A stretch of 64,000 bases of DNA from Cyclobacteriaceae bacterium. Its GTDB lineage: Bacteria; Bacteroidota; Bacteroidia; Cytophagales; Cyclobacteriaceae. The DNA is taken from assembly GCA_041749015.1 (NCBI GenBank), contig JBGTCD010000155.1, positions 9,068-73,067 of the forward strand. The letters are read 5' to 3'. Each line of letters begins with the position of its first letter. The first letter of the stretch is position 1. The notes under the pieces were generated by a model. It was not told the DNA's origin and did no database searches. It saw only the letters and a program-made list of their open reading frames with translations. Positions 1 through 64,000 of this stretch are shown in pieces. The position numbers were made by a program, and so were the translations under genes.

Positions 1-225
1 CTTCACTACCCAGTTTTTCCTGGTTCATTCCGTGTGCAAAATAGATTCCAAATGCCTGCCCCGACACTTCGATATCCTGGAGAAGCTGCCGGTATCTGGG
101 CTCAAAAATATGCAGGGATACCACCTCCCCCGGTATGGGAAACATCGTAAGCGGAAATATGGGTAATTCGTACATATTCTTTTTTTTGAAAAGCTGATAA
201 TCCACAAACCTCTATACTCAAAAGT

Positions 226-756
226 TTAATATCTAATGAGCGAATGGATTTGGCCTTGCTCCAGTTTCATGCGGCCTTTCAAAAAGGCCAGCTCCACTAA
301 AAAGGAAAAGCCAGCGACCTCACCTCCTAATTTTTTGATGAGCCTTGCCGCAGATCCGGCAGTGCCACCAGTAGCCAGCAGATCATCATGGATTAGCACC
401 CGCATTCCGGGCTGCAGCGCATCCACGTGCATTTCAACGACCGCTGATCCATATTCTAAATCATAGGCGTCCTTTATTTTCTTGAAAGGAAGCTTACCTT
501 CCTTCCGCACCGGCACAAACGGCACTTCTAATTTTTGAGCCAAAAGCATGCCAAACAAAAACCCTCTTGCCTCAATCCCGGCGACTACTTCCACCTTGGA
601 ATCCCTCCATATATGAGCCATTTCACTGGTGATGGCTTTGCAGAGATGGGGATCGGCCAATACCGGGGTAATGTCTTTAAATATGATCCCAGGCTTTGGG
701 AAGTCCGGAACATCCCTGATAATTGCTTTAACTTTTTCTTCCAATCCCGCCACCAT
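226..756 (-). CDS. apt: adenine phosphoribosyltransferase
   Basis: 176-aa ORF. It has the Apt-type N-terminus DFPKPGIIFKDITP and the PRPP-binding motif VLIHDDLLATGGT. Confidence 0.93.
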   Translation of the reverse strand: MVAGLEEKVKAIIRDVPDFPKPGIIFKDITPVLADPHLCKAITSEMAHIWRDSKVEVVAGIEARGFLFGMLLAQKLEVPFVPVRKEGKLPFKKIKDAYDLEYGSAVVEMHVDALQPGMRVLIHDDLLATGGTAGSAARLIKKLGGEVAGFSFLVELAFLKGRMKLEQGQIHSLIRY

Positions 757-865
757 AATGCTTTCAATCCGAGGCCTTCAAAGAAATTCCAGATGTCAAG
801 ATAAAATATTTATGTTAAAAAGTAGACCCGGGTAAAATTTTTATTGCCCCTACCGGTAATTCAAC

Positions 866-3800
866 TTACATATTTCTTCGATACTGACCTCCCACCTCAA
901 ACAATGCCCTGGTAATCTGACCGAGGGAGCAATATTTGGTGGCTTCCATTAGCTCGCTAAACATGTTGGTATTTTTAATTGCAGCCTCCTTAAGAGCTAC
1001 TAAATGTTGCGCAGCCTTGTCTTTATTAAAATCTTGCAAGTCTTGCAACATGGCAATCTGATACTCTTTTTCATCTTTGGTGGCACGGATGACCTCACCC
1101 GGAATCAGGGTGGGGCTTCCCTTTGAGCTTAGGAAGGTATTGACCCCTATAATGGGAAATTCTCCAGTATGTTTCAGGGTTTCGTAATAAAGGCTTTCTT
1201 CCTGAATTTTGCCTCTTTGGTACATGGTTTCCATGGCCCCTAGCACACCACCCCTTTCAGTGATTCTTTCAAACTCAGTATGCACTGCCTCCTCTACGAG
1301 GTCGGTCAGTTCCTCAATGATAAAGGAGCCCTGTAGCGGGTTTTCGTTTTTGGCAAGGCCGAGTTCCTTATTAATGATCAACTGAATGGCCATCGCCCTG
1401 CGCACTGATTCTTCGGTAGGGGTGGTGATGGCTTCATCATAGGCATTGGTATGGAGGGAGTTGCAATTGTCATAAATGGCATACAATGCCTGAAGGGTGG
1501 TACGGATGTCATTAAAGTCAATTTCCTGGGCATGAAGGGACCGGCCTGAGGTTTGTATGTGATATTTCAGCATCTGGGCTCGGGCATTAGCCCCATATTT
1601 ATCACGCAAAGCCTTGGCCCAAATTCTCCGTGCTACTCTTCCGATCACTGCATATTCCGGGTCAATGCCATTGCTAAAGAAAAAGGAAAGGTTAGGCCCA
1701 AATTTGTTAATGTCCATACCCCGGCTCAGATAGTATTCCACATAGGTGAAGCCATTGGCCAAAGTGAAGGCCAATTGTGTGATGGGGTTGGCACCTGCCT
1801 CGGCAATATGGTAACCAGAAATTGAAACGGAATAAAAATTACGAACCTGCTTTTGAATAAAATACTCTTGCACATCACCCATTAATCTCAGGGCAAATTC
1901 CGTGGAGAAAATACAGGTATTTTGAGCTTGGTCTTCTTTTAGAATATCGGCCTGTACGGTACCCCTTACCGTATTGAGGGTGTGGGTCCTGATTTTTTCA
2001 TATACCGCTGCAGGCAGCACCTGATCCCCAGTAACTCCAATGAGCATCAAACCAAGGCCATCATTCCCTTTCGGTAATTTTCCCTGGTATTGGGGTCTTT
2101 TTTTACCTTTATAAAGGGTTCTAATTTTCTTTTCTACCTCATCTTTCAGCCCATTTTCCAGGATATATTTTTCGCATTGCTGGTCGGTGGCGGCATTCAT
2201 AAAAAATCCCAGAAGCATAGGTGCCGGCCCGTTGATGGTCATGGATACCGAGGTCAGGGGATCACAGAGGTCAAAGCCTGAATAAAGCTTTTTGGCATCG
2301 TCAAGGCAGCATATGCTCACCCCGGAATTACCAATTTTACCATAGATATCAGGCCGGTAATCCGGGTCATTTCCATAAAGCGTAACCGAATCAAAGGCTG
2401 TAGAAAGTCTCTTGGCGGGCAGCCCAAGACTCACATAATGGAACCGCTTATTGGTGCGCTCGGGGCCTCCTTCGCCTGCAAACATCCTGGTGGGATCTTC
2501 GCCCTCCCTTTTAAAAGGATAGATACCTGCGGTGTAAGGGAAAGCACCCGGTACATTTTCCCTAAGGGCCCAGCGCAGCAAGTCTCCCCAGTTTTTGTAT
2601 CTGGGCAGAGCGACCTTGGGTATTTGGGTATGGGACAAGGACTCGGTGTGGGTCTTTATCCGAAGCTCTTTTTCCCTTACTTTAAAGGTAAACTCTTGTG
2701 CCTGGTATTTTGCGACCTGCTCATCCCATTCTTCAAGAAGTTTTTTATTGTGGGGGTCCAGATTCAGCATCTCCTTTTCGTAGGCTTCCTGGATTGATTT
2801 GATGATCCGGTCCTTATCCTCCAGGCCTGATTCTTTGAGATTTAATATCGTTTTATGATACCCATAAAGTTTGTCTGCCACTGCTGCCTGGTCTTCAGCC
2901 CATGCGTCATACTTTCGATTGTTTTCTGTTATTTCCGATAGATATCTTGTCCTGTTGGGAGGGATGATAAATACCTTCTCTGACATCTCATCAGTGATGC
3001 TGAAATCAGTCTCCAGATTTTTATTTCCAGTCTTTTCAACAATCTTGTCCATCAGGGTTTTAAACAAGGTGTTGGTGCCGGGATCGTTAAATTGAGAAGC
3101 TATAGTACCGAAGACCGGCATATCGTCCGGTTTGACATTCCACAATCCCTGATTTCTCTGATATTGTTTTTTTACATCCCTAAGCGCATCCAGGGCGCCT
3201 CTTTTATCAAACTTATTGAGGGCAATCACATCAGCAAAATCCAGCATATCTATTTTTTCAAGCTGGGTGGCGGCACCGTACTCGGGCGTCATCACGTACA
3301 AAGACAGGTCTGCAAAATCAAGAATCTGGGTATCTGACTGCCCTATCCCGGAGGTTTCAAGGATGATCAGATCAAATTGTGCTGCCTTCAGGACATTGAT
3401 GGCCTCGCGGATATGCTTCGACACGGATAAATTGCTCTGCCGTGTAGCCAGGGATCGCATATAAACCCTTGGATTATTGATCGCATTCATGCGAATCCGG
3501 TCCCCTAACAGTGCACCCCCCGTCTTTCTTTTGGAGGGGTCAACCGAGATGATGCCGATGGTTTTATCCTCATGAGCCACCAAAAACCTTCTCACCAGTT
3601 CATCTACAATAGAAGATTTTCCGGCTCCTCCGGTGCCGGTAATCCCCAGAACCGGAATATCAGATTTCTCTGCTATCGGCTCAATTTTAGATAAATGGGC
3701 CTTGGCTTCCTTTGGATAATTTTCTGCTGCGGAAATGATCCGGGCTATACTGCCTGCATCCTTTTGGGTTAGGTTGTCGAGGGCACCGTTGAGGTTTTTT

Positions 3801-4243
3801 CCGGTGGGGAAGTCACTTTTTTCTACCAAATCATTTATCATGCCCTGCAAACCCATGGACCGCCCGTCATCAGGAGCATATATTTTTGTGATGCCATAAT
3901 CCATGAGTTCTTTGATTTCCTCAGGAAGAATCACCCCGCCACCACCGCCAAAGATCTTAATATGCCCTGCCCCCCGCTCTTTCAACAGGTCATGCATGTA
4001 CTTAAAATATTCTGTGTGGCCTCCCTGGTAGGAAGTCATGGCTATAGCCTGCACGTCCTCCTGAATGGCCGTGTTGACCACCTCATCCACACTCCTGTCA
4101 TGCCCCAGGTGGATCACCTCGCATCCTGTAGCCTGGATGATCCGCCTCATGATATTGATGGCAGCATCATGCCCATCAAATAGTGATGCTGCTGTAACGA
4201 TTCGTACTTTATTCTTAGGTTTATAGGGGGCTACTTCCTTCAT
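866..4243 (-). CDS. icmF: fused isobutyryl-CoA mutase (B12-binding domain + MeaB-like G-protein + mutase domain), IcmF-type
   Basis: N-terminal B12-binding segment [22 protein letters not shown], central P-loop GTGGAGKSS, and a long C-terminal acyl-CoA mutase domain. The ORF is open to 4303, but the internal Met ([10 protein letters not shown]) fits homolog N-termini better. Confidence 0.82.
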
Positions 4244-4337
4244 ACTTTGCGTTAATTTGGAAGGCAAAATTAAGGATAAATTGAGGATTTTGCTAACAGC
4301 CATTAGGTAGGCTACTTAGCTCTTCCCGCATTCAAGG

Positions 4338-6644
4338 CTATTCCAATATGGCCTGGTCTTTCAGCAATTGGTCTAACCTCTGAATAGAAAGACGATTATG
4401 CGGTGCTCGGATATTATCTATGATGCTGCTTTTCTCCTTACCGGTAAGCCGCCAACTCAGGGAAGCTCTATACCTGCTTTCAATTTTCAAACTGTCTGAC
4501 ACCAAGGTATCATCCTGCCCTTCTTCACTAGGGATATATTGGAAATCAACTCTATGGACTGGTATGTCTAAAAGGGCTCGTGCATACTCCATGATGTTAT
4601 CATTATTGATATCCTGCAGGCCTTCAAAGTTTCTGTAAATGCTGCTGATAGGCTGTGAGAATTTTTGAACGATGGTACGGTGGGATTCTTCGGTGACTTC
4701 CTCCTGTTTCTCCGAATCTCTGATGGAAACAATCACGACCCCGGAGGTATTTTCACTGATCCAGTCCTTAAAGGCATAGATAAACCGGGCAGCATCGGAT
4801 AGCCCAAAATTATCTGAAATCCCGGCATCCATGATCTCCAACGGGGGATCGCTGGGCAGGGTAATATTTGGGGTGATGTAAGGAAAGGTAGCACTCATCC
4901 TGAGCGCACTTAGAAATCGCAAATTCTGAGCCTCGTGATCTTCAAAGAATCTCAAAAAGTCGATTCCGGTGGTCTTTTGATTGGGATAATCTCCTTTCCA
5001 TAAAATGGAGGGGTCCATGTAGGATACATTATGCGGAGAAATAAATAATTTCCGCCCATCATTCATGATGGTGGGCCCGAGGATCATCATCGGGATGAGG
5101 CTTTCACGTTCCGGCATATGGTAGGCCATTAATGGCTTATCCAGCAAATAATTGGTATTTTTATTAAGCTGTTCTTCAAATGAATACCCTCTGTCCAGAT
5201 TATAAAATTGACCCATGTATTCAAATTTCCGGAATCCAAGGAAGATATCATTTACCAGAAAACTAAATAAAATCGGGTTGAGGTTATCGGTGGAAATTTG
5301 CCTCAGGTGCTCCTTACTGTATGGATGTACCAGATCCCCTAATTTCTTCCGCAATATAAGCTCTCTGAAATAACTCGCACCGATGATGCCACCTGAGGCC
5401 CCGGTGATTAGAATTGTACTTTCAAAAAACCGGCCATTGGTGGTACTGTCTGCCTGTTGCAGGGTTTTGAGAGTCCATAGTGAGGCCCGCTGCCCACCCC
5501 CACTGGTGCACACAAAAGTGATCTTTGGTGGACTGTCCTCTGCAAATTTGGACCGCCACTTTTCAAGAATTGCGATAGTGCTATCCCGATCTCTTTCGAA
5601 GTTGGCTAAGTTATTATGTAGGGGAAATTCTGAAAATTTGTAAGCCACAGGCGTGATATCATAATCAAGCCCAAAGGCTTTATATTTTTTGGAAAGCAAT
5701 CCTTCTCCGGCAAGGAAGTTGACGATGAGGAAAAGGCCGATGGCTGTAGAGACCGCCCATCCACCAAACCAATAGGAAAAGGCCCCGGCAAACATCACAA
5801 AAATGGTCAGGAGCAGCACAAAACTAGCTGCGGCCGGGAGCTGAAACTCAGGGACATCCCTAAATATTCCCAACAAAAATATCAGCACAATGACGAGCAG
5901 TTCTATGATCACCAGGTTGAAATGATTTTGATCAAAAACCTGGAGGATGGTGCCTCTGTCATAAAAACCCTGGTCATCTGGGGTCTTTTGGGGCTTGAGA
6001 TTGAAATCAATATAGTTATCAACCCGCACCTGTTTTTTTCGGGCGATATCCAGCTTTTTCATCGCGCCTGCCCTGGTAACCTTTATGTTTTGCTTTAGCT
6101 TTTCATCCACCTTGCATACCACGTATTTAAAAATATCCTTATTGGTAAACCAAAAGTAGAGGAAGAGTAAAAAAGTCATCAGGCAATATCCGGTAAGCAA
6201 ACCAGCAATATTGGTCACGATGCCCCATCCTGTTGTAAATTCATTATTGATCTGGTACCTGATGATGAGCACCACATAGATGATCATGAAGGCAAACGGG
6301 ATGATAGAATTGTTCAGGCTGTATTTTGCAAAAGGCCTGGCCATGATGCCTATAAAATTGAAGCGGTGGCCATCATTGATGTAGCTCGTGATGTGAAAGG
6401 CGGCCGAAAAACCAGCAATGACAATGCCCATTATAAAAAAGCTGATAAAGTTGACCTTGTTGAGGTACTCAGGGTCAAGAAACAGGTATGGTATCCCCAG
6501 ATATTTTCCAAAGAACCCTGACACCATGGCGAATAACAGGAGCCAGCAAAATAATAAAACGTGATTCCTTTTCAGGTTCAATAAAAGAAGCTGAACTGGA
6601 AAGGAGTAGGCGAAAGCATTCCATAAAGATTTGAAGTCGCTCAT
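4338..6644 (-). CDS. patatin-like phospholipase with N-terminal polytopic membrane domain
   Basis: About 330 N-terminal residues of hydrophobic helices, followed by the oxyanion motif TSGGGQRA, the GxSxG motif GASGG and the catalytic Asp motif DAGISDN. The ORF is open to 6701; the start was placed at MSDFKSLW. Confidence 0.78.
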   Translation of the reverse strand: MSDFKSLWNAFAYSFPVQLLLLNLKRNHVLLFCWLLLFAMVSGFFGKYLGIPYLFLDPEYLNKVNFISFFIMGIVIAGFSAAFHITSYINDGHRFNFIGIMARPFAKYSLNNSIIPFAFMIIYVVLIIRYQINNEFTTGWGIVTNIAGLLTGYCLMTFLLFLYFWFTNKDIFKYVVCKVDEKLKQNIKVTRAGAMKKLDIARKKQVRVDNYIDFNLKPQKTPDDQGFYDRGTILQVFDQNHFNLVIIELLVIVLIFLLGIFRDVPEFQLPAAASFVLLLTIFVMFAGAFSYWFGGWAVSTAIGLFLIVNFLAGEGLLSKKYKAFGLDYDITPVAYKFSEFPLHNNLANFERDRDSTIAILEKWRSKFAEDSPPKITFVCTSGGGQRASLWTLKTLQQADSTTNGRFFESTILITGASGGIIGASYFRELILRKKLGDLVHPYSKEHLRQISTDNLNPILFSFLVNDIFLGFRKFEYMGQFYNLDRGYSFEEQLNKNTNYLLDKPLMAYHMPERESLIPMMILGPTIMNDGRKLFISPHNVSYMDPSILWKGDYPNQKTTGIDFLRFFEDHEAQNLRFLSALRMSATFPYITPNITLPSDPPLEIMDAGISDNFGLSDAARFIYAFKDWISENTSGVVIVSIRDSEKQEEVTEESHRTIVQKFSQPISSIYRNFEGLQDINNDNIMEYARALLDIPVHRVDFQYIPSEEGQDDTLVSDSLKIESRYRASLSWRLTGKEKSSIIDNIRAPHNRLSIQRLDQLLKDQAILE

Positions 6645-6810
6645 TTCAATTTCTAAATTAAGGAAATTTAAAGGATATTTTTGGAATAAGCATTTCCTCA
6701 AAATAATTTAATCTCCCAATACTCAATGTTTAAGAATTAAAATACGGGTAACGTGATTTTAAAATCAATTGCTTTACTTTATGCTTTCTTCAATAAATAA
6801 AGGTTGAAAC

Positions 6811-7581
6811 ATGGCAAAAAAGCATCTGATCTTAGGGATATTTTTTCTTTTTTTCGGCATTGAGGCCCACTCCTGGGGCCAAACCGGCCATCGGGTGGTA
6901 GGATGGATCGCCGAACAGCACCTCTCTAAAAAGACCAGGAAAAATATCAAAAAGTTAATGGGGTATGAGTCTTTGGCTATTGCCAGCACCTGGATGGACG
7001 AAATCAAATCAGACAGGGCTTATGACCACACTCATGACTGGCATTGGGTCACCATCCCTGATGGCATGCGTTATGAGGATACTGAAAAAAATCCCAATGG
7101 CGACCTTATTGAATCCATGGAGCGCATCATTGCAGCGCTTAAAAAGGGTGGCCTCTCTCAGAAGGAGGAACTGGAACACCTCCGGATGCTGGCGCATCTG
7201 GTAGGCGATGTACACCAGCCCCTTCATGTAGGCCGTGGTGATGATAAGGGTGGTAATGACGTCAAGGTGCGGTGGTTTTGGAATAACAGCAACCTGCATA
7301 GGGTCTGGGATACGGGAATCATCGAGGGGCAAAATTTTAGTTATACCGAACTTGCCAAAAGCCTCAATCATGCTACTCCTGATCATGTAAAGGCACTTCA
7401 AGCAACCACTTTCAGGGATTGGGCTCATGAGTCTATGAATTACCGGGGACCAATTTATGACCTTCCGGAAGATGGCAATATCAATTACGAATACAGCTAT
7501 AAAAATTGGCCAATAGTAAAGGACCAGCTCCTAAAAGGGGGCATTCGTCTGGCGGGAATCTTGAATGAGATCTATGGCTAA
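6811..7581 (+). CDS. S1/P1 family nuclease (secreted)
   Basis: Signal peptide followed by a mature N-terminus WGQTGHRVVG. Histidine-rich metal-ligand motifs (HDWHW, HLVGDVHQPLH) are typical of S1/P1 nucleases. Confidence 0.82.
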   Translation: MAKKHLILGIFFLFFGIEAHSWGQTGHRVVGWIAEQHLSKKTRKNIKKLMGYESLAIASTWMDEIKSDRAYDHTHDWHWVTIPDGMRYEDTEKNPNGDLIESMERIIAALKKGGLSQKEELEHLRMLAHLVGDVHQPLHVGRGDDKGGNDVKVRWFWNNSNLHRVWDTGIIEGQNFSYTELAKSLNHATPDHVKALQATTFRDWAHESMNYRGPIYDLPEDGNINYEYSYKNWPIVKDQLLKGGIRLAGILNEIYG

Positions 7582-8288
7582 GGATTCTTTAGGCGCACCA
7601 ACTCCATCATTGGTATAAAAAATCCCCTTTCGATAAGCAGGTCAAGTTCTTCTACAGTGGGGTTGATCAGATAGCTTTTTTCTCCAATCATTTTAAATTC
7701 AGTGATATCCGAGAATATTGCCAGTTCTTTGGATTCCTCGGTACTGTATTTAGGTTTTTGGCCATCACTTGTTTTGAGGTTGGTGACAATTTCAAAGGAT
7801 AAAGTATCCCTGTGGACCGGCCTAAGTAGGTAGGTATTCCAGTATTTGAGGTCTTCTTCTCTTTCATTCAGAAAAAGCATATCCTTGTATTCTTTTAGGA
7901 AAAAATCCTTGCCCAGTTCCTTTTCCTCCATCTCCATGATGGTGTAAAAGACGGTATCAGATTTGATCTCATAAGGCACACCGCCCAGACTTTCAAAACT
8001 TTTATTGTAAATCAGACCATCCTTTAAGTAAACCATTTCGCTGGTATCGACTTCATTGACACTTACTTGATATTCTCTGTATTGTTTCCAATAAATCCTT
8101 TTTGATTCGATTGTGATGGTATCGCCATCAGCGATATATTTTCCCAGGATCTCCTTAGGAAACTTATCCTTAATCATTAACCCTATAGGCTGAGCATTTT
8201 CAAAATATACGGTAGTGCAGGAAAAAAATCCTAAGGGGAACACCACTAAAATTCCCCAAAAAGCCGATAAACAAATATTCCGGTTCAT
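7578..8288 (-). CDS. hypothetical lipoprotein
   Basis: 236-aa ORF with a signal peptide and lipobox-like GFFSC. No recognisable catalytic motif. Confidence 0.5.
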   Translation of the reverse strand: MNRNICLSAFWGILVVFPLGFFSCTTVYFENAQPIGLMIKDKFPKEILGKYIADGDTITIESKRIYWKQYREYQVSVNEVDTSEMVYLKDGLIYNKSFESLGGVPYEIKSDTVFYTIMEMEEKELGKDFFLKEYKDMLFLNEREEDLKYWNTYLLRPVHRDTLSFEIVTNLKTSDGQKPKYSTEESKELAIFSDITEFKMIGEKSYLINPTVEELDLLIERGFFIPMMELVRLKNP

Positions 8289-8299
8289 AAGAGATAGGT

Positions 8300-9037
8300 T
8301 TAATTTTTCTTCAACTTCAAATTAATTAAGGCCCCTGATGCGATAATAAAAGCCTGATGTTGGAAAGCCTTATTATTGTCATAGGGTAGAGAGAACCCAG
8401 TTTGCGCATAAAATTTCACATTTCTCCATCCTACAATAATATTGACTACAGGTTCCATGAACATCATATTATCAGCGGTGATATTTTGCAGTCCACACCC
8501 AGAGGCAATGGTAGGAAAGTCAACATAAGAAAACCTGGAAATAAAGCTGAGCTCAAAATCTTTCTTAACAAGACAAATGGCAGGCTGTAAAAATACCCGT
8601 GAATATTCACCACTGACTTGGTACGTTAGTGCGGAAGGGTCTGCATAAGGATCCTGCAATGCCAAGGTATTACCCCAGCCATAGCCAGCTAGAATATTAA
8701 ATCGAATATTTTGGTCTAACTCAGTGTAATAACCAAGACCAAATTCCCAGAATGAGTGGTTGGTTTCTTCTTCTCCTGACTTACCGTTATTGGCGCCAGC
8801 AAGCCCCCCCATTACAAGCAGGTAATCCGTGAGAGCAATCCCAGCCTGTAAATTGTAACCGTTGTTCCCTACACTGGCTGTTGCATTTATATCTCCCTGT
8901 TCCTCTACCATAGGCACGTAAATGGAATTAGGCAAATAAAGAGGTGCGCAAGATGATAACACCATCAGGCCTCCAAGCGTAAAGGTTGAAAATAAAATAA
9001 AAACCCTTTGACGCTTAGATTTAATGGAGGCCTTCAT
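8300..9037 (-). CDS. hypothetical lipoprotein / possible small beta-barrel protein
   Basis: 245-aa ORF with signal peptide plus LSSC. The remainder is rich in alternating aromatic/Gly residues. Confidence 0.45.
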   Translation of the reverse strand: MKASIKSKRQRVFILFSTFTLGGLMVLSSCAPLYLPNSIYVPMVEEQGDINATASVGNNGYNLQAGIALTDYLLVMGGLAGANNGKSGEEETNHSFWEFGLGYYTELDQNIRFNILAGYGWGNTLALQDPYADPSALTYQVSGEYSRVFLQPAICLVKKDFELSFISRFSYVDFPTIASGCGLQNITADNMMFMEPVVNIIVGWRNVKFYAQTGFSLPYDNNKAFQHQAFIIASGALINLKLKKN

Positions 9038-9144
9038 GAAATTAGTTTTTTCAATACTAAAATATATCTTATTTTTCCTATTTCAAAATCAATAATAAAA
9101 CCATGTGTCTCTCCAGTTCCAAATGTTTTCCCTACCTAACCGGT

Positions 9145-9837
9145 ATGAAAATGGGGAAGAATCCAATTATTTTTATTGGCGGGTGGATACTGGCCTTATG
9201 CAGCTATGATGTCCGGGCACAGCCACCGGGATTTGTAAATATTAAAGAGCACATCCCTGATGTGGTTGTGGAGTTGAAATATTATTCGAATGACAATTTT
9301 ATCGGGGATACCATTGATGGGTATTTTTCTAATAAGGGCTTTATTACTTTTGAGGCGGCTAAGGCTTTGGTGAATATCCAGAAAGACCTGAAAAAGGAGG
9401 GAATAGGGTTAAAATTATTTGATGCTTACCGGCCTCAATCAGCCGTCAATCACTTCATCCGGTGGGCTGGAGATCATTCAGATACCCTGATGAAGCGGAC
9501 ATTTTATCCGGAAGTTGATAAAGCTTCATTATTTGAAAAAGGCTATATATCCAGACGCTCGGGCCATTCCAGGGGCAGCACGGTAGACCTGACTATAATC
9601 TACCTGACCGGACCCAAAAAAGGGCAGGAACTGGATATGGGTACTCCATTTGATTTTTTTGGTCGTGAGTCATGGTCTGAGAGTCCTTTGGTTACAGCCG
9701 AACAGAAAAAGAACCGGATGCTGCTCAGAGAGGTGATGGAGCGACATGGCTTTAAGGGCATCCGGACGGAGTGGTGGCATTTTACGTTGATCAACGAGCC
9801 CTATCCGGATACGCATTTTGATTTTCCGGTGAGGTGA
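9145..9837 (+). CDS. D-alanyl-D-alanine dipeptidase, M15D (VanX/DdpX-like)
   Basis: Motifs SGHSRGSTVDLT and EWWHF match VanX-type zinc dipeptidases. An N-terminal signal sequence is present. The ORF is open from 9103. Confidence 0.8.
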   Translation: MKMGKNPIIFIGGWILALCSYDVRAQPPGFVNIKEHIPDVVVELKYYSNDNFIGDTIDGYFSNKGFITFEAAKALVNIQKDLKKEGIGLKLFDAYRPQSAVNHFIRWAGDHSDTLMKRTFYPEVDKASLFEKGYISRRSGHSRGSTVDLTIIYLTGPKKGQELDMGTPFDFFGRESWSESPLVTAEQKKNRMLLREVMERHGFKGIRTEWWHFTLINEPYPDTHFDFPVR

Positions 9838-9851
9838 CCCATATGTATATC

Positions 9852-10853
9852 TCAGGTTATCCTAATCACCACATTACCAGTCTTCTGTGCCGTTTCCACA
9901 TACCGGTAAGCCTCCACAATTTCATCCAGGTCAACAATACGGTCTGTAACCGGTCTGAATTGGCCCTCTTCCGCAAGCTTTTTAATGAAGACGACATCCT
10001 CCTTTTTGATGGAAGGAATAGGAAAGAGCACTTTTCGGCCGCCAAATAATGGGGTGATCAGTGCCAGGAATGGATTTTGAGAACCTTTGCCCAGCTCTGT
10101 TGACATATAAATCCCCTTTGGCTTGATTAAGGGCTTACACTTACCAAAAGAACTTTTGCCTACAGCATCAAACACCACATCAAACTTCCTGTCAATTTTT
10201 GTGAAATCCTCCCGGGTATGGTCGATCACGGCATCAGCGCCTAGGTTTTTGACCAACTCCATATTTTTAGTGTTGGCCGTAGCGGTAACTTCAGCCCCGA
10301 AATATTTGGCCAGTTGTACGGCGGCACTGCCTATGGCACCGGTGGCACCATTGATCAGATACTGATCTCCGGCTTTGATTTTAGCTGCTCTAAGGTTACA
10401 CAGAGCATAATGGCAACCTTCGGTAAGCGGGGCAGCCTCCTCGAAAGAATACCCTTCCGGCATATGAGCCACGGGACCCGAAGCCTTGACCACCATGTAC
10501 TGGGCATGGGCCCCAAATTGCGGGTCGCTAAAGCCAAAAACCCGGTCCCCTGCTTTAAAGTCATTGACCTTCTCGCCTAGCCCCACCACCACACCGGCAT
10601 ATTCGGTTCCCAGGACTTTTTGCCTGGGTCCGAAAAGTCCTGAGAAAAATCTAATGATAAAATAATTAGCCCCCCGGAACCCGCTGTCCGTCCTGTTGAC
10701 GGTACTGGCATGTACCCGAATCAATATTTCATCAGGTTTTGGCACAGGTCGGGGATAGGAGGTGACCTTGACAACTTCTGGTGGTCCGTATTTATGATAC
10801 ACAGCTGCCTGCATGGTCGGGTTTTCTGAAGTTTGATCGGTAGTGGTGCTCAT
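9852..10853 (-). CDS. NAD(P)-dependent medium-chain dehydrogenase / quinone oxidoreductase family protein
   Basis: 333-aa ORF with the MDR fold signature and Rossmann motif GATGAIGSAAVQLAK. Confidence 0.85.
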   Translation of the reverse strand: MSTTTDQTSENPTMQAAVYHKYGPPEVVKVTSYPRPVPKPDEILIRVHASTVNRTDSGFRGANYFIIRFFSGLFGPRQKVLGTEYAGVVVGLGEKVNDFKAGDRVFGFSDPQFGAHAQYMVVKASGPVAHMPEGYSFEEAAPLTEGCHYALCNLRAAKIKAGDQYLINGATGAIGSAAVQLAKYFGAEVTATANTKNMELVKNLGADAVIDHTREDFTKIDRKFDVVFDAVGKSSFGKCKPLIKPKGIYMSTELGKGSQNPFLALITPLFGGRKVLFPIPSIKKEDVVFIKKLAEEGQFRPVTDRIVDLDEIVEAYRYVETAQKTGNVVIRIT

Positions 10854-11484
10854 GAACTAGTCATTGAATTTTAGTCAATTAGGCAATATAATTTTAATTT
10901 AAACATACCAAAAGCACCTAATGGTCATCCAGTCAGGGGAGTGGCTCAAAATAATTTTTGAATATCAGAGGTTTAGCTTACCTGGATTATACAGGTGAAA
11001 AGCGGTACCATGTCAAGGTTGTGAATGCCTGTGAGTAATGGCCTAAAGGATTGATTGATAATTGGCTATATATTGAAAGCTACATCCTAAAAAGGATATA
11101 TCCTTGGGATTTTTAAATCCAACTCCTGGCCATGGTCGAGAAAAATCTTTGAAGAGGACTTTTCAAAGCGGATTCTTTTTCAAACTTTTTTCGCATTTGT
11201 TCCTTTGAGCGCAACTCTCCAGAAACATCAGGAAATTGTTTAATAGGATTCAGAGACTTTTTCTCCTTTAGCTTAGGGCGCAAGTCTCTTGATATATCGG
11301 GAAATTGTTGAATTAGCGTCATAAATAGTTCCTCCTCCTCTTGTAAAGGTAAAGGTCGCACCAAGATCCCTTATATCTGTTATACTATGCGGACAAGGAT
11401 TTATATCTTTCACAGTGTTCAAATCATGTGTGGAGGGGGCAAAAAAAACTACTTTAAGTGAATTAAGGCGGGTCTTTTCTGTTA

Positions 11485-12198
11485 TCAAATCTTTCTGCCA
11501 CCTTTTACTTTTATTTCAGACCCCTCCGCCAAGAACACAGATTCTGGCTTTGAGGTAGTAAGAAAGTCAAAGGGTTGCCCATATATTAGACCAAAGTCCA
11601 CGTCAATTTTATAATCCCTGGTTTGGTATACATCCCACCGGGGGTGTTCTACACCGTACTCAGAGGTGGTGTCGTCCGAAATTTTGGTATACCCCCAGTA
11701 GTGCTCTGAGATAAATTCTGCTTCGCTACCGGAAGGAATTGGTTCCGGTTGTTTGGCTGCAATTACTTTTATGGAATGCCACCGGTCTTTTTTCCAGCGG
11801 TATTCCACGGTCAGATCATCTTCAGACATCGTCCAGATATGTCCCATGGGCATGGTCTCATAATGCTCTTTGTATACGACATTAGCGATAAAGGCCAGGG
11901 CCGGCTTTGGTACGATTTCCTTGATAAAGACCACCCCACGTTTCCATTCCCCCTGGTCTTTGTGACGGACGTAAAACCGCAGATTTACCTCTTCAAAATT
12001 GATGTGCCAGGGTATTCTGATCCCTTTTACTTTGGTGTTTTTGAACATAAAACCAACTAAGCTCACATAGCAGACCCCATTCCATAAATCGATCTCTGTA
12101 CCATGAGGTAAAAATGGTGCAAGAATTTTCTGATCGATGGAATAGTTGGCGATCGCCAGCTTACGCCATTCAGCCTGTAAAAATGTTTTGCTCATCAA
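11485..12198 (-). CDS. YqjF/DUF2071 family protein
   Basis: 237 aa. The N-terminal pattern (LQAEWRKLAIANY...VSLVGFMF...NLRFYV) resembles DUF2071 proteins; this call is from memory only. Confidence 0.55.
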   Translation of the reverse strand: MMSKTFLQAEWRKLAIANYSIDQKILAPFLPHGTEIDLWNGVCYVSLVGFMFKNTKVKGIRIPWHINFEEVNLRFYVRHKDQGEWKRGVVFIKEIVPKPALAFIANVVYKEHYETMPMGHIWTMSEDDLTVEYRWKKDRWHSIKVIAAKQPEPIPSGSEAEFISEHYWGYTKISDDTTSEYGVEHPRWDVYQTRDYKIDVDFGLIYGQPFDFLTTSKPESVFLAEGSEIKVKGGRKI

Positions 12199-12254
12199 TG
12201 CTTTTTAATAGATGCTTCATAAATCTTACTAATTCATAATTCCAAACGTGAACA

Positions 12255-12818
12255 TCAGACCTCCAACAAACCGCGAAATCCTCTGGCCGCATAGTAGGAC
12301 TCTGCACCATTATGATAAATGAACATCTGCCCGTAGCGCCAATCCCCAAATATTGCGCCACCAAGGGCTCTGATTTCAGGTGGGGTCTTAACCCAACTGG
12401 ATGTTTTAGTATCAAACTTTCCAAATTGCTGTAATTCCCGATATTGGTCTTCTGTCAACAGTTCGATGCCCATTTCAGAGGCCATGCCCAAAGCATTGTG
12501 TTTAGGCTTATGGTCTTTCCTGGACTCCAGGGCTTGAGGATCGTAGCAAAGGCTTCTGCGCCCCTTTGGGCTTTCGGCCGAACAGTCATAGAAAATATAA
12601 GTGTCTTCCTTCTTAACGTAGCCAGTAACATCGGGTTCACCGCTGGTTGCCTCCATTTCATTCAGTGACCACAATTTACCCGGGTTGGACTCTAGTTTAG
12701 CTTGTACTTTAGACCAAACAAGGCCTTGATGCCGATGCATATTTTTTTCAAAGCGGGTCTTCAGGATTTCAAGCAGGGCCTTACTTTGCTCAGGGAGAAG
12801 TACTATCTTAGTTTTCAT
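12255..12818 (-). CDS. DUF4256 domain protein
   Basis: 187 aa. The segment RFEKNMHRHQGLVWSKVQAKLESNPGKLWSLNEMEATSGEPDV resembles DUF4256. Confidence 0.55.
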   Translation of the reverse strand: MKTKIVLLPEQSKALLEILKTRFEKNMHRHQGLVWSKVQAKLESNPGKLWSLNEMEATSGEPDVTGYVKKEDTYIFYDCSAESPKGRRSLCYDPQALESRKDHKPKHNALGMASEMGIELLTEDQYRELQQFGKFDTKTSSWVKTPPEIRALGGAIFGDWRYGQMFIYHNGAESYYAARGFRGLLEV

Positions 12819-13005
12819 TGTTTCAGTATTTTTTCATCGGTTTAATTTAGATATTAAGTTTGAGATTTTAATTCCAGGCTATTAAAATCGGTTCTTGCTC
12901 TAAAGTATAACTGATAAACTTTATTTTTGGTGATATCTATTTTATTGGGAGAGAAGCACTATTTTCATGCAATAAAACAGTGCTGGAACATATTAACTTC
13001 ACAAA

Positions 13006-13446
13006 ATGAGAAAAATTAGACCCATTCATCCAGACTTTCAATTCCTGTTGGAGCTTAAGGACCAGGAGGTCATTGACCTGTTTTGTGATTTGAGGGAATT
13101 CATCTTAGAGCTATATCCAGACAGCAACGAACTGCTTTATCATACTCATGCCCTGACTGCAGTTTTCTCTATTTCAGAAAAGCTTTCAGATGCTTTCTGC
13201 ATGTTGCCCATTTATACTAATCATTTGAATCTGGGATTTAATAAAGGCACCCTTCTCAAGGACCCTGATAATTTGCTGACCGGTACAGGCAACCTAATAA
13301 GACATGTTGATGTAAAGCATCCGCGAGACTACCGCGACCCCAAAGTGAAAGCCTTAATTATAGAAGCGATTGAATTTGCCATTAATGATTTGGACAAGCC
13401 AAACAAATCAATTGGTATGACCATATCGAAAATAAAGAAAAAGTGA
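13006..13446 (+). CDS. DUF1801 domain protein
   Basis: 146-aa ORF whose size and central pattern resemble DUF1801/YdhG-like proteins. Confidence 0.45.
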   Translation: MRKIRPIHPDFQFLLELKDQEVIDLFCDLREFILELYPDSNELLYHTHALTAVFSISEKLSDAFCMLPIYTNHLNLGFNKGTLLKDPDNLLTGTGNLIRHVDVKHPRDYRDPKVKALIIEAIEFAINDLDKPNKSIGMTISKIKKK

Positions 13447-13509
13447 AGGTTTTATTACTTGTTTTTGAGAACGAATAGCGGGGGGAAAAAGCCTCTGAAC
13501 CAATTGAAA

Positions 13510-14016
13510 ATGAAAGAAATTATTGACCTGGCAGAGAAGACAATTATTTTAGAAAGAAACGATTTCCTGAAAGCTGAAGGGAGTACTGATACGAATGTAT
13601 ATTATATAGAAAGTGGCAGCTTAAGGCTCTTTGTATTAGACGAAGACAAAGAGCAGACCATAAGATTTGGCTATAAAGACAACATCATCGTTTCGATAGA
13701 CTCTTATTTTACGGGCAGCCCATCTGGTATTTTCATCCAGGCAATTAAGAAATCCGTCATAAAAGTTATCACCAAGCAGCAAATTAACCATTTCTTAACC
13801 AACCCATCAAATAGGACCTTTTGGATCAAAATTTTAGAAAACCTGGTGGTACAACAGCTTGAAAGGGAAGTGGATATTTTGACTAATTCACCAAAAGAAA
13901 GATATCTGCGAGTATTAAAAAGGAGCCCGCAGCTTTTTCAGGAAATTCCTCATAGGCACATTGCCAATTATTTGCGGATGAGTGCCGAGACTTTGTCCCG
14001 ATTAAAAAAGTCTTGA
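13510..14016 (+). CDS. Crp/Fnr family transcriptional regulator
   Basis: cNMP-binding-like beta-roll followed by a C-terminal HTH (HIANYLRMSAETLSRLKK). The ATG at 13510 is preferred over the TTG at 13459. Confidence 0.75.
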   Translation: MKEIIDLAEKTIILERNDFLKAEGSTDTNVYYIESGSLRLFVLDEDKEQTIRFGYKDNIIVSIDSYFTGSPSGIFIQAIKKSVIKVITKQQINHFLTNPSNRTFWIKILENLVVQQLEREVDILTNSPKERYLRVLKRSPQLFQEIPHRHIANYLRMSAETLSRLKKS

Positions 14017-14086
14017 TTTCAATCAAGGGTTATTAAAAATGATCCTGTGACTTTTGTGTTATTAATTAACCATTAAATGTATTAAA

Positions 14087-14533
14087 ATGAAAACACAAAA
14101 AGTTATCAAAGCCTCCAGTAGGTTTTACATCGGGTTCTCTATTTTAAGCTTGGCTTATGTCAGCTTGCTATCCATGTACAGCCCTCAGTCAACCATGGAT
14201 TTAGTGTTAACACCTTTATCCAACACCGACGCTATTAGTTCCATAAGAGGTATTTATGGGGGTGTGGGTCTGGTAATTGTCCTTACCTTAATCTATCTTT
14301 TCAAATACGATTATTTTAAAGGCCTGATCTTTTTAACCTTATTTTGGTGGGCTTATGCCATCTCCCGGTTCATGACTATTTTGGTGGATGGTCCTTTGGG
14401 AGCATTTGGTTCACAATGGATTGTTATTGAATCAGTTTTGGGTGCATTAGGGCTGATTTTAATCGTTCTTATTCGGCAGTCTAAAATGGACGTTTCTATC
14501 ACCGGGCAGGTAGGTGTTTCAGTTGACAATTGA
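14087..14533 (+). CDS. small integral membrane protein (DUF4345-like)
   Basis: 148 aa with four predicted hydrophobic helices. Confidence 0.45.
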   Translation: MKTQKVIKASSRFYIGFSILSLAYVSLLSMYSPQSTMDLVLTPLSNTDAISSIRGIYGGVGLVIVLTLIYLFKYDYFKGLIFLTLFWWAYAISRFMTILVDGPLGAFGSQWIVIESVLGALGLILIVLIRQSKMDVSITGQVGVSVDN

Positions 14534-14546
14534 GGCCCCTGAACTG

Positions 14547-14700
14547 GCGCGGATGTTGTGCGTTTGAAGGTGTGCGGCTCATTATCTTTACAGCAGTGCA
14601 AGAGATTATTCAGGGATAAAAGGGTTGTTGGAAATAAGTTTTATGGATTAAAAATCAGCACGGATGAGCTTACGCACATGCCCACTACAAACATCCGCGC
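14547..14700. repeat. 154-bp element bounded by imperfect ~30-bp terminal inverted repeats (MITE-like or structured RNA)
   Basis: gcgcggatgtt at 14547-14557 is the exact reverse complement of aacatccgcgc at 14690-14700. Further pairing follows (tgtgcg / cgcaca). Confidence 0.4.
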
Positions 14701-14764
14701 TAGAAATGCTGTCAAATCGGATTTTAGGATTAATTTGCATCAATCAACTAACAATCAACTAACA

Positions 14765-15904
14765 ATGAAAATAGGAATAATTGGAGGCGGTATCACAGGG
14801 CTCACTACAGCCCTTGCTTTGAGCAAAGCTGGTATACCATCTGTGGTTTATGAACAAGCCAAAGCCATCAATGCCATAGGCGCAGGAATCTGGATTCAGC
14901 CTAATGCTGTGAAGGTATTGGACTGGCTGGGAATAAAAGATGAGATCAGGAAGCTTGGCATTGAGCTGAATAAGATGGAAATCACCAATGACAAGCTTGT
15001 CCCATTTAAGAAAATCAAAAGTGAAGTAGTGCAGGATGCAGAAGGTAATAAAACCATCGCGATCCATCGGGGAAGGCTTCAAAACCTGCTTTATAATGAA
15101 GCATTGAAGGTAGCCGATGTTAAACTCAATAAAACCTATGTGAGTCATGCTACAGGCCCTGACGGCAGCAACATCACATTTCAAGATAGTGAGGAAAAAG
15201 TAGATATTTTATTAGGGGCTGACGGGATTGATTCTACTATCAGAAAAGCGCTGTTTCCAAATTCATCACTACGCAGCACGGGACAGGTATGCTGGAGAGG
15301 CATCTCAAAAATGGAATTGCCCGATAACCTCAGATATCTGGGAAGAGAGGCATGGGGAAAGCAGGTTAGATTTGGTTTTTCACAAATATCTGATGATGAG
15401 GTGTACTGGTTTGCAGTGGCTAATGCAGGACAAGGGAATCAAACCGATGGAGCCGATAGTAAAGCCCATTTAAAAGTTCTGTTTAATAATTTTTCAGCAG
15501 TGGTCTCCGAACTTATTGACAATACGGAATCTACCGCTATTCATGAGACTATACTTCAGGACCTTAACAGGCTATCTCAGTGGCATAGTGACGCGGTGTG
15601 TCTATTGGGTGACGCTGCCCATGCCACTACTCCAAATATGGGACAAGGGGCCTGTCAGGGAATAGAAGACGCTTATTACATCAGTAAGCTGCTTTCTCAA
15701 TCTGGTATTGCTCCTGGAGATGCCTTTCAGGAATTCGAGTTAAAGAGAAGAAAAAAGGTAGATTACATCGTAAATACCTCCTGGCAATTCGGGAAGATGG
15801 CGCATAGCCGATTCGGCCAGCCAATTATGAAAGTGATGCTCAAAATGACACCAGAAAGTGTCCTGAACTCACAAATGAATAAATTGTATTCGCTGGAGGG
15901 GTAG
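14765..15904 (+). CDS. FAD-dependent monooxygenase
   Basis: Starts MKIGIIGGGITGLTTAL (dinucleotide-binding GxGxxG) and has the GADG and GDAAH motifs. The upstream 207 nt of the ORF overlaps an inverted-repeat element and is probably not coding. Confidence 0.85.
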   Translation: MKIGIIGGGITGLTTALALSKAGIPSVVYEQAKAINAIGAGIWIQPNAVKVLDWLGIKDEIRKLGIELNKMEITNDKLVPFKKIKSEVVQDAEGNKTIAIHRGRLQNLLYNEALKVADVKLNKTYVSHATGPDGSNITFQDSEEKVDILLGADGIDSTIRKALFPNSSLRSTGQVCWRGISKMELPDNLRYLGREAWGKQVRFGFSQISDDEVYWFAVANAGQGNQTDGADSKAHLKVLFNNFSAVVSELIDNTESTAIHETILQDLNRLSQWHSDAVCLLGDAAHATTPNMGQGACQGIEDAYYISKLLSQSGIAPGDAFQEFELKRRKKVDYIVNTSWQFGKMAHSRFGQPIMKVMLKMTPESVLNSQMNKLYSLEG

Positions 15905-15936
15905 GGGTTTTTTTCGGTTGAACAGCCGCTAATCCC

Positions 15937-15968
15937 CTGGTTCTGGCAGATACGAACCAAGGCGGGGA
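15937..15968. repeat. hairpin repeat, family F (..ACGAACCAAGGCGGGG)
   Basis: ctggttctggcagatacgaaccaaggcgggga shares tacgaaccaaggcgggg with the copy at 19631-19661. Confidence 0.6.
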
Positions 15969-15987
15969 TTTATCAAAATGTTATATT

Positions 15988-16002
15988 AAATCGTTAACTT
16001 TA
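15988..16002 (+). promoter_or_regulatory. 15-nt motif aaatcgttaacttta upstream of antitoxin gene (candidate operator/promoter element)
   Basis: An identical 15-mer occurs at 26817-26831 upstream of the paralogous antitoxin. It contains the palindrome GTTAAC. Confidence 0.3.
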
Positions 16003-16022
16003 AAGTGTAAAATGACATTAAG

Positions 16023-16256
16023 ATGGATTTAGCATTAAAGAAAATTGAGCTAATTAATTGGTTGACCAAACAGGATGAATCTATGATCAAAAAAATAGAT
16101 GGTCTGCGTAAATCCTCAATCGAATCAGCTTATTCATTGAGAATGGGTGAGAGGCTGGAATCTAAATTAGAGCGTTCAGAAGATGATATAAAAGAAGGAA
16201 GGATCCACACCCAGGATGATGTTGAAGCCTATTTCAATAGTAAGCTTAATCAGTGA
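16023..16256 (+). CDS. type II antitoxin (ParD/Phd-like partner of downstream toxin)
   Basis: 77-aa acidic ORF whose stop overlaps the start of the toxin ORF by 4 nt. Confidence 0.6.
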   Translation: MDLALKKIELINWLTKQDESMIKKIDGLRKSSIESAYSLRMGERLESKLERSEDDIKEGRIHTQDDVEAYFNSKLNQ

Positions 16257-16570
16257 AGAAAACACAGGTTATTTGGACAGATGAATCACTATTGGATTTA
16301 GAAATCATTTATGATTTTCTTGCTGATAAATCTGATAAAGTGGCCAAAAAAGTTGTTCAATCGATTTTAACCCGAACTCGACAATTAGAGACTTTCCCGG
16401 AATCAGGAAAACAACAATCTTTTAATAAAAAGGTAAAGCGCCCCTATCGCTATTTGGTTGACGGGCATTACAAGATTTTTTATAGTCAGGATGAAAAAGC
16501 TTTGTATATAGAAGCAATAATAGATACCAGACAAGACCCCGAAAGTTATAGAACAAATATTAAATTTTAG
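16253..16570 (+). CDS. type II toxin, RelE/ParE superfamily
   Basis: 105 aa. The N-terminal WTDESLLDLEIIYDFL and C-terminal YRYLVDGHYKIFYSQDEKALYIEAIIDTRQDP are typical of ParE-like toxins. Confidence 0.7.
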   Translation: MKKTQVIWTDESLLDLEIIYDFLADKSDKVAKKVVQSILTRTRQLETFPESGKQQSFNKKVKRPYRYLVDGHYKIFYSQDEKALYIEAIIDTRQDPESYRTNIKF

Positions 16571-16613
16571 ACAAACCTTATCCTTTATGGTTGTGCCGGA
16601 ATTAAACAGTCTT

Positions 16614-19427
16614 TTAATTTACCAGCACGAAAGCACCCCAATAGTACGGTTCGGGAAACTTATCCTTGACAATTTTTTGGGCATTAATTAAGGCTTGCTG
16701 AGGGTCGTTAATTTCTATCAGGTTTTCATAAAACGCAACCATCAAATCTTTGGTAGCGGTATCATCGACTTTCCAGAGACTCATCAGAATCTTTTTTGCA
16801 CCGGCGACTTGAAACGATCTTGTTAGCCCATAAACCCCTTCTCCGTTTACTGCTTCACCAGTACCGGTTTCGCAGGCACTCATGATTACCATTTCGGTGC
16901 CGGTCAGGTCTAAATTCATTACTTTGAAAGCGTTAACAACGCCATTAAAACCAGAATTTAATCGGGGATTTTCATCAAAAACTCCGGCTGCTCCGGAAAG
17001 AAGGAGCCCCGACCGAAGCAAGGGGTTGTCTTTTGCTTTTGACACATTAGTACCCATGACCATATTGGCACTCCTGTCTACATCAGGGAGGAAAAACCCA
17101 TGAGTGGCTACATGTAATAGCCCCGGCCTGCTAAGCTTGACGAACTGCGCTTCTGATGCCGCCTCCTCAAGAAACACTTCGGTGTTGAATTGGCTGCTTG
17201 ATAGTAATGCCTTTATGGCCAGCACCTCATCTTTAGTGCCCGGAAGCGGGTCGATTAGTTTTTCATTTCCAAAATCAGGGTAGCCGAAAAGTGCCGCATT
17301 TCTACCTGGTACAAAGGTCCGCTTCTCAGTTTTCAATGCTAAAATGGCCGTGGTATTAGGTACAATAGTAACATCCACATGATCCACCAGATATCCATTG
17401 TCAGGGCTCTTTAGGGTATTGAGGTTAATGTTATTGTAAACACCATCCAATGAAACATAGAGCTTACGAAAACCTTCCAACTCTTTGGCAACCGGATCCC
17501 AGTAATGTTTATACGACTCTTCGTTGGCAATCCTGAGCTGAATGGTATTTTTGTAAAATTTAATATGCTTGCCTTCCAGTTCGAGGCCATTGTGAATAAC
17601 CACAAGCCCTGGTCTGGGAGATTCCTTTTTTGCTATTAGCATGGCATATTTTACCTGGCCTTTGTCCGGCCCGTAATTTACCGGTATCCTGATGATCTCT
17701 ACCGCGGCCTCATCAGAATCCAGCGAAACTCTTATATCCTCGTAAGTGAGGTTATCTTTTTCGACGGCAATAAACTCAGTTTTTGTGGATAGTTCACGCT
17801 CCAGTTCATTGACGCGGGATTCAAGATCTTTGAGGTCTATCTTATCGTCATTGATCTCATCAAGAGTCATGGTATAGTAAATAGCCAGCCTTTGTCTGGC
17901 GGCCTGATATTCTGCAAAAATAGTCACCAAATTGCTGTCACCACTGTTAGCGATCTGTTGCCTGGTTCTTAGGGTACTGTTGATCAAAAGCCCCTTGGTT
18001 TGTAAATGAAGTTTAAATGCATCTGCCAAAATTGTTTCATTGCTACTGGCATTGTCGGTGGCAAAAGCCATATAATTATCAATAGCAGGCTTCATGGTGC
18101 GCCATAGATTGCCCTTCTCCGTCTCGCTTAAAGAGTTGAAAAAGGTGTTGACATAAAAGAGATACCCGTTTATTGACTCATCAAAACTTTGCCTGGCATT
18201 TGAAATATCTTTTAAATACCACTGGCATACGCCTAATTTATTGAGCGTCTGCAAATAATCTTTATGCTTACTACCAAGAGCTTGTAGCTGGGTATTTTTA
18301 GCATTAATAAGAATGGGCCTTGCCAGGTCAAACCTATTTTGGCGCATGTGGTAATCAGCCTGATTGTTCAAAGCATGAGCATACAATGGATGTTTTTTCC
18401 CATACCTTCTCCTTATTGATTTTTCCACATCATTAAGAAATGAGGCCACATTGGCTTCATCTCTTAAAATCCGGAATGCACCATAGTATATCAGGACAAT
18501 ATTGTAGTTGGGATGATTTTGAAAGCCCTTCTGCTCCATACCGTTAAGCGCCTCGCGATAAAACTGATCAGCCAGGTCAGGTTGCCCATCATCCAGTAGC
18601 AGCATGGCTTTATTGGTAAGCAGCCTCTCATAGTCGATATATTCGGTAGAAAAATGCTGCCTGCCAATCAAAAGCGCCTCATCCAAATGCTCCAGGGCTA
18701 GCTTTGTTCTGCCTAACTCCGCCTGGAGCATTGCATAATTATTTAATATCGTAGCGAAACCAGCAGGGGCATCAGGAAGGTATATTTCTCTTGAGACGGG
18801 CAGTAGATAAGAGAATAGTTTTTCAGCCTCCTCATAATCGCCAATATTTTTTTTAAGCACAGCCAGGTTGTGAAGGCTGCTGATATATTCCGGGCTGGTT
18901 TCCCCAAAAAGATCAGCCCTTAAATCTGCGGCCAGGGTAAGAAATTCATCAGCTCTTTCATAATTTGCCCTGGTCTGATAGAAAATACCTACCGCGGTCA
19001 GAATACTGGCATAGTACTGCTTTTTGTTAAAATCGAGATCCTCCATATTAGTACTGCGGAGCCTGCCATATAGGGTCAATTGTGAAAGGGGTCCTTTCAT
19101 TATGTCTTTGCCACTTCTGCGGGTGCCGATGCCAATTACCAACTCGCCTTCATGGTCGCCCTGGTCGGTCAGGTATTGGGTAGCGGTGAGGTAGCGACTG
19201 GCAGCGTTGACATAATTGCCATTGTAAAAAGCTTTATCACCGGCAAGAAAGAAATCGTGGGTTACTTTTTTAAGGTTCAAATCATTGTACAAGACTTGCA
19301 CATGATCGCCAAAAATCAGGGAGTATTTTGGTTGATTGAATATCGCCAGGTCATTTTTCTTCTGGCCAACTGCTGTTATTACATTGAGGAGAAGGGTAAA
19401 GATAATCAGCCCAAATATTTTGACCAT
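16614..19427 (-). CDS. secreted TPR-repeat CHAT domain protease
   Basis: Signal-like N-terminus MVKIFGLIIFTLLLNVITAVG and multiple TPR-like repeats. The C-terminal CHAT domain carries a caspase-like His (HVATHGFF) and Cys (MSACETG). The ORF is open to 19490. Confidence 0.85.
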   Translation of the reverse strand: MVKIFGLIIFTLLLNVITAVGQKKNDLAIFNQPKYSLIFGDHVQVLYNDLNLKKVTHDFFLAGDKAFYNGNYVNAASRYLTATQYLTDQGDHEGELVIGIGTRRSGKDIMKGPLSQLTLYGRLRSTNMEDLDFNKKQYYASILTAVGIFYQTRANYERADEFLTLAADLRADLFGETSPEYISSLHNLAVLKKNIGDYEEAEKLFSYLLPVSREIYLPDAPAGFATILNNYAMLQAELGRTKLALEHLDEALLIGRQHFSTEYIDYERLLTNKAMLLLDDGQPDLADQFYREALNGMEQKGFQNHPNYNIVLIYYGAFRILRDEANVASFLNDVEKSIRRRYGKKHPLYAHALNNQADYHMRQNRFDLARPILINAKNTQLQALGSKHKDYLQTLNKLGVCQWYLKDISNARQSFDESINGYLFYVNTFFNSLSETEKGNLWRTMKPAIDNYMAFATDNASSNETILADAFKLHLQTKGLLINSTLRTRQQIANSGDSNLVTIFAEYQAARQRLAIYYTMTLDEINDDKIDLKDLESRVNELERELSTKTEFIAVEKDNLTYEDIRVSLDSDEAAVEIIRIPVNYGPDKGQVKYAMLIAKKESPRPGLVVIHNGLELEGKHIKFYKNTIQLRIANEESYKHYWDPVAKELEGFRKLYVSLDGVYNNINLNTLKSPDNGYLVDHVDVTIVPNTTAILALKTEKRTFVPGRNAALFGYPDFGNEKLIDPLPGTKDEVLAIKALLSSSQFNTEVFLEEAASEAQFVKLSRPGLLHVATHGFFLPDVDRSANMVMGTNVSKAKDNPLLRSGLLLSGAAGVFDENPRLNSGFNGVVNAFKVMNLDLTGTEMVIMSACETGTGEAVNGEGVYGLTRSFQVAGAKKILMSLWKVDDTATKDLMVAFYENLIEINDPQQALINAQKIVKDKFPEPYYWGAFVLVN

Positions 19428-19569
19428 GCTACTTAAGATTTGATTAAAGGTAAAAAAATTTGCCATAGTGACGTAGGGTAATGGAAACAATTTCAGGACC
19501 TTACATCAAAATTGGGGCCATAATTTATTTATCTTGAATCTAAAATTTGAACTGTTTTCGTTTTTTGCA

Positions 19570-19620
19570 AGATAGTGCCTGGGACTTTTATGATTAGAAA
19601 GGAATAGTTAAATTGTGCTA
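19570..19620. repeat. ~50-bp repeat, family G
   Basis: agatagtgcctgggacttttatgattagaaaggaatagttaaattg closely matches 26696-26746. The similarity generates look-alike spurious ORFs (IIKVPG). Confidence 0.6.
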
Positions 19621-19630
19621 TGGCTCTCAT

Positions 19631-19661
19631 GGTTCGTGGGGATACGAACCAAGGCGGGGGA
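19631..19661. repeat. hairpin repeat, family F
   Basis: ggttcgt-ggggat-acgaacc forms a 7-bp stem, followed by aaggcgggg. Confidence 0.6.
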
Positions 19662-19747
19662 GATGTAGTTAGGTTCCCAAAAGTCCAACCAGAAAGGGAA
19701 TGATCGGAAACTTTTTGCTCATCCCGATTAGGAGACACTATTGAAAT

Positions 19748-19831
19748 TTAAGAAATCCCACCGTTCAGATTATTTTTAGAAAGCTCGATAAGGATATTAG
19801 TGTCGCAGAGGACTATTTTCTGTTTGGCCAT
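19748..19831 (-). pseudogene. PIN-domain (VapC-like) toxin remnant, first 27 codons only
   Basis: Translates to MAKQKIVLCDTNILIELSKNNLNGGIS*. The LxDTNxLI N-terminus is characteristic of PIN domains. The ATG overlaps the upstream antitoxin stop by 19 nt. Confidence 0.5.
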
Positions 19832-20037
19832 GCCTTAGATCTTAAGTCTTGTGCAGAAATGTCCCTGTTTTCCCACATTCCGGCAAGGGCGAAAAAATCA
19901 TCTTCTTCGGCGGTGGTGTTTTTCTTTTTGGCAGTAGTCTCCTTGCGTAGCACTTCCACAAAGTCCAGGTCTTTGATAAAGGCCATGAAGTGTTGGAATT
20001 TAGTTTTGTTTTTTATTTTAAGCGTAATCGTCTCCAT
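19813..20037 (-). CDS. VapB-like antitoxin (partner of truncated PIN toxin)
   Basis: 74-aa ORF directly upstream of, and overlapping, the PIN remnant. Confidence 0.5.
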   Translation of the reverse strand: METITLKIKNKTKFQHFMAFIKDLDFVEVLRKETTAKKKNTTAEEDDFFALAGMWENRDISAQDLRSKAWPNRK

Positions 20038-20180
20038 AATCAGTCAAATTTAAACTCTTTTTCATCTACGGAAGTTCCCCACTAATTATACTTCTTAGTC
20101 CCGATTAAGGGATTATATGTAAAGGTAATAAAACATGGTTAAGTGGAGGAAGGTTAGTTCTAATTTTTCAGATAGGTATT

Positions 20181-20203
20181 AGTTCGTGTCCCTACGAACC
20201 AAG
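20181..20203. repeat. hairpin repeat, family F
   Basis: The sequence agttcgtgtccctacgaaccaag matches the family F pattern. Confidence 0.5.
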
Positions 20204-20237
20204 ATTGTGTATTATATAATATTTACAGTTGTTGATA

Positions 20238-20267
20238 GGGTCGTAGCAAGACACTACTACGACCAGG
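20238..20267. repeat. hairpin repeat, family H (GGTCGTAG...CTACGACCAGG)
   Basis: ggtcgtag / ctacgacc forms an 8-bp stem. Related copies lie at 26674-26694 and 27505-27535. Confidence 0.6.
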
Positions 20268-20547
20268 TATTGGCATTTCTTTGCCTTCAATGGCAACTCC
20301 TCCATCATCATTATCTGGTGAATAACCCAAAAGAAATTGAGTCATAAGAATTGAATTTGGCAATATTGAGATCGAAATATGTAATATATGTAACATCCTA
20401 CCTGAAATGTATAAAACCCATAGCACCTATTTTAACGTTTGTATAAACGAAAGTTAGTTTCGCAATAGTTTAAATTTAAGCACGTCTATTTTTTAAACAA
20501 TTATTCTCTTCTTTCACAAATGTAATTCACTAATTAAAATAAATAAT

Positions 20548-21279
20548 ATGAAAAAAAATGTGATTAAAGTAATTCAACCAAAGGAGGGAAGATTTAACCA
20601 GCGTAGGCAGTTTTTAAAGTTAAGTGGTTTTGCTCTTGTGGGAACAGGTCTTTTAATGTCTTGTGGTAATGACGATGACGTCCATAATCCGCCTGATGAG
20701 GATGTTTTTGATTTAGGTACCGGGGATTTAGGTGTTCTAAATTATGCTTTTGCATTAGAACAACTAGAGGCAGATTTTTATACAAAGGTGGTCAATGGCA
20801 CCTATTGGTCAGGTGCAAGTTCTACTGAAAAACAGTTGCTTTTGGATTTATATAATCATGAGGTAAACCACCGTGAGTTTTTTAGTGCAGCTATTTCTGC
20901 TGAAATAGGAAGTAATACTTCTGCTAAACGTCCCACGTTGGAATTTGATTTTGGAAGCGTAAATTTTAATGACCGCACCCAAGTGCTTGCCACAGCTAAA
21001 GTATTGGAAGATACGGGTGTCGCTGCCTATAATGGTGCAGGAAGGTTATTATCCAATCCGGACTATTTGGTGATTGCAGGTAAGATAGTTTCTGTGGAAG
21101 CAAGACATGCTTCTGCAATTAGATCTTTAATAAATCCTGATTCTGCAGATTTCTCCGGAGATGACGTTGTTACGGTAAATAACGCTTTAGATGTTGCGTT
21201 AGACCCTTCGCAAGTAATATCTAATTTAGGTGATACCGGTTTTGTTGTAACACCATTTACTGCCAACAGCCTACCTTAA
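20548..21279 (+). CDS. ferritin-like domain protein with Tat signal and lipobox
   Basis: N-terminal RRQFLKLSGFALVGTGLLMSCG. The ferritin-like helices LNYAFALEQLEADFY and VEARHASAIR follow. Confidence 0.72.
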   Translation: MKKNVIKVIQPKEGRFNQRRQFLKLSGFALVGTGLLMSCGNDDDVHNPPDEDVFDLGTGDLGVLNYAFALEQLEADFYTKVVNGTYWSGASSTEKQLLLDLYNHEVNHREFFSAAISAEIGSNTSAKRPTLEFDFGSVNFNDRTQVLATAKVLEDTGVAAYNGAGRLLSNPDYLVIAGKIVSVEARHASAIRSLINPDSADFSGDDVVTVNNALDVALDPSQVISNLGDTGFVVTPFTANSLP

Positions 21280-21308
21280 TCCACTTCCTAATCTTAAAAA
21301 GCATTATT

Positions 21309-22133
21309 ATGAATATTATAAAATTTTTAGACGAGTTTAAAACAGAAAATTTAATGTCGGTAAAAGCATCCCGACGAGAAATATTTGGCACATTTGGTTC
21401 CTTAGGCAAAAGGGCGGCTCTTGCCGCAATACCTTTCGGACTTGTAGCAATGCCAACCAGAACCTATGCACAAACTTCAGGTGATCCTGTTTCTGCATTG
21501 CAACTTGCGCTCACCCTGGAATATTTAGAGGATGAGTTTTATGAACTGGGGTTACAATCCGGTGTTATACCAGGCGGTAGACCTGAGATTGTTTTCCAAC
21601 AAATTTCACAACATGAAGCAGCTCACGTTGAATTTTTAAGAGCCGGTTTACAGGGGGCAGGAGCAACCCCGGTTGAAAAACCAACCTTTGATTTTACTGT
21701 GGGTGGTGCTTTTGACCCATTTAATGATAACGGTGTTGGCCAGGAAACTGCTTATGCACAATTTCTGGCTCTTGCTCAGGCCTTTGAGGACACTGGTGTA
21801 AGGGCATACAAGGGGCAAGCTACTAATCTTATGGGATCGCAATTTTTGACCCCAGCTTTGCAGATACATTCTGTAGAAGCAAGACACGCCTCTGAAGTAA
21901 GAAGAATAAGAGGGCTTAAAGGTTGGATTGTCCGTGATGAAAGAGGAGAAGGAATGCCCGAACCCACTCAAGCAGTGTATGATGGAGAAGATAATGTAAT
22001 TCAGGGAGGTCTAGATGTCACAACCATAGGTAGTGGTTCTCCTTTTACTATTGATGCTTCCACTGAGGCGTATGATGAAATTTTGACAGGAGATGAGGCA
22101 GTTGCGATAGCGAGTTTGTTTATTGTTTCTTAA
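21309..22133 (+). CDS. ferritin-like domain protein (Tat-like signal)
   Basis: N-terminal SRREIFGTFGSLG. LQLALTLEYLEDEFY and VEARHASEVRR make it a paralog of the preceding gene. Confidence 0.72.
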   Translation: MNIIKFLDEFKTENLMSVKASRREIFGTFGSLGKRAALAAIPFGLVAMPTRTYAQTSGDPVSALQLALTLEYLEDEFYELGLQSGVIPGGRPEIVFQQISQHEAAHVEFLRAGLQGAGATPVEKPTFDFTVGGAFDPFNDNGVGQETAYAQFLALAQAFEDTGVRAYKGQATNLMGSQFLTPALQIHSVEARHASEVRRIRGLKGWIVRDERGEGMPEPTQAVYDGEDNVIQGGLDVTTIGSGSPFTIDASTEAYDEILTGDEAVAIASLFIVS

Positions 22134-22158
22134 ATAACCCTTTTTAAACTATTAAAGA

Positions 22159-22185
22159 GCCCCTTGAAATTTCAAGGGGCTTTTA
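22159..22185 (+). terminator. rho-independent terminator
   Basis: gcccctt-gaaatttc-aaggggc hairpin followed by tttta. Confidence 0.7.
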
Positions 22186-22334
22186 TCATAAATTCGAAGT
22201 TAATTTGTTACTGCTTTTGGTACATTAAGTCCAAGATTTCTGTAAATTAGACTCATTAGAATTAGCTATCAGAAAGTCTTATGTTAATGATTTTGCTAAC
22301 TAACAAATACCTTTTCAAGCCCATTTTATTGCCT

Positions 22335-23027
22335 TCAATCTGATCTCGGTGATTCGCAAAATTTAAACCCTACACTATGAATGTTTATTATCTTTACCGA
22401 TTCCTCATCTGTAAATATTTTCCTCAATCGTGAGATAAAAACATCCAGGCTTCTACCAATGAAATAGTCGTCTTCCCCCCAAAGCGATAGCAAAATTTGC
22501 TCGCGTTTTATTACCTTATTCTTGTTGTCAATGAAAAATTTGAGCAGTTGGGCTTCCTTTTGAGTTAGTTTTATGGGTTGATTGACTCCCTGGGTTAAGA
22601 TAAAATTTTGAGGGTCGAAATCGAATTTTCCGATTTTGTAAATGGCTGTATCACTAAATTCTTTTTTTGATCGGTCAAGGAAAATTTTCATTTTGAGGAT
22701 TAGTTCCTCTATGCTGAAAGGCTTCAGGATATAATCATCACCACCGATTTTCAATCCCTTGATCCGGTCTTCTTTCAAAATTTTTGCTGATAAAAACAGG
22801 ATGGGGATTTCGTGATTGATTGCCCTAATGGCTTCTGCCAAGGCAAAACCATCCATATTAGGAAGCATAATATCCAGCACACAAATGTCAAAAGACGATT
22901 CCTGAAATTTTTTCAAAGCCTCTTTCCCATCTTTTAGATGTTCAACCAAAAAGCCTGACTCAGTCAAATAGTCTGTGGTAAGGTAGGCTAGAGATTCATC
23001 GTCTTCTACATATAGCACCCTTTTCAT
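22335..23027 (-). CDS. OmpR-family response regulator
   Basis: Receiver domain (DDESLA..DIMLPNMDG..K) plus a C-terminal winged-helix domain. It overlaps the upstream kinase gene by 4 nt. Confidence 0.9.
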   Translation of the reverse strand: MKRVLYVEDDESLAYLTTDYLTESGFLVEHLKDGKEALKKFQESSFDICVLDIMLPNMDGFALAEAIRAINHEIPILFLSAKILKEDRIKGLKIGGDDYILKPFSIEELILKMKIFLDRSKKEFSDTAIYKIGKFDFDPQNFILTQGVNQPIKLTQKEAQLLKFFIDNKNKVIKREQILLSLWGEDDYFIGRSLDVFISRLRKIFTDEESVKIINIHSVGFKFCESPRSD

Positions 23028-24283
23028 GATCTTACTTTTTTTGGAATCATAATGCTAAATATTGATCCGCCCTCCGGATTACTTTGAAGAGACAACTTCC
23101 ATCGGTGTTGCTGGCAAATTTTCTTTACATAAAACAAACCTAGTCCAAATCCATGAACATGGGTATCTGATGGCACTCTGTAAAATTTATTAAAAATCAA
23201 TTTTTGATCTTTAGGAGGTATCCCTACTCCATTATCAGAAAAGTCTAGCTTATAATGATCTTCGTGGTTACCAAGCCCGATATTTATTACAGGCTTTTTT
23301 GCTGCATATTTTATGGCGTTATCTAATAGGTTATACACCAAATTTCCAAAATGGACCTTATCAGCATAAATTAACGCATCAGAGCTATTTTCGATATTGA
23401 TAATTACTTCTGGATTTTTGGTCTTTACCTCTTCTATGATGCTTTTTAAGAATGCCACAACGTTGAACTGGGTCTTTTCCAACTTTATCAGGTTTGATTC
23501 GGACTTTGCCAAATTCAGAATCTTTTCAATATGGGAATTGAGCCGGTTGCCCTGGGTGATAATAGTCTTGGTATATTTTGCTAACCGGTCGTCAGAACGG
23601 ATAGAATTTTGCTTTTCCAGGTAATTTGAAGCAATCAAAATTGAAGATAATGGGGTTTTGAATTCATGAGTCATGTTGTTGATAAAGTCTTTTTGTAACT
23701 CTGAAAAACGCTTTTGCTGGAGTATGATAAAAATCGAATAGACGTAAATTATCAGCACCACAAATAATGCTATGGCGAGAATAATCCAAAACTTAAGGTG
23801 TGAGAAAAAATAGTTAGTTCTATCGGGGAATCGGACTGCGAAATAATAAACCAAATTTTCAAATTTTGGAAAATAGGAGGCTGATGCTTGATCGGATTTG
23901 TTATCGTGTTTGATGTAATTCCCAAATACCATTTGATCCGTCATGCAATCGTAAATAGCATATTCGAAATCAGTGACTACATTAAACTTTTCAAATTCAT
24001 TTTTTAGGTAGACATCCAGGATTTCGGCATTGAATTCATTGTTAATATTGACCACATAATAGTCTTTCGATATTTTCTGTATGGGATTGGCTAATGGTAA
24101 TTGCGCATGCTGGTCGGCATATAATTTCTTTACCACTTCCAGAAGGGCGATATGCACCTTTTCGCTAAATTTTTTTTCTTCATAATCAAACGCCTCCTTA
24201 AGCCAATGCAATTGTATTACCACAATCCCAATAATGGCAATGAGACCTAAGAGCACCACGAGCTTTATATGATAACTATTCAC
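23024..24283 (-). CDS. sensor histidine kinase
   Basis: Two TM segments, H-box HEFKTPLSSI, N-box LLDNAIKY and G-box GFGLGL. Confidence 0.9.
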   Translation of the reverse strand: MNSYHIKLVVLLGLIAIIGIVVIQLHWLKEAFDYEEKKFSEKVHIALLEVVKKLYADQHAQLPLANPIQKISKDYYVVNINNEFNAEILDVYLKNEFEKFNVVTDFEYAIYDCMTDQMVFGNYIKHDNKSDQASASYFPKFENLVYYFAVRFPDRTNYFFSHLKFWIILAIALFVVLIIYVYSIFIILQQKRFSELQKDFINNMTHEFKTPLSSILIASNYLEKQNSIRSDDRLAKYTKTIITQGNRLNSHIEKILNLAKSESNLIKLEKTQFNVVAFLKSIIEEVKTKNPEVIINIENSSDALIYADKVHFGNLVYNLLDNAIKYAAKKPVINIGLGNHEDHYKLDFSDNGVGIPPKDQKLIFNKFYRVPSDTHVHGFGLGLFYVKKICQQHRWKLSLQSNPEGGSIFSIMIPKKVRS

Positions 24284-24440
24284 GCTACAATAATAAGGAT
24301 GAATGGGGTAAGAGCCAGGACATTAACATTTCATTAACAAATGTTAGGAGTTCATTAACAAGGGCCTACAGCATTGACAATTACATTTGTCCTGATCCTT
24401 ATCAAAGGAATTTATAACCAACAAATTAAAACTAAAAAAA

Positions 24441-24857
24441 ATGAAAAAATTTAAAATCATCCCATTCTTTATTTTAGCCCTATTGATCGGTCAGGTTTAT
24501 GCTCATAGTATGAGGGTAGGCGCCATTTCGATAAGTGAAAAATTGATTTACGCTGCCTCGATTGCATGGAAAAGTGAAAGCCATGACTTTGGAGAAATAA
24601 CGAAGAACGAACCGGTAACTGCTACATTTGATTTTATCAATACTGGCAATTCTACCCTGATTATTTCTGATGTTAAAGCATCATGCGGATGCACTGTCAC
24701 CGACTACCCCAAGCATGGTATCCAACCTGGTGGGACAGCCAAAATAACCGCAACCTATAATTCAAAAAAAGAAGGGGCTTTTGTCAAGCACATTAAAGTA
24801 TTTTCCAATTCCCCGGAAGGCTCACATACCTTAGTAATTAAAGGAACCGTTATTTAA
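24441..24857 (+). CDS. DUF1573 domain protein (secreted)
   Basis: Signal peptide, then the HDFGEI...SCGCT pattern typical of DUF1573. Confidence 0.72.
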   Translation: MKKFKIIPFFILALLIGQVYAHSMRVGAISISEKLIYAASIAWKSESHDFGEITKNEPVTATFDFINTGNSTLIISDVKASCGCTVTDYPKHGIQPGGTAKITATYNSKKEGAFVKHIKVFSNSPEGSHTLVIKGTVI

Positions 24858-24865
24858 ATTCCTTG

Positions 24866-24899
24866 AACCGGAAGTTGAGAACTTCCGGTTCTTTTTTTT
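24866..24899 (+). terminator. rho-independent terminator
   Basis: aaccggaagtt-gag-aacttccggtt hairpin followed by a run of T. Confidence 0.8.
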
Positions 24900-25057
24900 G
24901 GAATCAAAAAATCAGTAGATGCCTAAAGTGTATATCAGTCGTAATTTAGGAACATAAAACATAACAATTTAATAACATAAAGCATATTGCAATAGAAATT
25001 AAATATTTTAATTTGACTGACTACATTTCACTTTCATCCACCTAAATGACTGCATCC

Positions 25058-25519
25058 ATGAAAAAGCTTTTTGTTTTTGCCTGCATTTTAGTTTTAAGTT
25101 TCGTTTCCTGTTCAAAAGATGATGATGGCCCCTCAGCAATAAAGGGGATCGTACAGTTTAAGGCTTATACATTGCCTGGTGGCATCGAATACGCTATTTA
25201 TGAGAATAATCAAATCAAATTCACCGTGCAACTCCAGTTGTCAGGATCAAGACAAAACGTCGATATTGACATAGATTATCATCTACTTGATGGGTCCACA
25301 AAAATTGGTGAAGGAAAGGTAAAAGTTAATGATAATCTGGATGGTGGTTTGGGGATATTCTGGGGAGCCGATGAGCATGCAGCCACGGTCAATGGCACTG
25401 CGCTTTCAGGAAAGACCATTACCGTATTCATTGATCCCTCTCATAAACACACCTCTGATGATCTTACCTCGGAAATACATGTAAATCTTTACAAAAAGGC
25501 TACAGTCACGATTCCCTAA
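25058..25519 (+). CDS. hypothetical lipoprotein
   Basis: MKKLFVFACILVLSFVSC lipobox. No recognisable domain. Confidence 0.5.
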   Translation: MKKLFVFACILVLSFVSCSKDDDGPSAIKGIVQFKAYTLPGGIEYAIYENNQIKFTVQLQLSGSRQNVDIDIDYHLLDGSTKIGEGKVKVNDNLDGGLGIFWGADEHAATVNGTALSGKTITVFIDPSHKHTSDDLTSEIHVNLYKKATVTIP

Positions 25520-25573
25520 TTCAACTTTTAATCCCCTTTTGCAACAACGTACTTTACTGCTAAATTTAAAATC

Positions 25574-26668
25574 ATGAAGAGGACCCTACTTTTTATTGTT
25601 AGTTTTCTTTTGTTTTTTTCAAGCAATATGGCCCAACTAGCATTAAAAATGGGGCCGGTCAAATATGAAAAAATTCTATTTTCATACCCTAATCCACCTT
25701 TAGAGAAGTTGAGCAATGAAATAAAGACCTATCAGGTAATTATCAACCCAGGGGGAGTTGATTTTCAGTTCATTCGTTACGTCCAGCCATTTGCATGGAC
25801 ATCGGCATCGATTGGTGCTTCAGGTTCAAGTAATTATGGCAGTGTTGAGTTAGCTCAAAACGAGTTTATAAACCTTCCTGGCTTTATTAAAGTTGACGAG
25901 AATCCTGATTTTATTGTGGAGATTAATCTAAGAGAAATGGTGATAACCAAAAAGAATATGATAGTGAGTAATGCAGGATGTTATTACTATATTTTGAGCT
26001 ATAATTACGGTGCTGAAATGAAGGTTTACGATAAGGATGGGGCGATTATGCTTGAAAAGGTTTATAAAGATTATAGCAAGACCTATTCTGCAGGTTTTGG
26101 CGGTAGGGGAGAAACGGAGATACCTATATTTAGAGAAAAAAACGATATGACTTTTTGTTACAAGACTCTGCAAGAGTTGGAATATAGGTTTTCAGAAAAT
26201 TATCATCATTTCCCAATAAGTCTCACTAGAAAATATCTTTTTAGTGCAGAAGCTTTATTGCAAAGTATGTACACTTTCAATACGATCAATAATGAATTTC
26301 TATTTGCCTATAGCAAAACCACAAAAAAGGCAAACTATGACGCCACCAATGAGGCCCTCGAATATGTTCAGAAAGGTGTCTCCTTATTAAATAGTGGGGG
26401 AGATCTGAACAGTTATCAATCTGATTTCAATAAGGCGATCGCATTATGGGAGAGCCAGCTTAAGGAAATTGATTATGCTGACAAGACGGCAATTAAATTG
26501 GCTCCAATGCTTTACGTCAATATTGCAACAATTTCAATTTTTTTAGAGTATTGGGACAAAGTAACTGAATCCTTAAAAACTGCTAGCGAATTGGATCCAT
26601 CATATAATATTGAGTACTGGGTAGCATTTAGTGAAGAAAGAAAGCATCGGTTGTCACTGCATAAATAG
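25574..26668 (+). CDS. hypothetical secreted protein with helical (TPR-like) C-terminus
   Basis: 364-aa ORF with a signal peptide. No catalytic motif recognised. Confidence 0.5.
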   Translation: MKRTLLFIVSFLLFFSSNMAQLALKMGPVKYEKILFSYPNPPLEKLSNEIKTYQVIINPGGVDFQFIRYVQPFAWTSASIGASGSSNYGSVELAQNEFINLPGFIKVDENPDFIVEINLREMVITKKNMIVSNAGCYYYILSYNYGAEMKVYDKDGAIMLEKVYKDYSKTYSAGFGGRGETEIPIFREKNDMTFCYKTLQELEYRFSENYHHFPISLTRKYLFSAEALLQSMYTFNTINNEFLFAYSKTTKKANYDATNEALEYVQKGVSLLNSGGDLNSYQSDFNKAIALWESQLKEIDYADKTAIKLAPMLYVNIATISIFLEYWDKVTESLKTASELDPSYNIEYWVAFSEERKHRLSLHK

Positions 26669-26673
26669 TAATG

Positions 26674-26746
26674 CTGCGTGACGCTACGACCAGGGAGAGT
26701 AGCGCCGGGGACTTTTATGATTGGAAAGGATTGATTAAATTGGGTA
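26674..26746. repeat. composite repeat: family H half-site plus family G copy
   Basis: ctgcgtgacgctacgaccaggg is followed by agagtagcgccggggacttttatgattggaaaggattgattaaattg. Confidence 0.6.
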
Positions 26747-26816
26747 GTGTTTTTTAGGAATAGAACCTGCACAAATGGAGGCTTGTGTCTAAAAGCGGTA
26801 AATTAATTAAAGCAAG

Positions 26817-26831
26817 AAATCGTTAACTTTA
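26817..26831 (+). promoter_or_regulatory. 15-nt motif aaatcgttaacttta (second copy)
   Basis: Identical to 15988-16002. It sits immediately upstream of the second ParD-like gene. Confidence 0.3.
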
Positions 26832-26833
26832 CA

Positions 26834-27064
26834 ATGGAGAAAAACAAGATGAAAGCAGAATCAATTAAACTAGGCCTTATTGAGCGGTTGATGAGGGTGC
26901 AAAATACATCTACTTTGCAGCGTATGGATCAATTAATTACCCAAGCAGAAATGGAAGCCCGAGCTGAGGAGTCGCTTATGTCCATAAGCAAGGGGGAGGT
27001 TTTGTCTTTAGATGAGTTTAAACAAGAAAACCGTAAATGGGTGGAGGAGAAATATATAAAATAG
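26834..27064 (+). CDS. type II antitoxin (ParD/Phd-like)
   Basis: 76-aa ORF. The second ATG at 26849 would give the same motif-to-start spacing as the paralog at 16023. It overlaps the toxin ORF. Confidence 0.6.
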   Translation: MEKNKMKAESIKLGLIERLMRVQNTSTLQRMDQLITQAEMEARAEESLMSISKGEVLSLDEFKQENRKWVEEKYIK

Positions 27065-27378
27065 TTACTACAAGGCCTGCCATGGTTCGCTATCAGGAGC
27101 GTGTTTTACCCTATCTCTACGATAACTTTAGTTTTGACCGAGCTACTGAAATCCACGAAAATATCATAAAAACAGCAGGTACACTGTCTAGTAAACCTGC
27201 CAGGGGAAGCCGGGAAAAATATCTTTTTTCTTACAAGGAAGACTTCAGGTTTATCCTGTTTAAGGAAACCAGAAATTTTGAATTAAAGATAATATACTAT
27301 ATCAAAGAAGAAAAATCAACCGTCTACATAACAGATTTCTTCCCAACTAAAATGAATCCACAACGGTTGATTAAATGA
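27037..27378 (+). CDS. type II toxin, RelE/ParE superfamily
   Basis: 113 aa with ParE-like architecture (YKIVTTRPA...FRFILFKETRNFELKIIYYIKEEKSTVYITDFF). Confidence 0.65.
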   Translation: MGGGEIYKIVTTRPAMVRYQERVLPYLYDNFSFDRATEIHENIIKTAGTLSSKPARGSREKYLFSYKEDFRFILFKETRNFELKIIYYIKEEKSTVYITDFFPTKMNPQRLIK

Positions 27379-27413
27379 AGGATTAGGGCAATTAAATAAA
27401 TGCTAGTATGTAT

Positions 27414-27449
27414 CACCCTCGCGCGCTTGAGCAAATCGTGGGATTATTG
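27414..27449 (+). repeat. Rhs-cassette junction element, copy J1 (partial)
   Basis: caccctcgcgcgcttgagcaaatcgtgggattattg is related to 29775-29845 and 34917-34991. Confidence 0.5.
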
Positions 27450-27504
27450 TTAAGCAGGCACAGCGGTCCTACGACTTAAATGTTGGACATCACTTTTGTT
27501 AATT

Positions 27505-27535
27505 GGGTCGTAGCGAGACGCTACGACCAGGGGGG
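27505..27535. repeat. hairpin repeat, family H
   Basis: ggtcgtagcg-aga-cgctacgacc forms a perfect 10-bp stem, followed by agg. Confidence 0.65.
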
Positions 27536-27636
27536 TTTAGGTTTTATTATGACAAACTTGGATATATTTACATTTTCCTAAGCAGTTTACCTGCCGGAGC
27601 ACAGCAAAGGCAGGTGAAAATGACACCCCTGTAGAA

Positions 27637-28779
27637 GTGTATTTTGACGACTTCCATATCACCCACACCCCTGGCCCTGTGGTACAGCAGACCGATTACT
27701 ATCCCTTTGGTATGCAGCATAGCAGCAGTTGGACAAGGCTTACCACCCTGAAGAACAACTTCCTGTACAATGCAGGCAGTGAGCTGAACGAGGAGACGAA
27801 GAATTATGAGACCTTCTACAGGAATTATGACCCTGCGCTGGGGAGGTTTACGGCTATAGACCCATTGGCGAGCCGCTTTAGCAACCAGACGCCCTACCAG
27901 TTTGCCAACAACGACCCTGTATATTACAACGACCCCAACGGGGACTATGGCAGGGGCCGTTCTGTGCAGGATGAGATTTATATGAGGAACTATGGAATGT
28001 TTCACTATGAGAGTACCATGCACTATGATGGTTTTGGCGGTGGCCAGTTTGGCGGGGGTGGAGATGGGTTTGCTGCCAGCATGGGGGCGTATGGACCAAG
28101 TCACTATGATTCAGATTATTACGCAATGAAAAAGGCAATTAGGGCTGCAGGGGGAGTAATATTTTTACACGTTTTGTTTAATGATAAAAATAAGGAAAAT
28201 ATTGAAAATATAATTGAGGGAGTAGCATTCGCCAGGGGTCTATTAGAGAGTGAGGATATAAATGTCAATTTATTTATACATATCAAATTCGGCAAGGAGG
28301 GAGAAGGACCTCTTAGCAAAAAGGGGTTTGCTAATGATAAAATGATTAAAGGAGAAAATGATAAGTATGTTGTATTGGGTAGTGTTAAACAATTAAGGGA
28401 ATTGGACGATGATGAAAATAATGGGTGGGCAAGGCATGGCGGTTCAAGATCGTATAATTGGTGGGGAACAAGTGGAACATCGAATAATGACGATCCTATT
28501 TCATATCTGGTGTCTAATAATATATTTAGGTTAGGTGATAACTTGGAAAACCCGAGTTCTAGTGAGAAAGTAAGATATAATAATTCTATTTCAGAAAAAT
28601 TTGGAATAGTTCTCTTGCATGAACCGGGTCACCAATGGTTTAAAGACCACTCACAAAACGACCGGAATGGTCATATTCCAAATACTATAATGCAAGAACA
28701 GCCATCAAGTAATACAACACCACTATTCGATCAAGAAATGTTAAATATATTATGGGAAATATACGGCAAGAAACGTTAG
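27637..28779 (+). CDS. orphan Rhs-core C-terminal fragment fused to HExxH-containing toxin-like domain (5'-truncated)
   Basis: Starts mid-Rhs core: VYFDDF..QQTDYYPFGMQH..TTLKNNFLYNAGSELNE..YDPALGRFTAIDP..NDPVYYNDPNGDY. A unique ~275-aa tail with LLHEPGHQW follows. The frame is open only from 27553 and has no ATG start. Confidence 0.8.
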   Translation: MYFDDFHITHTPGPVVQQTDYYPFGMQHSSSWTRLTTLKNNFLYNAGSELNEETKNYETFYRNYDPALGRFTAIDPLASRFSNQTPYQFANNDPVYYNDPNGDYGRGRSVQDEIYMRNYGMFHYESTMHYDGFGGGQFGGGGDGFAASMGAYGPSHYDSDYYAMKKAIRAAGGVIFLHVLFNDKNKENIENIIEGVAFARGLLESEDINVNLFIHIKFGKEGEGPLSKKGFANDKMIKGENDKYVVLGSVKQLRELDDDENNGWARHGGSRSYNWWGTSGTSNNDDPISYLVSNNIFRLGDNLENPSSSEKVRYNNSISEKFGIVLLHEPGHQWFKDHSQNDRNGHIPNTIMQEQPSSNTTPLFDQEMLNILWEIYGKKR

Positions 28780-29681
28780 TATTAATAATTGCAGTCTTAA
28801 CTATTTGGTTGGGGACTTTTAGTTGTAATATTTACACTAAAAAATTTTCAAAAACTTATGAGGCAGATTCAATAGAAGTAAAAACTAAAATTATCGACCA
28901 TTTCAAAAATAATTTTTCCATTTACTATGCTGAGGAAGAGCAATGTGTTATTGAAACATTTTTATCACGACATTTATATGATTTTGGGTTTGAGTATGAC
29001 ACCATTATCGGGGGTTTTAGCATTAAGCATTTTCGTACACTAGTTGAAGGTTATTCATTTTGTTTGGTTTGGGATCAAGAGGAATATATTGTAATTGGAA
29101 AATATTTTTCGGATTCCATTCCCGGTACTAATGGAAATCTGTGGAATTACTTTGGAATGAATGGGTATGAAATTGATTTAAATGAAAATCCAGGTCCAGT
29201 TACATTAAATGATTTAAATTTTCTACTCAAAAGCGTCAATAAAAAATCTAAAAAAACAGATAATAGATTTTTATTTGAAAATTTAACCTTATTCATAAAC
29301 AGTGAATTATTCAGTCCTGCAGAGGATGGAAAATTAGGAACTAATTTTGTTAAACTTAACTTAAATGATGAATCACTTAAAACCGTTCTTGAGACTACAT
29401 TCGACCAGGTGAGCCTGGATTTTGTCAAAGAGATCAATTTTAAATATAGTATTTTCGCTTACGGGGGTTTTGGATTTACACCCGGAACCACTTTCACCTC
29501 TTTAGATACTATAAATTTTTATGATAAACACGAAGTCCCACTTGAGGAACTTATTATAGGTTTGATATTTTATGAATATAGCCCCGAAATAAAGTTCACC
29601 TATATTCCTTTACATAAGGAAACTATTATACCAATAGGTCATGGATCCGTGTATAAAAGGGGATATCCTGAATGTTATTAG
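28752..29681 (+). CDS. putative immunity protein for cassette 1
   Basis: 309-aa ORF, visibly A+T-rich, overlapping the toxin 3' end by 28 nt. It has an N-terminal hydrophobic segment and no recognisable domain. Confidence 0.5.
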   Translation: MGNIRQETLVLIIAVLTIWLGTFSCNIYTKKFSKTYEADSIEVKTKIIDHFKNNFSIYYAEEEQCVIETFLSRHLYDFGFEYDTIIGGFSIKHFRTLVEGYSFCLVWDQEEYIVIGKYFSDSIPGTNGNLWNYFGMNGYEIDLNENPGPVTLNDLNFLLKSVNKKSKKTDNRFLFENLTLFINSELFSPAEDGKLGTNFVKLNLNDESLKTVLETTFDQVSLDFVKEINFKYSIFAYGGFGFTPGTTFTSLDTINFYDKHEVPLEELIIGLIFYEYSPEIKFTYIPLHKETIIPIGHGSVYKRGYPECY

Positions 29682-29774
29682 CGTTTAATTGTTTAGTTAT
29701 TGTTTTTACAATTCACCCTATTTCTCCAAATTCTCTCAAATATATTATGCTGGCACAGCCATCAAGTAATACAA

Positions 29775-29845
29775 CACCCCCTGGCGTGCTTTTGCAACCC
29801 GTGTGATTAAAATGATTGATGGATAGGAATATGTTCATAACAACC
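29775..29845 (+). repeat. Rhs-cassette junction element, copy J2
   Basis: caccccctggcgtgcttttgcaacccgtgtgattaaaatgattgatggataggaatatgttcataacaacc runs directly into the conserved TTLKNNF coding block. Confidence 0.55.
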
Positions 29846-31000
29846 CTTAAGAACAACTTTCTCTACAATGCAGGCAGTGAGCTAAACGAGCACACGAATC
29901 ACTACGAGACCCCTTTCAGAGGTTATGACGCTGCGACAGGTCGATTTACCGGTGTGGACCCGATGGCGGCCAAGTATGCGAGCCTCACGCCTTACAACTA
30001 CGCCTTCAATGATCCTGTAAGCTACAACGACCCGAGTGGAGCAGACCCTATTCAGGACATGTTAGACAATATGGGTAGGTCCCGGCGTGGCTACACCGGT
30101 TCCTCCTATGGCTCCTACTCGTACTATTGGGAGATGGATGGTAGTGGAGGCGGAATTTCTAGGCATGGTAATACCTTTGTAATCAATTGGGGTGCAGGGG
30201 AGCATGGGGCCCATTGGAACAGTAATGGCAATAGTTTTTTGTTTGCCTCACAGGAGCAGGCACTGGCTTATGGTATGGCCTACCAGGACAGGCATGATAG
30301 TTGGGAGCATACGTATTATGGAAGTGAGCAGGCTACATTGTTTGGTTATTTTGCAGCCAATCACAACGGCGGCACACTCCTAAGTCCGGAAGCAGTGAAT
30401 TACCACATCCAGAAATATCAGCAAAGTAAAGTCAATTCCATGATAGCCGGTATGGTGTCCGGACAGGTCCCAATATTTAACCTGAACCTGACCTGGGAGA
30501 TCATGTTGAATCCGGCGTTGGCGGATTATTTTCAGACGCAAAATGGGGGGAATGTTTATGCTGAAATAAGCAACTCCTTCAATGAAATGAAGTATGATTA
30601 TATGGCTGTAAAGAATGTGGGAGCCAATGCAATGTTCAACATGATCGGTCATTATTCAGTAAATGAGATAGACGGAAAGTATTATTTCAATGCTTCAGCT
30701 GCTGGAACAACACCGGCAAAAACTCAAGGTGATGTAGCTTTTCTAGGAAGTGCACAGGTGATGGTTAATGGCAAAGCAGTAAATAACAATCCATTTGTTT
30801 TACGAGATGGTTATAATGCGGCCTATCCTTCAGGGTTTCAAAAAATAGGAGCAGTATCATTCGAGTTGCCGACCAGTGGGAATGTTATAATAAATTTAAA
30901 CTTCAGCTATCATATAGTTTTTGGTTTGCAGGGTAATCGACATTCAGCAGTTATGACAATCCCTGTTCATATAAGACAAATTGGGTTACCACGAAATTGA
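29816..31000 (+). CDS. orphan Rhs-core C-terminal fragment fused to unknown toxin-like domain (5'-truncated)
   Basis: TTLKNNFLYNAGSELNE..YDAATGRFTGVDP..NDPVSYNDPSGADP is followed by a ~320-aa tail with no motif I recognise. It shares identical 38-nt and 32-nt blocks with cassette 3. Confidence 0.8.
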   Translation: MMDRNMFITTLKNNFLYNAGSELNEHTNHYETPFRGYDAATGRFTGVDPMAAKYASLTPYNYAFNDPVSYNDPSGADPIQDMLDNMGRSRRGYTGSSYGSYSYYWEMDGSGGGISRHGNTFVINWGAGEHGAHWNSNGNSFLFASQEQALAYGMAYQDRHDSWEHTYYGSEQATLFGYFAANHNGGTLLSPEAVNYHIQKYQQSKVNSMIAGMVSGQVPIFNLNLTWEIMLNPALADYFQTQNGGNVYAEISNSFNEMKYDYMAVKNVGANAMFNMIGHYSVNEIDGKYYFNASAAGTTPAKTQGDVAFLGSAQVMVNGKAVNNNPFVLRDGYNAAYPSGFQKIGAVSFELPTSGNVIINLNFSYHIVFGLQGNRHSAVMTIPVHIRQIGLPRN

Positions 31001-31010
31001 CGAGAAATTT

Positions 31011-31643
31011 ATGAAACATAGGATAGCAATATTACTTTTGAGTGCCTTGACCTGTGGCTGTGATCAAGAGAATAATACTGAAGAAGTTGATGATGTATAT
31101 CAACCAAATCCAGAAGCATTAGAATTAAATAATAAGGCTGTTAATTTTATTGGAAACGCAGCGCATAGTTATGATTCGATAAAGGGATCATTTTATGATT
31201 CTGCGTTAATCTATCTAAATGAAGCTTTACAAGTTGACAGCTTATATATTACTGCTTATACAAATAAAGCCCAGGTATTACGAAATAAAGGGCAATTAAA
31301 GGAATCAATTGATGTTTTAGAAAAAGTAGAATCTATAAAACCTGGCTTTGTAGAAGTAATAATGGGTCAAGGGCTAGTGTATGAAAAAATGGGTAATATG
31401 TCCCAAGCTCATAAAAAATATAATGAAGCATTGGAGGCATATAAAGCAAGATTAGAAGATAACCCAGACCCTGTTAAAGTCAAGTTGGATATTGCTTTTT
31501 TGTATATCTTCCTAGAAGATAAACACCGTGGTATGAATGAACTTGAATTTTTGAAAGATGAATATCCAGATGACCAGCAAATAATAGCTATGGAAGGCTA
31601 TTTAAAGGGGTTTAATAAAGAAGAATTTATAAAAACATATTAA
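31011..31643 (+). CDS. TPR-repeat lipoprotein, putative immunity protein for cassette 2
   Basis: MKHRIAILLLSALTCGC lipobox followed by TPR-like repeats. It starts 11 nt after the toxin stop. Confidence 0.55.
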   Translation: MKHRIAILLLSALTCGCDQENNTEEVDDVYQPNPEALELNNKAVNFIGNAAHSYDSIKGSFYDSALIYLNEALQVDSLYITAYTNKAQVLRNKGQLKESIDVLEKVESIKPGFVEVIMGQGLVYEKMGNMSQAHKKYNEALEAYKARLEDNPDPVKVKLDIAFLYIFLEDKHRGMNELEFLKDEYPDDQQIIAMEGYLKGFNKEEFIKTY

Positions 31644-32010
31644 AAAGAAAGCTTCTGAATCAGGGGCTTTTTAGTTATAAGCCGAGCTACTTCAACAAAG
31701 ATTCTGAATAAAGCACTTCGATACATCGAAGTAGTGGGTCAGGGGTATTTTACGGGGAAGAAGATTTTTTTGGAAGCGGAAAGTTTATTGGGGGATCATT
31801 GGATTATTCACTGCCCCATCTCGCCCTCATTTGTCCCATAAGGGATGCCCTGGGCACAACGAGGGGCGGTTGAGAACTATGATTGTATCGCATTAACATT
31901 TACAGTATCTTGAATTAAAAAATAACCGAAGACAAGGATTTAATCTCTATCAGGCGGGGAGAGGAGATTTAATGCGTTTCAAGCACAGTTCTTAGTAGTC
32001 CTCGTGAGAC

Positions 32011-34056
32011 TTGGGAGCAAATAAGGGTATCGTGAGTATAAGCTATAATGTACTGAACAAACCAGACTCCATAGTATTTGGCAATGGCACCGCTATAAAG
32101 TATATTTATAAGGCCAGTGGCATACGACTAAGCAGGAAATTATATACCAACAGTGTATTGGAGACGACCACCGATTATATGGGCAATGGGATGTATGAGA
32201 ACGATACGCTGCGATTCATCGGGCATAGCGAGGGCAGAGTGGTCATGTCGGGAGGAGACCATCAATACCAATATGCTTATACCGACCACCTGGGCAATGT
32301 GCGGATGTTGATCAGTTCAGCGCCTGAGACCTACACCTTTAAGGCGACAATGGAAAGCGAGTCTGAAGAGCAGGCAGACGATGCGTTGTTTAGCAATATC
32401 ACAGATAATCCTGTAGACACAGAAGCCACCTCATATAACCAGGTGCAGCGGCTAATGCCGGGCAACATTGCCGGTGCGGCCATCACGCTGCCGGTATACC
32501 CGGGCGATACGCTAAGTCTGAGTGTACAGGGTTTTTATCGGAATGGGAGTGGTAGCGGTACGGCTGGCTTAAGTGCCCTGATCACCGCTGTGGCCGGTGC
32601 CTTTGGGGGCCTTAATGGCGGGAGCATCGGAGAGCAAGGCATTTATGACGCCTTTGAGAGGGTCTATGATCCGGGCCTGGGCGGCGGTGTACACGCGCCC
32701 CCGTCAGGGTATGTGGCAGCTTACCTTAACTATATTTTATTTGACAAAAACTTCAATGCCGTGCAAGTAGGTTTTGTAGCCATGGATGATGATGCTAATG
32801 GGTCGGCGATGCCCATGCAGATTCCGGATTTCATAGTACAGCATGAAGGCTTTGTATATGCGTATCTGACCAATGAGAGCAATGCTGAGGTGTACTATGA
32901 CGACTTTGAGGTATCGCTTAAAGAAAGCCTGGTGGTACAACAGACCGATTACTATCCGTTTGGTATGCAGCATGCCAGCAGTTGGACCAGGCTTACCACC
33001 CTGAAGAACAACTTTCTGTACAATGCAGGCAGTGAGCTAAACGAGGAGACAAAGAATTACGAGACGCCTTTCAGAGGTTATGACGCTGCGACAGGTCGAT
33101 TTACGGGGATTGATCCTGTGGCGGCCAAGTACGCGAGCCTTACGCCATATAATTACGCCTTCAATGATCCTGTAGGCTACAACGACCCGAGTGGTGCCGA
33201 CCCTATCCAGGACATGTTAGACAATATGGGTAGGTCCCGGCGCGGCTACCACGGTTCCTATGGCTCCTACTACTCATACCAGATGGAGATGGATGGTCGT
33301 GGGAGTTGGGCGGTTAGGCCTGGCTCCGGAAATCATTGGAGTAATCAGTTTAGCGACTACACGAGAGATCGTATTCTGATGAGTAGCATTAATTTTGATG
33401 CCAAATATTCTGATTTACAAGTTTGGAATCCATGGCATGGATTAATGAGTATGAGCGACCCCGAGACAGCTATATTTTTGGCCAATAAGGGAGATCATCC
33501 TCTTGTTAACCTTTATTTTCAACAGCAGAGGCAAGAAGGGTTGATTGGGACTAAATTACCTGAACTTTTTTATGGTGGGAAATTGTATTCTGATATTGCT
33601 GAAGGATTGGAGGAAATGTGGAAAGCAAGTTTTCATCCAGCATTTGACAAAGGGAGAAGGGAAAATACAGCACTAATAACAGATGCGGGATTATTAGTAC
33701 TCCCAAATTACAAAAATGGACCTAAATCAGGTTCTGGAAGTTTTTCCTTATTTTGGGATAAACTTTCCTTCACAAAGGATGAAACGGGGACTTACACCAT
33801 TTGGGCAGTACATTTTGAAGGATCGTGGTTGGAAGTAAAAGGAATGGTGCATACCCATCCATTTTCAAGTAGTACCCAGAACCATAGCTCTTGGGAACAA
33901 GCAAAAGGTGATTGGATTGGTGTATTTAGTGGCAAGGATAATTATGTAATTTCGCATAGTGGCATATATCAAGCATTGCCAAATTTAACAAGTAAACCGA
34001 TTTCAAGAAATAATTCTAAAGGATATAAAAAGGTTGGAGGGTTATATGGTAATTAA
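32011..34056 (+). CDS. Rhs repeat-associated core fragment with C-terminal toxin-like domain (5'-truncated, upstream decayed)
   Basis: NKGIVSISYNVLNKP..YTDHLGNVRML..VYYDDFEV..QQTDYYPFGMQH..YDAATGRFTGIDP..NDPSGADP, then a unique ~285-aa tail. Three in-frame stops lie at 31993-32007 immediately upstream. Confidence 0.85.
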   Translation: MGANKGIVSISYNVLNKPDSIVFGNGTAIKYIYKASGIRLSRKLYTNSVLETTTDYMGNGMYENDTLRFIGHSEGRVVMSGGDHQYQYAYTDHLGNVRMLISSAPETYTFKATMESESEEQADDALFSNITDNPVDTEATSYNQVQRLMPGNIAGAAITLPVYPGDTLSLSVQGFYRNGSGSGTAGLSALITAVAGAFGGLNGGSIGEQGIYDAFERVYDPGLGGGVHAPPSGYVAAYLNYILFDKNFNAVQVGFVAMDDDANGSAMPMQIPDFIVQHEGFVYAYLTNESNAEVYYDDFEVSLKESLVVQQTDYYPFGMQHASSWTRLTTLKNNFLYNAGSELNEETKNYETPFRGYDAATGRFTGIDPVAAKYASLTPYNYAFNDPVGYNDPSGADPIQDMLDNMGRSRRGYHGSYGSYYSYQMEMDGRGSWAVRPGSGNHWSNQFSDYTRDRILMSSINFDAKYSDLQVWNPWHGLMSMSDPETAIFLANKGDHPLVNLYFQQQRQEGLIGTKLPELFYGGKLYSDIAEGLEEMWKASFHPAFDKGRRENTALITDAGLLVLPNYKNGPKSGSGSFSLFWDKLSFTKDETGTYTIWAVHFEGSWLEVKGMVHTHPFSSSTQNHSSWEQAKGDWIGVFSGKDNYVISHSGIYQALPNLTSKPISRNNSKGYKKVGGLYGN

Positions 34057-34894
34057 ATTATTTATTTTTGTGTTTATATTTCAATCATTATCTATTGTCG
34101 CCCAAGAATTACCGTACAAAGATTTTGAAGATAAAACATTAATTATTTCATTAGAAATTTATTATGATTCTCTAAGATTACGGTACAAAGGCCATGAAGA
34201 AAGCATTCCTAACCTTAGAATTACTAAACATAAAAATTCAGTTTTTGTTGGAATTGCCCCTCATGTAAGCTGGTATGAAGATAATCTACCAGACAAATTC
34301 TCAGAATTCAAGGATCGATATGTCTTGATTTATAATAAAATTAATAGGGCTCCTGCTCACAACCTTACTTATTCTGGATTTCTGGATTTTTATAAAAATC
34401 TTAATTTAGAAATAAAGCATTTATCTTTTATTGATCACTTAGATTTGAATCCTACGCCGCCTCTAGTTCTTACATTTAAGAAGGGCAGTTTAGTTACCAT
34501 AAAAACTATTGATCGTTTCCCTGATAGAAAATTTTATTCCGAGAATCTTAAGTTTGATAAGAATTGGAAGCTCAAATATAGGGATGGTTATTACCATTTT
34601 AATTCTTTGGATTTCATTGAAATCACCTATCCTTTAGAAAAAGATTTTCCTTTTGATGAGTATATCTTTAATTCCACTCGATTAAACTGGAATGATTTAC
34701 GTAAACTTGGGTTGAGTGTATTAGTGGGCTTTTCTAAAAAAGGAAAAGTTAAAAAAGTAGAGGTGGAGTCAAAATGTGAAATTGAAAAAGAACTTGCTTT
34801 AAAAATAGAAGAGGCATTAAAAAACTCACCAGGGTGGATTCCATTTAGGGTCAACGGTAAACCTGTTAAATATAAAATTTCTTTTGGATTTTAA
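34046..34894 (+). CDS. putative immunity protein for cassette 3 (signal peptide; TonB-C-like C-terminal segment)
   Basis: Overlaps the toxin stop and has a signal-like N-terminus VIKLFIFVFIFQSLSIVAQ. The C-terminus GKVKKVEV....ALKNSPGWIPFRVNGKPVKYKISFGF resembles a TonB C-terminal fold. Confidence 0.5.
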   Translation: MVIKLFIFVFIFQSLSIVAQELPYKDFEDKTLIISLEIYYDSLRLRYKGHEESIPNLRITKHKNSVFVGIAPHVSWYEDNLPDKFSEFKDRYVLIYNKINRAPAHNLTYSGFLDFYKNLNLEIKHLSFIDHLDLNPTPPLVLTFKKGSLVTIKTIDRFPDRKFYSENLKFDKNWKLKYRDGYYHFNSLDFIEITYPLEKDFPFDEYIFNSTRLNWNDLRKLGLSVLVGFSKKGKVKKVEVESKCEIEKELALKIEEALKNSPGWIPFRVNGKPVKYKISFGF

Positions 34895-34916
34895 TTACTT
34901 TCATAACCTTAGGTTT

Positions 34917-34991
34917 CACCCCCTCGCGCGCTTTTTAAGAGCGTTTGATTATAAAGATTGAAGAAAGGAATATGTTCTGTTCATAACAACC
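34917..34991 (+). repeat. Rhs-cassette junction element, copy J3 (solo, not followed by Rhs coding block)
   Basis: caccccctcgcgcgctttttaagagcgtttgattataaagattgaagaaaggaatatgttctgttcataacaacc aligns with J2 over its whole length. Confidence 0.55.
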
Positions 34992-35232
34992 TAATAGTGG
35001 AAGGCTTTGTGTATATACCGGAAGATTATATTTACAATAGTGCATGATGTTATCATGGAAGAGGATCTTTATGGTAAATTGACAAATTTACGTAATCAGG
35101 GTTCGCAGCGTAATAGGATCTGATCTAACCAACGGCTTCGGGCGAGTGAATTTCTCCCGGATATTTGTATATTTATCTTAATAATTTACCTACCAGGTGT
35201 GATGGAATGATCGGGATTCTTTATTTATAATA

Positions 35233-36546
35233 ATGAAGTACCTACTTACCATATTTACTTTTTGTCATATTAGTGCATTTATTTTTGCTCAAAATAACCC
35301 CATTCCTGTTAATTCAGCGGTAATTTATGCCACTAAGTTGATCTTACAAGATATACCCAACCAAAAGCTATCAGGTTTTGACACCACCCACCTAGGGTCT
35401 CTTAAAGTGGCTAATAGGAAAATGATCCAAGTGCGCGATGGGCACCTAGACAGTTTGAATAATCACATTTCCTTACAAAATGTTTGTCTGGATTCTACCC
35501 TTACAAATCAGGCTAAGCAAAGCAAGATTAAACTGGAAAAAGAACTCAACACGGGCATCCCATCGGACACCGCTGCTGTGAAAAATGAAGTCATGCAACT
35601 ACCTACAGAAACAATAAGTAATAGAAGAGTAGCTGAAATATCAAGTCTTCCCAAAGACTCTGCCACTGTGGCTAATGAGGTACAAGGGATGACAAAAGAG
35701 CAGTTAGAAAAACAAACGGGGTTAGATGTACGTGATGTTAATCTTGATTCTACATCAATAGATCAGTTAGGGATGAAGGTTGAAAAGCAAACGGAAAACT
35801 ATTTAAATGATACAGAAGAATTTAAGGCACTTGAAGGTTTCGACCACGAATTAGCGGCATTAGAAAAAGATATAGATCAAATAAACACTGCCCAGGAAGA
35901 GCTCAAACAATATGCCACGAGTAAGGAGCTTAAGCAAAAGATGACCTCCCAGGCCAGGCAATACATTTCTGAAAATGCTGATAAAATTCAGGAGGTACAT
36001 TCGAGAATTGGAGCACTGAAACAAAAGTACAGTTACCTACCTAACAGTAATGACCTATCCACCGCTAAAAAACGGAATTCACTCAAAGGGGAATTATTTT
36101 GGGAACGGTTGGTACTTGGAGGGAATTTTGGAATACATAAAACAAATCCATTGAGAATCGATCTATCTCCTGTAGTCGGCTGGAGGTTTAACAAATTGTT
36201 TGAAGTGGGGATGACAGGTGCTTACAGGGTTAAATTACCCAACAAGACAAGTACCAATATATTTGAAAATGAGCCTGTGTACGGTTTCTCCGTATTCGCA
36301 AACCACATGATCTTTAAAAACTTTTTTGGCTATCTGGAAGGGGAGCGTATGAGCAATGTCTTAGGTAGGGCAGAGGTCCATAACCGGCACTGGCATCAGA
36401 CTTTATTAGTAGGTTTTGGGCGTAAGTTTAAACTGGCCAAGTTCCTCGAAATGCAGTCCATAGTTACTTACAACTTCCTCCATGATAGTGGTAATGAGCT
36501 TTATAACAATCCAGTAGTTTTTAAGACTGGTTTTAGGTTAAGGTAA
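35233..36546 (+). CDS. hypothetical secreted protein (coiled-coil middle, beta-rich C-terminus)
   Basis: 437-aa ORF with signal peptide MKYLLTIFTFCHISAFIFAQ. No recognised domain. Confidence 0.5.
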   Translation: MKYLLTIFTFCHISAFIFAQNNPIPVNSAVIYATKLILQDIPNQKLSGFDTTHLGSLKVANRKMIQVRDGHLDSLNNHISLQNVCLDSTLTNQAKQSKIKLEKELNTGIPSDTAAVKNEVMQLPTETISNRRVAEISSLPKDSATVANEVQGMTKEQLEKQTGLDVRDVNLDSTSIDQLGMKVEKQTENYLNDTEEFKALEGFDHELAALEKDIDQINTAQEELKQYATSKELKQKMTSQARQYISENADKIQEVHSRIGALKQKYSYLPNSNDLSTAKKRNSLKGELFWERLVLGGNFGIHKTNPLRIDLSPVVGWRFNKLFEVGMTGAYRVKLPNKTSTNIFENEPVYGFSVFANHMIFKNFFGYLEGERMSNVLGRAEVHNRHWHQTLLVGFGRKFKLAKFLEMQSIVTYNFLHDSGNELYNNPVVFKTGFRLR

Positions 36547-36547
36547 A

Positions 36548-36670
36548 TCACTTCCCGATACAAAACTTACTGAAGATATTCTCCAGCAGGTCATTGGTAG
36601 TAATCTGGCCGGTGAGGGAGCCCAGATCCCCGCCACGACAAAGCCTGAGAAGGCCGTCTAATTGTGGGTT
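36548..36670 (-). pseudogene. mnmE: orphan 3'-terminal fragment of mnmE (tRNA modification GTPase)
   Basis: Translates to ..[26 protein letters not shown]. The C-terminal FCIGK and preceding ITGxxTxDDLLxxIF pattern are the hallmark MnmE C-terminus. An in-frame stop lies 40 codons upstream. Confidence 0.55.
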
Positions 36671-36744
36671 TTAAAAAGTTTGTCCCCCTTTTTGTCCCCC
36701 TTTTTTTTGTAAAGTATTGAAAAACAATAACTTAAATCGAAATT

Positions 36745-36828
36745 AAGTACCCAGAGCCTACGTTCCCGCCCTTCGGGTCGGACAAGCCCGCCCTACGGGA
36801 CGGGATAAACTTCTCCTCCGGCTCTTAC
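36745..36828 (-). repeat. tRNA-Leu 3'-end-like element interrupted by GC-rich hairpins
   Basis: aagtacccagagcc (36745-36758) repeats the 14 nt at the tRNA-Leu 3' end (36855-36868). The distal ccggctc (36819-36825) mimics the other T-arm strand. Confidence 0.45.
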
Positions 36829-36856
36829 TAGCTTCTAACTTCTAAAAACTAAAAAG

Positions 36857-36940
36857 TACCCAGAGCCGGAGTCGAACCGGCACGATATTGCTATCATTGG
36901 TGTTTGAGACCAACGCGTCTACCAATTCCGCCATCTGGGC
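36857..36940 (-). tRNA. tRNA-Leu (anticodon CAA)
   Basis: 84-nt cloverleaf: acceptor GCCCAGA/TCTGGGT, anticodon loop CTCAAAC, long variable arm, T-arm GCCGG-TTCGACT-CCGGC. Confidence 0.9.
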
Positions 36941-37190
36941 ATATACCATTAAACTAACCTAAACCCTCATTTAGGGTCAAGGACTTTCCCAGTGACAGGG
37001 TAGACGCGGTCTACCAATTTACCTGCCGGAATCTGAAGGATGCAGGCAGGTTCTGCCATCTGGGCATTTTACCATTAACTAACCTTTCCCCTCATTCAGG
37101 GCAAGGACCTTCCCAGTGACAGGGTAGACGCGGTCTACCAATTTACCTGCCGGAATCTGTAAGATGCAGGCAGGTTCCGCCATCTGGGCA
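36941..37190 (-). repeat. two tandem ~125-bp repeats, each beginning with a tRNA-Leu 5'-end copy split by a hairpin insertion
   Basis: Units are 36941-37066 and 37067-37190. On the minus strand each starts TGCCCAGATGGC(G/A)GAA, then the CCTGCC..GGCAGG hairpin, then ATTGGTAGAC. This mirrors tRNA positions 1-24. Confidence 0.7.
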
Positions 37191-37267
37191 TTAAAATTTG
37201 GGACTGCAAATATGGGTAAAGAAATCCTGATTTTCAACGACACGGTAAAATTTGGGCTTCGGGAACC

Positions 37268-37570
37268 TCAAACAGGACGGACTTCAATCAATTTTTCGAG
37301 CGAAAAGGCCACCGTCTTTTCGGCAAACAAAGGCTTGACCTGCTCCCATACCAATTTAAAAACTTCTGAATTCCGGTATGCCTCCAAATCCTTTTCCGAC
37401 TCCCACTGGCTCATGGTGGTCATCACATTGGGATTGCCGGGCTCCTTCATCAGGGCCAGGTGGGTACAGCCCGGGAAAGACCGGATGTCTTTTTTGTACC
37501 GGTTGAAGATATCTAGAAATTCCGCCGCTTTTCCGGGGATGAAGGTCATTTTAACGATTCTAACCAGCAT
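37268..37570 (-). CDS. antibiotic biosynthesis monooxygenase (ABM) domain protein
   Basis: 100 aa from MLVRIVKMTF. It shows a ferredoxin-like ABM pattern with WESEKDLEAYRNSEVF. The longer ORF to 37687 overlaps the upstream gene. Confidence 0.6.
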   Translation of the reverse strand: MLVRIVKMTFIPGKAAEFLDIFNRYKKDIRSFPGCTHLALMKEPGNPNVMTTMSQWESEKDLEAYRNSEVFKLVWEQVKPLFAEKTVAFSLEKLIEVRPV

Positions 37571-37574
37571 AGTA

Positions 37575-38342
37575 TTAACTTTCAAAATTGATGTGAACAG
37601 GGCTGTCAAGTTCCAATCCGAGGAGGTCGCCGGCATGGCCCTGGAAAATACCGATTTCCAAGTACCCTTCACTATTGAACAGGGCAAAGCAATCTCCCGG
37701 CTCTACCTGGTGGTAGTGATAGTGTATCCTGGGCAGCTTTTCTCTGCCAAACCGGAGTTGGTACTTCTTATCCTTAGACAAAATATCAAAGGTATTCTGA
37801 TCAATATTGGTGATGAGGTTGCCATAATGGTCTACCCGTACCACATGGCCCGATATAATCTGCTTCGTCGCCTTGATCTGTCGGCCCAGCATCCTGAAAA
37901 TGGACTCGACCGTGGTACCCAATTTACCAATCTCAGTCCCATTAGCCAGGGCTGCGGCAGCCGGTGCCAGGATGTTTTTTCCGGGGAAGGTGCCTTGCCC
38001 ATCCTCCTTGAGGCCCACAGCTTTATACTCAGTCTGTTCCAGCAAAAGACCAAAAACCCCATTATCAGGTCCTAAAAAGTAATAGTCTCCGGCATCTATG
38101 GCGAGGTGTTGGTTGGATTTGTGACCGGCGGCATTCACCGCTACCAGATGGATGGTGTTTTTTGGAAAATCCCGGTATACCCTTTGAAGGGTGTAGGCTG
38201 CATGGGCGATATCACAAGGACTGATCTGGTGTGTAATGTCCACAATAACTGCTGCAGGGCATGTAGAAAGGATGGCGGCCTTTACAGCGGCCACGTAATG
38301 ATCGCTGTCACCATAATCAGAAGTGAGGGTGACAATTGCCAT
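37575..38342 (-). CDS. SAM hydrolase / SAM hydroxide adenosyltransferase family (DUF62) protein
   Basis: The N-terminus MAIVTLTSDYGDSDHYVAAVKAAI and the 255-aa size are typical of DUF62. Confidence 0.78.
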   Translation of the reverse strand: MAIVTLTSDYGDSDHYVAAVKAAILSTCPAAVIVDITHQISPCDIAHAAYTLQRVYRDFPKNTIHLVAVNAAGHKSNQHLAIDAGDYYFLGPDNGVFGLLLEQTEYKAVGLKEDGQGTFPGKNILAPAAAALANGTEIGKLGTTVESIFRMLGRQIKATKQIISGHVVRVDHYGNLITNIDQNTFDILSKDKKYQLRFGREKLPRIHYHYHQVEPGDCFALFNSEGYLEIGIFQGHAGDLLGLELDSPVHINFES

Positions 38343-38483
38343 AGGGATTATTTAAAGGCTTCCGATGAACCGGGCCAGTAGATTTTCGTTATAATTTTGT
38401 AGGACATGGGTTATATGACTATTTTTGTAAGGAACGTTTGAGACAAAATTAGGTCTAAATTCACGAATTAATAAAAAAATCAT

Positions 38484-39425
38484 TTGGTAGAAAAGGTTAT
38501 TACGCTCGAAAATATCTCCCTGATCGATTTTCTGGGAGTAGAAAACAAAAATATCAACGATGTTGCGGCAGCTTTTCCAAAAAGCAAGATCGTTTCCAGA
38601 GGAAATGAGCTAAGGATCAAGGGGAGCTCCGATGAAATCCTAAAAATCAACGACATCCTCAATGCCCTGCTGAACCACTATCATAAATTCGGGCAGGTGA
38701 CCCCTGACAATGTGCAGGCTTATCTTACCAAGGAGCATCAGGAGATTTCCAGTATGGCCAGTGACCAGATATTAATCTATGGCACCCGTGGGTTTGGCAT
38801 CAAGCCCAAGTCGCTCAACCAGCAAAAGTTGGTCTATGCTATCGAGGAAAATGACCTGGTTTTTGCCTGTGGTCCCGCCGGTACCGGTAAAACCTATATT
38901 TCGGTAGCACTTGCCGTGAAGGCTCTAAAAAATAAGGAAGTCCGTAAAATTATCATCACCAGGCCGGCAGTGGAGGCGGGTGAAAATCTGGGATTCCTGC
39001 CAGGTGACCTCAAAGAAAAGCTGGACCCCTATCTCCGGCCTATTTATGATGCCCTGAGGGATATGGTGCCGGCAGAAAAGCTTCGGTTCTATATGGAAAA
39101 TAATGTCATCGAAATTGCACCTTTGGCATATATGAGAGGCCGCACGCTCAATAACGCTTTCATCCTCCTGGATGAGGCACAGAATACTTCTCCTATGCAG
39201 ATCAAGATGTTTCTTACCCGGATGGGTCCTGAATCTAAAATGATCATCACTGGTGACACATCCCAGATCGACTTGCCCAAAAATCAGCAGTCAGGGCTGA
39301 TAGAGGCTATGAGCATCCTTAAGGGCGTATCCGGTATTGGCTTTGTAGACCTCACCGAAAAGGATGTGATCCGCCACAAAATTGTGAGAAGCATTATTTC
39401 TGCCTACCAAAAAGCTGATAAGTAG
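38484..39425 (+). CDS. phoH: PhoH family ATPase
   Basis: Walker A GPAGTGKTY, Walker B ILLDEAQN, and a PhoH-like C-terminus. Confidence 0.9.
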   Translation: MVEKVITLENISLIDFLGVENKNINDVAAAFPKSKIVSRGNELRIKGSSDEILKINDILNALLNHYHKFGQVTPDNVQAYLTKEHQEISSMASDQILIYGTRGFGIKPKSLNQQKLVYAIEENDLVFACGPAGTGKTYISVALAVKALKNKEVRKIIITRPAVEAGENLGFLPGDLKEKLDPYLRPIYDALRDMVPAEKLRFYMENNVIEIAPLAYMRGRTLNNAFILLDEAQNTSPMQIKMFLTRMGPESKMIITGDTSQIDLPKNQQSGLIEAMSILKGVSGIGFVDLTEKDVIRHKIVRSIISAYQKADK

Positions 39426-39427
39426 CA

Positions 39428-39862
39428 GTGTATTCAGTCCGCCTTATCGAGGAAGAATCTGAATTGCAGGCAGCCTTTGCCATCCGCAGGGAAGTATTTG
39501 TGAAAGGGCAGAAAGTGGCACCCGAAGAGGAGTTTGATGCTTATGAAACGACCTCATTTCATTTTCTGGCAGTGGATGCTGAAGGCACACCCATCGGAAC
39601 GGGTCGTTGGCGGTTTACCGACAAAGGCATCAAGATCGAAAGGATCGCAGTGATGGAAGCCCAGCGTGGGAAGGGGGTAGGTGCCCAAATCATGGATACA
39701 CTCATGGCCCATATTGCCCGGCATCCGGAAAGTGGCGATCATATGATCTATATGCATGCCCAGGTACAGGTGGTGGATTTTTATCGGCCTATGGGCTTCC
39801 GCACGGTAGGGGATGTCTTCGACGAATGCGGGATCATGCATTACAAGATGATGTTGGATTAG
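39428..39862 (+). CDS. GNAT family N-acetyltransferase
   Basis: 144 aa with acetyl-CoA-binding motif QRGKGVGAQIM. GTG start. Confidence 0.85.
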   Translation: MYSVRLIEEESELQAAFAIRREVFVKGQKVAPEEEFDAYETTSFHFLAVDAEGTPIGTGRWRFTDKGIKIERIAVMEAQRGKGVGAQIMDTLMAHIARHPESGDHMIYMHAQVQVVDFYRPMGFRTVGDVFDECGIMHYKMMLD

Positions 39863-39920
39863 GCCTTTGGCCGACTTTGACTTTGACCATGACACTAACG
39901 CTAACCCTAATATTTATATC

Positions 39921-40141
39921 GTCATTGCGAGTAAACCAGATACTGCGGTAGCAGAAACTGGTTGACGCGGCAATCTCGTGAATTGAAACGTACTGGATTT
40001 TTAAGTCGGAGATTGCCGCGCTCCCACGCTTAAGGCCCATACGCCCGCTCGCAATGACCGTGGATTGTTTTTTTCGTCATTTCGACCCCTGCTCCTATCG
40101 GAAAAATCTTAATAACAGGCATTACAGGGGGAGAAATCTCC
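39921..40141. repeat. cluster of REP-like elements (nested inverted repeats)
   Basis: gtcattgcgag (39921-31) pairs with ctcgcaatgac (40048-58). cgcggcaatctc (39966-77) pairs with gagattgccgcg (40009-20). A related copy cgtcatttcgac..gagaaatctcc lies at 40075-40141. Confidence 0.65.
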
Positions 40142-40206
40142 TGAATTGGAAACGGAATGGTGTTGGTATAAAACTTCTTTTCGTCTTTGCTAGAAGTGGT
40201 AATAAA

Positions 40207-40677
40207 TTAAAATGATTCTTCCTTTTCAAGAAACTGAGCCTTAAATTGAGGCTCAGGATCAATAAATTTCTTCCATGGTAAGCCTGAACTTTCTTGAATT
40301 TTTTTGGTGATGAAAAGCCTCATTTTGCAAAAATCAAAAACGTAAAACTGAGACCATCCAATTGGTGAGGAGTAATGTTCGACTACAGTCGGATATCCTC
40401 TCTCTGTGATTGTAACATCAGCTAACTCCGCTGCACATATGGAATTTTTATAAATCATTTTATTTCCTCTTAACAATATCAGTTCATTATATACCTCACA
40501 GAACCCTTGATCAGTTTCTACTAATTGTTTTTTGTGTAATTGCAAAATAATACTTCCAATTTTGACTTCATCCTTCTCTACTATTTCCTGTGACTTTAAA
40601 GTCAACGATGATAATAATACCACACTAATTACAGCTAACTTCAATTTCTTCAGGTAGGTGAAAATCCTCAATTTCAT
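40207..40677 (-). CDS. hypothetical secreted protein
   Basis: 156-aa ORF with a signal-like N-terminus. It is flanked by inverted REP-like copies. Confidence 0.45.
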   Translation of the reverse strand: MKLRIFTYLKKLKLAVISVVLLSSLTLKSQEIVEKDEVKIGSIILQLHKKQLVETDQGFCEVYNELILLRGNKMIYKNSICAAELADVTITERGYPTVVEHYSSPIGWSQFYVFDFCKMRLFITKKIQESSGLPWKKFIDPEPQFKAQFLEKEESF

Positions 40678-40831
40678 TTATTGCTTTTTAATTTCCTCAA
40701 TTAAAAATAAACGATAAAGAGCCAATTTCCTATTAAATAAAACTGAAAACCAATCCGCATTGAGGAAGAAACCTCTAGATGGGGAATCAAAATACGGTTG
40801 ATGTGAAAGTAACTATTCGTCTCCGCTAGTA

Positions 40832-40895
40832 GGAGATTTCTCGGGCACTTCATTGTCATTCATATTATTCATTATTGTAAGCCCGTCGAAATGAA
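40832..40895. repeat. REP-like element, inverted copy of 40075-40141
   Basis: ggagatttctc (40832-42) and gtcgaaatgaa (40885-95) are reverse complements of gagaaatctcc and (t)tcatttcgac on the other side of the gene. Confidence 0.6.
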
Positions 40896-41055
40896 GATAG
40901 GTTGGTAGTTTTGCCTGCTGCCTACTGATTACTGCCTACTAGAAAAGCGGGATCTTCACTCTAGTAAAAAAATTGATAGCTTAGAAAGCCGTATTTTGAT
41001 AAATATGAATATATTTATTTGCGGAAAATATCAAGGGAATAAACTCACAGTAATT

Positions 41056-41298
41056 ATGGCTAAAAAGAACCTTACCGAACATACGCCAGAAGAGCTAAAA
41101 AAATTAAAAGGACTGCATCAGGTAATTATTTTCATCTTGGGGACCATTATTGTTTTAACGGTAGCTTATGCGATTTACCGTTCCGAGGTATTATCACTGG
41201 AGTTTGAGCCCGCTCTAGTCACGATAGTGGTAATCATGATGGTTCCGATTTTAATATCGATAATGCAGGTCAAAAAGATCAATGACCATATCAAATAG
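41056..41298 (+). CDS. small membrane protein
   Basis: 80 aa from MAKKNL with two hydrophobic helices. Confidence 0.4.
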   Translation: MAKKNLTEHTPEELKKLKGLHQVIIFILGTIIVLTVAYAIYRSEVLSLEFEPALVTIVVIMMVPILISIMQVKKINDHIK

Positions 41299-41439
41299 AT
41301 AACTGGTCTGGACCTTGAGGTATGCCTTAGCACCTTTTCCAGTCAATGACAAGGAGTGGTTGACTATTGGTGTTCAGATTTGGTGTTTGGTATTACTTTT
41401 TAACCTTTGCTCCTTGAAAGTATTTTTAAATAACTTGAG

Positions 41440-42717
41440 TTGACTATTTCTGGATATCCTACCATACCCTTAGCAGAACGGATGCGCCCTAAGACCCTGG
41501 ATCAGGTATTGGGACAAGAGCACCTTACAGGACCTGAAAAGGTTCTGCGAATCACCCTTGAGAAGGGGATGGTGCCTTCTATGATTTTCTGGGGTCCTCC
41601 AGGGGTAGGCAAGACCACCCTGGCGCAGGTGATTGCTCATCAGTCAGGGAAGCCTTTCTATGGCCTAAGTGCTATCAAAGCCGGTGTCAAAGAGGTCAGG
41701 GAAGTCATTGACAAGGCACGGTTCAGCCCAGGGTCTATCCTTTTTATTGATGAGATCCACCGGTTTAATAAAGGGCAGCAGGATGCATTGCTCGGAGCCG
41801 TAGAAAAGGGCCATATCGTCCTGATCGGTGCCACTACTGAGAATCCCAGTTTTGAGGTCAATTCGGCCCTGTTATCCAGGTGTCAGGTGTATACCCTTAA
41901 GCCGCTCGAAAAATCCCACCTGCAGCAATTGGTGAATACAGCCTTAAAGGAAGATCAATGGCTCAATAAACTCAACATTAAGATCAAAGAAGATGAGGCC
42001 CTCATCAGGCTTTCGGGTGGGGATGCCCGGAGGCTGCTCAATCTCGTGGAGCTGGTGGTGCAGGCAGCAGGGGGTGACAAGGTAGTGCTGGACGATGCTT
42101 TGGTGACAGACCTGGTACAAAAGAAAATGGCCCTTTACGATAAAACCGGAGAGCAGCATTATGACATCATCTCGGCTTTTATCAAATCCATCCGGGGTAG
42201 TGATCCTAACGCGGCCGTATACTATCTGGCCCGGATGATAGAGGGTGGTGAGGATGTAAAGTTTATCGCCCGGCGCATGCTCATTCTGGCATCAGAGGAT
42301 ATTGGCAATGCCAATCCTACCGCTCTCGTGCTGGCTACCAATACCTTTCAGGCAGTGCAACTAATCGGATACCCTGAGGCGGAAATTATTCTATCTCAGT
42401 GTGCCGTGTATCTGGCGTGCTCCAAAAAAAGTAATGCCAGCTATGTGGCCATCAAAAAGGCCCGAAAGAAAGTATCTGAAACCGGCGACCTCAGCATACC
42501 GCTTTCTATAAGAAATGCGCCAACAAAACTCATGAAAGATGCCGGTTATGGCAAGGGGTATGCTTACGCACATGATTACGAGGATAACTTCACAGCCATG
42601 GAATTCTTGCCCGATGCTATTGCCGATACCAAGTTTTATGATCCTGGCAACAATCCCCGTGAGGCAGAAATGCGGCAATTCCTTCGCCTACTTTGGAAGG
42701 ATAAGTATGAGTACTAG
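41440..42717 (+). CDS. rarA: replication-associated recombination protein A (MgsA/RarA AAA+ ATPase)
   Basis: [20 protein letters not shown], Walker [18 protein letters not shown], and an MgsA C-terminal domain. TTG start. Confidence 0.9.
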
Positions 42718-42795
42718 TAATTTTGGAAACCGGTAAGCTTATAATGGCCATTGATTAGCCTGAGGCAGTGAATTGGCACAAAAGGACCTAAAAGC

Positions 42796-42833
42796 AAAAT
42801 ACTCCCTCAGCACCTGGTGCCGGGGAGTATTTT
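42796..42833. terminator. bidirectional rho-independent terminator between convergent genes
   Basis: aaaatactccc...ggggagtatttt forms an 11-bp stem with an inner gcacc/ggtgc stem. It is flanked by A- and T-runs. Confidence 0.75.
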
Positions 42834-42962
42834 GTGTCTATAGTTGGCTTTAATCATTATAAAGGTAATGCAATAGTTCTTGCCGGGAAATTCATTACCG
42901 ATAACTGGCATTTCTGATTGTTAAGGAGAGTTATTTTAAAGACGAATGCCTTTTTACGCACC

Positions 42963-44216
42963 TTATTCAAAATCTCTGAATTGCTCCTCCAGGTCTTTTT
43001 CAGATTCCAGGTCTTGCATCACCTGCTGGTCAAGGGGACTTTCTTTGATGAAATTGTAGTTGTCCCAAAACTCCTTATTGTAGGGCCGGTCCTGAAACTG
43101 CAGACCATACCGTTTCATTTTTTCGGTGCTGCTGATTTGTTCTTCACTGTGAGGTTCAATTTCATTGACCAGCAATTCCTGAATGAGCTCAGTGCTGAAT
43201 TTCTTTTCCATGGTTTTCCTGTCATACCATTGGGTATATGAGGTCACCTGCATGTAGTTGAGATACATTTTACCATCATACTCCCTGTAGTCAATGACCT
43301 TGCTCATGCGTTCCAGCATGTTTACCATATTTCCCTTTTTAGTAATTTTATCGGAGGTGCCGATTTCGTACTCCATCCGGAGAATTTTGTATTCTTCAAT
43401 ATCAATGTAAAACTGGAGCTTGTAGCCTGAGCTTTGGCAAATCACGAAAACAGGGCGGCCATTGTAGAAGGAATTTTTTTCCCTTCGAAAGTTATCAAAA
43501 AAGTATTCGGTCTGAGCAAACTGTCTGTATTTGATATTATTGTGGAGTAGGAGCTCTTCCAGGAGATTAGACTGATCAAAATATTTGGTAAAGCGATGGT
43601 TATAGCCCAGGCTTTTTCTTACTTCTACCAATGCGACTTTTTCCCTGAGCCTGAATTTGTTTCTGGGCTCTTCATAATCTTCATCATAGATCTTTACAGC
43701 AGCCTCCAAAAGTGAAAAGTATTTTCCCCCGATTTTTTTGATGTCCCGGTAAAACCCATGCATCATATAGGGAGCATCAGGGTGATTTTGACTGATTCTA
43801 CTCAGGGCGATCTGTGCAATTTCTCCAGCACTCAGGGAATCTTCGATGGTGATCTCCTCAAGTTGGTGTACAGCTTTATTCATCTCCAATATGACCATAC
43901 CCTGTCCTGTCAACTCGCTTACAGGCATTTCCAGGGTGATGTACCCCAGCATTGAAATACCAAATGTGGCATTCAGATATTGATCTGGAAAATGAAAGTC
44001 AAATTCACCGTTGGCATTGGAAACCGTGCCGAAAGAAGCGCCCTGTATGCCTACGGTAGCAAATACCAAAGGTTCTTTGCTCTCTGCGTCAATCACCTGG
44101 CCTGAAATTGTAATTCGGCCTTTCTGGGCCATAAGGGCGGTATTTGGCATGAAAAACAGTAAAATCCATACTGTAATCCAAACGGGGATCATATTATGAA
44201 AATGCAATCTTACCAT
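42963..44216 (-). CDS. carboxypeptidase-like regulatory domain protein
   Basis: Signal peptide followed by ISGQVIDAESKEPLVFATVGIQGASFGTVSNANGEFDF (CarboxypepD_reg-like). Confidence 0.7.
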   Translation of the reverse strand: MVRLHFHNMIPVWITVWILLFFMPNTALMAQKGRITISGQVIDAESKEPLVFATVGIQGASFGTVSNANGEFDFHFPDQYLNATFGISMLGYITLEMPVSELTGQGMVILEMNKAVHQLEEITIEDSLSAGEIAQIALSRISQNHPDAPYMMHGFYRDIKKIGGKYFSLLEAAVKIYDEDYEEPRNKFRLREKVALVEVRKSLGYNHRFTKYFDQSNLLEELLLHNNIKYRQFAQTEYFFDNFRREKNSFYNGRPVFVICQSSGYKLQFYIDIEEYKILRMEYEIGTSDKITKKGNMVNMLERMSKVIDYREYDGKMYLNYMQVTSYTQWYDRKTMEKKFSTELIQELLVNEIEPHSEEQISSTEKMKRYGLQFQDRPYNKEFWDNYNFIKESPLDQQVMQDLESEKDLEEQFRDFE

Positions 44217-44413
44217 TCCAAGCCAAATGTTTGTGAGGCAATTTAGAGTTTTCCAGCGGGTTATTTGATTTTACCAACCTTAATATCGACCATGTAACGA
44301 AACCAACAAAGTGAATTAACGATAAATTGCCCAACTTCGCACGCATCAATGGGGTTATATTAAATAAATAAATATTTAATTACCTATTACAGGATAATCG
44401 TATAGAGTTAGGA

Positions 44414-45577
44414 TTGGGTTTATTCGAAAATATACCGAAAATTTGGAAGCAGGCTTACCTGCTCATGTGTTTGTGGTACGGCATTAATTTTTTGGTCAGT
44501 ACCCTGGCTGAGTATTACCTGTTCCGGCCCTACAGCCATGTGCTTTGGAGTGGTCTTTACATGTTTGAGGCGGTTTGCATTTTCATTATCCTGATTTTCC
44601 TGTATACCCGATGGTTATTTAAGTTTAACATCCCACTACAAGTATTTGGCCATTTCGGCGGGCTAGTGCTGTATTTTATTTTGATGGGGTCTGTGTCGTA
44701 TTACTTTGATTATTATCAGGACGGGTTCAGGTATTTTGATGACTGGAAACAATACATGACCGAGCTCCTGAGCTGGGATGCGCTCCGGTTTCATGACCAG
44801 TACATCATCACGGTAGCGGTGTTTTACATCATCAGGTATTTTGAAAGCCTGCAGAAAAAAGAAAAAGAAAAAAGTGAGCTGGACCTTAAGAATAAGGAAA
44901 TGCAGCTCAATTTATTGCGCTCTCAGATCAATCCCCATTTCTTATTCAATACCTTAAATTCGATCAGTACCCTGATGAATACCAGTAAAGAAAAAGCCCG
45001 GAAAATGATCACCCAGTTGTCGGACATATTCCGGTACGCCCTTGACTCCCATGGCGGCGAGGAGGTGAAGCTGATCCATGAACTTACCTTCATTGAAAAC
45101 TTCATCAAGATACAGCAAGTACGTTTTGGCGAAAGGCTTAAATACATTACCCATGTAGAGCCGGAGTGCCTTGGCGTGGGGATCCCCCCGATGATACTAC
45201 AGCCTCTGGTAGAAAACTCAGTGAAGTACGGCATAGCCCCCAAGGATAGTGGGGGTACCATCGAGCTGACCATAAAAAGAAACCGGGAGGGGGTGTTTTT
45301 TGAGGTCAAAGATGATGGGATGGGCACCAATGCTAAAAAAGTACTGGATGGTGAGGCCTCTTCAGGTGTAGGATTGAAAAACTCGGACAGACGTCTGAGA
45401 AGCATGTACGGCGATAGTGCCGGCCTTTACGTTAATGCCAGTGAGGAGGGTTATGTCGTGAGCTTTACCCTGCCAGACAAAATCTATAGGTTGAGCCAAT
45501 TTGAGGAAAGAAGCACTCAACAAAACAATTTGCTAATTAAGGAAAACGGTAAACAAACTATAAAATCAGCATTATGA
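44414..45577 (+). CDS. LytS/YehU-type sensor histidine kinase
   Basis: Multi-TM N-terminus, LRSQINPHFLFNTLNSI (His_kinase) and the HATPase N-box LVENSVKYG. The start is uncertain (TTG at 44414 or ATG at 44465). Confidence 0.85.
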   Translation: MGLFENIPKIWKQAYLLMCLWYGINFLVSTLAEYYLFRPYSHVLWSGLYMFEAVCIFIILIFLYTRWLFKFNIPLQVFGHFGGLVLYFILMGSVSYYFDYYQDGFRYFDDWKQYMTELLSWDALRFHDQYIITVAVFYIIRYFESLQKKEKEKSELDLKNKEMQLNLLRSQINPHFLFNTLNSISTLMNTSKEKARKMITQLSDIFRYALDSHGGEEVKLIHELTFIENFIKIQQVRFGERLKYITHVEPECLGVGIPPMILQPLVENSVKYGIAPKDSGGTIELTIKRNREGVFFEVKDDGMGTNAKKVLDGEASSGVGLKNSDRRLRSMYGDSAGLYVNASEEGYVVSFTLPDKIYRLSQFEERSTQQNNLLIKENGKQTIKSAL

Positions 45578-46314
45578 AAATTGATTGCCTCATAGTAGAT
45601 GATGAACAATTAGCCAGAGATTTACTGGTAGAATTTTTAGACGATTACCCCAATATTCAGATTATAGGGCAGGCGACCAAAGGGTCGGAAGCTGTTGAGA
45701 TGATTAATAAGCATGAGCCCAAATTGATCTTTCTGGATGTACAGATGCCAGGTATGGATGGGTTTGATGTGCTGGAAGCCATTGATCACCGGCCTTATGT
45801 AATTTTTTGCACTGCCTATGACCAATATGCTATCAGGGCTTTTGACCAGAATGCTGTTGATTATTTATTGAAACCTTTGGACAAAGAGCGGTTTGCCCTT
45901 GCGGTAAAGCGGGCTACCAAAAGAATAGAAGCAGAAGAATCGAATCTGGAGGTACTACTGCAGGCCATTAAGAAGAGTGACAATAAATATTCCACCCATA
46001 TTTTTGTTCAGAAATCAGAGCGCCTTCTCAACCTTCCTACCTCTGATATTATACAATTGGAGGCTTCCGGTGACTATACGGTGCTCTCTACCAAGGTAGA
46101 CCAGTACTTGAGTTCATCGGGGATCGGAAAGCTTGAAGAAAAGCTGGACCCTGAGGTATTCATTCGCATCCACAGGTCTACCATTATCAACCTCAATTAC
46201 CTGAAGGAGATTGAAAAGCATTTCAATGGTGGATTGGTAGTCAAGATGGTCAATGGTAAAAGTTTTCCGGTGAGCCGTACCTATGCCAAGCAGATCAGGA
46301 AGAAGGTGGTTTGA
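45574..46314 (+). CDS. LytTR family response regulator
   Basis: Receiver domain (DDEQLARD..LDVQMPGMDG..K) plus a LytTR DNA-binding domain (IHRSTIINLNYL). It overlaps the kinase stop by 4 nt. Confidence 0.9.
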   Translation: MKIDCLIVDDEQLARDLLVEFLDDYPNIQIIGQATKGSEAVEMINKHEPKLIFLDVQMPGMDGFDVLEAIDHRPYVIFCTAYDQYAIRAFDQNAVDYLLKPLDKERFALAVKRATKRIEAEESNLEVLLQAIKKSDNKYSTHIFVQKSERLLNLPTSDIIQLEASGDYTVLSTKVDQYLSSSGIGKLEEKLDPEVFIRIHRSTIINLNYLKEIEKHFNGGLVVKMVNGKSFPVSRTYAKQIRKKVV

Positions 46315-46450
46315 TGGTGTGAGAGGTTAGAATTTAGAAGTTAGTATTGAGTTTTATTTTTGGTAAAGATTGGTTACTGTGGACTGCTGACTGAAGACCA
46401 CCCGGCTTTTCAGGCAAGTTGTGTTGTTTAAAAAACAATTTTTGGTTTTT

Positions 46451-47014
46451 TTACCTTCCTATCCTGTAGGAGGCAGATAATGAATGAATCTGTCTAAACC
46501 AAAAAAAATCAATTCCATACGAAAATTTGATCCGGTCATTGATCTCGGAGTTTGAATAGGTCACTAAAAGTCCTAAACCCGGTTCAAATTGATTTTGATG
46601 CTCAGAGTACAAAACCTCTCCACCTGGATCAATTGAAACTAAATAATCAAGGATATTACCGTAGAAAATATGTCCTCCTAAGGCTACGGATAATTCTTTG
46701 TTTTCAGTCTTTTGAATGATTTTATTGATATAAGAGCTGGCTCGAAATCCAAATTCATACCACCATGTTACGCAATTGCCCGGGTCGTTGCAGGCAGGCA
46801 ACCAGTCTATACCTATTGAATTGCCCCAATAAAGGTTGCGCTTAGTGGAGATTAACCTTAGGTTTTCACCATAGAGCCCCAATCCTATGTTATTACCATG
46901 ATCAAACAATTGACTTTGAACCATGATAGTTCTCAAAACTAAGTAGTTTTGACTTTTTTGGGCATATAAGAGGTTAGCCGAAAATAATAAAGTAAATAAT
47001 AGAAAATACTTCAT
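46451..47014 (-). CDS. hypothetical secreted / beta-barrel-like protein
   Basis: Signal peptide MKYFLLFTLLFSANLLYAQ. The ORF is open to 47056. No recognised domain. Confidence 0.45.
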   Translation of the reverse strand: MKYFLLFTLLFSANLLYAQKSQNYLVLRTIMVQSQLFDHGNNIGLGLYGENLRLISTKRNLYWGNSIGIDWLPACNDPGNCVTWWYEFGFRASSYINKIIQKTENKELSVALGGHIFYGNILDYLVSIDPGGEVLYSEHQNQFEPGLGLLVTYSNSEINDRIKFSYGIDFFWFRQIHSLSASYRIGR

Positions 47015-47197
47015 GCTATTTTGGTGTCCATGCCAATATAATGTTATTATATCCAATTTATGAAAATTTGAAATTATTCCAAAAATTCACAACTTAATTC
47101 TAATAACTAACCTCTATCCTCTAGCTTCTAACCTCTCCTCAAGGCCTGAGCTCCATATCGATGCTGTATGGATTCCGGTGAGCCTTTCCTATGCAAT

Positions 47198-48244
47198 CTA
47201 TTCCTGAGGATAAACCTCAAGGTCAATGGTGTAGGATTTTTCCTTTAGCTCGGGAAGGAGCAGGTAAAATTCTTCCCGGACCCATTTTATAACACTATCT
47301 GCGGTGCTCTTGGAAGCTGACCCCTGAACTTTTACGCTCGGCTCATCCTGATGGGTTTCAGAAGTAATGATCAATTGTATTGATTCAAATGCAGCAACAT
47401 CAATTAGCTCATTGAGCCATTGAATCCAGGATTTATATATAAGGCCGGGATTAATCAGGGTATCCTGGTCTACAATAAAGTAATTGACTTTCCAGGGTGG
47501 TGATTTTATGGTTGTTTCAGCTCCAGGCACTGCATACTGCTTCATTTGACTCAGCTCTTTTTTCCGTACAGCATATCCTGCCGCTTCTTCACTGGCAACA
47601 GGTTTCACAGCATCGGTATCCAACTTTTCTGCTTTAGGGTAGTCTTCCGCTATTTCTTCGGCCGTTCCTGCATGTGTGATCTCATCCCTTTTTGCATTAG
47701 CAGTTCTTAATTCGGATACGGCAAGGACATCTTCATCAGGCACACCCGTTTCATCCAATGTGGTATACCTTTCGGTGTCTCTTGGCTGGGCAGGTACGGG
47801 TTCGGGGGATTCAGGAATATTTTTTTCTCTTTTGACGGAAGTTGGTTCCTCTTCCGGGCGTGCCAAATCTTCCGAACTTTCTAATGGCATTGTATCCAGA
47901 GACTTAGCCTCTTCCTCCTGGGTCACCATGGTGATGGAGTCGGTTTTTTGAGGAGATTGCTGAATGAAATAGTAGCCCAGGGGAATAAAAATAGCCAGGA
48001 TTACCACTGCTGCTGCTACCCCAATCCACGGGAAGGATTTTTCAGGTTTAATGGAGATTCTTCTTTTTAAGGCATCAAGGGTTGCTGCTGGGTAGTCGTC
48101 CAGGGAAAGTCCTTCGATAGCCTCCTTTAAAAAAGGATCTTTTTCGGCAGCCATGCGGATCTCATCCTGCTTATCCTGTGGCAAGGTGCCGGAGAGATAA
48201 GCAAGCAGCTCTTCCTGAGTATAATATGGTGGCTTAGGACTCAT
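47198..48244 (-). CDS. putative anti-sigma factor (single TM)
   Basis: Overlaps the upstream ECF sigma gene by 11 nt. The N-terminal cytoplasmic segment LAYLSGTLPQDKQDEIRMAAEKDPFLKEAIEGL is followed by one TM helix and an acidic extracytoplasmic region. Confidence 0.6.
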   Translation of the reverse strand: MSPKPPYYTQEELLAYLSGTLPQDKQDEIRMAAEKDPFLKEAIEGLSLDDYPAATLDALKRRISIKPEKSFPWIGVAAAVVILAIFIPLGYYFIQQSPQKTDSITMVTQEEEAKSLDTMPLESSEDLARPEEEPTSVKREKNIPESPEPVPAQPRDTERYTTLDETGVPDEDVLAVSELRTANAKRDEITHAGTAEEIAEDYPKAEKLDTDAVKPVASEEAAGYAVRKKELSQMKQYAVPGAETTIKSPPWKVNYFIVDQDTLINPGLIYKSWIQWLNELIDVAAFESIQLIITSETHQDEPSVKVQGSASKSTADSVIKWVREEFYLLLPELKEKSYTIDLEVYPQE

Positions 48245-48815
48245 GTTTACTTTCTATACAAATTTTAAGGTTTCTTTTCCCATTTTGGATGTGGCTTTTG
48301 ACTGATTTTAAGTCATACCCGGTGATTTCACAAATTTCCTGATATGACCTCCTCTCAAGGAAAAACAACCGCACACAGGTTTTTTGTTCATCTCTGAGAA
48401 TTTCCATACAGGATTCCAAATGCATTATTTTTTCCTCCTCAACCCATAGATGCTCTGAATCCTCAGATTCCATAAAATTATCGGTGTTATTATCAATCAC
48501 CGCCATGAAGGGCTGCTTTTTTTCAGACCTGAGGCGCATCAGACAATGATTTTTGGCGACAGAATACAACCAGGAGTTGAAGTTGCTGATCTCATGCTTT
48601 TGCACGAGTTCGGGAAGTTTTTCGAATACCTCCATGACGGCATCCTGTCCGTCTTCTTTATTGCGGAGGTACTTCATGGTGACACCGTATACATAGTGGA
48701 GGTACCGATTATACAGCGTAGCGATGAGGGAGATTTCTTTTTCTGTCTTGTAAAGGGCGATAAGTGCCTCATCCGAGGCCTCTGAATGGCTACCAGAATC
48801 CTTTTTAAAAAACAT
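48234..48815 (-). CDS. ECF-type RNA polymerase sigma-70 factor
   Basis: Region 2 (DGQDAVMEVFEKL..NFNSWLYSVAKNHCLMRLR) and region 4 HTH (RSYQEICEITGYDLKSVKSHIQNGKRNL). Confidence 0.85.
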   Translation of the reverse strand: MFFKKDSGSHSEASDEALIALYKTEKEISLIATLYNRYLHYVYGVTMKYLRNKEDGQDAVMEVFEKLPELVQKHEISNFNSWLYSVAKNHCLMRLRSEKKQPFMAVIDNNTDNFMESEDSEHLWVEEEKIMHLESCMEILRDEQKTCVRLFFLERRSYQEICEITGYDLKSVKSHIQNGKRNLKICIESKHES

Positions 48816-49241
48816 GAGATAAATTGAAATCTACTGGAAATATACAGAAATCATTCCAATACCATAAAATAGAAAAGGAGCCCGGGAGGCTCCTTTTCTT
48901 AACCTAAACCTAAACCTATAGAATAATTACCATTCGTAATTACCAATGATAAAACAATTCCTGTGCCAAAATCAAAATTCACCTTATATGCCCTTTTTCA
49001 GGGACTTTAAAATATTTAATGTCTCAGAATAGGACACCATTGTTCGAAAAATTATTAATTTGGGAAATTGTTAGGAATGAAAGTGAAATTTGGGAATTGA
49101 TCCTCTTTTATTTTTTAATCCTGGAGCGACCCCAACAGTTAAAGAAAGAATTTGTTAGTTTAATAATCAGCGGGTTACAACTATGAAGCCGTTGATACGT
49201 TTTTGGTTAATGTAAACCTAGAATAAATCCTGCGCATTGCT

Positions 49242-49823
49242 ATGGCCGAGTACAAGGGCAAATCCTATTCAAAAAAACAAAAGGAAGCAATTTTCGATAA
49301 TGAATTCCTTCCACACATCAATTCTATGTATAATTTTGCCTATCGCCTCACTTTTGACGAAGATGATGCAAAGGATTTGGTGCAGGATACTTATCTTAAA
49401 GCTTTCCGGTTTATCGAATCCTTCGAACAAGGAACTAATGCAAAAGCGTGGTTGTTTCGGATTCTAAAGAATAGTTTTATCAATGACTTCAGAAAGAAGA
49501 GTAAGGAACCGGCCAAGGTAGACTATCAGGAGGTTGAAACTTATTATAATTCTGACGACATTGACCAGGCTATTACCACTGACCTAAGGATAGAAGCGGT
49601 TCAGGATATGATTGGGGATGAGATCTCCAATGCTTTGAATTCATTGGATGTGGACTTCAGGACGGTAATCATCCTTTGTGACCTGGAAGGTTTTAAGTAT
49701 GATGAAATGGCTAAGATACTTGACATACCAATCGGAACTGTGCGATCAAGATTGCACAGAGCCAGAAATCTGCTTAAAGAAAAACTAAGAAGTTACGCAT
49801 CAAAAATGGGCTATAAAAATTAA
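49242..49823 (+). CDS. ECF-type RNA polymerase sigma-70 factor
   Basis: Region 2 (DAKDLVQDTYLKAF..AKAWLFRILKNSFINDFRK) and region 4 (FKYDEMAKILDIPIGTVRSRLHRARNLL). Confidence 0.9.
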   Translation: MAEYKGKSYSKKQKEAIFDNEFLPHINSMYNFAYRLTFDEDDAKDLVQDTYLKAFRFIESFEQGTNAKAWLFRILKNSFINDFRKKSKEPAKVDYQEVETYYNSDDIDQAITTDLRIEAVQDMIGDEISNALNSLDVDFRTVIILCDLEGFKYDEMAKILDIPIGTVRSRLHRARNLLKEKLRSYASKMGYKN

Positions 49824-49827
49824 TCTT

Positions 49828-50118
49828 ATGGACGCGGCATCCAATGGAAACCAAGAAAAGAGTAATCATATCCCAAAGGATATGAAAGGCGCAACCGAAG
49901 AACAAAAAACCTGCCTTGAAATTCTCAATCTGGTACTCGACGATGAGGCCAGCCCCGAGCAAAGAGAATATTTCAAAAAACACCTCCAGAACTGCATGCC
50001 CTATTATGAGATTTTTTCAGTCGACAAACTGATCAAGGAAATGGTCAGAAATAAATGCAACTGCCATCCCGTACCTGAGGATCTGGTAGATTCAATAAAA
50101 AGTAAACTCAGCGATTAA
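49828..50118 (+). CDS. small cytoplasmic anti-sigma factor (zf-HC2-like)
   Basis: 96 aa immediately downstream of the sigma gene, with Cys/His pattern C..HLQNC..C.C. Confidence 0.6.
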   Translation: MDAASNGNQEKSNHIPKDMKGATEEQKTCLEILNLVLDDEASPEQREYFKKHLQNCMPYYEIFSVDKLIKEMVRNKCNCHPVPEDLVDSIKSKLSD

Positions 50119-50136
50119 ATTTCCTAATTTATATTG

Positions 50137-50709
50137 ATGCGCAAAGGCAAAGCCATTATTTTTTCAGCCCCTTCAGGGTCAGGCAAGACCACCATCGTAA
50201 AGCACTTAGAAGCCAACAACCCAGACCTGGGGTTTTCTATTTCTGCCTGCACCAGGGACCGCAGAGGTAGGGCAGAGGAAGAGGGTAAGGACTATTATTT
50301 TCTGACTCCTGAGGAATTTAAGAAAAAGATTGATAATGAAGATTTTGTAGAGTGGGAGGAGGTGTACGAAGGTAATTTTTACGGCACCCTCAAATCTGAA
50401 GTTCAAAGAATCTGGGACACAGGCAAGAATGTAATCTTTGATGTGGACGTGAAAGGTGGACTTAGTCTCAAGAAGTATTTTGGTGATGATGCTTTGGCCA
50501 TATATGTAAAGGTACCTGATATGGAGGTGCTAAAAGCGCGCCTCATTCAAAGGGGCACAGAGACAGAAGACAGCCTCTCCAGACGGCTGTATAAAGCCAA
50601 ATTTGAAGCTACATTCCAGGATCAGTTTGATGTGGTATTGGTCAATAATGACCTGGATACCTCCCTGAAAAAAGCACAGGAAATTTATGATGACTTTAAA
50701 TCGAGATAA
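50137..50709 (+). CDS. gmk: guanylate kinase
   Basis: P-loop [10 protein letters not shown] and the GMP-binding pattern [22 protein letters not shown]. Confidence 0.92.
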
Positions 50710-50799
50710 GAATGCAAATGTTCTTGCAAACAATACCGCCCCCATACCTTCCTCATCCTACCAATTAACCTTAGCTTGCGGTAAAAACATCCCTTCTGC

Positions 50800-51378
50800 A
50801 TGAAAAAAACCGGCCTCTTTTTTGGTTCATTTAATCCCATTCACATGGGTCACATGATCATCGCCCAGGTGATGGCCGAAACTACCGATATGGATGAGGT
50901 ATGGTTTGTGGTTTCCCCTCAAAACCCCCTTAAAGATGGGAAGCATCTTCTCCATGAGTTTGACCGATATGATATGGTTAGTGCTGCAGTACATGATAAT
51001 TATAAATTCCGGGTTACAGATATTGAATTTCACATGCCCAAGCCGAGCTATACCATCGATACATTGGTCTACCTTGGTGAGAAAAATCCAAAGCGGGAGT
51101 TCAGCCTGGTGATCGGAGCCGATAACCTGAAGCATTTTCATAAATGGAAAAATTATGAAGTGATTTTGAGGGACTATCCTTTGTATGTATATCCACGGCC
51201 CGGGGCCAAAATGCCTGCCAAATATATGGTCCTTCCAAATGTTCATCTGGTAGATGCGCCAATGGTTGACATTTCCGCTACATTCATCAGGAAATGCATA
51301 CAAAATGGCTATTCCGTTCAATATCTTGTGCCCGATTCCGTTTCGGAATTAATCCGTGGGCGCAAGTACTATATTTAA
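50800..51378 (+). CDS. nadD: nicotinate-nucleotide adenylyltransferase
   Basis: GSFNPIHMGH (HxGH) and ISATFIR (ISSTxxR-like) motifs. Confidence 0.9.
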   Translation: MKKTGLFFGSFNPIHMGHMIIAQVMAETTDMDEVWFVVSPQNPLKDGKHLLHEFDRYDMVSAAVHDNYKFRVTDIEFHMPKPSYTIDTLVYLGEKNPKREFSLVIGADNLKHFHKWKNYEVILRDYPLYVYPRPGAKMPAKYMVLPNVHLVDAPMVDISATFIRKCIQNGYSVQYLVPDSVSELIRGRKYYI

Positions 51379-51379
51379 G

Positions 51380-53995
51380 ATGGATATATTTTTTTTAAGA
51401 GTCTTCACAGTGATTTTGGGCCTTTTAGCCTCTACAGGGGCCCTTGCCAATGGCATTAAGGGTCACCTGTACGGAGAAGATGGGGTTTCCCTGCCCTTTG
51501 CCACTATTTATGTCGTTGAAACCGGCTCTGGCACGACTACTAATGCCAGCGGCTTTTATGAGGTCAGGCTGGAGCCGGGCACCTATACGGTGGTGTTTCA
51601 GTATATGGGATATACCTCACAATCTCATAGTTTCACAGTCACCACCGGATTCATCGAAAAGGATATTATACTCACTCCCCAGGTACTTAATCTAAAGGAA
51701 GTAGTAGTGAAGGCTGGAAAGGAGGATCCCGCTTATACCATAATGCGCAAAGCCATAGCCAAGGCCAAATTCCACACCCAGCAATTGGACAGTTATCAAG
51801 CCAGAGTTTACATCAAAGGATCAGGCAGGCTGTTAAATGCGCCATTTTTTGTAAGGAAAACCCTTCGAGAGGAAGGTATAGATTCCACTTTTTCATTTGT
51901 AAGTGAGTCGGTTAGCGAGATCACCTACGAGCGCCCCAATGTTTATAAAGAGCGAGTGATTTCTATCCGCAGCTCTGGTGAGGATAACAATACCAGCCCC
52001 ATGGCTTATATCAATGGCAGCTTTTATGAAAGCGAGGTAGGAGGTGCGATAAGTCCGCTTTCACCCAAGGCATTTTCTTATTACCGGTTTGAGTATGAAG
52101 GCACCTTCTCTGAAAGGGGCAATGAGATCAGTAAAATCAGAGTGATTCCCAGATCACAAGGGGAAGGGGTATATGAGGGATTTATTTATATCGTAGAAGA
52201 TCAGTGGAGTATTCATAGCCTCAGGCTCAAAACCAATCGCTTTGGGATTGACTTTATCATCAAGCAAATTTTTGCCTATGTAGACCAGAAGGTCTGGCTA
52301 CCGGTGTCGCATCAATTCGATGTAACGGGTAAGGTTTTTGGTTTTAAATTCGAATATGACTACCTGGCCACGGTCAGCAACTATCAGGTGACCGTCAACC
52401 CTGAGATGAACATGGACTTTAAGGTCATTGATGAAAAGGTAAAAAAGGATTTGGCCCGGGAGCTGGAAAGTATTTCTGGTAAAGACACCGAGGCCATCAT
52501 GCAAAAGGCGGTGGCAGGAGAGGATCTTACCAGAAAAGAGTTGCGAAAAATCACCAAAGAATACGAAAAACAGGAGCGGGAAAAACAAGAGGAGCCGGAG
52601 GTACTGCTTTTTCAAAGTCAGGAGATCGATTCCCTTGCCTATAAAAAAGATTCACTGTATTGGTCTGAAATACGCCCAGTCCCACTGACTGAGCTTGAAA
52701 AAAAGGGCTATACCAAAATGGATAGTATGGCCGTGGAGCAGAAGAAAAAGGAAGAAGGCGATACTGCTACGGTCAAGAAAAGAAAAAGCTTTTCTCCTAT
52801 GGACATCCTCACCGGTACCCGTAGCAAAATAGGCGATAAAGCTTATTTCCGAACTGGGGCCATACACTCCTATTATAATACGGTAGAGGGTTACAACATT
52901 GAGACTGATCTGGCGGTATCCAAAACTTTTAAGAACAACCTATGGATGGAATTTGGCCCTACAGTTCGGTATGCTTTTTCCCGAAAGGTGGTGAATGGAT
53001 TTTTGACCTACAAGGTATCCCATGGCCCTTCGGAAAAGCGTGGGCATTTTGTGCTGAGCGGGGGTCGGTATATCAGCCAATTTAATGACGAGGAACCTAT
53101 CCATCCATTAGTCAATTCCATTACCTCTCTTTTTCTTTCGGGAAACTACATGAAATTATATGAAAAGGATTTTCTGGAGGGGACGTACCGTAAGCGACTC
53201 AGCGATAAGGTACTGATAAGAGGCGGGATGGAATGGTCACAGCGGTATCAGTTGGAGAATAATAATTTCACCCAAATTATTAGTTCAGACCGCAGGGAGT
53301 TGACATCCAATGCACCATATAATTTGGAGTTGGACACGGTGTCATTTCCTGTCCACAGGGCCGCAGTTTTCAATGCAGAAATCGAATACAAACCCTGGGT
53401 CAAATACAGGATGTTTAATGACAAGAAGATCCTGCTGGATGGCCGGTCTCCTGTTATCAGCATGAGGTACCGAAAAGGGGTACCTGGTATTGGTGGTGGT
53501 GTGGTGGATTTTGATGAGGTGTCTATGGGGTTCAAACATTACTTTAAAATAGGGGTGCGGGGCAAGATTGATGTCAAATTGAATGCAGGCGTATTCTTAA
53601 ATAACAGGGAAATGTATTTTATGGATTATCAGCATTTCCTGGGTAACAGAACGCCTTTTGTCACCACTGATCCTGTCGGCAGCTTCAGGTTGCTTGACTA
53701 CTATATATTCAGCACCAGTGATGCCTGGGTGAGTGGCCATGGCCATTACCAGTTCAGAAAGTTTCTCTTCACCCGCCTGCCATTTGTCAGAAGAATTGGG
53801 ATCAAAGAAAATCTCCTTGTGAATTACCTCAATACCAATACCTCACAGCATTACACTGAGCTTGGGTACAGTATTGATTATATCTTCAGGGTATTCAGGC
53901 TGGAGTTCATCTCCTCCTTTGTGGATGGAAAGTATTCCGACTTTGGCGTCAGGATTGGCATTGCTACCAACCTGGACCGGTTGTTTGGCAATTAA
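51380..53995 (+). CDS. DUF5686 / carboxypeptidase-like regulatory domain protein
   Basis: Signal peptide, then IKGHLYGEDGVSLPFATIYVVETGSGTTTNASGFYEV, then a large beta-rich C-terminal region. Confidence 0.7.
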   Translation: MDIFFLRVFTVILGLLASTGALANGIKGHLYGEDGVSLPFATIYVVETGSGTTTNASGFYEVRLEPGTYTVVFQYMGYTSQSHSFTVTTGFIEKDIILTPQVLNLKEVVVKAGKEDPAYTIMRKAIAKAKFHTQQLDSYQARVYIKGSGRLLNAPFFVRKTLREEGIDSTFSFVSESVSEITYERPNVYKERVISIRSSGEDNNTSPMAYINGSFYESEVGGAISPLSPKAFSYYRFEYEGTFSERGNEISKIRVIPRSQGEGVYEGFIYIVEDQWSIHSLRLKTNRFGIDFIIKQIFAYVDQKVWLPVSHQFDVTGKVFGFKFEYDYLATVSNYQVTVNPEMNMDFKVIDEKVKKDLARELESISGKDTEAIMQKAVAGEDLTRKELRKITKEYEKQEREKQEEPEVLLFQSQEIDSLAYKKDSLYWSEIRPVPLTELEKKGYTKMDSMAVEQKKKEEGDTATVKKRKSFSPMDILTGTRSKIGDKAYFRTGAIHSYYNTVEGYNIETDLAVSKTFKNNLWMEFGPTVRYAFSRKVVNGFLTYKVSHGPSEKRGHFVLSGGRYISQFNDEEPIHPLVNSITSLFLSGNYMKLYEKDFLEGTYRKRLSDKVLIRGGMEWSQRYQLENNNFTQIISSDRRELTSNAPYNLELDTVSFPVHRAAVFNAEIEYKPWVKYRMFNDKKILLDGRSPVISMRYRKGVPGIGGGVVDFDEVSMGFKHYFKIGVRGKIDVKLNAGVFLNNREMYFMDYQHFLGNRTPFVTTDPVGSFRLLDYYIFSTSDAWVSGHGHYQFRKFLFTRLPFVRRIGIKENLLVNYLNTNTSQHYTELGYSIDYIFRVFRLEFISSFVDGKYSDFGVRIGIATNLDRLFGN

Positions 53996-54552
53996 ATAGT
54001 TAGAATTTCCTCTTCTTTCTTGCTGAGCATTTCATCAATTTTGGTGGAGTACTGATCGGTAATTGCTTGCACCTTTTCCTCACCTCTTTTTACATCATCC
54101 TCTGAGATACCTTCTTTAAGCAGTTGCTTGAGAGAATCGTTGGTGTCTTTACGGATATTCCGAATGCTTATTTTCCCCTGTTCTCCTTCATGCTTTACCT
54201 GCTTGACCAGCGCTTTTCTTCTTTCTTCTGTAAGGGTGGGAATATTAATAATCACCTGCTCCCCGTCATTTTGAGGGTTAAGCCCAAGATTACTGTTTGT
54301 TATTGATTTTTCAATTTCATGCACCATGCCTTTTTCCCATGGCCGGATCATCAAGGTTCGGGCATCCGGGGTATTGACGGAGGCCACCTGATTGAGAGGG
54401 GTCATGGTGCCGTAATATTCTACCATTAAGCCATCCAGCATGCCGGGCATGGCTTTCCCTGCTCGGATTTTTAATAGTTCGGCTTGTAAATGAGTGATTA
54501 CTTTTTTCATAAGTGATTCAGCCTCATCCAAAAACATTTGAATCTCTTCCAT
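53992..54552 (-). CDS. frr: ribosome recycling factor
   Basis: 186 aa with the typical RRF sequence (LKIRAGKAMPGMLDGLMVEYYG..LTEERRKALVK). Confidence 0.95.
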   Translation of the reverse strand: MEEIQMFLDEAESLMKKVITHLQAELLKIRAGKAMPGMLDGLMVEYYGTMTPLNQVASVNTPDARTLMIRPWEKGMVHEIEKSITNSNLGLNPQNDGEQVIINIPTLTEERRKALVKQVKHEGEQGKISIRNIRKDTNDSLKQLLKEGISEDDVKRGEEKVQAITDQYSTKIDEMLSKKEEEILTI

Positions 54553-54563
54553 AGAGTTGATCT

Positions 54564-55268
54564 TTAGTTAATAAGCGTTCCTTTTTTATTCCCTTTCATG
54601 ATTTCCATGAGGTTACCTGGTTGGTTCATGTCAAAGACAATAATGGGCAGGTTATTTTCCTGGCAAAGGGTGAATGCTGTCATATCCATGATGTTGAGCC
54701 CTTTCTCATAAGCTTCCTGAAAACTCAGATTTTCATACCGGGTGGCATCAGGATTTTTTTCAGGATCTGAGGTATAAACCCCATCTACCCTGGTGCCCTT
54801 AAGTACCACTTCAGCCATGATTTCAATGGCCCTCAGGCTGGCGGTGGAGTCGGTGGTGAAATAGGGATTGCCTATACCAGCTCCGAATATCACCACACGA
54901 CCTTTTTCCAGATGGCGAACCGCGCGCCTCCTAATAAAAGGTTCGCAGACCTGCTCCATATTAATACCGGACATAAGCCGGGTAAAAAGGCCATTTTTTT
55001 CAAGGGCACTTTGCAGGGCCATGCCATTGATCACGGTGGCTAGCATCCCCATATAATCACCCTGCACCCGGTCGATACCGGAAGACTCTGCCTGCACCCC
55101 TCTGAAAATATTGCCTCCTCCGATTACAATGGCTACCTCTGTGCCTAATTCCACTACTGCTTTAATTTCAATGGCATATTGTTGCAACCGTTCGGGATCG
55201 ATACCATATTGCCTGTTGCCCATTAAAGATTCGCCGCTGAGTTTTAGGAGGATTCTTTTATACTTCAT
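54564..55268 (-). CDS. pyrH: UMP kinase
   Basis: [24 protein letters not shown], and an amino-acid-kinase fold. Confidence 0.95.
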
Positions 55269-55391
55269 TTTTACTTTTTTAAAGATGCAGGTTTTGTGAA
55301 GATTTAATTTTTGACCACCTTATATCTCCGGCCGATTTATCATTACTACTTGCAAATATAGGCAGGTAACCTGTAAAAACATGGCACCGGT

Positions 55392-55898
55392 TTAAAATTG
55401 AATGAGCACCTGATTTTTTTCTACTGATTCACCTTTTTTGACAAGCAATTTTTGCACGGTACCATCACCTTGTGCCTTGATCACATTTTCCATTTTCATA
55501 GCCTCCAAAATGACGAGGGGGGTGCCGGCTTTTACCTCGTCCCCTTCGTTTACTAGAAGTTCCAGAATAAGGCCTGGCATGGGGGCAGATATTTTTTTCG
55601 TACGGGCATCTGCTTTTTGATCGATCCCCATTTTTTCAAGGAGCAGGTCCATATCGCTTTTTATTTTAAAATCCATTAGAGACTGGTTGATCCTTAATGT
55701 GATTTCCTTTGCTTCAATATCCAGGTTGATCAGTTCACAGGTATAAACCTTATTGTCGATGATGATACTGTACCTGCCATCCGGCAACTTTTCAATATCC
55801 AGGCTTATTTTTTCCCCATCCACATCAATGTGTTCATGATCCAGATTAATTTTGAATACAGCTCCTCCCGAGGATACCTGAAAATTATGTTTACTCAT
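55392..55898 (-). CDS. biotin carboxyl carrier / biotin-lipoyl attachment domain protein
   Basis: C-terminal biotinylation motif LEAMKMEN within a lipoyl-like domain. Confidence 0.8.
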   Translation of the reverse strand: MSKHNFQVSSGGAVFKINLDHEHIDVDGEKISLDIEKLPDGRYSIIIDNKVYTCELINLDIEAKEITLRINQSLMDFKIKSDMDLLLEKMGIDQKADARTKKISAPMPGLILELLVNEGDEVKAGTPLVILEAMKMENVIKAQGDGTVQKLLVKKGESVEKNQVLIQF

Positions 55899-56000
55899 GG
55901 CTCAAATTAACTTAAATTTTTTCAACTCATAAAATTGGGGAGGGTTAAGATGCCCAAAACAGCCCCTGAGGGGGCATTAAAAATTTTTTAAAATCAAAAA

Positions 56001-56031
56001 TTTGAATATACCTGAAATCCCTCTATTTTTG
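56001..56031 (+). promoter_or_regulatory. candidate Bacteroidota sigma-A promoter for the tRNA-tuf cluster
   Basis: TTTG (56001-04) and TATTTTTG (56024-31, TAnnTTTG type) are separated by 19 nt. The element lies 59 nt upstream of tRNA-Tyr. Confidence 0.4.
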
Positions 56032-56089
56032 CACTTCCTTAAAAGGGAGGGCTCCGGAATTTTGGGCTTTTTTTGATGATAAGGTCTAA

Positions 56090-56172
56090 GGGGAGATACT
56101 CAAGCGGCCAACGAGGACAGACTGTAAATCTGTTGGTGTATGCCTTCGCAGGTTCGAATCCTGCTCTCCCCA
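56090..56172 (+). tRNA. tRNA-Tyr (anticodon GTA)
   Basis: Acceptor GGGGAGA/TCTCCCC, anticodon loop CTGTAAA, long variable arm, T-loop GGTTCGAATCC. Confidence 0.9.
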
Positions 56173-56326
56173 CTGAAAAATCATGCAGATTAGTATGCTA
56201 ATCTGGAATGTTTGTCTTATTTTTGCGGACCCATTTGGGCAATGCCGGAATAAGCCTGGACGCTGAAGGTAGGACACAGCATCAATTGCTTAAAAGAAAG
56301 CAATTAAATTTGAAGGTTTAGAATAA

Positions 56327-56399
56327 GCGGGAGTAGCTCAGCTGGTAGAGCGACAGCCTTCCAAGCTGTAGGTCGCGGGTTCGAACCTCGTCTCCCGCT
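56327..56399 (+). tRNA. tRNA-Gly (anticodon TCC)
   Basis: Acceptor GCGGGAG/CTCCCGC and anticodon loop CTTCCAA. Confidence 0.9.
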
Positions 56400-56444
56400 C
56401 ATAGAATAATAGAAGCCAAAAATTAATTTAAGCTTTTTTTATTT

Positions 56445-56516
56445 GCCGATGTAGCTCAGGGGTAGAGTACTTCCTTGGTAAGGAAGAGGTCACGGGTTCA
56501 AATCCCGTCATCGGCT
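56445..56516 (+). tRNA. tRNA-Thr (anticodon GGT)
   Basis: Acceptor GCCGATG/CATCGGC and anticodon loop TTGGTAA. Confidence 0.9.
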
Positions 56517-56629
56517 CTGGATATTTGCTCCGGAGTTTTTAGACGGGCAAATCCGGTGACCAATGTGTAGGAACAATAAATAAAATAAATAATAAACAAT
56601 TAATTAACTAAAAACAGGGATTTTCAAAT

Positions 56630-57817
56630 ATGGCAAAAGCAACTTTTGACCGTTCGAAGCCACACGTAAATATCGGTACCATTGGTCACGTTGACCACGG
56701 TAAGACCACTCTTACTGCGGCTATTTCTAAAGTACTTTCTGAAAAGGGCCTTGCAGATATGAGAGATTTTTCTTCTATCGATAACGCCCCTGAGGAAAAG
56801 GAAAGAGGTATTACTATCAATACCTCACATGTTGAATACCAAACAGAAAAAAGACACTACGCTCACGTAGATTGTCCAGGTCACGCTGACTATGTTAAAA
56901 ACATGGTTACCGGTGCCGCTCAAATGGACGGCGCTATCCTCGTGGTAGCTGCTACTGATGGCCCTATGCCACAGACCAGGGAGCACATCCTTTTGGCACG
57001 TCAGGTAGGTGTACCTGCTTTGGTTGTATTTATGAACAAAGTGGATTTAGTAGATGATCCTGAATTGCTCGAACTGGTAGAAATGGAAGTGAGAGAATTA
57101 CTTTCTAGCTATGATTTCCCAGGTGATGATATTCCTATTATTCAGGGATCTGCTCTTGGCGCTCTTAACGGAGAAGCTGAGTGGGTCACTAAAGTAGAAG
57201 AATTGATGACTGCGGTGGATGATTATATTCCGATTCCTGAGCGTCTGATTGACAAAGATTTCTTGATGCCTGTAGAGGATGTATTCTCTATCACCGGCCG
57301 TGGTACTGTTGCTACCGGTCGTATCGAAAGAGGTGTAGTTAATAGTGGAGAAAGCGTTGACATCCTGGGTATGGGTGCCCAGAACCTAAAGTCTACCGTA
57401 ACAGGTGTGGAAATGTTCCGCAAGATTCTGGATCGCGGTGAGGCTGGTGATAACGTAGGACTGCTCTTAAGAGGTATCGAAAAAATAGATATCAAAAGAG
57501 GTATGGTTATCTGTAAGCCTGGCACTGTGAAACCACACAAAAAGTTCAAAGCTGAGGTATATGTGCTTTCAAAAGAAGAAGGTGGCCGTCATACCCCGTT
57601 CTTTAACAAATACCGTCCTCAGTTTTTCTTTAGAACTACTGACGTAACCGGTGAAATTATGCTTCCTGCGAATGTAGAAATGGTAATGCCTGGAGACAAT
57701 GTTTCCATCGAGGTAGAATTGATCAGTACCATTGCAATGGAGAAGGGATTGCGGTTTGCAATACGTGAAGGAGGAAGGACTGTTGGATCAGGTCAGGTTA
57801 CTGAAATCCTGGACTAA
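56630..57817 (+). CDS. tuf: elongation factor Tu
   Basis: 395 aa with [18 protein letters not shown] and NKVD motifs. Full-length EF-Tu. Confidence 0.98.
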
Positions 57818-57839
57818 TTCCCGGTAAGAATTTTAGTTG

Positions 57840-57878
57840 AAAAGCGTTTCTGATTTTTTCAGAAACGCTTTTGCTTTC
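57840..57878 (+). terminator. rho-independent terminator after tuf
   Basis: 14-bp stem aaaagcgtttctga / tcagaaacgctttt with a 5-nt T loop. Confidence 0.75.
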
Positions 57879-57923
57879 TAAATTCTTTGTCGTAACTTTG
57901 CAGACCATTTTGGGCTGCGGTAT

Positions 57924-57996
57924 ACGGGTGTAGCTCAATTGGTAGAGTAGCGGTCTCCAAAACCGTTGGCTGGGAGTTCGAGTCTCTCCACCCGTG
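57924..57996 (+). tRNA. tRNA-Trp (anticodon CCA)
   Basis: Acceptor ACGGGTG/CACCCGT and anticodon loop CTCCAAA. Confidence 0.9.
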
Positions 57997-58012
57997 CAAA
58001 ACAAAAATATAG

Positions 58013-58204
58013 ATGCAAACATTGCGGTTATTTATTAAAGATTCCATCGAAGAGATGCGGTATAAGGTTACCTGGCCTAAATACAGAGACCTTCAAAACA
58101 GCTCTGTTTTGGTGCTGATTGCCTCAATGATTTTTGCATTAATGATCGGCGGATTCGATTTAGTATTCGAAACGGTCATGGAATGGTTTTATAGCGCATT
58201 CTAA
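58013..58204 (+). CDS. secE: preprotein translocase subunit SecE
   Basis: 63 aa with a single C-terminal TM helix, in the conserved position between tRNA-Trp and nusG. Confidence 0.85.
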   Translation: MQTLRLFIKDSIEEMRYKVTWPKYRDLQNSSVLVLIASMIFALMIGGFDLVFETVMEWFYSAF

Positions 58205-58216
58205 TTGGTAAGGATA

Positions 58217-58774
58217 ATGAGTGAGCTAAAATGGTATGTGATTCGCGTGGTGAGCGGGCAGGAGAAAAAAGTAAAGACCTATCTGGAATCTGAAATTGAT
58301 AGGGAAAAACTCGTTGACTTTGTCCCTCAAATACTCATCCCTTCTGAAAAGGTGTACGAGATGCGCAATGGAAAAAAGCGGGTTCGTGAGAGAAACTTTT
58401 TTCCTGGTTATGTGATGGTACACGCTGATCTTACTAATGGGGAAGCCAACCATGTGGTAACCAATACCCCGGGAGTCATCGGATTCCTTGGAAACAACAG
58501 TGCTTCAGCCTCCAAAACTCCGGTACCTCTAAGACAGGCCGAGGTGAATAGGATACTGGGCAAGGTAGATGAAATGGACGAATTTGAGGAAAAACTGGAT
58601 ACACCTTTTATAGTAGGTGAGTCAGTAAAGGTGATGGATGGTCCTTTCAGTGGTTTTACCGGCTCTGTTGAAGAAGTTTTTGAAGAGAAAAAGAAACTCA
58701 ATGTAATGGTGAAGATCTTTGGGCGTAACACCCCTGTAGAACTCAATTACATGCAGGTAGAAAAAGTAGACTAA
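58217..58774 (+). CDS. nusG: transcription termination/antitermination factor NusG
   Basis: The NGN domain ([15 protein letters not shown]) and the KOW motif ([21 protein letters not shown]). The ATG at 58217 is preferred over the TTG at 58205. Confidence 0.95.
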
Positions 58775-58784
58775 TAATATAATA

Positions 58785-59228
58785 ATGGCTAAGGAAATTA
58801 GTGGATATCTGAAATTGCAAATACGTGGTGGTGCTGCAAATCCTTCACCACCTGTGGGCCCTGCTCTTGGTAGTAAAGGTCTCAATATCATGGATTTTTG
58901 CAAGCAGTTTAACGCCAGGACCCAGGAAAAACAAGGTCAGGTATTACCGGTGCTGATCACCATTTATGCAGACAAGACTTTTGATTTTGTGATCAAAACA
59001 CCGCCTGCTCCCGTGATGATCCTGGAGGCTGCAAAAAAGAAAAAAGGTTCTGCTGAGCCTAACAGGGCAAAGATAGGATCCATTACCTGGGATCAGGTAA
59101 AAACTATTGCAGAGTCAAAAATGGCAGATTTAAATGCCTTTAAAGTAGAATCAGCCATGAAAATGGTAGCAGGTACCGCCAGAAGTATGGGCGTGAAAGT
59201 TGCTGGTAAAGCACCCTGGGAAAATTAA
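58785..59228 (+). CDS. rplK: 50S ribosomal protein L11
   Basis: [15 protein letters not shown] motif; 147 aa. Confidence 0.97.
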
Positions 59229-59237
59229 AGAGAAGCA

Positions 59238-59936
59238 ATGGGAAAGTTGACAAAAAATCAAAAAGTAGTACTGGAGAAGTACAATCCTAATAAGGAGTAC
59301 TCTCTGGAAGATGCGGCCGCATTAGTGAAGGAAATCACTTTCACAAAATTTGACGGTTCGGTCGACCTGGATATCCGACTTGGGGTAGACCCTAAAAAGT
59401 CTGACCAGATGGTAAGGGGTATTGTTACCCTGCCTCACGGTACAGGAAAGGAATTGAAAGTATTGGTGCTTTGTACCCCTGACAAAGAGCAGGAGGCCAA
59501 AGATGCCGGAGCAGATTATGTAGGGCTGGACGATTACATCCAAAAGATCGAGGGTGGCTGGACAGAAATTGATGTGATTATTACCATGCCTACGGTTATG
59601 GCCAAGGTGGGTAAGCTGGGTAGAGTATTAGGACCAAGAGGTCTGATGCCAAATCCAAAGTCTGGTACCGTTACTCTCGAAGTTGGTAAGGCAGTCACTG
59701 ATATTAAATCTGGAAAGATTGATTTCAAAGTAGATAAGTTTGGTATTATCCACACTACAGTGGGCAGGGTATCCTTTACACCTGATAAAATCAGGGAAAA
59801 TGCATTGGAAATCATCCAAACCGTTTCGAAACTGAAGCCTGCTTCATCAAAGGGCACCTATTTTAGAAGTATTAATATTTCTAGCACCATGAGCCCTTCT
59901 ATTTCTATTGACAAAAACTCCATATCCGGAATATAA
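59238..59936 (+). CDS. rplA: 50S ribosomal protein L1
   Basis: 232 aa with the typical L1 sequence ([24 protein letters not shown]). Confidence 0.97.
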
Positions 59937-59938
59937 TC

Positions 59939-60472
59939 ATGACACGTCAGGAAAAGGCAAATATAATCGACGCGCTGTCAGCAAAATTTCAGCAAAACAG
60001 CCACTTCTACATCACTGATGCCTCTGGACTATCAGTGGCTCAGGTCAATGCTTTGCGCAGGCTTTGCTTTGAAAGAGGTGTAGAATATGGTGTATATAAA
60101 AATACATTGGTCAAGAAAGCCCTGGAAAATGTTGAAGGGGATTTCACCGTTTTGAGCGATACCGCTTTAAAAGGTTTTACCGGGATTATGTTTACCCCTG
60201 AGGTAGGCAATTTACCCGCTAAATTGATAAAGGAATATAGGAAAAAACAGGATCAGAAGAAACCTGTTCTAAAGGCTGCTTCCATTGAATCCGAAGTTTA
60301 CATTGGTGAAGAGCATTTGGCCATGCTCGCCGAGCTCAAGTCTAAACCTGAGCTTATCGCTGATGTAATCATGCTGTTGCAATCCCCTGCCAAGAATGTG
60401 GTATCTGCTCTATTGAGTGGAAGAAGCAAACTTGCTGGTATTGTACAGACATTATCAGAAAGAAGTGAATAA
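59939..60472 (+). CDS. rplJ: 50S ribosomal protein L10
   Basis: 177 aa in the conserved position between rplA and rplL. Confidence 0.93.
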   Translation: MTRQEKANIIDALSAKFQQNSHFYITDASGLSVAQVNALRRLCFERGVEYGVYKNTLVKKALENVEGDFTVLSDTALKGFTGIMFTPEVGNLPAKLIKEYRKKQDQKKPVLKAASIESEVYIGEEHLAMLAELKSKPELIADVIMLLQSPAKNVVSALLSGRSKLAGIVQTLSERSE

Positions 60473-60509
60473 AAATTTTTAATTAAAACCGTTTTAAACA
60501 AAAGTAATA

Positions 60510-60893
60510 ATGGCAGATCTCAAATCATTCGCAGATCAATTGGTTAATCTCTCTGTGAAAGAGGTAAATGAACTAGCGGAAATCTTAAAATCAGAATACG
60601 GCATTGAGCCCGCAGCCGCTGCAGTAGCAGTAGCAGCAGGTCCTGCAGCAGGTGGTGGCGATGGTGCTGCTGCTGAAGAGAAAAGTGCATTCGACGTAGT
60701 GTTGAAATCACCAGGTGGGGCTAAGCTTGCTATCGTAAAACTAGTAAAAGAGCTGACCGGATTAGGGCTTAAAGAAGCTAAGGAATTAGTGGACGCTGCA
60801 CCTAAAGCGATCAAAGAAGGTGTTGCTAAAGATGAGGCTGAGTCTCTGAAAAAGCAACTCGAAGAAGCTGGAGCTGAAGTAGAATTGAAGTAG
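60510..60893 (+). CDS. rplL: 50S ribosomal protein L7/L12
   Basis: Ala-rich hinge followed by a C-terminal domain ([24 protein letters not shown]). Confidence 0.97.
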
Positions 60894-60920
60894 GTATTTT
60901 GAGGATAACCTATTTGGTTT

Positions 60921-60962
60921 CCTGAATTCCCATTCAGGCCCCGACAAACGTCGGGGTCTTTT
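60921..60962 (+). terminator. tandem hairpins / attenuator-terminator between rplL and rpoB
   Basis: cctgaat-tccc-attcagg is followed by ccccgac-aaac-gtcgggg and tctttt. Confidence 0.7.
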
Positions 60963-61062
60963 CCCGTTTCTAGCTATATATACAAGTCAACGGACTTGTG
61001 CATGCCCTAATTATTAGGGCTCAATTGACATTGATTTTTGGTACCTATAAATACTACAAGCC

Positions 61063-64000
61063 TTGGCTAAGCAAAACCAATTACAAAGGATTAACTTTTC
61101 ATCTATAAAGTCAGTAATCGATTATCCTGACTTTCTGGACATCCAATTACAATCATTCAAAGACTTTTTCCAGTTGGAAACTTCCGCAGATAAGCGGACT
61201 CAGGAGGGACTTTTTAAGGTTTTCTCTGAAAATTTTCCAATTTCTGATTCCAGGGAAAACTTCGTCCTTGAATTTATTGATTACCACGTAGACCCTCCAA
61301 AGTACACCGTAGATGAGTGTATCGACCGCGGGCTGACTTACTCTGTGCCCTTAAAGGCAAAGCTTAAGCTGACCTGTAATGACGAGGAAAACGAAGACTT
61401 CGAAACCATCGAGCAGGAAGTATTCCTGGGCAATATCCCCTACATGACTGCAAAGGGATCATTCGTCGTTAATGGAGCAGAAAGAGTAATTGTCTCTCAG
61501 TTGCACCGCTCCCCCGGAGTATTTTTTGCACAGAGCAAGCATACCAATGGTACCTCTCTTTATTCTGCGAGGATTATTCCTTTCAAAGGCTCGTGGATTG
61601 AATTTGCTACTGACGTGAACAACGTCATGTATGCTTATATTGATCGTAAAAAGAAATTTCCAGTAACTACTCTCCTCAGAGCAATTGGCTATGGTACTGA
61701 CAAAGACATCCTTGATCTGTTTGGATTGTCTGAAGAGGTAGATGCCACCGCCGCTAAGCTTAAAAAAGCCATCGGTCGCCAATTGGCAGCCAGAGTGCTT
61801 AAAACCTGGACGGAGGACTTCGTGGATGAAGATACAGGTGAGGTAGTTTCCATCGACAGAAATGAGATCCTATTGGAGCGTGATCATATCCTTACAGAAG
61901 ATGATATGGAGACCATCGTGGAGTCAGGTACCAAGTCGGTAATCCTTCACAGGGAAGATGTCAACGTCACAGACTTTACTATTATATTCAATACCCTTTC
62001 TAAAGATAATTCCAACTCAGAGAAAGAGGCTGTTGAAACCATTTACCGCCAGCTAAGAAATACCGAGGCACCTGACGAACAAACAGCACGGGATATCATC
62101 CAGAGCTTGTTCTTCAGCGACAAGAGGTATGACCTTGGTGAAGTAGGTCGGTACAGGATTAATAAAAAATTAGGTCTGGATATCGATTCAGATCAAAGGG
62201 TACTTACCAAGCAGGACATCATCCTGATTGTAAAATACCTGATCACATTGATCAATGCTAAAACCCTGGTCGATGATATTGACCACTTGAGCAACAGAAG
62301 GGTAAGAACAGTTGGCGAACAACTCTATACCCAGTTTGGTGTAGGTTTGGCACGTATGGCCCGTACGATTAAAGAGCGTATGAATGTTCGTGATAACGAA
62401 GATTTTAAGCCTGTAGATTTGATCAATGCCAGGACCTTGTCTTCTGTGATCAATTCATTTTTTGGTACCAACCAGCTTTCGCAGTTTATGGATCAGACCA
62501 ATCCTTTGGCTGAGATCACCCATAAGCGCAGGATGTCAGCTTTAGGACCTGGAGGACTTTCCAGAGAGCGAGCAGGTTTTGAGGTTAGAGATGTGCACTA
62601 CACCCATTATGGCAGATTGTGCACCATCGAGACTCCGGAAGGACCCAATATCGGTTTGATATCATCGCTTTGCGTTCATGCCAAGGTCAACAGTATGGGA
62701 TTCATTGAAACTCCTTACCGTAAGGTAGATAGTGGTAAAGTGAATATGACCAAAGATGTGGTGTTCCTTACAGCAGAGGAAGAAGATGATCATAATATTG
62801 CTCAGGCCAATGCGCCATTGAGTGATGCCGGCAAATTCCTCAACGATCGGGTAAAGGCAAGGTACGAGGGTGATTTTCCTGTTGTAGAGCCAAAAGAAAT
62901 CAAATACATGGACGTAGCGCCAAATCAGATTGTATCTGTGGCGGCTTCTATGATTCCATTCCTTGAGCATGATGATGCTAACAGGGCCTTGATGGGTTCT
63001 AACATGCAGCGTCAGGCGGTGCCATTGATGCGCCCTGAAGCGCCTATCGTAGGTACAGGACTTGAAAGTAGGGTAGCCCTGGATTCCAGAGCCCTTATTC
63101 TATCAGAAGGAAACGGTGTAGTAGACTTTGTGGATGCCACCAAAATCATTATTAAGTATAACCTTACCGAAGATGACAACTTGATCAACTTCGATAATGA
63201 GTATAAAACATACAGCCTGATTAAATTCAGAAGGACTAACCAGGATACCTGTATCAACCTCAAGCCATTGGTGATGAAGGGTGAAAAGGTAGTAGCCGGT
63301 CAGCCCCTTTGTGAAGGTTACGCGACCGCTGACGGTGAGCTTGCTCTTGGAAGAAACCTGATGGTGGCTTACATGCCATGGCAGGGGTATAACTTTGAGG
63401 ATGCCATCGTAATTTCTGAGCGCGTGGTAAGGGAGGACGTATTTACCTCCCTGCACATTGAGGAGTTTGAGCTGGAGGTAAGGGATACCAAAAGAGGCGA
63501 AGAAGAATTAACCTCTGAGATCCCTAACGTAAGTGAAGAAGCTGTAAGGAATTTGGATGAGCATGGTATCATCAGAATCGGGGCCGAGGTGCGTGAGGGA
63601 GATATCCTTATTGGAAAGATCACTCCTAAAGGAGAATCAGATCCTACTCCTGAGGAAAAATTGCTTCGCGCTATTTTTGGAGATAAAGCCGGCGATGTAA
63701 AAGATGCTTCTTTAAAAGCACCCCCTTCCTTGAAAGGGGTTGTCATCGACACCAAACTTTTCAGCAGACCTAAGAAGGATAAAGACCTTAGGGCACAATC
63801 CAAAAAGGATGTTGAAAAATTAAAATCCAAGTATAGCAAAGAGCTGCTGGAAATCAGAGGGATGATGATTGAGAAATTCTCTACTCTTCTCAACGGAAAA
63901 ACCTGCCAGGGCATCAAGCATAAATTTGGTGATGAGGTGGTGAGCAAAGGGGTGAAATTTTCAACCAAGTTGATTGAAAACAACTTATTCCCTGAGAAAA
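61063..64000 (+). CDS. rpoB: DNA-directed RNA polymerase subunit beta (5' part; runs off the window)
   Basis: The frame is open from the stop at 61048 to the window end and is not in the ORF track because no stop is reached. It encodes [41 protein letters not shown] and [30 protein letters not shown]. The only start candidate is the TTG at 61063. Confidence 0.93.

Follow-up and report, generated by a model that had tools for sequence, protein, structure and literature searches.

The tandem repeats and GC-rich hairpins that flank the tRNA-Leu(CAA) gene in the window (the whole stretch of DNA analysed, 64,000 nucleotides) are most probably dead tRNA-Leu(CAA) fragments, the ORF-less relics of a selfish element whose family is widespread and resides in tRNA genes. 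A full member of this family would comprise a gene for a single-domain GIY-YIG nuclease of 78-88 aa, a GC-rich palindrome with arms CCTGCC/GGCAGG that interrupts a displaced tRNA copy at its D-loop or T-loop, and an intact copy from which the host draws its tRNA. This definition is operational and was drawn from the present analysis, no published definition having been found. Because the locus holds no GIY-YIG ORF, and 25 of 102 comparable loci among the matches listed are equally ORF-less, the window's copies were filed as a relic or non-autonomous derivative and not as a full member; the absence of the nuclease gene would make them non-autonomous.

The intact tRNA-Leu(CAA) gene lies at 36856-36940 on the minus strand, as do all window features described below, and is the single intact copy in the genome (ARAGORN). 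A tRNA and RNA search of the region (ARAGORN; Rfam RF00005, 56.4 bits) agreed with the earlier note on its identity. Rhs-type accessory genes lie on either side of the locus. A promoter-like -7 motif, CATATTTG(CA), was found at 37207-37214, 17 nt 5' of the first of two tandem units (124 + 125 nt, ~250 bp) that stand between this promoter and the tRNA, their boundaries being counted from the G matching tRNA nt 1. Unit 1 (37066-37189, 124 nt) is a hairpin-split copy of the tRNA 5' end with a structured spacer, and unit 2 (36941-37065, 125 nt) has the same layout: tRNA nt 1-15, a 33-nt hairpin module (CCTGCC-N17-GGCAGG plus TAAA), tRNA nt 16-24 and a ~66-nt structured spacer. The nt 1-15 copy (37189-37175 in unit 1; 37065-37051, with G13A, in unit 2) matches the tRNA at 15/15 and 14/15 positions, respectively; the 29-nt hairpin occupies 37174-37146 and 37050-37022, and the TAAA 37145-37142 and 37021-37018. 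On the 3' side of TAAA each unit carries an exact 11/11 copy of tRNA nt 14-24 (AATTGGTAGAC), within which TTGGTAGAC (nt 16-24) lies at 37141-37133 and 37017-37009. The source tRNA is 125 and 249 nt downstream. Each unit also holds the palindrome GGTAGAC-CGC-GTCTACC (37139-37123; 37015-36999) and a third hairpin (37106-37083, with an AT-rich tail after it, in unit 1; 36982-36958 in unit 2). Identity between the units is 91% overall and 95% across the first 94 nt. The earlier note had described tandem partial tRNA copies split by a hairpin, and the nt 1-15 and 14-24 copies around a 29-nt hairpin confirm this; the further hairpins that it named, GGTAGAC-CGC-GTCTACC and the CCCT..AGGG stem, were also borne out, the latter within a longer stem. 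Its layout of the region stood, with two corrections: its units started one base early, and the ccggctc that it placed at 36819-36825 lies at 36818-36824.

Unit 1 is predicted to fold into a three-way junction at -48.8 kcal/mol (z = -3.3 vs shuffled sequence), and unit 2 folds at -49.8 kcal/mol (z = -4.1 vs shuffled sequence). The fold is common to both units despite their differences (G13·U changed to A13-U, third hairpin rebuilt), which could mean selection on RNA or DNA structure. A 250-bp query matched only itself in the 3.5-Mb genome. Given this single locus, the strong folds and the recurrence of the split-D-loop design elsewhere, the units are not a product of chance. Several other assignments were rejected. 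The earlier note had considered a tRNA-derived SINE/MITE-like element; such an element would be dispersed, and the 125-bp unit is confined to one locus, a search for further copies in the genome having found none, and has no copy in relatives. Over 36600-37300 the intact tRNA alone scored against Rfam 15, and the units gave no match even at E up to 5, so they are not a known structured RNA; nor did ARAGORN and Rfam support reading them as a T-box, a riboswitch, or a permuted or intron-containing tRNA. A 54-aa ORF across unit 1 belongs to no Pfam family and was regarded as spurious.

The 250 bp are an insertion relative to syntenic relatives. The gene order SAM_HAT - ABM - tRNA-Leu(CAA) is kept without them in at least eight related genera, which supply clean empty sites, and the gap from the ABM stop to the tRNA is ~60-95 nt in the relatives vs 327 nt here (327 - 250 = 77). 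Absence from the orthologous locus in relatives, a mark of the element family, was thus found in at least eight syntenic genera. The motif TAnnTTTG was found 10-18 nt 5' of most ordinary tRNA genes of this genome, and the intact tRNA-Leu(CAA) itself has none directly upstream. CATATTTGCA, which stands 18-43 nt 5' of the intact tRNA in three syntenic relatives (L009, L012, L013), is found here just before unit 1. The tRNA 5' piece of unit 1 holds the ancestral gene's position behind the promoter. Across the bacterial family, the D-loop palindrome was found in 6 of 251 genomes, this one included. One genome (G015) has three intact tandem tRNA-Leu(CAA) copies, a locus of the same family (L089) combines a GIY ORF and an intact tRNA-Leu(CAA) with four full-length D-loop-plugged copies, and L036 has five units that lack an ORF and carry a hairpin with a long loop; arrays of ORF-less units in tandem are present in a few genomes besides this one. 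A single bacterial family offers a series from intact tandem arrays through full-length plugged copies to truncated ORF-less units. Metagenome scans for close relatives with CCGGCAGGTAAATTGGTAGAC and with GAACCTGCC-N8-30-GGCAGGTAAATTGG returned nothing, or one unrelated contig without a tRNA.

The canonical D-loop insertion of the element family is a 20-nt palindrome, CCTGCCTGCCGGCAGGCAGG, between GAA and TTGG. The units carry a partial copy of the local tRNA-Leu 5' end, on the same strand and upstream of the intact tRNA-Leu, with CCTGCC...GGCAGG inserted in its D-loop between GAA and TTGG; their hairpin thus sits at the family's exact site (GAA|TTGG) with the family's arms. Site and arms are identical to those of the canonical palindrome; the hairpin differs in its loop of 17 nt vs 8, in 12-13 nt of additional loop, in TAAA where the outer CAGG arm would stand, and in the D-loop AA, which is present on both sides. 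The pattern GAACCTGCC-N4-24-GGCAGG-N0-6-TTGGTAGA was found at at least 118 loci, vs ~2-3 that we estimate for chance matches to its 23 specified bases. The matches listed come from Bacteroidota, Ignavibacteria, Balneolaceae and CPR phyla, together with single MAG contigs labelled Planctomycetales, Gammaproteobacteria, Campylobacterota and Clostridia; 2.9 million viral contigs gave no match to the pattern searched. A same-strand tRNA lies within 700 nt downstream in 102 of the 132 matches listed, and all 102 of these are tRNA-Leu, with any anticodon; among the same matches the 5' piece is nearly always the local tRNA's own 5' end. Where the spacer reaches 200 nt or more, it encodes one conserved ~80-aa GIY-YIG protein family in 58/67 of the matches listed. 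Shorter spacers in this set hold an ORF in 0/35 cases, as at the window's locus, and 10 of the 35 have a GIY-YIG ORF just behind the tRNA instead; 25 of the 102 comparable loci listed have no adjacent nuclease gene. The family proteins (78-88 aa) consist of the catalytic domain alone, score 25 bits against NCBIfam grpIintron_endo (cut-off 56) and have UPF0213 proteins as the nearest solved structures, a weak match. At L079, L081, L106 and L120 the same palindrome interrupts the T-loop of a 3' partial copy, and close variants (e.g. CCTGCCTGACGGCAGACAGG) take that place at L027, L068, L076 and L100. The palindrome family is also present outside tRNA contexts, in the window as a TAAA-tailed hairpin copy (CCTGCCTTTGCTGTGCTCCGGCAGG then TAAACTG; 27590-27614). 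We treat the link between nuclease and palindrome as correlative, since 25/102 listed loci have no nuclease and the palindrome also occurs away from tRNA genes.

The conserved 78-88-aa GIY-YIG ORF, which family members carry in the interval from the plugged copy to the intact tRNA or directly after the latter, was not found here: a tblastn and Pfam search of the genome placed no GIY-YIG gene at the window's locus, and no recognisable remnant of such an ORF was seen at tRNA-Leu(CAA). The ~66-nt spacer showed no significant similarity to ORF-bearing cassettes, to the GIY ORF or to the loci compared (at least 118), nor to the remaining tRNA sequence or the tRNA's 3' flank, for which 470-874 of 1000 shuffles did as well. 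The sole hint of its origin is a 17-nt tail that resembles an ORF-less unit in another genome (G034; 5/2000 shuffles). In other genomes, the spacers of ORF-less units have unrelated sequences.

An intact, ORF-bearing family member stands at tRNA-Leu(TAA) in the same genome (C87). Here a partial copy of the tRNA-Leu(TAA) 5' end with CCTGCCTGCCGGGAGGCAGG in its D-loop is followed by a 78-aa ORF with a Pfam GIY-YIG match (2.5e-18) and then by the intact tRNA. Of the genome's 8 small GIY-YIG genes, 6 have a tRNA gene no more than ~500 nt away, and hairpin-plugged partial copies are also found beside Thr, Asp, His, Val and Asn tRNA genes. The nuclease subfamily varies with the hairpin class, the Leu type going with CCTGCC..GGCAGG and the Val and Asn types with TCCCG..CGGGA. 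Hairpins of the CCTGCC type, like those of the units, number ~8-10 in the genome. Three Y1 (IS200/RAYT-type) transposase homologues are encoded as well and could move hairpins; no Y1 gene was found near those loci looked at here.

The hairpin was also found as a separate insertion. A dispersed repeat of ~290 bp, which is unrelated to the tRNA-Leu units and matches no Rfam family, was aligned over 16 copies, and in 4 of these a 28-29-nt module, CCTGCC-N13-GGCAGGTAAA, stands as a clean insertion before TTGGG. The modules are 93-100% identical to one another and the host repeat copies 75-87%, which favours separate later insertions or constraint on the hairpin; the repeat tree is star-like and the filled copies do not cluster, although they may share one origin. 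From filled and empty copies in one genome we infer that the palindrome can insert alone before TTGG.

Downstream of the intact gene lies a 3' partial tRNA copy with a plugged T-loop (36745-36824). It consists of GAGCCGG, the 5' strand of the T-stem (36824-36818), AGGAGAAGTTTAT (36817-36805), the hairpins CCCGTCCC-GTA-GGGCGGG (36804-36787) and CCGACCC-GAA-GGGCGG (36781-36765), a degenerate 3' side of the T-loop, AACGTA (36764-36759), and GGCTCTGGGTACTT (36758-36745), which repeats the tRNA 3' end plus 2 nt exactly, GC-rich hairpins standing in place of the T-loop. The 14-nt downstream copy AAGTACCCAGAGCC reported in the earlier note proved exact at 36745-36758, and these data support its reading of the piece as a T-arm with a giant loop. 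This 14-nt repeat brackets a hairpin module of just 95 bp. A homologue of the module, GCCGG|AGGAGAAGTTYAT-CCCGAT..ATCGGGA|ACTCCGGCCCTGGGTAC, lies behind tRNA-Leu(CAA) in relatives, in 31 of 251 genomes of the bacterial family and 25 of 132 genera, island or not. The adjoining flank (36640-36744) is repeated at a second genome site (BLAST 91-95% identity to C14:4545-4662): contig C14 carries an integrase-like ORF, then a clean copy of the tRNA-Leu(CAA) 3' half, then the ~120-nt flank as in window 36758-36640. The tRNA-Leu(CAA) 3' end is evidently an island site. Rfam has no family for the C14 and C35 pieces.

A course of events that would account for the upstream units starts with the tRNA-Leu(CAA) gene being duplicated or split in connection with a family element. 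The redundant 5' copy would have taken the palindrome and decayed through internal deletion, and the unit would then have been doubled by unequal recombination between its 5' repeats. With a promoter upstream of unit 1 the units are probably transcribed, and they may now be co-transcribed with the tRNA as a ~250-nt leader. As a self-contained three-way junction, each unit would tie up its pseudo-acceptor strand, so that tRNA maturation is probably undisturbed. The palindrome is a probable cis-site of the GIY-YIG nuclease and may insert alone before TTGG, possibly served in trans by the nuclease at tRNA-Leu(TAA). How the element moves is our inference; the window's own copies are probably inert.

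A bolder, improbable proposal is that the 28-33-nt TAAA-tailed palindrome (CCTGCCTRC-loop-CGGCAGGTAAA) is itself a minimal mobile DNA element: the C87 nuclease would act in trans and place it before TTGG in DNA that is single-stranded for a short time. Its best natural target would be the tRNA-Leu D-loop (GGAA|TTGG), in a highly transcribed gene, the units would stem from repeated cutting, repair and duplication, and GGTAGAC-CGC-GTCTACC may be a trace of fold-back repair. The C87 gene at tRNA-Leu(TAA) would then act as the genome's single Leu-type GIY-YIG nuclease. If true, the nuclease and the mini-element would form a hairpin-guided pair that differs from systems with an HUH transposase.

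Among the alternatives raised in the earlier note, decayed tRNA duplicates colonised by hairpin repeats come closest to what was found. In a version that leaves the GIY-YIG nuclease uninvolved here, ordinary slippage would have produced tandem tRNA-Leu(CAA) duplicates, which decayed and were colonised by an independent REP-like mini-palindrome through a Y1/RAYT transposase or replication errors. The intact tandem tRNA-Leu(CAA) array of G015, the insertion of the hairpin module alone into a non-tRNA repeat, the three Y1_Tnp homologues, and the lack of an ORF here and at 25/102 comparable loci among the matches listed all agree with this. However, one GIY-YIG family accompanies the palindrome at 58/67 of the long-spacer loci listed, the nuclease subfamily tracks the hairpin class in this genome, the palindrome keeps to fixed tRNA-loop positions across phyla, unlike REP sequences in general, and the loci looked at here have no Y1 gene nearby; we consider this course of events unlikely.

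Less likely still is a function of the units as RNA, be it a structured 5' leader or a small RNA: they might act as a decoy in processing, control how much tRNA-Leu(CAA) is made, or yield a tRNA-like RNA from the same promoter. Both units form the same three-way junction plus hairpin (z -3.3 and -4.1), a pair that is G·U in one is A-U in the other, the third hairpin persists at ~27% divergence, and a promoter lies 5' of unit 1. Yet the units are missing from at least eight syntenic relatives, the D-loop palindrome is confined to 6/251 genomes of the bacterial family, spacers of ORF-less units in other genomes are unrelated, and folding is about equally good for the DNA strands and the RNA, as expected for palindromes; the conserved structured leader RNA suggested in the earlier note finds no support, given that absence from relatives and the lack of any Rfam match even at E = 5. 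Scarcely credible is the reading of the repeats as att-type scars of integrase-mediated island insertion or excision at the tRNA gene. Islands of tyrosine integrases do keep their tRNA landing site intact through a duplicated segment, as on the 3' side of the window's tRNA; Rhs-type accessory genes occur on both sides, and C14 joins an integrase-like ORF to a clean tRNA-Leu(CAA) 3' half copy and the same ~120-nt flank. But att repeats are 3' segments that bracket kilobases including the integrase gene, whereas the elements here have 5' (nt 1-24) and T-arm segments, hairpin-split, bracketing 0-300 bp; the units copy nt 1-24 and bracket 125 bp with no integrase gene, and the T-loop-plugged 3' module occurs in 25/132 genera regardless of any island. 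The earlier note was right that an integrase att duplication fails to explain the 5' copies; it was rejected for the units, the true att-like copy being that on C14.

The relic reading places the units near several known systems. REP/BIME sequences with RAYT and the 'peel and paste' elements IS200/IS605 have palindromes that are recognised as DNA hairpins, use specific short targets and occur with or without the enzyme gene. The module here likewise lands before TTGG, but the enzyme of those systems is a Y1 HUH transposase instead of a GIY-YIG nuclease, and they neither target tRNA loops nor retain an intact tRNA and usually have much higher copy numbers. SegB of phage T4 has a DNA-binding domain beyond its catalytic domain. 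It is a free-standing GIY-YIG homing endonuclease in a tRNA gene cluster (NAR 2008, PMC2330249) and resembles the present family as a GIY-YIG nuclease gene lodged among tRNA genes; it differs as a phage gene that comes without palindrome plugs or partial tRNA copies, and a SegB-like homing endonuclease was rejected for the family protein, which is a catalytic domain alone. The Ssn family comprises single-domain, ssDNA-specific GIY-YIG nucleases with hairpin repeats (NTS/SRM) in the order NTS-ssnA-NTS, a gene/hairpin layout that its authors remark is IS-like; its repeats are scattered and number tens to hundreds, and the word tRNA does not occur in the paper (Nat Commun 2025, PMC11893778). The resemblance is one of layout: both pair a bare GIY-YIG protein of ~80-100 aa with a GC-rich palindromic hairpin of its own, and both have hairpins without the gene. 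C87 has a single-domain GIY-YIG gene with one palindrome beside it, and the genome has only ~8-10 such hairpins. Unlike Ssn, the present family places its palindrome at fixed D-/T-loop positions of displaced tRNA copies, in few copies per genome, with an intact tRNA copy beside the plugged one. The literature searched yielded no account of cassettes that join GIY-YIG gene and palindrome at tRNA genes, and the 20-nt palindrome was found in no paper.

Relics of this kind confuse tRNA annotation and the prediction of islands (att), and the nuclease with its palindrome may offer, like Ssn, a DNA tool specific for structure or sequence. Few sequences of a cell are as conserved or as heavily transcribed as its tRNA genes. 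If the reading proposed here is true, an ~80-aa nuclease and a 20-nt palindrome would live inside such genes without killing the host, one working tRNA copy always being left beside the plugged, decaying one.

Of the 33 tRNA genes in this genome (3.5 Mb, 158 contigs), only one has the anticodon CAA; this intact tRNA-Leu(CAA) gene lies on the minus strand at 36856-36940 (ARAGORN, Rfam). Directly upstream on the same strand are two tandem units, unit 1 (37189-37066) and unit 2 (37065-36941), the latter abutting the tRNA gene. Each starts with a copy of tRNA nt 1-15, GCCCAGATGGC[G/A]GAA, followed by a 29-nt hairpin (CCTGCC-N17-GGCAGG), TAAA and then TTGGTAGAC, which corresponds to tRNA nt 16-24; the exact tRNA match begins at A14, and AA is thus found on both sides of the hairpin. 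The unit is completed by a perfect palindrome (GGTAGAC-CGC-GTCTACC), then a third hairpin, with an AT-rich tail at its end. Identity between the two units is 95% in their first 94 nt and falls to 73% beyond that point. On the 3' side of the tRNA, a 31-nt spacer precedes GAGCCGG, the T-stem 5' strand with one change, and a 3' module continues with AGGAGAAGTTTAT, two GC-rich bulged hairpins and a degenerate T-loop 3' side, finishing with the final 12 nt of the tRNA, copied exactly, plus TT (36745-36758, minus strand). Apart from one-base shifts, the earlier note had described the units and the 3' piece correctly. The covariance-model search it proposed scored the intact tRNA and matched no Rfam family, tRNA included, to the units at E up to 5; the search for further copies of the 125-bp unit found none in the genome outside this locus.

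A comparison with related genomes was also proposed there. In the window, genes for a SAM-hydroxide adenosyltransferase and an ABM-domain protein lie upstream of the locus, and synteny of these two with tRNA-Leu(CAA) extends to at least eight other genera of the family and order, all of which lack the units and have about 60-95 nt between the ABM stop and the tRNA. The gap in the window is 327 nt, and removal of 250 nt leaves 77, indicating that the 250 bp is an insertion relative to these relatives. Most ordinary tRNA genes here carry a Bacteroidota-type -7 motif (TAnnTTTG) 10-18 nt upstream; none was found before the intact tRNA-Leu(CAA) of the window. CATATTTGCA is positioned 17 nt before unit 1, and the identical CATATTTGCA is found 18-43 nt before the intact tRNA in relatives (loci L009, L012 and L013); the promoter-proximal 5' fragment therefore marks the ancestral gene start. 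The arrangement indicates that the working gene has been displaced from its promoter, and the working tRNA, now 250 nt further down, presumably depends on read-through.

A search of the genome for the CCTGCC..GGCAGG hairpin gave a match just upstream of tRNA-Leu(TAA) on contig C87. There GCCGGGATGGTGGAA, CCTGCCTGCCGGGAGGCAGG and TTGGTAGAT follow one another, succeeded by a 78-aa ORF and the intact tRNA beginning GCCGGGATGGTGGAATTGGTAGAC. The ORF encodes a GIY-YIG catalytic domain alone (Pfam 2.5e-18), and its closest solved structures, at a weak match, are UPF0213 proteins. By its sequence this is an intact member, in the same genome, of a cassette family composed of a palindrome-plugged tRNA-Leu copy, a small GIY-YIG nuclease ORF and an intact tRNA-Leu. 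Close behind this tRNA-Leu(TAA) lies one copy of a REP-like hairpin, GGTCGTAGCGAGACGCTACGACC, which also occurs at 27492-27540 of the window and has at least 15 copies in the genome.

Eight small GIY-YIG genes are present in the genome. Six have a tRNA gene no more than about 500 nt away (Leu-TAA, Val twice, Asn twice and Ser), tRNA neighbourhoods making up about 1% of the genome. Partial self-copies were also observed around the Thr (C63:18150-18238), Asp (C104:76470-76800), His (C141:38400-38480), Val (C1:44780-45500) and Asn (C90:25900-26700) tRNA genes. These copies have a hairpin of another class, TCCCGxC..GxCGGGA, in place of the anticodon arm, and 9 of the 11 hairpins of this class in the genome are inside such copies. 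A second subfamily of small GIY-YIG genes is found as two tandem copies at the Val locus and at Asn as one intact gene and one with two in-frame TGA stops; the Leu-type protein is 27-31% identical to the Val and Asn types, and in this genome the nuclease subfamily switches together with the hairpin class. Nested CCTGCC/GGCAGG palindromes (CCTGCCTGCC..GGCAGGTAAACCGGCAGGCAGG) bracketed by an inverted repeat (GTCCTGAGTT/AACTCAGGAC) were seen at C64:55862, C108:52498, C149:21525 and C67:10838 and may represent a further hairpin element family.

The pattern GAACCTGCC-N4-24-GGCAGG-N0-6-TTGGTAGA was searched in 185,579 species genomes and returned at least 118 loci (chance expectation about 2-3 matches, our estimate); no match was found in 2.9 million viral contigs. 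The matches listed come from many families of Bacteroidota, from Ignavibacteria and Balneolaceae and from several CPR phyla, with single MAG contigs labelled Planctomycetales, Gammaproteobacteria, Campylobacterota and Clostridia. The commonest insert is a perfect 20-nt palindrome, CCTGCCTGCCGGCAGGCAGG. Of 132 matches among those listed, 102 have a tRNA on the same strand within 700 nt downstream; all 102 are tRNA-Leu, with all five anticodons represented, and the 5' fragment is almost always identical to the 5' end of its own neighbour tRNA. Spacers of at least 200 nt encode one conserved protein family in 58 of 67 of these cases (consensus M.Y.YAIKS..RNYIYVG.TNNLERRL.EHN.G.NK.TK.Y.PF.LIY.E.F.TR.EAR.REKYLKSG.GKEFLK). 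None of the 35 shorter spacers holds an ORF; at 10 of these loci the nuclease ORF is found immediately after the tRNA. The window hairpin and its insertion site belong to a cross-phylum family tightly linked to tRNA-Leu, most members of which are also associated with one GIY-YIG protein family. Within Cyclobacteriaceae the D-loop palindrome was found in 6/251 genomes and 5/132 genera, this genome included; such local patchiness, yet identity across phyla, reads as the signature of a horizontally moving element. In one genome of the order (G034) the canonical palindrome is eight bases further 3' in the D-arm (GGTAGA/P/CGCG, P being the palindrome), so the D-loop insertion site is preferred, not absolute.

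ORF-less members make up 25 of the 102 (among the matches listed), so members like those in the window are common, and tandem members exist as well. G034, which belongs to another family of the order, carries an ORF-less 113-nt unit before tRNA-Leu(CAA) (L026:445-560, on its contig C1), the last 17 nt of which are similar to the tail of unit 1. Elsewhere, L036 has an array of five ~100-nt ORF-less units whose hairpin has a long loop, L029 has a tandem pair of ORF-less units, and in L133 one ORF-less unit stands directly before the tRNA. In a complete Cyclobacteriaceae MAG chromosome (L089:1520-2630; OZ245027), the tRNA of which is nearly identical to that of the window, a promoter and a GIY ORF abutting the intact tRNA-Leu(CAA) are followed by four full-length tandem copies with a period of 192 nt. 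In every copy the D-loop is plugged by the palindrome and the 5' acceptor strand is destroyed; ARAGORN calls tRNAs in these plugged copies nonetheless. Another genome of the family (G015) has three intact tandem tRNA copies with a period of 114 nt. A decay series from intact array through plugged full-length copies to truncated plugged units is plausible.

The window hairpin is a lineage-specific variant (CCTGCCTRC-loop-CGGCAGG-TAAA) that occurs at six further places in the genome, four of them in copies of a ~290-bp dispersed repeat. This repeat starts with GTGCGGCTGGGTGTCCAC and ends with TTGGGCAAGCAAAAAAGAATA, has about 20 BLAST matches in the genome (e.g. C1:3180-3467; C137:2407-2695, locus L025; C155:799-1026, outside the window), and showed no Rfam match and no obvious ORF. 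Of 16 aligned copies, 75-87% identical, 12 are empty and read ...ttctttt/ttgggcaagc..., and 4 have a 28-29-nt module exactly there, directly before TTGG; insertion before TTGG is common to the repeat and the tRNA D-loop (GGAA/TTGG). The four modules are 93-100% identical, against 75-87% for the host repeats (P < 0.01 for 4/6 pairs), which points to insertion on separate occasions, after the host copies had diverged, or to a hairpin under strong constraint. In a tree, itself unresolved, the filled copies form no cluster. Under either reading the hairpin module is a discrete insertional unit.

A 3' partial copy behind the intact tRNA was found at 21 of 85 Leu loci. At four (L079, L081, L106, L120) the same palindrome occupies the T-loop of this copy, around GGTTCGA, and four others (L027, L068, L076, L100) have closely related variants, e.g. 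CCTGCCTGACGGCAGACAGG; six of the eight have a GIY ORF between the tRNA and the T-loop-plugged copy. At these loci the working tRNA, alone or together with the ORF, thereby lies between two pieces, a 5' one plugged in the D-loop and a 3' one plugged in the T-loop, which by sequence look like parts of one former gene. The nesting in the window is the same except that the ORF is absent, and the hairpins of its 3' module are of another type. The motif GCCGG-AGGAGAAGTTYAT (at most one mismatch) was found in 31/251 family genomes and 25/132 genera (reversed control pattern, 6 matches), and at 8 of the 12 loci examined tRNA-Leu(CAA) and its terminator precede it by ~50 nt. In relatives, L013 included, the module reads GCCGG, AGGAGAAGTTTAT CCCGAT..ATCGGGA, ACTCCGGCCCTGGGTAC; at several of these loci a terminator-like hairpin comes next, in L148 a near-copy of the first. 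The window has two CCCGxCCC-GNA-GGGCGG hairpins in place of the single one. A second copy of the left part of its 3' module plus the tRNA 3' end, 90% identical, is at C35:10724-10815, with no tRNA nearby.

Island integration at the same tRNA was considered as a source of the plugged pieces. At C14:4545-6057, with Rhs-type genes on both sides, an integrase-like ORF of 439 aa precedes a clean tRNA-Leu(CAA) 3' half copy, from anticodon stem to 3' end with the T-loop intact, after which comes a ~120-nt flank 91-95% identical to window 36758-36640. This is probably the junction of an island, or of tandem islands, integrated at tRNA-Leu(CAA); the tRNA 3' end is therefore also an att site for islands, which is why the flank at 36640-36758 is repeated. 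Integration explains the repeated flank, not the plugged pieces; the earlier note's argument that simple island integration does not account for the 5' copies holds, the att copy being a clean 3' half. The flank contains an exact tandem pair of TTTGTCCCCCTT at 36679-36702 (AAGGGGGACAAA twice on the minus strand), found in the C14 copy with one change. At 36548-36670 (minus strand) a reading frame closes with the conserved MnmE C-terminus. It is an orphan fragment of a gene 3' end, situated between the tRNA region and the accessory genes, and pieces of ~80 nt resembling it are present twice on C96 and on C142.

Whether as RNA or as DNA, the two units fold to the same three-way junction (z-scores -3.3 and -4.1 for RNA, -3.6 and -4.0 for DNA), closed by pairing of the pseudo-acceptor strand (CCCAG.UGGCGG) with CUGUCACUGGG. 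Its arms are the palindrome hairpin and the GGUAGAC/GUCUACC hairpin, the third hairpin being separate and further 3'. Between the units G13A turns a G·U pair into A-U, and unit 2 forms the third hairpin from different pairs. From these two sequences, the kept fold may reflect selection for a compact structure, which in the precursor may, for example, keep the pseudo-5' end off the 3' strand of the real tRNA, or may be a mere by-product of the palindromes. At the junction GGTAGAC/CGCGTCTACC, where tRNA homology ends, a segment of the tRNA is joined to its own reverse complement, in appearance a scar of fold-back repair; this is an isolated observation, no such junction having been seen at other loci.

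We propose that the cassette family is a selfish element, the GIY-YIG nuclease of which would cut tRNA-gene DNA or its own palindrome. Precedents exist in T4 SegB, the site of which contains the tRNA T-loop motif (PMC2330249), and in the Ssn nucleases (PMC11893778), whose substrates are hairpin repeats in single-stranded form and whose loci have the order repeat-gene-repeat. The Ssn paper makes no mention of tRNA. Partial tRNA copies would arise via break repair or duplication, and only insertions into redundant tRNA copies would survive; the units of the window would have lost, or never had, the ORF and been duplicated by unequal recombination. The link between nuclease and palindrome is correlative, and Y1 (IS200/RAYT-type) transposases are possible alternative movers of the hairpins, three homologues being encoded in the genome (C50, C87:37938 and C155:102378). 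We consider it likely that the features of the window are ORF-less relics of a GIY-YIG/palindrome element, the nearest known kinds being free-standing GIY-YIG or Ssn-type nuclease elements with hairpin repeats; no description of tRNA-linked cassettes of this type was found in the literature, searches with the palindrome string included. The locus itself is probably inert. Its value lies in the clean empty sites of relatives, the within-family decay series, and the in-genome evidence of palindrome insertion before TTGG.
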